Made by a program: the position numbers and the translations under genes. Positions 1 to 25,244 of a stretch of 25,244 bases of DNA are shown one piece after another (the first letter of the stretch is position 1; each line of letters opens with the position of its first letter). The notes under the pieces were generated by a model that was not told where the DNA came from, searched no databases, and worked only from the letters and a program-made list of their open reading frames with translations. Origin of the DNA: Patescibacteria group bacterium (GTDB lineage Bacteria > Patescibacteriota > Patescibacteriia > UBA9570 > XYC2-FULL-38-9); NCBI GenBank assembly GCA_035290285.1, contig DATDUS010000015.1:1-25244 (forward strand), written 5' to 3'.

Positions 1-62
1 CCTGCCAGCGACAAAAAAAGACAGATCGAGGACAGGCCCGAAAAAACGCGCTGAATCTTCAT
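1..62 (-). CDS. 5' end of an exported protein or possible lipoprotein, running off the window edge
   Basis: Minus strand reads AAAGGAATCACA-ATG (SD-like), then MKIQRVFSGLSSICLFLSLAG. This is a basic N-terminus plus hydrophobic stretch ending in LAG, which would be a lipobox if the next residue is Cys. Too short for the ORF track. Confidence 0.55.
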   Translation of the reverse strand, partial: MKIQRVFSGLSSICLFLSLA

Positions 63-243
63 TGTGATTCCTTTCTTAGCAAGCGCGTTGAGAGAGTTTT
101 AAACCCATGCTGGCAAAAGGTGCACGCGCCAGCAAACTCACCCCCAGAAAAGTTTTTGCTCTTTCAATCGAGATCATTCTCAACGAAAAGAGTGGGTATT
201 CTGCATCCTGAAGCATACAAAAAACAAAAAAGTATAGATGTGA

Positions 244-351
244 ACGGGTACTGGATTTCTGTTTTCTGTGAAGAAGCGCCATTCAATTGAATGCAATAGC
301 GCAAGCGTGCATGAAATTGAATGGATGCCACCATAGACAAGCAGAACCCGC
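244..351. repeat. Long imperfect intergenic hairpin, element A of a dispersed family
   Basis: Termini ACGGGT...ACCCGC. Inner stem ccattcaattgaatgca (279-295) / tgcatgaaattgaatgg (308-324) with loop atagcgcaagcg. Outer pairs ttctg/cagaa and tctgtg/cataga. Confidence 0.7.
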
Positions 352-455
352 GAACATAATACGTATGCTGCAAAATGCAGAACACCCCAAAAAAAAACTT
401 CTCTTTTTTAAAGAGGGAATAGAATTATTGTGATTCCTTCAATTGTCAATGTTCC

Positions 456-482
456 ATACCTAAAAATAACGTTTTTAGGTAT
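456..482. other. Perfect 11-bp inverted repeat (operator or hairpin)
   Basis: atacctaaaaa-taacg-tttttaggtat in the AT-rich divergent intergenic region. Confidence 0.5.
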
Positions 483-663
483 AAAAAAACCTGATAATAG
501 ATATCATTTTTTAAAATGAAGGTATCAGATTGAGCAAAACTCTACTACAAATAAATTGTTATTGTCAAGAATCTTATACACATATAGTATTAAAAATATA
601 AGATCTACTATGTGTACATATAAAAAAAGAGCGCAGGCAACATAAAATTTTAGCTAATATTAG

Positions 664-2793
<2,130 letters not shown>

Positions 2794-2808
2794 GATATAA
2801 TTGAACAT

Positions 2809-3360
2809 GTGAATACGTTGCTGCTTATTACAAAATTGTTTTATTTTTTCTTACCTGCAGGTATTGCGAATATGGCGCCAGTTTTGGTGAAAAATCAATT
2901 TGTGTGGCTTGCGCGGCCAGTAGATTCGGGGCGCACATTGTGGGGCAAGCCGCTATTTGGCGATCATAAAACATGGCGAGGATTGATTTTTGCCACACTC
3001 TTTGGAGGTATTTTTTTCTTGATTCAGTATGCGGCTGCTTGGCAGTTTCCTGCGGCGTTTTCGTGGTTGGTGTTTGATATTACTATTCTTCCCTGGTGGT
3101 TTGGATTTCTGTTTTCATTTGGAGCAATAATGGGGGATTTGATAAAATCTTTTTTTAAACGGCGATTTCGTGTTTCGCCTGGAAGAAGTTGGTTTCCCTT
3201 TGATCAAATTGATTTTTTATTGGGTGCAGCGATTATTGCTATTTTGTTTTTCAACTTTACACCAGTTATTTGGTTAGTTATTATAACACTAGGGCCGTTT
3301 ATGCATATTGCATTTAATTACATCGGGTACTGGTTGAAATTAAAAGATTCTGCATGGTAG
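2809..3360 (+). CDS. carS: CDP-archaeol synthase-like (CarS/DUF46) CTP-transferase membrane protein
   Basis: ANMAPV, PVDSGR..GKPLFGDHKTWRG, GDLIKSFFKRR and PFDQIDF motifs typical of CarS; multiple hydrophobic helices; GTG start. Confidence 0.82.
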   Translation: MNTLLLITKLFYFFLPAGIANMAPVLVKNQFVWLARPVDSGRTLWGKPLFGDHKTWRGLIFATLFGGIFFLIQYAAAWQFPAAFSWLVFDITILPWWFGFLFSFGAIMGDLIKSFFKRRFRVSPGRSWFPFDQIDFLLGAAIIAILFFNFTPVIWLVIITLGPFMHIAFNYIGYWLKLKDSAW

Positions 3361-3369
3361 AGGTGTGTA

Positions 3370-3397
3370 TTGACAATGATTTTTGCTGATGTATACT
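3370..3397 (+). promoter_or_regulatory. sigma70-type promoter of secE-nusG-rplK-rplA
   Basis: TTGACA (3370-3375), 16 bp spacer, TATACT (3392-3397). Confidence 0.75.
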
Positions 3398-3442
3398 TAT
3401 TTCAAAGCCCGGGAAAGGGTTTTTTAAGTAGCATTCATTTAT

Positions 3443-3649
3443 ATGGAAGAAAAACAACAATTAGAACAGGGAAATCCTGTTATTGGCTATTTTAAAGGAG
3501 CCATACAAGAAATGAAAAAGGTGACATGGCCTTCCAAAGAAGAAACATGGCGAAAATCTTTAACCGTTATTTGGTTTAGTATAGGATTTGCCATTTTCTT
3601 AGGTGCGCTTGATTTTATTATGAATAAAGTGTTAGAAATTTTATTATAA
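3443..3649 (+). CDS. secE: Preprotein translocase subunit SecE
   Basis: EMKKVTWPSKEE motif, single C-terminal TM helix, directly upstream of nusG. Confidence 0.95.
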   Translation: MEEKQQLEQGNPVIGYFKGAIQEMKKVTWPSKEETWRKSLTVIWFSIGFAIFLGALDFIMNKVLEILL

Positions 3650-3652
3650 CGT

Positions 3653-4198
3653 ATGCCAAAACAAACTGCTCAACATGGACGTCGCTGGTATGTGATTCAT
3701 ACCTACTCAGGATATGAGGAAAACGTGGCGCATAACCTGCGTCAACGTATTGAATCACTCGGCATGGAGGACAAAATTTTTGATGTGATTGTTCCGAAAG
3801 AGAAAAAAATAAAAATTAGAAATGGAAAGCGTAAAGTAGTAGAGGAGAAAATTTTTCCAGGATATGTATTAGTAAACATGGTGGTGACCGATGATTCTTG
3901 GTATGTGGTGCGTAATACACCAAATGTGACCGGATTTATTGGTACTGGCACAAATCCAACTCCTATTGATGAAAAAGAGATGAAATCTTTAGAACGCCGC
4001 ATGGGTATTGAAGAACCTTCCTATGCTATTGATGTACAGATTGGTGAAACTGTACGGATTGTGGATGGACCATTTAAAGAATTGGAAGGAAAAGTTTCAG
4101 AAGTGGATACGAATCGTGGAAAGGTGAAAGTGATGGTAGCGATGTTTGGTCGTGAAACACCGGTAGAACTCGACTCATTACAGGTGAAGAAAATCTAA
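3653..4198 (+). CDS. nusG: Transcription termination/antitermination factor NusG
   Basis: [28 protein letters not shown], and KOW motif [13 protein letters not shown]. Confidence 0.97.
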
Positions 4199-4239
4199 TT
4201 TCCAGGCTTCTATGGAAGTTATTAACAAAATATAATTAT

Positions 4240-4662
4240 ATGCCAGAATTAAAGACACAAATTAAACTACAAATCCCTGCAGGAGCAGCAACACCTGCTC
4301 CGCCAGTTGGGCCAGCACTGGGTCAACATGGGTTAAATATTCAAGATTTTTGTACGCAGTATAATGCAAAAACAAAAGACAAACGTGGCGATATTTTGCC
4401 AGTTGTTATTAATGTATATGATGACCGTACGTTTGATTTTGTTATCAAAACTCCTCCAGCAGCAGAGTTGTTAAAAAAAGCAGCCAATATTAAAAAAGGT
4501 TCAGGAAATCCGTTGAAGGACAAGGTAGGCACAGTAACAAAAGCTCAAATTCGAGAAATTGCAGAAACAAAAATGCCGGATTTGAACGCCAATGATGTGG
4601 AAGCAGCAATGAAAATTATCGAAGGTACTGCTCGCCAGATGGGTCTCGAAGTAAAAGATTGA
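4240..4662 (+). CDS. rplK: 50S ribosomal protein L11
   Basis: [30 protein letters not shown] and [13 protein letters not shown] motifs. Confidence 0.98.
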
Positions 4663-4674
4663 AAAATTTTATTC

Positions 4675-4766
4675 ACCGTGGGTCTATCGCCTGCGGTCAA
4701 AACGCCATTCAATGCACGCTTACGCTATTGCATTGAATGGGTTTTCCCGCAGGCTCTGCCCGCGGT
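4675..4766. repeat. Long imperfect intergenic hairpin, element B
   Basis: Nested stems accgtggg/cccgcggt, gcctgcgg/ccgcaggc, aaaac/gtttt and a perfect 12-bp stem ccattcaatgca/tgcattgaatgg. Loop cgcttacgctat is the reverse complement of the element A loop at 11/12 positions. Confidence 0.75.
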
Positions 4767-4796
4767 ATAGAAAGTGAGACTAAATTATTAACAATA

Positions 4797-4830
4797 GTGG
4801 GAGAGTCGAAAAAGGGCTCGTTTGCACCAC
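4797..4830 (+). promoter_or_regulatory. Putative L1 (rplA) autoregulatory mRNA leader
   Basis: GTGGGAG-agtcgaaaaagggctcgtttgc-ACCAC, 9 nt before the rplA ATG. Resembles the GUGGGAG...ACCAC L1-binding mimic of 23S rRNA. Confidence 0.65.
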
Positions 4831-4839
4831 CAAAAAATT

Positions 4840-5523
4840 ATGAAAAGATCAAAACGATATACTGCTTCTGTGAAGCAAGTGGAACCAGGTCATGTATATT
4901 CTTTGGAAGAGTCGATCAAGATTTTGAAACAAAATCCAGTAAAATTTGATGCTGGTGTAGAAATTCATATCAAACTCGGCATTGATCCAAAAAAATCTGA
5001 ACAGGTAGTGCGTGGAACAGTGGTATTGCCACATGGAACAGGCAAAACAAAACGCGTTGCAGCGTTTGTGAGCCCTGCAAAAGAAGCAGAAGCACGTGAA
5101 GCAGGTGCAGATGTGATTGGCACCGAAGAAGTTATCGCAGAAATTAAAAAAACAGGAAAATGTAATTTTGATATTGCGGTTGCAACACCGGATATGATGA
5201 AAAAAATTGGTCAAATTGCAAAAATTTTAGGCCAACAGGGTTTAATGCCAAACCCACGTACGGAAACAGTAGGACCAGATGTCAAAAAAATGGTCACTGA
5301 ACTCAAAAAAGGAAAAGTAGCGTTTCGCAGTGACGACAGTGGAAATGTACACTTGCTTATTGGCCGTGTATCGTATGAAGCAAAACAGATTATTGAAAAT
5401 ATTCAAGCATTTACTGAATCTCTTCGAAAAGCAAAACCAGCAGAAGCAAAAGGAATCTTTATTGGTGCGGTGACCGTTTCTTCCAGCATGGGTCCCGGTG
5501 TTCGTATTTCTATCGGATCATAA
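4840..5523 (+). CDS. rplA: 50S ribosomal protein L1
   Basis: KFDAGVE, VRGTVVLPHGTGK, LGQQGLMPNP and SSSMGPG motifs. ATG 4840 preferred over TTG 4822, which lies inside the leader. Confidence 0.97.
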   Translation: MKRSKRYTASVKQVEPGHVYSLEESIKILKQNPVKFDAGVEIHIKLGIDPKKSEQVVRGTVVLPHGTGKTKRVAAFVSPAKEAEAREAGADVIGTEEVIAEIKKTGKCNFDIAVATPDMMKKIGQIAKILGQQGLMPNPRTETVGPDVKKMVTELKKGKVAFRSDDSGNVHLLIGRVSYEAKQIIENIQAFTESLRKAKPAEAKGIFIGAVTVSSSMGPGVRISIGS

Positions 5524-5534
5524 AAAACATAGTT

Positions 5535-5559
5535 GGGCGGGTGATGACCTGCCCTTTTT
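5535..5559 (+). terminator. Intrinsic terminator after rplA
   Basis: gggcgggt-gatg-acctgccc followed by TTTTT. Confidence 0.8.
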
Positions 5560-5574
5560 GTTTCACAAATAATT

Positions 5575-6117
5575 ATGTCTACCTCGAAAATATCACCACA
5601 ACGTTTTCGCCCTTCATGGGATGATTATTTTATGGCCATTGCACGTATTGTCGCAACGCGCGCTTCATGTGATCGGTTAGATGCTGGTGCGGTATTAGTA
5701 AAAAATAAGCGTATTGTATCAACCGGGTATAACGGCGCTCCTCAAGGTCTGCCACATTGCGATGATGCCGGACACTTATTGGAAGATGGTCATTGTGTGC
5801 GTACCATTCATGGCGAGCATAATGCGATTTTACAAGCGGCAGTGATTGGTGGCGCTTCAACCGAAGGAACTACGCTCTATACACTCTATAGCCCGTGTAT
5901 TCATTGCGCAAAATATGTAGTTGCAGCCGGTGTTACGCGCATTGTTATTTGGAAATTGTATCGAAATGCTGTAGTAGTGGATTATTTAAAAGAAGCCGGG
6001 CTGGAGGTGGTGTTATACAAACCAGCAGCAGGATGGAATGAATATTTGGCGCAAGTTTTTGCTGATGATGTTGCTGATCGGTATGAAAAAAAAGTCGAAT
6101 TGAGTATTGATAAATAA
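5575..6117 (+). CDS. dCMP deaminase (ComEB/deoxycytidylate deaminase family)
   Basis: RPSWDDYFM, STGYNGAP, HGEHNAI and PCIHC zinc-deaminase motifs. Confidence 0.92.
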   Translation: MSTSKISPQRFRPSWDDYFMAIARIVATRASCDRLDAGAVLVKNKRIVSTGYNGAPQGLPHCDDAGHLLEDGHCVRTIHGEHNAILQAAVIGGASTEGTTLYTLYSPCIHCAKYVVAAGVTRIVIWKLYRNAVVVDYLKEAGLEVVLYKPAAGWNEYLAQVFADDVADRYEKKVELSIDK

Positions 6118-6120
6118 CGT

Positions 6121-6663
6121 ATGATTATTGGATTGGTCGGTCCCAAATTATCCGGTAAAGGAACTGTCGCAACATATATAGAAGAACAAAAAGGAGCGCG
6201 AGTGTATTCTATGTCTGGGGTTATTATTGATATTGTCAATCGCGTATATCTTCCAAAAACTCGCGCAAACATGATTTCGGTTGCAACAGCAATGCGCCAG
6301 GCATTTGGTGAAGATATTTTTGCACGAGTGCGTAAGCACGATATTGAGAAAGCTCATGATTCGTTAGCCATTATTGATGGTATTCGTATGCCAAAGGAAG
6401 TAGATATTTTTGCAGCACTTCCAAATTTTTATTTATTGTTTATTGATTCTCCGTTAGACATGCGCTATAAGCGAGCATTAGAACGCGGTGAAAAAGAAGG
6501 GGAAAAGGATATGACATTTGAGCAGTTCAAAGCAGAAGAAAATGCAGTCACCGAACAAAACATTGAAGCATTGCGAAAAAAATCTGAATTTGTGATTATG
6601 AACAACTCTTCAAAAGAGCATCTTTTTTCTGAGATCGACCGCATCTTTGATGTTTTATCATAA
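6121..6663 (+). CDS. P-loop kinase, nucleoside-monophosphate/dephospho-CoA kinase-like (AAA_17/18 type)
   Basis: N-terminal IIGLVGPKLSGKGT Walker A, IIDGIR, R..ERG lid and IMNNSS motifs; substrate not assignable. Confidence 0.75.
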   Translation: MIIGLVGPKLSGKGTVATYIEEQKGARVYSMSGVIIDIVNRVYLPKTRANMISVATAMRQAFGEDIFARVRKHDIEKAHDSLAIIDGIRMPKEVDIFAALPNFYLLFIDSPLDMRYKRALERGEKEGEKDMTFEQFKAEENAVTEQNIEALRKKSEFVIMNNSSKEHLFSEIDRIFDVLS

Positions 6664-6739
6664 GCGGGTGACGCCGTAGCAGGGCTCCCATCGCGCGCAG
6701 TGTCGAGCACGATGGGATGCGGAGGGCGGCAGGACCCGC
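6664..6739. repeat. GC-rich intergenic hairpin, element C
   Basis: Termini GCGGGT...ACCCGC, inner stem tcccatcg/cgatggga; starts immediately after the kinase stop codon. Confidence 0.65.
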
Positions 6740-6767
6740 TGCAAAGAAATAAGAAGAAGCATCAATT

Positions 6768-6796
6768 TTGGTTTTTAAGGTATTTTTTGGTATACT
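6768..6796 (+). promoter_or_regulatory. Promoter of the thyA-fusion/tmk/dut unit
   Basis: TTGGTT, 17 bp spacer, TATACT with extended -10 TG; ATG is 9 nt downstream. Confidence 0.6.
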
Positions 6797-6805
6797 AAGG
6801 GCAAT

Positions 6806-8251
6806 ATGAAAGTGAAAAAATGGCCTATTTATTTTGCAGATACACTTACTCTTGGAAGCGAACAATCGAGTGTTGGTGTTGCCACACTCTGGACGCCAAG
6901 AACTCTTTTAGAAAAAAAGCTGAATAAAGACACCTATCGGGTGATGGGGCAGCTTTATTCGAATACTGGTATTAACCCATTGTTACGGAACGTCTTAGCA
7001 AACCCGACGATTCGTACCATTGTGCTCTGCGGTCAAGATCGTATTGGTTCTGCTGATGCATTAGCAAAACTCATAGAGAATGGCGTAGATGATGAAGGGA
7101 AAGTGATTGGAAAACCAGAAGCATATGTGGAAAAGGAAATTTCATCAGAATCCATTGAATTATTTCGAAAAAATGTAGAGCTTATTGATAAACGCGGCGT
7201 CATGCGTGCAGACGAAATTCAACCTATTTTAGATTCTTGCACACAAGACATTACCCCATGGGCAGAACCACAACTGTTTCCAGAACCAGAAATCTCAACA
7301 GAATGGTTTCCATCAGAAGAATCAACATATATGTATCGGGGCAAATTAGTTGCCGATGTGTGGCCAAAAGTATTGCATGGTATTTTACGTTTTGGTGAAG
7401 TGAAACGTTCAAATCACAACAATGCGACACAACAAGAATTGTTGAATGTGGTGACCGTGATAACTGATGAAGACCCAGACAATATTGTATATGCACCGTA
7501 TTTTCAATTTACAAAAGAGCATTACGATACCTATAAACAACAAGTACTCACTGCTGATCCAGTTCCATCTGTTACCTATACGTATGGTATGCGTTTGCGC
7601 AACCATAACGGAGTGAATCAAATTCACACTATGATTGAAAAGTTGAAAAAAGCGCCATGGTCACGCCAGGCTGTTGCTGTGACGTGGAATGTACAAGTAG
7701 ATAACGAAGCGGCTAACCCCCCATGCCTTGATTTAATACAAGCAGAAGTGAAATATAATAAGTTATACCTTACAGTATATTTTCGTTCAAACGACATGTT
7801 CCGTGCGTGGCCTGAAAATGCGTTGGCATTACGCGCCACACAAAAAGAAATTGCAACTGCGGTTGGGGTTGCCATTGGGTCGTTGACCATTGTTTCAAGC
7901 TCGGCCCATATTTATGAAGAAAATTATGTCAAAGCAAAAGAAATTGTGGAAAAACAGTATCCAAAATTACCGTGCGAGCAAGATCCTCGTGGCAATTATG
8001 TTGTGAAAGTTGTTCCCGGAAAAGAAATTCAAGTAACGCATCTCAGTCCTGAAGGTCGAAAAATTGATATGATTTCTGGAAAAACGGCAATGGGCATTTT
8101 TAATCATATTGCCAGTAATGAAGGTGTTTCAGTTTTCGTGCATGCAATGGATTTGGGAGCTGAATTACAAAAAGCAGAGATTGCGCTTAAATTAGGTATT
8201 GAATATATTCAAGACAGACCATTACCATTAAAAAAAGCGCACCATGAATAA
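6806..8251 (+). CDS. thyA: Tri-domain protein: MtrA-like domain, archaeal-type thymidylate synthase, DUF4346-like domain
   Basis: aa ~4-145 are MtrA-like (WP..., VGVATLW, NVLANPTIRTIVLCG, LIENG, IELFRKNVELID). aa ~170-385 are ThyA (YTYGMRL, NPPCL catalytic Cys, FRSNDMFRAWPEN, SAHIYE). aa ~390-476 are DUF4346-like (DPRGNY, GKTA, HAMDLGAELQKAEIAL, YIQD). Confidence 0.82.
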   Translation: MKVKKWPIYFADTLTLGSEQSSVGVATLWTPRTLLEKKLNKDTYRVMGQLYSNTGINPLLRNVLANPTIRTIVLCGQDRIGSADALAKLIENGVDDEGKVIGKPEAYVEKEISSESIELFRKNVELIDKRGVMRADEIQPILDSCTQDITPWAEPQLFPEPEISTEWFPSEESTYMYRGKLVADVWPKVLHGILRFGEVKRSNHNNATQQELLNVVTVITDEDPDNIVYAPYFQFTKEHYDTYKQQVLTADPVPSVTYTYGMRLRNHNGVNQIHTMIEKLKKAPWSRQAVAVTWNVQVDNEAANPPCLDLIQAEVKYNKLYLTVYFRSNDMFRAWPENALALRATQKEIATAVGVAIGSLTIVSSSAHIYEENYVKAKEIVEKQYPKLPCEQDPRGNYVVKVVPGKEIQVTHLSPEGRKIDMISGKTAMGIFNHIASNEGVSVFVHAMDLGAELQKAEIALKLGIEYIQDRPLPLKKAHHE

Positions 8252-8873
8252 AAAAAATTTTATTGTATTTGAAGGAGGTGAGGGAAGCGGAAAAACTACC
8301 GCCATGAACCAATGTGCAGAATATTTGCGTGCAAAAGGCATGACCGTGGTAACAACTCACGAACCAGGTGGTACAAAATTGGGTCAAAAAATTCGTGCAC
8401 TGTTGTTAGAAACATATTCTACTCCAATATTTTCTCAAACAGAATTATTGTTGTTTTTGGCGGATCGTGCGCAGCATGTTCAGGAGTTTATTCTTCCGCA
8501 TTTGCAACAAGGGGCAGTGGTGCTTTGTGATCGGTTTACTGGCTCTACACTGGCATATCAAATTGGTGCTCGTGGTCTTGCACCTGCGGAGCTCATTACA
8601 GCAATGGAACAGTATGCGCGGCAGAATCTTGAACCAGAGCTTGTCCTGTATTTAGATGTTGATCCGATGATTGGCATCGCTCGAAAGCAGATTCAAAAAG
8701 AAGTTATAATGAATCGATTAGACAAAGAAAAAATGGAATTTCATGCAAAAGTGCGGGCTTATTTTTTAGAGCTGTCAAAGACACAACCACATTGGGTTAC
8801 CATTGATTCTCATCGGCCAATGCCAGATGTACATCAAGAGGTATTAACTCACATAACTCATTTATTCAAATGA
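8244..8873 (+). CDS. tmk: Thymidylate kinase
   Basis: FIVFEGGEGSGKTT, THEPGGT, LFLADRAQH and LCDRF motifs; overlaps the upstream stop. Confidence 0.96.
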   Translation: MNKKNFIVFEGGEGSGKTTAMNQCAEYLRAKGMTVVTTHEPGGTKLGQKIRALLLETYSTPIFSQTELLLFLADRAQHVQEFILPHLQQGAVVLCDRFTGSTLAYQIGARGLAPAELITAMEQYARQNLEPELVLYLDVDPMIGIARKQIQKEVIMNRLDKEKMEFHAKVRAYFLELSKTQPHWVTIDSHRPMPDVHQEVLTHITHLFK

Positions 8874-9298
8874 AAATACTTATTCAGAAATTACACTCTG
8901 ATGCAAAAATTCCTGCATACGCACATGCCGATGATGCCGGTATGGATATATATACAGTTGTTGAGGTTACGTTACAACCAGGAGAACGCAAAGCAGTTGC
9001 AACCGGTATTGCGATGCAGATTCCGAATGGATGCGTTGGGCTTATTTGGGATAAAAGTGGACGAGCGTTGCATGATGGCATTCATACCCTTTCTGGTGTT
9101 GTAGACGCAGGTTACCGAGGAGAAATTAAAGTCATTGTATTAAATGTTTCTTCTCAGCCTGTTACCATTCTTGCCGGTGAAAAAATTGCCCAACTATTGA
9201 TTCAATCCGTACTTTCGCCTATAATTGAGGAAGTTCTTCAGCTCGACGAATCTTCCACTCGCGGGATAGAGGGCTTTGGCAGTACAGGATTAGTATAA
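8870..9298 (+). CDS. dut: dUTP diphosphatase (trimeric dUTPase)
   Basis: AGMDI, DKSG, GVVDAGYRGEI, KIAQLL and RGIEGFGSTG motifs; ATGA overlap with tmk. Confidence 0.96.
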   Translation: MKILIQKLHSDAKIPAYAHADDAGMDIYTVVEVTLQPGERKAVATGIAMQIPNGCVGLIWDKSGRALHDGIHTLSGVVDAGYRGEIKVIVLNVSSQPVTILAGEKIAQLLIQSVLSPIIEEVLQLDESSTRGIEGFGSTGLV

Positions 9299-9301
9299 TT
9301 C

Positions 9302-9331
9302 GTAGAAGACGCTCCGTCAGAGCGTCTATAC
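9302..9331 (+). repeat. GTAG-type REP-like palindrome
   Basis: GTAG-a-agacgctc-cgtca-gagcgtct-a-TAC just after the dut stop. Confidence 0.5.
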
Positions 9332-9342
9332 AAAATGGATAT

Positions 9343-10854
9343 ATGAAACAAGAATACGAAGCAATTATTGGTTTAGAAATTCACCTTCGTCTGAATACAA
9401 AAACGAAGATGTTTTGTGGTACAACAAATAGCGATGCAGAAGAACCAAATATATATACTTGTCCTATTTGTCTTGGGCACCCCGGCACTCTTCCTCAAGT
9501 AAACAATGAGGCTATTCGATTAGGCACTCTTCTTGCATTGGGATTAAATTGTACGGTTGCATCATATACAAAATTTGACCGAAAAAATTATTTTTACCCT
9601 GATTTACCAAAAGGATATCAAATATCTCAGTTTGATCAACCGCTTGCGACACACGGATTTATTGAAATTCTGCCAGATGATATAACGACAAAACATATTC
9701 GCATTGAACGATTACACCTCGAAGAAGACACGGCCAAACTGAAACACACCAAGGATGGATCAACATTAGCTGATTTTAATCGTGCGGGTGCACCATTGGT
9801 TGAATTAGTTACACAGCCAGATTTGCGATCAAGCCAAGAAGCAAAAATGTTTGCGCAAGAATTACAACAAATTGCTCGATATATTGGTGCAGGAACAGCA
9901 GATATGGAAAAAGGAGAAATGCGTTGTGATGTGAATGTTTCCTTGCGTCCTATGGGTGATACAGCGCTCTACCCAAAAACAGAAATTAAAAACGTGAATT
10001 CATTTCGTTCTATTGAACGTGCCATAAATTATGAAATCGAACGTCAGGCAGCACTATGGGATAAATTTGAGGCACCTCAAACAACTACAACAAGGGGGTG
10101 GGATGACCAGCGTGAAATGACTATTGAGCAACGAACGAAAGAAGGTATTGCAGATTATCGTTATTTTCCAGAGCCGGATATTCCACCTATTGTGCGTACA
10201 AATGAAGAAATTGAACAATTGCGTGAACATTTACCGGAATTACCGTATGCAAAACGTCTTCGTTTTGTGAATGAATTTGAATTAAGCTTTTATGATGCGC
10301 GTGTGTTAACTGCTGACCCTCTGGTTGCGGAATTTTTTGAAAATATCATTTCAGAGTTACGAGGTTGGCTGAATTCGTTGGATGATACAGAGGGTTCTGA
10401 TAAAGAAATATGGAAAAAGTATCGAAAAAAACTCGGGCGTATTACTACCTCATGGATTACTTCTGAATTATTTAAGTTGATGAAAGAAAAAGGAAATGCA
10501 ATGCAAGAAGTAAGCATTACACCCGAAAATTTTGCAGAACTTTTGACCCTTATTTATGAAAAACGTATCAATTCTTCTGCTGGCCAGAAAATTTTGCGTG
10601 TGATGTATGAAAATGGTGGAGACCCCAGCCAAATTATGGCAGAACATAATCTGGAGCAAATGTCCGATACCGGAGATATTGAGGTAGTAGTAGACCGCAT
10701 TATTACCGCAAACCCCAGCGTTGTTGCAGATTATAAAAATGGAAAACAAAAAGCATTAATGTTCTTAGTTGGGCAAGTGATGAAAGAAACCAAAGGAAAA
10801 GTAAACCCTGAAATTGCAACTGAAATGCTGACCGGAAAATTAAGAGATCAATAA
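9343..10854 (+). CDS. gatB: Asp-tRNA(Asn)/Glu-tRNA(Gln) amidotransferase subunit B
   Basis: IGLEIH, FDRKNYFYPDLPKGYQISQ, DFNRAGAPLVE, RCDVNVS, YRYFPEPD and C-terminal GQVMKETKG motifs. Confidence 0.97.
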   Translation: MKQEYEAIIGLEIHLRLNTKTKMFCGTTNSDAEEPNIYTCPICLGHPGTLPQVNNEAIRLGTLLALGLNCTVASYTKFDRKNYFYPDLPKGYQISQFDQPLATHGFIEILPDDITTKHIRIERLHLEEDTAKLKHTKDGSTLADFNRAGAPLVELVTQPDLRSSQEAKMFAQELQQIARYIGAGTADMEKGEMRCDVNVSLRPMGDTALYPKTEIKNVNSFRSIERAINYEIERQAALWDKFEAPQTTTTRGWDDQREMTIEQRTKEGIADYRYFPEPDIPPIVRTNEEIEQLREHLPELPYAKRLRFVNEFELSFYDARVLTADPLVAEFFENIISELRGWLNSLDDTEGSDKEIWKKYRKKLGRITTSWITSELFKLMKEKGNAMQEVSITPENFAELLTLIYEKRINSSAGQKILRVMYENGGDPSQIMAEHNLEQMSDTGDIEVVVDRIITANPSVVADYKNGKQKALMFLVGQVMKETKGKVNPEIATEMLTGKLRDQ

Positions 10855-10875
10855 AAAAGCAAGGCATTGTTTTGC

Positions 10876-10992
10876 GCGGGTATCTTGCCTTGCGGCGCTC
10901 CTCGCCCCTCCGAGGCTCGTCACTGACGCTCGAATCTCGCTCGTCCCTCGTTACACTCGGGACACCATGGCCGCTCAATTCTCGAGTCCCGC
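10876..10992. repeat. GC-rich structured intergenic element, element E
   Basis: Termini GCGGGT...TCCCGC. Internal pairs gcggc/gccgc, cgagg/cctcg and palindrome cgtca-c-tgacg. Overlaps a gcaaggca/tgccttgc stem. Follows the gatB stop. Confidence 0.6.
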
Positions 10993-11052
10993 TGCGACGG
11001 ATGCCGATCGCCCAGGGAGTAATTACGTATGAGATTTTTGAGTAAATAAAGA

Positions 11053-11078
11053 AGGGCGTGGCTTGATGCCGACGCCCT
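11053..11078 (-). terminator. Hairpin, likely the minus-strand terminator of the small ORF
   Basis: agggcgt-ggc-ttgat-gcc-g-acgccct, followed on the minus strand by TCTTTATTT. Confidence 0.5.
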
Positions 11079-11095
11079 CAAAAAATTCCTCCGTT

Positions 11096-11122
11096 GCGGC
11101 CTGTTTCAGGCCGCGTTTTTTT
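11096..11122 (+). terminator. Intrinsic terminator on the plus strand (gatB side)
   Basis: gcggcctg-ttt-caggccgc, then g and 7 T. Confidence 0.6.
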
Positions 11123-11282
11123 CCGCTTTTTCTTCAGTTTTTCCCTCCGCGCTGTTGTTTTTGGCGGGAAAAATCCCGCCGCCGATCTGAATGGCGATTC
11201 CCTGTCGGGTTTCGCCTTTTTTCGGCGGAGGTCCCAACTGGACCTCAACCACTGCTCCTGGCTTGACTCTAATTTTTTGCAT
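11106..11282 (-). CDS. Small hypothetical protein (58 aa)
   Basis: AGGAGGT SD (11293-11287) 4 nt before ATG; MQKIRVKPGAVVEVQLGPPPKKGETRQGIAIQIGGG...KAEKNAA; hairpins on both sides; no family recognised. Confidence 0.5.
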   Translation of the reverse strand: MQKIRVKPGAVVEVQLGPPPKKGETRQGIAIQIGGGIFPAKNNSAEGKTEEKAEKNAA

Positions 11283-11297
11283 ACGCACCTCCTAAAA

Positions 11298-11324
11298 AAA
11301 AGGAGGGAATCACACCCTCCTTTT
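11298..11324. terminator. Bidirectional terminator-like hairpin abutting the small ORF SD
   Basis: aaaaggaggg-aatcaca-ccctcctttt with T-runs on both strands. Confidence 0.55.
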
Positions 11325-11413
11325 ATTAAAAATTGCTTCTTTGAAGCTACATACATGTAACACAGCCATGCATTTCTGTCTATACCCGTTCAATCTGCAC
11401 GTTGTGGAAAATG

Positions 11414-11441
11414 TTGCCTTTTTGTAAAACTGCGGTATGCT
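11414..11441 (+). promoter_or_regulatory. Putative tRNA promoter
   Basis: TTGCCT, 16 bp spacer, TATGCT; 9 nt before the tRNA. Confidence 0.45.
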
Positions 11442-11450
11442 GTGGTATAC

Positions 11451-11522
11451 GCCCTCGTAGTTTAAAGGATAGAACTGGGGTTTCCGGAACCTCCAATTCA
11501 CGTTCGATTCGTGGCGAGGGCA
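11451..11522 (+). tRNA. tRNA-Arg (anticodon CCG); CCA not encoded
   Basis: Acceptor GCCCTCG/CGAGGGC, D arm GTTT/GAAC, anticodon arm GGGGT-TTCCGGA-ACCTC, T arm TCACG-TTCGATT-CGTGG. Confidence 0.95.
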
Positions 11523-11538
11523 CAATAATAATTTGGAG

Positions 11539-11558
11539 GGGCGCAATATTTTGCGCCC
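11539..11558. terminator. Hairpin between the convergent tRNA and PH-domain gene
   Basis: gggcgcaa-tatt-ttgcgccc; weak U-tracts. Confidence 0.5.
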
Positions 11559-11562
11559 ATAC

Positions 11563-11895
11563 TCATTGCACAATACGTTGCATCGCGGATTCAACTAGAA
11601 TTTTCCATTTTTTGCGGCGCCAAACAGCAAAATTATATGTATGAGCACTCTTTAAATGAATACATAATCCATGGGTAAAAAATTTGAGGTTATTTTTCAA
11701 TGTTATAGATTCTATATCAGAGAGATGCAATGAAAGTGTGTATCGTTGAAAGTTTAACGGATGTGTTACAAAATAGAGCCGATCATTGGTGAGAAATAAT
11801 TTTCCTGTTATGCCGATATACTTTTGAAAATGATTTGCAAACCCTTCATAGAGCACTTGTTCATATGGTTGTAATTTGATTTGCATGGATTTCAT
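11563..11895 (-). CDS. GRAM/bacterial PH-like domain protein (110 aa)
   Basis: ANHFQ...GKLFLTNDRLYF...LSDIESI pattern typical of GRAM/bPH folds. Start 11895 lies just after a consensus promoter; the longer ORF-track start overlaps galU. Confidence 0.75.
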   Translation of the reverse strand: MKSMQIKLQPYEQVLYEGFANHFQKYIGITGKLFLTNDRLYFVTHPLNFQRYTLSLHLSDIESITLKNNLKFFTHGLCIHLKSAHTYNFAVWRRKKWKILVESAMQRIVQ

Positions 11896-11902
11896 AACAG
11901 GT

Positions 11903-11931
11903 ATCATACTGCTCTTTAATACTCTTTTCAA
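11903..11931 (-). promoter_or_regulatory. Promoter of the PH-domain gene (leaderless-type)
   Basis: TTGAAA, 17 bp spacer, TATGAT, 7 nt, ATG. Confidence 0.65.
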
Positions 11932-11949
11932 GCAATCAAGAAGGGTCTG

Positions 11950-11977
11950 TTGCATATTCAGTAATACATCGTATAAT
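11950..11977 (+). promoter_or_regulatory. Promoter of galU (leaderless-type)
   Basis: TTGCAT, 16 bp spacer, TATAAT, 6 nt, ATG. Confidence 0.65.
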
Positions 11978-11983
11978 AAATGT

Positions 11984-12871
11984 ATGAGCAAAAAACAACG
12001 TGTTCGAAAAGCTGTTATCCCTGTCGCTGGTTTTGGGACTCGATTTTTACCGGCAACAAAGGCCATTCCAAAGGAGTTATTACCTATTATTGATAAACCG
12101 GTAATTCAATATATTGTTGAGGAGGCTGTTGCTTCGGGTATCGAAGAAATTATTTTTGTTACCAGTGAACATAAAAACGCTATCGAAGATCATTTTGAGC
12201 GTAATTCCGGTCTGGAAACATTCTTAAAACAACGTCAGAAAGACACAGAACTTTCTACTATTCAATCACTTCATCAAATGGCACAGTTTGTGTATGTACA
12301 TCAAGATGAACCATTAGGATTAGGGCATGCAGTATTACAAGCAAAAGATGCCGTTGCCGGAGAGCCATTTATTGTTTTCGGTGGAGACGACATTATAGAA
12401 TCAACTATTCCTGCCGCAAAACAACTTATTGAAGTATATGAGAAATATGGTGGTTCAGTATTGGGTGTTGTTGAGGTACCAAAAGAAGCAGTGAATCGAT
12501 ATGGAGTTATTGATCCATTAAAACAGTTAGAAGAGGGAGTGACGCAAATTAAAGATATAGTTGAAAAACCAAAACCGCATGAAGCGCCTTCACAACTTGC
12601 TGCTGTGGCACGGTGGTTACTCACTCCAGAAATTTTTGAAGAGTTAGAACAAACGAAACCAGGAGCAGGTGGAGAAATTCAGCTTCCAGACGGTATTCGT
12701 ACGTTACTGAAGAAACAATCAGTATTTGCGAAAGTGTATAATGGTACCTATCGTGATTGCGGAAATAAAGTAGAATATTTAAAAGCGATTATTGCTTTTT
12801 CATTACAACACCCAGAAATGGGAGAACAACTGCGAGAATATAGTAAGAAGTATCTTGATCCTATTGTATGA
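11984..12871 (+). CDS. galU: UTP-glucose-1-phosphate uridylyltransferase
   Basis: KAVIPVAGFGTRFLPATKAIPKE, QDEPLGLGHAV, VEKP, GEIQLPD and DCGN motifs; start at ATG 11984. Confidence 0.93.
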   Translation: MSKKQRVRKAVIPVAGFGTRFLPATKAIPKELLPIIDKPVIQYIVEEAVASGIEEIIFVTSEHKNAIEDHFERNSGLETFLKQRQKDTELSTIQSLHQMAQFVYVHQDEPLGLGHAVLQAKDAVAGEPFIVFGGDDIIESTIPAAKQLIEVYEKYGGSVLGVVEVPKEAVNRYGVIDPLKQLEEGVTQIKDIVEKPKPHEAPSQLAAVARWLLTPEIFEELEQTKPGAGGEIQLPDGIRTLLKKQSVFAKVYNGTYRDCGNKVEYLKAIIAFSLQHPEMGEQLREYSKKYLDPIV

Positions 12872-14256
12872 AATCATATAAAGTATTTTTTACTCATATA
12901 CGAGCCATGCGATTCATGATTGGGTTTGCTGGTCTTGCCATAGTATTGTTGACTGTTGGGGCATCCTGTTTTCAAAAAAAATTACCTCCTCCAGAACCAA
13001 TCACACTCGTTGTATGGCGATCAGAAGACACCACCGGTGCTCTTAAAACTATTGCAGAGGAATATACTGCTGCATATCCGCATGTTTCTTTTTCATTTCG
13101 AACGTTCAAAAAAGAAGAATACGAAGATGCGTTATTTGATGCGTGGGCCAAAGGAGAAGGACCGGATATTTTTTCTGTCCCAAATTGGCGGCTTGGAAGA
13201 TTTACAGAGCTTATTTCTCCCATGCCTACTTCTGTACAACTGACTACTTCGTATGTAAAAAAATCGTTCATGAAAAAAGAACTGATTGTGAAAGCAAATA
13301 AGATTGTATTTCCATCACCAGTACGATTGCGTGATCAGTTTGTTGATGTTGTTACTTCTGATGTGGTATTCAATGACCAGATTTATGGGCTACCATTAAG
13401 CATGGACACTATTGCATTATTTTATAATCGCGATTTATTATCTAAAGCACAAATTGCTATTCCGCCAACAAATTGGGAAGAATTTAAAAATGCTGTACAA
13501 ACCATTGTTAAAAAAGACGATGAAGGAAAGGTGGTATTGCCTGCAACCGCTTTGGGTACTGCATCAAACATTCCTTATTTTAATGATGTTCTTTCTGCAA
13601 TAATGATCCAAAATGGAGCAGTGATGGCAGAGAGTGGGCATACAGGCTTTGCTGATGAAATTGAAAATCAACGAAAACCAGGCATTGAAGCTCTCGACTT
13701 TTATACTAAATTTAGTAATCCGACATGGAAAACATATAGCTGGAATGATGATCAATTGGATGCTCTAGAAGTATTTACTCAAGGAAATTTGGCATTTTAT
13801 TTTGGGTATCATCAAGACATTCCAGAAATTGAACGCCGAGCTCCGAATTTAAATTTTTCTTATACAAAGTTACCACAACTGAATGCAGATAATCCAATCA
13901 ATATTGCAAACTATTCTGTGGAGGCTGTATATGTAAAAAGCAAAAATAGTGACCACGCTTGGAATTTTATCAATTTTGCGACAGGAGGGGAACAAGTAAA
14001 AACGTTTATAGAAACCACAAAGCGTGTACCCGCACTGCTTTCATTAGTTGCTGAAAAACAAGAGGATCCACTCATGAGTGTGTTTGCAACACAAGCGTTA
14101 ACAGCGAAATCGTGGTATCATGGAATTGACCCCAATGCTATGGTTACGGCATTTACAGATATGGTTGATGCGGCAAATAAACGAGAGAGCACCTTGGAAG
14201 AAATTGTGGGCATTGCCGCTTCAAAGGTACAATTAACTCTACAAAAAAAGGATTAA
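12868..14256 (+). CDS. Extracellular solute-binding lipoprotein (carbohydrate SBP, family 1-like)
   Basis: Signal peptide ending VGASC (lipobox-like); GEGPDIF, QIYGLPLSMDTIALFYNRDLL, PPTNWEEF and AWNFINFA motifs; ATGA overlap with galU. Confidence 0.85.
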   Translation: MKSYKVFFTHIRAMRFMIGFAGLAIVLLTVGASCFQKKLPPPEPITLVVWRSEDTTGALKTIAEEYTAAYPHVSFSFRTFKKEEYEDALFDAWAKGEGPDIFSVPNWRLGRFTELISPMPTSVQLTTSYVKKSFMKKELIVKANKIVFPSPVRLRDQFVDVVTSDVVFNDQIYGLPLSMDTIALFYNRDLLSKAQIAIPPTNWEEFKNAVQTIVKKDDEGKVVLPATALGTASNIPYFNDVLSAIMIQNGAVMAESGHTGFADEIENQRKPGIEALDFYTKFSNPTWKTYSWNDDQLDALEVFTQGNLAFYFGYHQDIPEIERRAPNLNFSYTKLPQLNADNPINIANYSVEAVYVKSKNSDHAWNFINFATGGEQVKTFIETTKRVPALLSLVAEKQEDPLMSVFATQALTAKSWYHGIDPNAMVTAFTDMVDAANKRESTLEEIVGIAASKVQLTLQKKD

Positions 14257-14264
14257 AAATACAT

Positions 14265-14957
14265 ATGAAACGTTTTATCATCACCTGTGCGATAGCGCTG
14301 TTTGTATGGATGCCGGCAACGACAGCTCATGCAGCAACTCTTTTGCCTTCGTGTGCACGGGGAAATGGTGATTGCAGTACCTGTGAAATTTTACAATTGT
14401 TTCATAATGCGTCAAAGTTAGCAACCGAGTTGTTAAGTGCGGTCTTGTTGTTTACCTTTATTCTTGGAGGATTTTGGTGGCTTGTTTCTGGCGGAAACGG
14501 GGAGCGCGTGAAAAAGGGCACGCAAGTGATTACCGGTTCTCTTATTGGGCTGGTGTTTGTGTTTATGGGTTATATGATGGTGAACCTTGTTATTTCCGGA
14601 TTTATGGGAAGTACAGTTGGTTCTAGTGCTGAAAAAGGGAAAGATATGGTAGCAAAATTATTTACCGGTATTGGCAGTGGAGAGCGGTGGGATACCATTT
14701 GTGATGTAAAATTGCCAACGCCGACAATATCACCCACCAGTGATGAAACCACACCAGAATGTTTAGAGAGTAATCAATGTGAAGATAGTGAAGCGTGTGT
14801 TGAAAGTAAATGTATCTCTCGGTGTGAAGATATGGGCTATCAATGTGTTTCGAATCCCGTAGATTGTGATGGAACCATTCTACTTGAAGTTGACGAAGAT
14901 GGTGATGGCAACTATGATCCGTTATGTCCTGAGGGGCAAGATTGTTGTGGTGAATAA
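14265..14957 (+). CDS. TrbC/VirB2-like pilin paralog 1, with Cys-rich C-terminal domain
   Basis: AxA signal (TAHA), core GGFWWLVSGGNGERVKKGTQVITGSLIGL between two TM helices, and a 10-Cys tail with DEDGDG. Confidence 0.7.
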   Translation: MKRFIITCAIALFVWMPATTAHAATLLPSCARGNGDCSTCEILQLFHNASKLATELLSAVLLFTFILGGFWWLVSGGNGERVKKGTQVITGSLIGLVFVFMGYMMVNLVISGFMGSTVGSSAEKGKDMVAKLFTGIGSGERWDTICDVKLPTPTISPTSDETTPECLESNQCEDSEACVESKCISRCEDMGYQCVSNPVDCDGTILLEVDEDGDGNYDPLCPEGQDCCGE

Positions 14958-14968
14958 CAATAAATATT

Positions 14969-15454
14969 ATGCAACAAGGCATGTCTATTTTTAAAAAACA
15001 TTCCATGAGGAGACAATACAGCATACTGATATTATTACTCATAATTCTTTTTTTCCCGTCTATTGCGATACATGCACAAGCAACTCCTACACCTGTTGCA
15101 GCAACCGCTACACCTGCTGCAGCCACCCCTGATGCAGGAACAGGACCTGGATCTACTACAGTCATAACACCAGCAGCTTCACCCACAGTGACTGATTTAC
15201 CGAATCCGTTGGGCGAGACTAAAACACCGGCAGGTGTTATCCGAAATATTATTAAAGTATTCTTAAGTATTTTAGGCGCTATTGCATTTTTCTTTTTTGT
15301 ATACGGCGGCTTTTTATTTCTTATTTCGGCCGGGAATCAAGATCGTATAAAAAAAGGGAGAGAAACACTTGTTTGGGCAACAGTTGGGTTAATTTTTATC
15401 TTTAGTTCCTATGGCATTGCTGCTGCGGTGTTCAAAATTCTTTCCGGAGCATAA
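14969..15454 (+). CDS. TrbC/VirB2-like pilin paralog 2, with Thr/Pro/Ala-rich N-terminal linker
   Basis: AIHA|Q signal, ATPTPVAATATP... linker, core YGGFLFLISAGNQDRIKKGRETLVWATVGL. Confidence 0.72.
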   Translation: MQQGMSIFKKHSMRRQYSILILLLIILFFPSIAIHAQATPTPVAATATPAAATPDAGTGPGSTTVITPAASPTVTDLPNPLGETKTPAGVIRNIIKVFLSILGAIAFFFFVYGGFLFLISAGNQDRIKKGRETLVWATVGLIFIFSSYGIAAAVFKILSGA

Positions 15455-15505
15455 AACGATATAAAAAAACACCTTCATTTTCAAAAATGTTTTACTTTGT
15501 GTCGG

Positions 15506-15895
15506 TTATATAACGCTGTCCAAAAATTCGAGAATTCCAAGAGAGGATAAAATAATCAGTATCCCGATAACCGCCCAGAACAAAATATCTCGTCCTTTTT
15601 TTACTTTTTCTGAACTTGTCCCACCCATCATCATCGTAAATCCACCATAGATAATGAGGCTGAGTGCAATGATGCCCACAAATTCAAGAAATGTTTTAAT
15701 AATCAAATATCCAGTAGATTCCAGGCTTGATTCTGGAAGACCCGCTCCTTTTAAAATGCCGCTACCATCAAATGGTACGGCAAATGCACTCGGGGCTGTA
15801 GCAATAATACTCGTAGCGATTATAATGGCAAAAAGAAAAAACCAGGTAGAAAGTGTATGTTTTTTTTGTGGAGGCACTTGTTTAGATTGATTCAT
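15506..15895 (-). CDS. TrbC/VirB2-like pilin paralog 3
   Basis: SAFA|V signal, core YGGFTMMMGGTSSEKVKKGRDILFWAVIGI. Confidence 0.72.
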   Translation of the reverse strand: MNQSKQVPPQKKHTLSTWFFLFAIIIATSIIATAPSAFAVPFDGSGILKGAGLPESSLESTGYLIIKTFLEFVGIIALSLIIYGGFTMMMGGTSSEKVKKGRDILFWAVIGILIILSSLGILEFLDSVI

Positions 15896-15896
15896 A

Positions 15897-16283
15897 TTAT
15901 TGAAAACCAGTTGCTGTTTCTAATATACTAAAGATATACAGGGCAATGCCATAGGAAGCAAGAATGATCAGTAGACCAATGACTGCATTTTTCAACATTT
16001 CTTGAGCTTTTTTTACTTGTTCTTGATTTCCTGCTGCTGTCATCCATTTGAATCCGGCATAGAGTATAAGTGATACAGCTATAATACCCAACACACCTAA
16101 AAATGCGCCGATTATCACCATTGCTATAGCTGTTGGACTGCTGGTTCCGAGACCGGTTGCGCTTCCTGCTTTGCTACCATCAATTAAATCAACGGCAAGC
16201 GTTTGTAAAGGCAGAAAAAAAGATATTCCAAAAAGTATTGGGACTATTTTTTTATTTTTTTTGCGATTTTGATGATAGCACAT
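15897..16283 (-). CDS. TrbC/VirB2-like pilin paralog 4
   Basis: QTLA|V signal, core YAGFKWMTAAGNQEQVKKAQEMLKNAVIGL. Confidence 0.75.
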   Translation of the reverse strand: MCYHQNRKKNKKIVPILFGISFFLPLQTLAVDLIDGSKAGSATGLGTSSPTAIAMVIIGAFLGVLGIIAVSLILYAGFKWMTAAGNQEQVKKAQEMLKNAVIGLLIILASYGIALYIFSILETATGFQ

Positions 16284-16304
16284 AGAATTATTTTATCCAA
16301 GTTA

Positions 16305-16766
16305 TTAATCGCTGAGAGGTAACGTATCAGGTGCTTCTGAATTTATGTGTCCTGGCTGAAGCATGGTAGCCATTTGAGCTGTGTCTATAATATAGAGAGT
16401 AATACCCCAAGAAGCTATAATAATCAGTACGCCAATTATTGCTGCCTTTAAAATACCGATTGCTTTTTTTACTTGTTCTTGATTTCCTGCTGCTGTCATC
16501 CATAAAAATCCGCCGTATATAATAAGTGAAACTGCAATAACAGAAAGTATCCCTAAGGTGATACTGATGATATTAATCACCACTTCTGTGGGTGTGTTAT
16601 TGCCTAGTCCAGTTTTTTCAATTGATTTGCTTACTCCCCCTTTTTCTAAAATTTTTGAAGTCTGAGCCGAAAGTGTCAACGGTGCAATACAGAGCGTTAT
16701 AATACAGAGAGAACTCAATGCTCTGCGCAAAAGTGAAAGAGAAAATTTTTTTTTGAGAAAAGCCAT
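16305..16766 (-). CDS. TrbC/VirB2-like pilin paralog 5
   Basis: TLSA|Q signal, core YGGFLWMTAAGNQEQVKKAIGILKAAIIGV. Confidence 0.75.
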   Translation of the reverse strand: MAFLKKKFSLSLLRRALSSLCIITLCIAPLTLSAQTSKILEKGGVSKSIEKTGLGNNTPTEVVINIISITLGILSVIAVSLIIYGGFLWMTAAGNQEQVKKAIGILKAAIIGVLIIIASWGITLYIIDTAQMATMLQPGHINSEAPDTLPLSD

Positions 16767-16796
16767 AATAATGAGTGAGGCTGTTATAATAGAGTT

Positions 16797-16825
16797 ATTA
16801 TACTATATATGCTTTAGTTTATCAA
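16797..16825 (-). promoter_or_regulatory. Promoter for the three minus-strand pilins
   Basis: TTGATA, 17 bp spacer, TATAAT. Confidence 0.7.
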
Positions 16826-16839
16826 TACGCATGTTATTG

Positions 16840-16868
16840 TTGACCTTATTTTTATTATTTGCTATAGT
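16840..16868 (+). promoter_or_regulatory. Strong promoter for pilin paralog 6
   Basis: TTGACC, 17 bp spacer, TATAGT with extended -10 TG. Confidence 0.72.
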
Positions 16869-16915
16869 ACAGCTACAAATATGAGACATATTTTTCTCAT
16901 TTTATACAATATGAA

Positions 16916-16924
16916 AGGAGGTGA
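16916..16924 (+). promoter_or_regulatory. Full-consensus Shine-Dalgarno
   Basis: AGGAGGTGA upstream of ATG 16931. Confidence 0.8.
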
Positions 16925-16930
16925 GATGCA

Positions 16931-17311
16931 ATGAAGATCATGAATAAAATCAATGTCGTCGCTGCAACAACTTTAGGTTGGGTTGTCGCGTCAACCCCTG
17001 CAGCATTTGCACAAATCAACACAGCTTATCCTGATTTGAATAAATCTTTAGGAAGCAATGATCCGGTAGAAATTGTCACTTCAGTGATCAACATTGTTTT
17101 AAGCGTCCTTGCTATTATTGCCGTGATATTTATTCTCGTTGGTGGATTCCAATGGTTAACAGCAGCGGGTAATGATGAAAAGGTAAAAAAAGCGCAAAAA
17201 ACAATTGTTGCAGCAGTGATTGGTTTGCTTATTATTATGGCTTCCTGGGGCACAGCAACATGGGTATTAGCAAATTGGGGAAGTGCAACGGGAACTGAAA
17301 CAACGGTATAA
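16931..17311 (+). CDS. TrbC/VirB2-like pilin paralog 6, candidate major subunit
   Basis: AAFA|Q signal, core VGGFQWLTAAGNDEKVKKAQKTIVAAVIGL; has its own promoter, SD and terminator. Confidence 0.78.
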   Translation: MKIMNKINVVAATTLGWVVASTPAAFAQINTAYPDLNKSLGSNDPVEIVTSVINIVLSVLAIIAVIFILVGGFQWLTAAGNDEKVKKAQKTIVAAVIGLLIIMASWGTATWVLANWGSATGTETTV

Positions 17312-17333
17312 CAGTTTTTCCTGTACGATATTT

Positions 17334-17357
17334 AACCCCGCGTATTGCGGGGTTTTT
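17334..17357 (+). terminator. Intrinsic terminator after pilin 6
   Basis: aaccccgc-gtatt-gcggggtt followed by ttt. Confidence 0.8.
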
Positions 17358-17384
17358 GTTATGCTGAGATTTTTTCTATATACT
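17356..17384 (+). promoter_or_regulatory. Promoter of the DUF2079 gene
   Basis: TTGTTA, 17 bp spacer, TATACT, 9 nt, ATG. Confidence 0.55.
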
Positions 17385-17393
17385 ATTTACCAT

Positions 17394-19403
17394 ATGCAGA
17401 ATAAAGAAAAACGAACTATCTTGCACATTTCATTCACCGTGTGGGTGTGTGTATTTGTGTATACGTTAGTGATGATCGTCATGAGCAGTGTGCAATATAG
17501 GTATGATATGTACAATGCATTTGATTTAGGAATTTTTGATCAGGTGTTGTGGAACAGTGTGCACGGCCGTTTGTTTGAATATTCTTTCAATGATTATTCA
17601 TATCTGGTGGATCATCGTGAGTGGATATTGTTACTGCTTGCACCTTTGTATGCGGTCGTACAGCACCCTATAACATTATTGATTATTCAGTCTGTTGTAT
17701 TAGGTTCTGGTGCAATACCGTTCTATCTGCTGAGTCAAAAAGTATTCATTACCCACACAAAACATTCACGAGAAATTATTGGTATTATTGCAGCCATAGT
17801 ATATGTATTCAACCCTTCTGTTCAAGCCATGAATTTTTTTGAATTTCACGTTTTACCCTTTGCTATTCCACTCGCGCTTTGGTTATGGTGGTATATTGAA
17901 CAGAATTCATTTTGGGGAGCGCTGTGTAGTTTTGTACTCCTATTGTTGGTGCGTGAAGAATGTGCGCTCATGATAGTGGGTTTGGGAATTTTAATGCTTA
18001 TAGAGCGTAAAACTCTTATATGGAAATCAATTCGCATTACCGGCGCACATTTTATTGTGATCAGCGTGCTTTGGTTTTTATTGATGTCGGTTATTGGGGC
18101 GCAATTTGCTCCAGAGGGTGAGGTAAAATTTTTTTATTTTTATACGTGGCTGGGGGATACGCCGTGGCAAGCAATACAATTTATGTTGCTTCACCCACTT
18201 CAAACAATAGGAATAATGTTTGGCAAAGACCATCTTTCTTTACTATTTCTATTCTTTGCATGTGTTTTTTTCTTTCCACTTTTTCGTTTGCGTTATATTC
18301 TTCCAGCTATATTGCCGCTTATTTTATATTTGTTAATTGATAAGTTATTGGTCATTTCTATATTAAAGGCGCATTATTCTGCAACTATTATTCCTTGGTT
18401 TTTTATTGCAGCTCTGTATGGATACGCTGCTTTTGAACAAAAAATACAATCTATTCAAAAAAAAGAATGGGCAAAACAGTACGATCTTCGGCTGTATTTT
18501 ATTGTTACGTGTATTGTATGGTATGGAAGTATGTTTGTGATATTCGGTCCATGGTGGAATATGATACACTCTTTTTCGCTTGCTGCGCAACGCGATCGTA
18601 TAGTTATTCATCGTATTATTCGTGAAGTTCAACCAAATGATGGCATAATGACAACTGATGGATTGTATCCCAGGCTTTCTCGCCGTCGTGCCTTATATCC
18701 AGCAATGCATTTATTTAAAGGAAAAAAACATTTTTCCGAACAGCTATATACATTGCCCACGCAATCAATAGATTGGATATTCCTTGAATATTCAGAATTA
18801 CTACGCTATGGGACAATATTTTCAATTGAAGAACGGCAAGATGCATGGAAACGGTTGCAACAGATTGTTCAACAAAATCAACTTGCTGTGATTGAATCAA
18901 CAGAGGATCTTGTGGTGTTTGGAAAACCAACCCCCAAACGGCCATCCTTGCTGCCCATTGTAACTTCAGATCGTACTCCGTTGCAACACGAAGTGCACGA
19001 GTTAATCAATAATGATATTTGGTTTGAAGGTTGGAATTATGCATCGGTCAATGCAACACAGGGAGAGTTAACTTTGGCATTTACCAAAGAAAAAGAATCA
19101 AAAGAATTAGATGATGCATACATCAGGCTACAGTGGAATGATACACAACAGAAAGTGATAAAAGAAAAAATATTTGCACTTGGGTTCGGTATTTATCCAT
19201 CACACGCATGGCAATATAGTGCATCAAAATATATCATGGTAACTGTTCCAGTTGTGTCCCCTCAAGAAGGAGTAGCTCTTTCCATCAGCATTGGTCCTGT
19301 AAAACAGGAAGTACATTCCGGATTTTGGTTTGTTACTGCAGAGTCAAATATTGATACAGAGCGTGCTGTCACCTTGCTTCTTTCTGGCATGACACCTTAT
19401 TAG
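17394..19403 (+). CDS. DUF2079-family polytopic membrane protein (predicted GT-C glycosyltransferase) with a soluble C-terminal domain
   Basis: FDLGIFDQVLWN, DH..ILLLLAPLY, FEFHVLPF, LLVREE and HYSATIIP motifs; many TM helices. Start moved to 17394, past the pilin terminator. Confidence 0.8.
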   Translation: MQNKEKRTILHISFTVWVCVFVYTLVMIVMSSVQYRYDMYNAFDLGIFDQVLWNSVHGRLFEYSFNDYSYLVDHREWILLLLAPLYAVVQHPITLLIIQSVVLGSGAIPFYLLSQKVFITHTKHSREIIGIIAAIVYVFNPSVQAMNFFEFHVLPFAIPLALWLWWYIEQNSFWGALCSFVLLLLVREECALMIVGLGILMLIERKTLIWKSIRITGAHFIVISVLWFLLMSVIGAQFAPEGEVKFFYFYTWLGDTPWQAIQFMLLHPLQTIGIMFGKDHLSLLFLFFACVFFFPLFRLRYILPAILPLILYLLIDKLLVISILKAHYSATIIPWFFIAALYGYAAFEQKIQSIQKKEWAKQYDLRLYFIVTCIVWYGSMFVIFGPWWNMIHSFSLAAQRDRIVIHRIIREVQPNDGIMTTDGLYPRLSRRRALYPAMHLFKGKKHFSEQLYTLPTQSIDWIFLEYSELLRYGTIFSIEERQDAWKRLQQIVQQNQLAVIESTEDLVVFGKPTPKRPSLLPIVTSDRTPLQHEVHELINNDIWFEGWNYASVNATQGELTLAFTKEKESKELDDAYIRLQWNDTQQKVIKEKIFALGFGIYPSHAWQYSASKYIMVTVPVVSPQEGVALSISIGPVKQEVHSGFWFVTAESNIDTERAVTLLLSGMTPY

Positions 19404-19406
19404 ACT

Positions 19407-20903
19407 TTATTCATTTCTTTCGCATACTTGTTCTTGTTCTACTTGTAGAATGGATATCACACGATCGTTTGGCATCATAGGTACTGTAGCTACCTCTTCT
19501 TCATGCAGAAATACCACATTCGGATTTCCATGTGTCAAAAATAAGAGTGATTGTGCAGCAAGAGAAAAACCATCAAGCTGCAACCCAGGAACATCAACAA
19601 TAATATAGGCAGTGGTTCCTTGCGGAAGAGTACGTAATTGTTCTGCAATACGAGTATGATAAGCAATGTATTGACATGCCGTTCCTTTCGTATTCGCCCA
19701 AAAAATAAAATATCGATAGTATTCTATCCCACCTATTACAATAAGAAATAATAGGCTCCCTGTAATGAATATTGCTTTCCATTTTTTTTTGAGCTTTTTT
19801 TGTATATACATATACGAATACCATGCACCTATACCAATAAATATATAGACCACCGGCATGGCTCCAATAGAACGGAGAGCACTTGGGATGTGTTCATTAG
19901 TAATCATGCTTGGTAACAACATAATACATAGCCATGTATATAAAAAGAATCGAATAAAACGTTTTTGAGGCAACTGATGCTTGTTGAACGCAATGATAGC
20001 GAGGCCAACAAGGAACAATATTCCTACAGGCAACAAGAGTAATGGAGCATGCGCAATATTATGTATCCATAACGGATCACCTTGTATATTAAACATCCCG
20101 AATGTTTTTATGATATTGATTAAAAATGATTGTACGGGATGATCAGAAAAAATAATCGAAATTGACATTGCACGATTAATACTATCCAAGGGATGATATA
20201 AAAAATACAATGCTAAAGGAAACACCATAATTCCTGCCGCAACAAATAAAGCAAACCATCGTTGGAGCGTTTTTGCTCTCTCTTTTTTAGGGGATAAAAA
20301 TATTTCTACACTACTATATAGAATCATCAGCACAATAACCATGCGAAATGCAAGGTAAGTATATAGACCCAGTCCTAATAAAATGCCACATGCTACATAT
20401 AAACCAATAGATTTTTTTTCTTTTGCATACAGATATAATATTCCCAGCCATACAATAAAAAGTGGCGTCAAGGTTGCGCGAAATCCAATACGGCTCATCA
20501 CTATTGGCCAAAATGAAACTGCTATAAAAAAGGTAGACAGAAGTGCTATAGGTATTACGTGTGTAAGTTTTCGAGCTAAAACAAATACCCCCAATACAGT
20601 GAGAATACCAGCACAAGCACTCACAATACGTAATTGCCAAATACCAGAATCAAATAACTGAAATACTGCACTGACAATGATGATGAACAACCCTTCTCTT
20701 CCTGTATTATCTGGGTAAAATGCGGCGTATTGACCTGTTTCAGCTGTCTCTAATGCATCGTTTGCGTATGCAGCTTCATCCAAACCAAATCCAGGCGGAA
20801 TAGATTGTAATTGCCATGTTCTCAAAAAAATAGCAACAATAATAATACTACCAAGTAATATAATCGTAGAATATTTTTTGCCAAATTGAAAAATAGATAC
20901 CAT
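19407..20903 (-). CDS. GT-C glycosyltransferase (ArnT/PMT-like, family 39/83 type)
   Basis: PPGFGLDEAAYA (DE motif after TM1), WQLRIVSA, SRIGFR and YTYLAFR motifs; about 11 TM helices plus an outer tail. Confidence 0.82.
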   Translation of the reverse strand: MVSIFQFGKKYSTIILLGSIIIVAIFLRTWQLQSIPPGFGLDEAAYANDALETAETGQYAAFYPDNTGREGLFIIIVSAVFQLFDSGIWQLRIVSACAGILTVLGVFVLARKLTHVIPIALLSTFFIAVSFWPIVMSRIGFRATLTPLFIVWLGILYLYAKEKKSIGLYVACGILLGLGLYTYLAFRMVIVLMILYSSVEIFLSPKKERAKTLQRWFALFVAAGIMVFPLALYFLYHPLDSINRAMSISIIFSDHPVQSFLINIIKTFGMFNIQGDPLWIHNIAHAPLLLLPVGILFLVGLAIIAFNKHQLPQKRFIRFFLYTWLCIMLLPSMITNEHIPSALRSIGAMPVVYIFIGIGAWYSYMYIQKKLKKKWKAIFITGSLLFLIVIGGIEYYRYFIFWANTKGTACQYIAYHTRIAEQLRTLPQGTTAYIIVDVPGLQLDGFSLAAQSLLFLTHGNPNVVFLHEEEVATVPMMPNDRVISILQVEQEQVCERNE

Positions 20904-20910
20904 GGCACAT

Positions 20911-20919
20911 ATTATATCA
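20911..20919 (-). promoter_or_regulatory. Extended -10 promoter (leaderless-type)
   Basis: TGA-TATAAT, 7 nt before ATG 20903. Confidence 0.55.
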
Positions 20920-20969
20920 ATATTAAATGATATGCAGAAGCAATACGAAAAAAAATCAACGATTTTTTA

Positions 20970-22571
20970 TTATTTATTAATGACGGTTCGTGGCACTCGA
21001 AAAATGGTTGCTTCGGAATCTTCGTAAGCAATTATAAAGCGTCCATCGTTTATTAAATTTTGGTACATGGATGTATGGTCGCGATCTACAAATACAAACC
21101 GAGCATGAAAATCATTTTGAATCATCTCAAACAATTGTTCTGTTTGTTCTCCTGTTGTAATGTGTACCCACTTCCAATATAATTCTTTGTCGTATGTATA
21201 CATAAATGTTGGGTCTAAACCAACAATATATCGATTTCGCGCTGAGCGGTAAAACAGAATCGGAAATTCATCCCAATCATTATGCAAGACAATGTCACCT
21301 TTGGTGCTGTGTTCTCGAAGCCACATGCCTGCTGCAGAGAAACGTTCAAATGGAATCCCGCCCTGCAGCGCCTGCGATAATCGTTTTGCATCTTTGATCA
21401 TGATAGTAGGAACCAAAAAACCAATGCAAGCTATACTAAAAACAATAGTGACGTGATAAAGGGGGTGTTGTACAGACCGAGAAATAGCCATGATTTTTTT
21501 TGGTAATGCATACAGTATGCCGCTTCCGTGTAAGCTAAGAGCAGAGAAAAGAAACCCCCACGGAACGTAATATTCTATATATCGTTGAGACTTGACTGTA
21601 AAAAGAAAAAAAATAATCGTCATCATACACGCAACTTGAGTATATATTGGTTGTTTTTTGATGGTCAGAATAAAGAGTGGAATGCTGATGAGAAGAAGTG
21701 TTGTGAGTAAAATGGAGGAAGTGACAAGATCACTGAGTGCTGTTGGGTACCATTCGCCGCCCACACCAATTGTTTCTTGATAATTTACCAGCCCTATTTG
21801 TATAATTTGTTGCCAATAAAAAAGAAAATGTTGAGGAAATGAGGGGTGAATAAGAAGACCAAACAATGTGCCAACAAAAGCAGCAAGAAATGGAGCAAGA
21901 CAAGTAACAACTTGTTGTTTAGTCACTGTTATTTTTTTTTGTTTTGTGATTATTTCGAGAAAAGCAAAGAGTGAATACATACCCATCATTATTGGTAATA
22001 GAATAAATCCGCCATATGCCCATACAAAAAAGAAGCTCAACAGAAGCAGGAGTCGATACTGTGTATGAATAGCAAAAAAGAATCCACCCACCAGGAATAA
22101 AAAACCAACACTCGGAGCTTTAGAAAGTCCCATACGAAATGAAAAACCGTATGTACATAACAGTAAAAGGCTGAATAGGAATGCATAGCGCACGTGCACG
22201 GAACGCAGAAGAATATAAAAAAGTGTTACTGTGCTTGCTGCAAGAATAATCGTTGCCATTTTCATGCCAAAAAACGAACCAAAGAGCACAATGAATGGAA
22301 TAAGAAATATGTGATAGAGGAGATGATGGTCAACGTAGGCGTGAGAAAGTGTTGTGTAGGTCAGCCAGGGAAAGTTTGTAATCGGGCCACGTCGTTTTCC
22401 CATCAATTCTGCCAATTTTAAATGATAAAAAGAATCTGGATCAACAAATGTTGGTGCGGCAGTCCAAAAAGTAAATGCGCAAGCTGCAATAATAAAAATA
22501 CAAACTACTCCAATCCATTCATTGTGTAACCAGAATTTTTTTAATCGGAGTGCAGTTGAAAAGTGATACAT
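20970..22571 (-). CDS. GT-C membrane protein with STT3/AglB-like architecture
   Basis: DPDSFYH after TM1, many TM helices, and a soluble C-terminal domain with VLHNDWDEFP where STT3 has WWDxG. Start is 22571 or 22643. Confidence 0.65.
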   Translation of the reverse strand: MYHFSTALRLKKFWLHNEWIGVVCIFIIAACAFTFWTAAPTFVDPDSFYHLKLAELMGKRRGPITNFPWLTYTTLSHAYVDHHLLYHIFLIPFIVLFGSFFGMKMATIILAASTVTLFYILLRSVHVRYAFLFSLLLLCTYGFSFRMGLSKAPSVGFLFLVGGFFFAIHTQYRLLLLLSFFFVWAYGGFILLPIMMGMYSLFAFLEIITKQKKITVTKQQVVTCLAPFLAAFVGTLFGLLIHPSFPQHFLFYWQQIIQIGLVNYQETIGVGGEWYPTALSDLVTSSILLTTLLLISIPLFILTIKKQPIYTQVACMMTIIFFLFTVKSQRYIEYYVPWGFLFSALSLHGSGILYALPKKIMAISRSVQHPLYHVTIVFSIACIGFLVPTIMIKDAKRLSQALQGGIPFERFSAAGMWLREHSTKGDIVLHNDWDEFPILFYRSARNRYIVGLDPTFMYTYDKELYWKWVHITTGEQTEQLFEMIQNDFHARFVFVDRDHTSMYQNLINDGRFIIAYEDSEATIFRVPRTVINK

Positions 22572-22600
22572 AACGAAACAGCATGATGAGAAAGAAGCTT

Positions 22601-22631
22601 CTCCCGCTATCAAGCATGGAACGAGCGGGAG
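22601..22631. repeat. GC-rich hairpin, element F, in the likely 5' UTR
   Basis: ctcccgct-atcaagcatggaacg-agcgggag; inner stem resembles element C. Confidence 0.4.
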
Positions 22632-22658
22632 CAACTCCATCAATGGAACGCTACGCAG

Positions 22659-22687
22659 AATTTATCATGCCATGTATCTTGCGTCAA
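22659..22687 (-). promoter_or_regulatory. Promoter of the STT3-like gene
   Basis: TTGACG, 17 bp spacer, TAAATT with extended -10 TG. Confidence 0.6.
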
Positions 22688-22703
22688 GACTCATAGCAAA
22701 GCG

Positions 22704-22732
22704 TTGACAGAGCGTAAAAAAAACGATAGAGT
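22704..22732 (+). promoter_or_regulatory. Promoter of yebC-ruvC
   Basis: TTGACA, 17 bp spacer, TAGAGT. Confidence 0.65.
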
Positions 22733-22761
22733 GATGCTGCTTTCATTATTTATTATTTTTT

Positions 22762-23487
22762 ATGTCCGGGCATTCAAAATGGGCACAAATAAAACGAAAA
22801 AAAGCAGTCACTGATTCAAAACGTGGCGCATTATTTACCAAGATGGGAAAAAATATTGCCATTGCAGCAAAACAGGGCAAAGATCCAGATATGAACCCTG
22901 CGCTTCGAGCTGCTATTGAATATGCGAGAGCATATAATTTACCGAAGGATAATATTGAAAAAGCGATTCTGAAAGGTGCCGGAGAACTTCCTGGTGTTGT
23001 ATATGAAGAAATGCGTTATGAAGGATACGGCCCTGGTGGTATTGCGCTGATTATGGAGTGTGTAACGGATAATACAAACCGTACAGTATCTACCTTGCGT
23101 CGTTTATTGTCTGATTCTGGTGGGTCGCTCGGAAATAGTGGGAGTGTATTATATATGTTTCAACAAAAGGGTGTTATTCGTATTGCAAAAGAAGATTTAG
23201 GGCAACAACAAATAGATACTATTGAACTTGCTGCTATAGATGCAGGTGCTGAAGATATTAAAAATGAAGAAGAGGGTATCACCATTACTTGCGCTCGTGA
23301 ACAATTGTCATTTGTTGTAAATAAAGTTCAGGAAAGTGGAGTATCTATTGCATCGTCAGGCATGGAATGGGTGACCTCTAATAAAATTGAGCCATCCCCA
23401 GAGGATAAAGAACGATTAGAAAAATTGATTGAATCTTTGGAAGAAGATGAAGATGTTAATTACGTGTATACGAATGCTATACTTTAA
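22762..23487 (+). CDS. yebC: YebC/PmpR-family protein
   Basis: MSGHSKWAQIKRKK, YEGYGPGG, TDNTNRT and EDEDVNYVYTN motifs. Confidence 0.96.
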   Translation: MSGHSKWAQIKRKKAVTDSKRGALFTKMGKNIAIAAKQGKDPDMNPALRAAIEYARAYNLPKDNIEKAILKGAGELPGVVYEEMRYEGYGPGGIALIMECVTDNTNRTVSTLRRLLSDSGGSLGNSGSVLYMFQQKGVIRIAKEDLGQQQIDTIELAAIDAGAEDIKNEEEGITITCAREQLSFVVNKVQESGVSIASSGMEWVTSNKIEPSPEDKERLEKLIESLEEDEDVNYVYTNAIL

Positions 23488-23502
23488 CTATATGCATGGG
23501 TT

Positions 23503-23991
23503 ATGAAATTTCTTGGTATTGATCCAGGCATTGAACGCACTGGATTTGGTATTATTGATATACACGGGTCGCAACAGTCGCTCGTAGAATATGGTGTCAT
23601 TCGTACTTCTCAGCAGTGGAGTATTCCACAACGTTTGCAAGCGTTGCATACCGATTTACATGCCTTGTTACAGCGACATGAGCATACTATTGCATGCGTC
23701 GGGGTGGAAGAATTATTTTTTTCGAAGAATGCAAAAACAGCCATCATAGTGGGTGAAGCGCGTGGTGTTATTCTCTTTACATTACAATCATTTGGGCTCA
23801 CAATAGAAGAGGTGAAACCCGTACAAGTGAAACAGGCAGTAACGGGTTCGGGTCGTGGTGATAAACGCGAAGTGCAAAAAATGATTCAACTACTGTTTCA
23901 CCTTGATTCCGTACCAACCCCTGATGACGCTGCTGATGCTATTGCGATTGCTTGGACCATCGCTGCTCGTGCAGTGCATTGTTATAAATAA
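23503..23991 (+). CDS. ruvC: Holliday junction resolvase RuvC
   Basis: LGIDPG..TGFG, VEELFF, GEARGV, VKQAVTGSGRGDK and PDDAADAIAIA motifs; follows yebC. Confidence 0.96.
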   Translation: MKFLGIDPGIERTGFGIIDIHGSQQSLVEYGVIRTSQQWSIPQRLQALHTDLHALLQRHEHTIACVGVEELFFSKNAKTAIIVGEARGVILFTLQSFGLTIEEVKPVQVKQAVTGSGRGDKREVQKMIQLLFHLDSVPTPDDAADAIAIAWTIAARAVHCYK

Positions 23992-24009
23992 CATTTGAAA
24001 ATACGTTAT

Positions 24010-25244
24010 ATGCGATTTGTTTTTTCTACTTACATCAGCCGTTCTTTTATTGCTAGTACCATACTCAGTATGGTGTTTTTTGCCTGTCTATCAAGAATGG
24101 CATTGGCACAAAATACAGAATCAATACCATCTGAGACGCCGGCATCAGAAACAGTATCACCTGCTGCTCCAACAGATATTCCTGAAGTAAAACAGTTACC
24201 ATTAAAAGCTCGGGCTGGTAAAAATCGTAATGTGGTGGTCGGACGCACGGTATTATTTGATGCCTCTGCATCTACTGCTCCAGAAAATATAACCCTTCAG
24301 TATCAGTGGGACTTTGGTGATGGATCGTCTGCCGAAGGTATTGATACAACTCACATCTATACAAATAGCGGTAATTATAAAGTCACGTTAACAGTGAAAG
24401 CAATACAGGAAGAAAGTGGTGCAAAAAGTGAGGATACCATTATGGTTTCTGTACAAGATCAACTGGTATTATTGATTGCTGATCAAAGTGTTTCTGAAAA
24501 ACAAATACAAGATATTCAAACACTGGGGCTTACACAAGGAACGTTAGTGATTCCTATTCAAGACATTGGTGTTGATCAAGAATATCTCAGTGTACAGAAT
24601 TTAGCGCAACAAATGCTTGAAAAAATGGAAGATGTGAGTGCATCTGATGTAATTATTACCATGACATCGGCAAACGTGGGTTTGAATTCGCTTATTGAGT
24701 TGGCTCGTATTTCTACATTGAGCAACACTTCATTTGAACGATTTCATTTAAATAATAAAGCGATTGTTGCTATTAATAATCAGTCGCTTATTTCCAGCGT
24801 AAAAATTGCGCAAACGGCATTTCAAACTTTACAGCCCAAATACATTATTGTTTCTGATAGTAAAATTTTAGATGATGTTGTACGAACGGCAACACCCGAG
24901 GAATTAGAAAAAGCATTACCGCAGACTGACGCAAAATATCAAATGATTACTGAATATTCATTCCGTGGTTTGCAAGATTTGGGGATTTTCAATTTTATGT
25001 CATATGCCATGAATTATATGATTAACCGTGGTGTTCCAACGAATTCACTTTTTCTTTTGCTTATGCTTCCGGTGATGGCTACGATTATTGCTGCCGCACG
25101 ACAGATTGTAGGCATTCGTGCGTTTGGTATTTTTGCACCCACCGTTATTGCACTTTCATTTCTTGCAACAGGATTGAAATATGGTGTGGTGGTATTTTTT
25201 ATCATCATTATTCTTGGCACCTTTGCGCGTATACTCATGAAGAA
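24010..25244 (+). CDS. Secreted PKD-domain protein with C-terminal 7TM (7TM_transglut-like) domain; 3'-truncated by the window
   Basis: Open frame from ATG 24010 to the end, absent from the ORF track because it has no stop. Signal ...MALA|Q, PKD motifs FDASAS / YQWDFGDG / HIYTNSGNYKVTLTV, then LLMLPVMATIIAAARQIVGIRAFGIFAPTVIALSF. Confidence 0.82.
   Translation, partial: MRFVFSTYISRSFIASTILSMVFFACLSRMALAQNTESIPSETPASETVSPAAPTDIPEVKQLPLKARAGKNRNVVVGRTVLFDASASTAPENITLQYQWDFGDGSSAEGIDTTHIYTNSGNYKVTLTVKAIQEESGAKSEDTIMVSVQDQLVLLIADQSVSEKQIQDIQTLGLTQGTLVIPIQDIGVDQEYLSVQNLAQQMLEKMEDVSASDVIITMTSANVGLNSLIELARISTLSNTSFERFHLNNKAIVAINNQSLISSVKIAQTAFQTLQPKYIIVSDSKILDDVVRTATPEELEKALPQTDAKYQMITEYSFRGLQDLGIFNFMSYAMNYMINRGVPTNSLFLLLMLPVMATIIAAARQIVGIRAFGIFAPTVIALSFLATGLKYGVVVFFIIIILGTFARILMK

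Follow-up and report, generated by a model that had tools for sequence, protein, structure and literature searches.

A candidate ABY1 version of the VirB2-like pilin array of Patescibacteria, set among conserved envelope genes

In the genome of an ultra-small groundwater bacterium of the Patescibacteria (class ABY1), a region containing galU, a MalE-type binding protein, six paralogs of the T4SS_pilin family (PF18895) and three GT-C-type membrane proteins would represent, with a probability that we place at roughly 0.55, the version that class ABY1 has of the VirB2-like pilin array of Patescibacteria, embedded in a conserved block of envelope genes. The order of this block runs from galU through an orphan sugar-type binding protein, the pilins and DUF2079 to an STT3-like GT-C gene. 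A VirB2-like pilin array alone is already known for Patescibacteria and hence is not new: as an earlier note on this DNA had stated, pilin-like arrays are documented in CPR genomes (PMC12102498, PMC10633639, PMC12857230). In 383 assemblies the arrays have 2-11 VirB2-like members (PMC12102498), and in Southlakia one array is essential (PMC10633639; PMC12857230). In the literature searched we found no description of its galU, binding protein, DUF2079 and STT3-like context, and the literature examined reports no filament of the VirB2-like/PF18895 pilin type for any Patescibacterium.

Organisation of the region

Within the window (the whole stretch of DNA analysed, 25,244 nucleotides), all the genes listed in the earlier note, namely galU, the binding protein, the six paralogs and the three GT-C proteins, were recovered where it had placed them:

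11984..12871, + strand: galU, UTP-glucose-1-phosphate uridylyltransferase (TIGR01099, 342.6 bits against a cut-off of 326.8; NTP_transferase)
12868..14256, + strand: orphan MalE-type extracellular solute-binding protein (SBP_bac_8, 94.5 bits; SBP_bac_1 also matched)
14265..14957, + strand: pilin 1 ('first'-type), VirB2-like hairpin with a C-terminal cysteine-rich domain (PF18895, 21 bits, under the cut-off)
14969..15454, + strand: pilin 2 ('second'-type), VirB2-like hairpin (PF18895, 40.2 bits)
15506..15895, - strand: pilin 3, variable middle group (PF18895, 23.9 bits, under the cut-off; clear paralog and ortholog matches)
15897..16283, - strand: pilin 4, variable middle group (PF18895, 34.9 bits)
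16305..16766, - strand: pilin 5, variable middle group, opening the pilin 5-4-3 unit (PF18895, 31.3 bits)
16931..17311, + strand: pilin 6 ('last'-type), short (PF18895, 39 bits; NF045849 Mbov_0395 pilin-like, a mycoplasma ICE family, 38 bits against a cut-off of 40)
17334..17362, + strand: terminator-like hairpin downstream of pilin 6 (stem of nine pairs, 6 of them GC, then a T run)
17394..19403, + strand: DUF2079 polytopic membrane protein of a GT-C-type family (PF09852, 192.8 bits)
19407..20903, - strand: PMT_2/ArnT-like GT-C glycosyltransferase (PMT_2, 32.2 bits against a cut-off of 26.1)
20970..22571, - strand: STT3/AglB/PglB-like GT-C membrane protein, hereafter GTC3 (no Pfam or NCBIfam match; AF2 pLDDT 91)

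The first gene of the + strand operon is galU, whose stop overlaps the start of the binding-protein gene by 4 nt; galU, the binding-protein gene and pilins 1-2 form one tightly packed operon, in which galU is translationally coupled to the binding-protein and pilin genes. The GT-C genes constitute separate transcription units, located after the terminator or on the opposite strand, the more likely start of DUF2079 being the ATG at 17394, downstream of the pilin 6 terminator. The closest solved structures to the binding protein are maltodextrin and sugar binding proteins, and the label 'sugar-binding lipoprotein' is plausible, although the lipobox (GASC) is non-canonical. This protein is present as a single copy in 79/81 genomes of the class, and no BPD_transp_1 permease was found in the three genomes G000, G009 and G004.

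The six pilin paralogs

The VirB2-like identity previously proposed for the six paralogs was borne out by HMM searches, four of them (pilins 2, 4, 5 and 6, with 31-40 bits) passing the Pfam cut-off for PF18895, while a local pilin HMM matched all six and each could be assigned to an ortholog group. All carry a Sec-type signal peptide followed by a two-helix membrane hairpin, and their alignments display the shared core that had been described (TM - GGF.W...GN.E.VKK - TM). As read from the sequences, the signal peptides end in small-x-A (AHA, IHA, AFA, TLA, LSA and AFA) and the type IV prepilin site G/FTLxE is absent from all six, in agreement with the signal-peptidase-I sites noted before. Similarity to characterised pilins is fainter: Agrobacterium VirB2 provided two of only three matches in a PDB profile search (E 0.9-3.7, a weak range that includes the 8cue alignment, which covers the mature pilin in register), and the TrbC HMM gave E-values of just 0.2-0.9.

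The array combines three conserved positional types with a variable, recombining middle group. Pilin 1 adjoins the binding protein and forms its own orthogroup across families, its orthologs bearing a C-terminal domain of ~105-150 aa with mostly 13 Cys. Pilin 2, also an orthogroup of its own, has a mature N-terminus rich in Pro, Thr and Ala as well as an NPLG motif, kept as NP(L/F/I)G among its orthologs. In the middle group, pilins 4 and 5 have 42 identical bases in common, and a promoter-like site (11/12 matches) lies upstream of pilin 5 at 16825-16797. Pilin 6 is the most conserved pilin (39-50% identity across the order, with short branches), is the only gene of the region with a strong GGAGG ribosome-binding site, and its AF2 model is a helical hairpin; it is our candidate major subunit. 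One highly conserved short pilin beside several variable or extended ones fits the earlier hypothesis of one major and several minor or adhesin subunits.

GT-C membrane proteins

The open frame of GTC3 extends up to a TTG at 22643. At the sequence level no match was found to STT3 models, PDB chains, Pfam or NCBIfam. Its AF2 model matched oligosaccharyltransferase catalytic subunits with a Foldseek E of 4e-10, and aligned along its full length with STT3, AglB and PglB (VIA-align Z of 30, 26 and 25, against 22 for PMT and 20 for ArnT). Invariant residues include D44-P-D46, E273, R330 and W433-D434; the canonical WWDYG oligosaccharyltransferase motif is absent, W-D alone being invariant. N-x-S/T sequons were not enriched in the pilins of the window (2 sites in all) and were marginally enriched in the pilin ectodomains of relatives, with z about 2 computed on non-independent sequences.

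Conservation of the block across the class

The linkage was assessed class-wide using the binding protein alone as anchor, in 20 genomes representing 20 families. The binding protein was followed by the pilin array in 20/20 loci and preceded by galU in 17/20, which substantiates a class-wide association of both genes with the array; DUF2079 and/or the STT3-like gene lay beyond the pilins in 17/20. Gene order was identical in all 11 genomes of the family, where DUF2079 adjoins the array in 11/11, as it does in many loci of the class. The linkage of the glycosyltransferases to the array was only partly upheld: DUF2079 and the STT3-like GT-C accompany it class-wide, while PMT_2, without an ortholog in the loci of the 20 relatives and present in only 2/80 related loci, is not a conserved member of the block.

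When loci were anchored on the STT3-like gene, pilins were adjacent in 40/67 and absent nearby in 27/67, and the linkage of this gene to the housekeeping pair yebC-ruvC was no looser than its linkage to the pilins; a shared function of the GT-C proteins and the pilins is therefore not proved by their order on the DNA alone. The adjacency nevertheless persists where the unit of galU, binding protein and pilins is inverted with respect to the STT3-like gene (loci L090, L106 and L123). In relatives, the same block also includes PGI/PMI and HAD sugar-metabolism genes.

Type IV secretion genes elsewhere in the genome

As the earlier note had stated, no gene for VirB4, VirB11 or VirD4 lies within the window. 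The further proposal of a machine-less filament, with no T4SS to account for the pilins, was contradicted by other contigs of the same genome, which encode a VirB4-like ATPase (C59), T4CP-like (coupling-protein-like) ATPases (C5 and C186) and a pilin-Peptidase_M15 fusion beside radA (C162). The VirB4-like gene is 83-87% identical in five relatives, whose T4SS locus adjoins radA and recG and comprises genes for PrgI, VirB4, a DsbA-like protein and a pilin fusion, the PrgI-VirB4 locus matching the published ABY1 description. VirB4 and the array are not neighbours in this genome, nor in the five relatives checked, where the two lie on different contigs in 5/5.

Proposed mechanism and alternative readings

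We infer that the array could take part in filament assembly, pilin glycosylation and host attachment. Following signal-peptidase cleavage, the pilins would gather in the membrane, from which an MPF-FATA-like T4SS (VirB4, PrgI and partners) might extract and polymerise them, or dock them, with pilin 6 as the bulk subunit and the extended pilins as tip or accessory adhesive subunits. UDP-glucose from GalU would feed a lipid-linked glycan that DUF2079 and the STT3-like enzyme may move, outside the membrane, onto the pilins or the surrounding surface. Because no permease was found, the binding protein would rather be an extracytoplasmic glycan-binding partner of the pilins than an import receptor.

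The glycan genes admit another interpretation. It is possible, although we do not favour it, that galU, DUF2079, PMT_2 and the STT3-like enzyme act in the general synthesis of envelope glycans, whether for a wall-linked polymer, for a lipoglycan or for glycosylation of an S-layer, the pilins staying unmodified and the neighbourhood reflecting inherited gene order. The retention of yebC-ruvC beside the STT3-like gene, the 27/67 such loci without nearby pilins, the separate transcription of the GT-C genes, the lack of conservation of PMT_2, the PGI/PMI and HAD genes of relatives and the weak sequon enrichment are all consistent with this, whereas the adjacency that outlasts inversions, the translational coupling of galU to the binding-protein and pilin genes, and the position of DUF2079 and/or the STT3-like gene just past the pilins in 17/20 loci argue for a closer tie. 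We consider it markedly improbable that the binding protein senses or captures sugars derived from the host and so feeds or triggers the T4SS, with the pilins as an uptake or contact conduit, in a loose parallel to ChvE in the Agrobacterium vir system. Its MalE-like nature without permease, its near-universal single copy in the class, its constant position directly upstream of the pilins and the speculation, in reviews, that Patescibacteria T4SS may import material (PMC11665869) would suit such a role, against which the block encodes no sensor kinase or regulator.

The hairpins themselves could instead be two-helix membrane anchors displaying short or long ectodomains (knobs rich in cysteine, Pro/Thr linkers, giant Ig-domain proteins, a wall peptidase) in a variable surface coat independent of the T4SS, rather than filament subunits. 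The same T4SS_pilin hairpin domain stands at the head of other proteins: in this genome, a Peptidase_M15_4 fusion and a Big_5/TIG protein, and in relatives, giant Ig-domain proteins of 2200-2900 aa. A plain membrane anchor fits these architectures equally well; a Foldseek search with the hairpin model gave no match specific to pilins, and array and VirB4 occupy separate contigs in all five relatives. Yet the short members (113-140 aa), almost without ectodomain, are the most conserved, they belong to a family that includes T4SS and ICE pilin-like proteins, the array's pilins show a hint of VirB2 similarity, and the Southlakia pilins lie inside the T4SS cluster and are essential along with it (PMC10633639). 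Such a coat seems unlikely to us, and a pilin array remains our preferred reading.

Comparison with known systems

The alignment of the GTC3 model with the N-oligosaccharyltransferases STT3/AglB/PglB (CAZy GT66) extends across 450-490 residues and takes in the soluble C-terminal domain (Z 24-30). GTC3 shares with them an invariant D-x-D after TM1 and, likewise invariant, an Arg and a Glu, the latter in a long external loop. It differs by its shorter length (about 530 aa) and by an invariant W-D within (H/S)DWD in place of WWDYG. In Gram-negative pilin glycosylation, as performed by the O-oligosaccharyltransferases PilO/PglL or by the GT-C enzyme TfpW for Pseudomonas group IV pilins, the gene of a membrane glycosyltransferase is likewise a neighbour of pilin genes, and the enzyme works outside the membrane with a lipid-linked donor. 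Those systems, however, modify type IV pilins and not VirB2-type hairpins, PilO and PglL are Wzy_C-type rather than STT3-like enzymes, and they are not known to have a binding-protein partner.

With Agrobacterium VirB2/TrbC (PF04956; T-pilus structures 8cue and 8exh), the pilins described here share a signal peptide, a short mature N-terminus, two hydrophobic helices separated by a short charged loop, and a weak, full-length and in-register alignment; they differ by the single membrane of the organism, by a context without VirB5, VirB7, VirB9 and VirB10, and by the many paralogs, some largely extended. Pam pili of Saccharimonadia and Microgenomatia (Troman et al. 2026 preprint, PMC13278184) are CPR-specific surface filaments for host contact. 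Their subunits have an Ig fold, connect by donor-strand exchange and bear no relation to the helical hairpins of this array. The nearest relatives are the VirB2-like arrays of Patescibacteria T4SS (PF18895; Quinonero-Coronel et al. 2025, PMC12102498), which belong to the same Pfam family, consist of divergent tandem paralogs, possess Sec-type signal peptides and, as here, occur in genomes with an MPF-FATA-like VirB4 and PrgI-type locus; in Ca. Southlakia epibionticum ML1 (Wang et al. 2023, PMC10633639), the array also numbers six. Unlike these, the array of this genome and of class ABY1 as a whole lies outside the T4SS cluster; galU and an orphan sugar-type binding protein precede it, and DUF2079 and a GT-C gene of STT3-like type come after it.

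Gene organisation of the block

The window is one complete contig of 25,244 bases (C15) of the source genome G000 (1.05 Mb in 188 contigs, 84% complete), and its left half is occupied by housekeeping genes, namely gyrB, a CarS-like gene, secE, nusG, the L11 and L1 genes, nucleotide metabolism genes and gatB. The gene list proposed by the earlier note for positions 11984-22571 was borne out ORF by ORF, with the following genes flanking the pilin genes:

galU: equivalog TIGR01099, 342.6 bits, over the cut-off of 326.8
DUF2079 gene: 192.8 bits, most likely start ATG at 17394
PMT_2 gene: 32.2 bits, over the cut-off of 26.1
20970-22571, minus strand: third GT-C protein, about 533 aa, without Pfam or NCBIfam match, hereafter the STT3-like gene

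The block is tightly packed: galU and the gene of the solute-binding protein (SBP) overlap by 4 nt, 8 nt separate the latter from pilin 1 and 11 nt separate pilin 1 from pilin 2, and on the minus strand pilins 5-4-3 make up a unit whose gaps measure 21 and 1 nt. Pilin 6 is a unit by itself: a promoter-like site and the block's sole GGAGG site accompany it, and a 9-pair terminator lies directly 3', the position of this terminator making the ATG at 17394 the most likely DUF2079 start. 5' of galU and divergent from it lies the gene of a small GRAM-domain protein (11563-12066, minus strand), which keeps this place within the family; its ORF is long and extends over the galU start, so that the true GRAM start is probably further in. 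Three DNA metagenome runs from soil and groundwater contain the sequence, with no RNA run among the runs listed.

Pilin family membership and array variation

In alignments, all six paralogs show a signal peptide with a small-x-A end (signal-peptidase sites being assigned by eye from sequence); the mature protein has a short N-terminus, a pair of hydrophobic helices and a GN-E-VKK-type loop. Their assignment to VirB2/TrbC-like pilins in the earlier note held for the T4SS_pilin family PF18895, as pilins 2, 4, 5 and 6 scored 31-40 bits (cut-off 26.6) and pilins 1 and 3, below it at 21 and 24 bits, were placed in the family through orthogroups and a local HMM; for TrbC (PF04956) it was weak, with E values of 0.22-0.86 for pilins 2 and 3. 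Pilin 6 also reached 38 bits, just under the cut-off of 40, with NF045849, the Mbov_0395 pilin-like family of mycoplasma ICEs. Its AF2 model is a helical hairpin (helices 45-76 and 82-120, core pLDDT 86-94) without any match below E 1 in a Foldseek search of the PDB, a bare helical hairpin being non-diagnostic. A profile of 20 pilin-6 orthologs, run against the PDB with E values allowed up to 10, returned three matches in all, Agrobacterium VirB2 accounting for two (8cue, E 0.93, in register across the mature protein; 8exh, E 3.7), a sequence likeness that we read as a hint and not as proof.

In a tree of the pilin cores from 16 genomes, three clades corresponded to positional types: the "first" type adjoining the SBP gene, the "second" type, and the short-branched "last" type of pilin 6, the middle pilins being lineage-specific expansions. 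The C-terminal domain of the "first" type mostly holds 13 cysteines (11 were counted in pilin 1 of the window), and an NP(L/F/I)G motif is common to the "second" type. Within the middle group, pilins 4 and 5 share an identical 42-base stretch (16006-16047 and 16462-16503) inside a 151-base repeat of 75% overall identity, which points to a putative recent gene conversion between neighbouring paralogs. Each of 41/41 surrounding genomes carries 2-14 PF18895 genes, often in arrays.

Most of these surrounding genomes also hold one T4SS_pilin that is part of a 2200-2900 aa ORF (e.g. G013:C3:25523, G022:C3:103480), and a partial copy in the source genome (L109 on contig C52, 4497-6634) carries the T4SS_pilin hairpin followed by Big_5 and TIG Ig-like domains. 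This pilin-headed protein resembles a giant adhesin with a pilin-type anchor.

Conserved linkage across the class

Linkage was probed with three anchors: the pilin hits in relatives, the STT3-like protein, and the SBP alone. With pilin hits as anchor, DUF2079 immediately adjoined the array in 11/11 genomes of the family, where the order reads galU, SBP, pilin 1 type, pilin 2 type, middle pilins, pilin 6 type, DUF2079, STT3-like gene, yebC, ruvC and a PKD/7TM protein. The other families of the order have the same gene order without DUF2079 and with the STT3-like gene in two copies.

Anchoring on the STT3-like protein returned more than 570 loci in species-representative genomes, with record titles naming Kerfeld-, Buchanan-, Falkow-, Kuenen-, Uhr- and Nomurabacteria. 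Among the 67 loci kept for counting (at least 5 kb downstream), pilins lay within 9 kb in 40, three or more pilins in 34, and the SBP gene in 31. Many public MAG records with the locus (L028, L029, L044 and others) are titled 'uncultured Gammaproteobacteria bacterium', which looks like a bulk mislabel of a Patescibacteria locus.

The SBP is single-copy in 79 of 81 genomes sampled evenly over the class. When it was the sole anchor, 3-16 pilin genes directly followed it in all 20 loci, drawn from 20 families; galU preceded it in 17/20, and DUF2079 and/or the STT3-like gene followed the pilins in 17/20. The synteny test for which the earlier note had called showed, within this class, a conserved linkage of the array with galU, the SBP and the DUF2079/STT3-like genes. 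The galU-SBP-pilin unit is inverted relative to the STT3-like gene at three loci (L090, L106, L123), with adjacency kept. Part of the gene order is nonetheless attributable to descent, since the link of yebC-ruvC to the STT3-like gene is no looser than that of the pilins.

One of the three GT-C enzymes named in the earlier note fell outside this conserved set: the PMT_2 gene had no counterpart in the loci of 20 relatives and occurred in 2/80 related loci. The slot between the STT3-like gene and yebC holds genes for a PGI/PMI-type isomerase and an HAD hydrolase in relatives (L005 16267-18067; L008 6080-7150). In the source genome this slot is empty and PMT_2 is inserted beside DUF2079; a similar isomerase-like ORF is found near a solitary pilin gene on another contig (L113, G000:C149, 1829-4456). 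In one relative (G002; L005 10764-12404, minus strand), the pilin 6 ortholog is separated from DUF2079 by an extra 546-aa membrane protein without Pfam match. The block seems open to different accessory membrane proteins.

The STT3-like protein and its probable GT-C neighbours

The AF2 model of the STT3-like protein, built on a 22-sequence alignment, reached a pLDDT of 91 and a pTM of 0.90. In Foldseek, the top matches were STT3, AglB and PglB, which are the catalytic subunits of oligosaccharyltransferases (OST; E 4e-10 to 7e-8), with ArnT and AftA behind. Structural alignment with VIA-align gave Z scores of 30.3 for STT3A, 25.9 for AglB and 24.7 for PglB over 458-492 aligned residues (model residues 3-533), including the C-terminal soluble domain, against 22 for PMT (membrane part only) and 20 for ArnT. 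No sequence-level GT66 match was found in Pfam, in NCBIfam or with a 22-ortholog profile run on PDB sequences up to E 10.

D44-P45-D46 is invariant in the 22 sequences and directly follows TM helix 18-36 of the model, making it the candidate counterpart of the catalytic D-x-D that GT66 enzymes carry in their first external loop. Further invariant residues are D81, H83, E273 (in a GGEWY stretch), R330 and, in the soluble domain, W433-D434. The WWDYG motif of oligosaccharyltransferases binds the +2 Ser/Thr of the sequon; its canonical form was not found in the 22 sequences, in which W433-D434 alone is invariant; these two residues belong to an (H/S)-D-W-D-x-F-P stretch some 30 residues past the last TM helix. 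By its predicted fold, the protein is STT3-like and a candidate oligosaccharyltransferase.

The PMT_2 protein belongs to a GT-C family by its Pfam match, and DUF2079 is a family that we take to be a member of the Pfam GT-C clan. Against the STT3-like family, both reached low hhalign probabilities (20-25%; for DUF2079 20%, E 0.001 over 302 columns), and PMT_2 found no BLASTP match in the STT3-like protein. The PMT_2 gene was therefore rejected as the second STT3-like copy seen in other families.

In the pilin ectodomains of relatives, N-x-S/T sequons were marginally enriched (z 1.98 in N-terminal and 1.13 in C-terminal parts), and no enrichment was found in the window's own pilin ectodomains. 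A claim of N-glycosylation from sequons was rejected, these z values being too weak.

A sugar-type binding protein without permease

The SBP is of the MalE type (SBP_bac_8, 94.5 bits; SBP_bac_1, 74.9 bits); of the proteins with solved structure, those closest to it bind maltodextrin and sugars. No cognate permease (BPD_transp_1) was found in the window, in the source genome (84% complete) or in the relatives G009 (95%) and G004 (98%), which makes a role in import unlikely. Two other relatives (G006, G005) have one BPD_transp_1 permease each, at unrelated places. A complex model of the SBP with pilin 1 scored 0.00, counting neither for nor against contact.

T4SS genes elsewhere in the genome

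No T4SS gene was found within the 25-kb contig. The alternative that a T4SS encoded elsewhere accounts for the pilins, set out in the earlier note as its refuting case, is partly realised. A partial VirB4-like ORF ends contig C59 (P-loop_TraG 91.7 bits, with AAA_10 and DUF87); PF03135 (CagE_TrbE_VirB) and PF04610 (TrbL) had no match across the genome, the VirB4 homolog being caught by P-loop_TraG and AAA_10. Two coupling-protein-like ATPases (L110, G000:C5, 369-2639; G000:C186, 6899-7882), with T4SS-DNA_transf, TrwB_AAD_bind and TraG-D_C domains, are distant from both the pilin array and VirB4. A 324-aa fusion of a T4SS_pilin hairpin with Peptidase_M15_4, of D-Ala-D-Ala carboxypeptidase type, adjoins a DsbA-like gene and radA (L108, G000:C162, 1234-2208, minus strand).

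In five relatives, the VirB4 ortholog (83-87% identity) is always on a different contig from the array. The gene order of its locus there is 1074-aa membrane protein, 663-aa protein, PrgI, 243-aa protein, VirB4, four genes with a DsbA-like one among them, pilin fusion, radA and recG, in agreement with the published ABY1 T4SS loci, which adjoin recG and radA. As relatives keep the fusion gene inside this VirB4/PrgI locus, it may be a wall-opening, VirB1-like component. The system proposed in the earlier note was also to be non-conjugative, a part in agreement with the literature, where relaxases are reported as mostly absent.

Significance and comparison with known systems

The pilin array as such is already known in Patescibacteria: 441 arrays of 2-11 VirB2-like genes have been described across 383 assemblies, with a pilin close to virB4 in 1135/1948 assemblies, a nearness that this survey does not demand of the pilins (Quinonero-Coronel et al., PMC12102498). 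The ABY1 pilin genes being kept separate from the secretion motor, a virB4-centred survey would miss arrays such as that of the window. The T4SS and pilins are essential in the sole genetically tractable Patescibacterium, their role being called completely unknown (PMC11665869, PMC10633639). No description of the galU-SBP-pilin-GT-C context was found in the literature searched, nor any paper on DUF2079 in a full-text search. The "novel pilus system" of a CPR preprint (PMC13278184) was rejected as a match, that pilus being of Ig-fold.

We infer that the hairpins would form a filament, that the GT-C enzymes would modify the pilins, and that host attachment would be served. A far-reaching reading, to which we give a probability of roughly 15%, is that galU, SBP, pilins, DUF2079 and the STT3-like gene constitute one ABY1 'glyco-pilus' module, in which the STT3-like enzyme with DUF2079 would glycosylate the VirB2-like pilins and the MalE-type protein would act as a pilus-associated lectin or glycan chaperone recognising or holding the host. 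If true, this unlikely scheme would give T4SS pilins their first associated protein-glycosylation system, and would add a new use for the binding-protein fold. The class-wide fixed partners, i.e. a sugar-binding protein without transporter, an enzyme making UDP-glucose and an OST-like membrane enzyme, provide testable handles on the role of the T4SS and its pilins. They raise the questions of which sugar the SBP binds, whether the pilins are glycosylated and whether the STT3-like enzyme acts on them.

Compared with known systems, the STT3-like model matches the architecture of GT66 (STT3/AglB/PglB), a GT-C fold with 13 TM helices and a C-terminal soluble domain. The SBP shares the fold family of ABC-transporter binding proteins, but no membrane permease partner was found for it in the source genome, G009 or G004. 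In Southlakia, such pilins are essential and lie within the T4SS cluster (Wang et al., PMC10633639), six in number according to a 2025 review (PMC12857230), whereas the array described here stands apart from virB4, on another contig.
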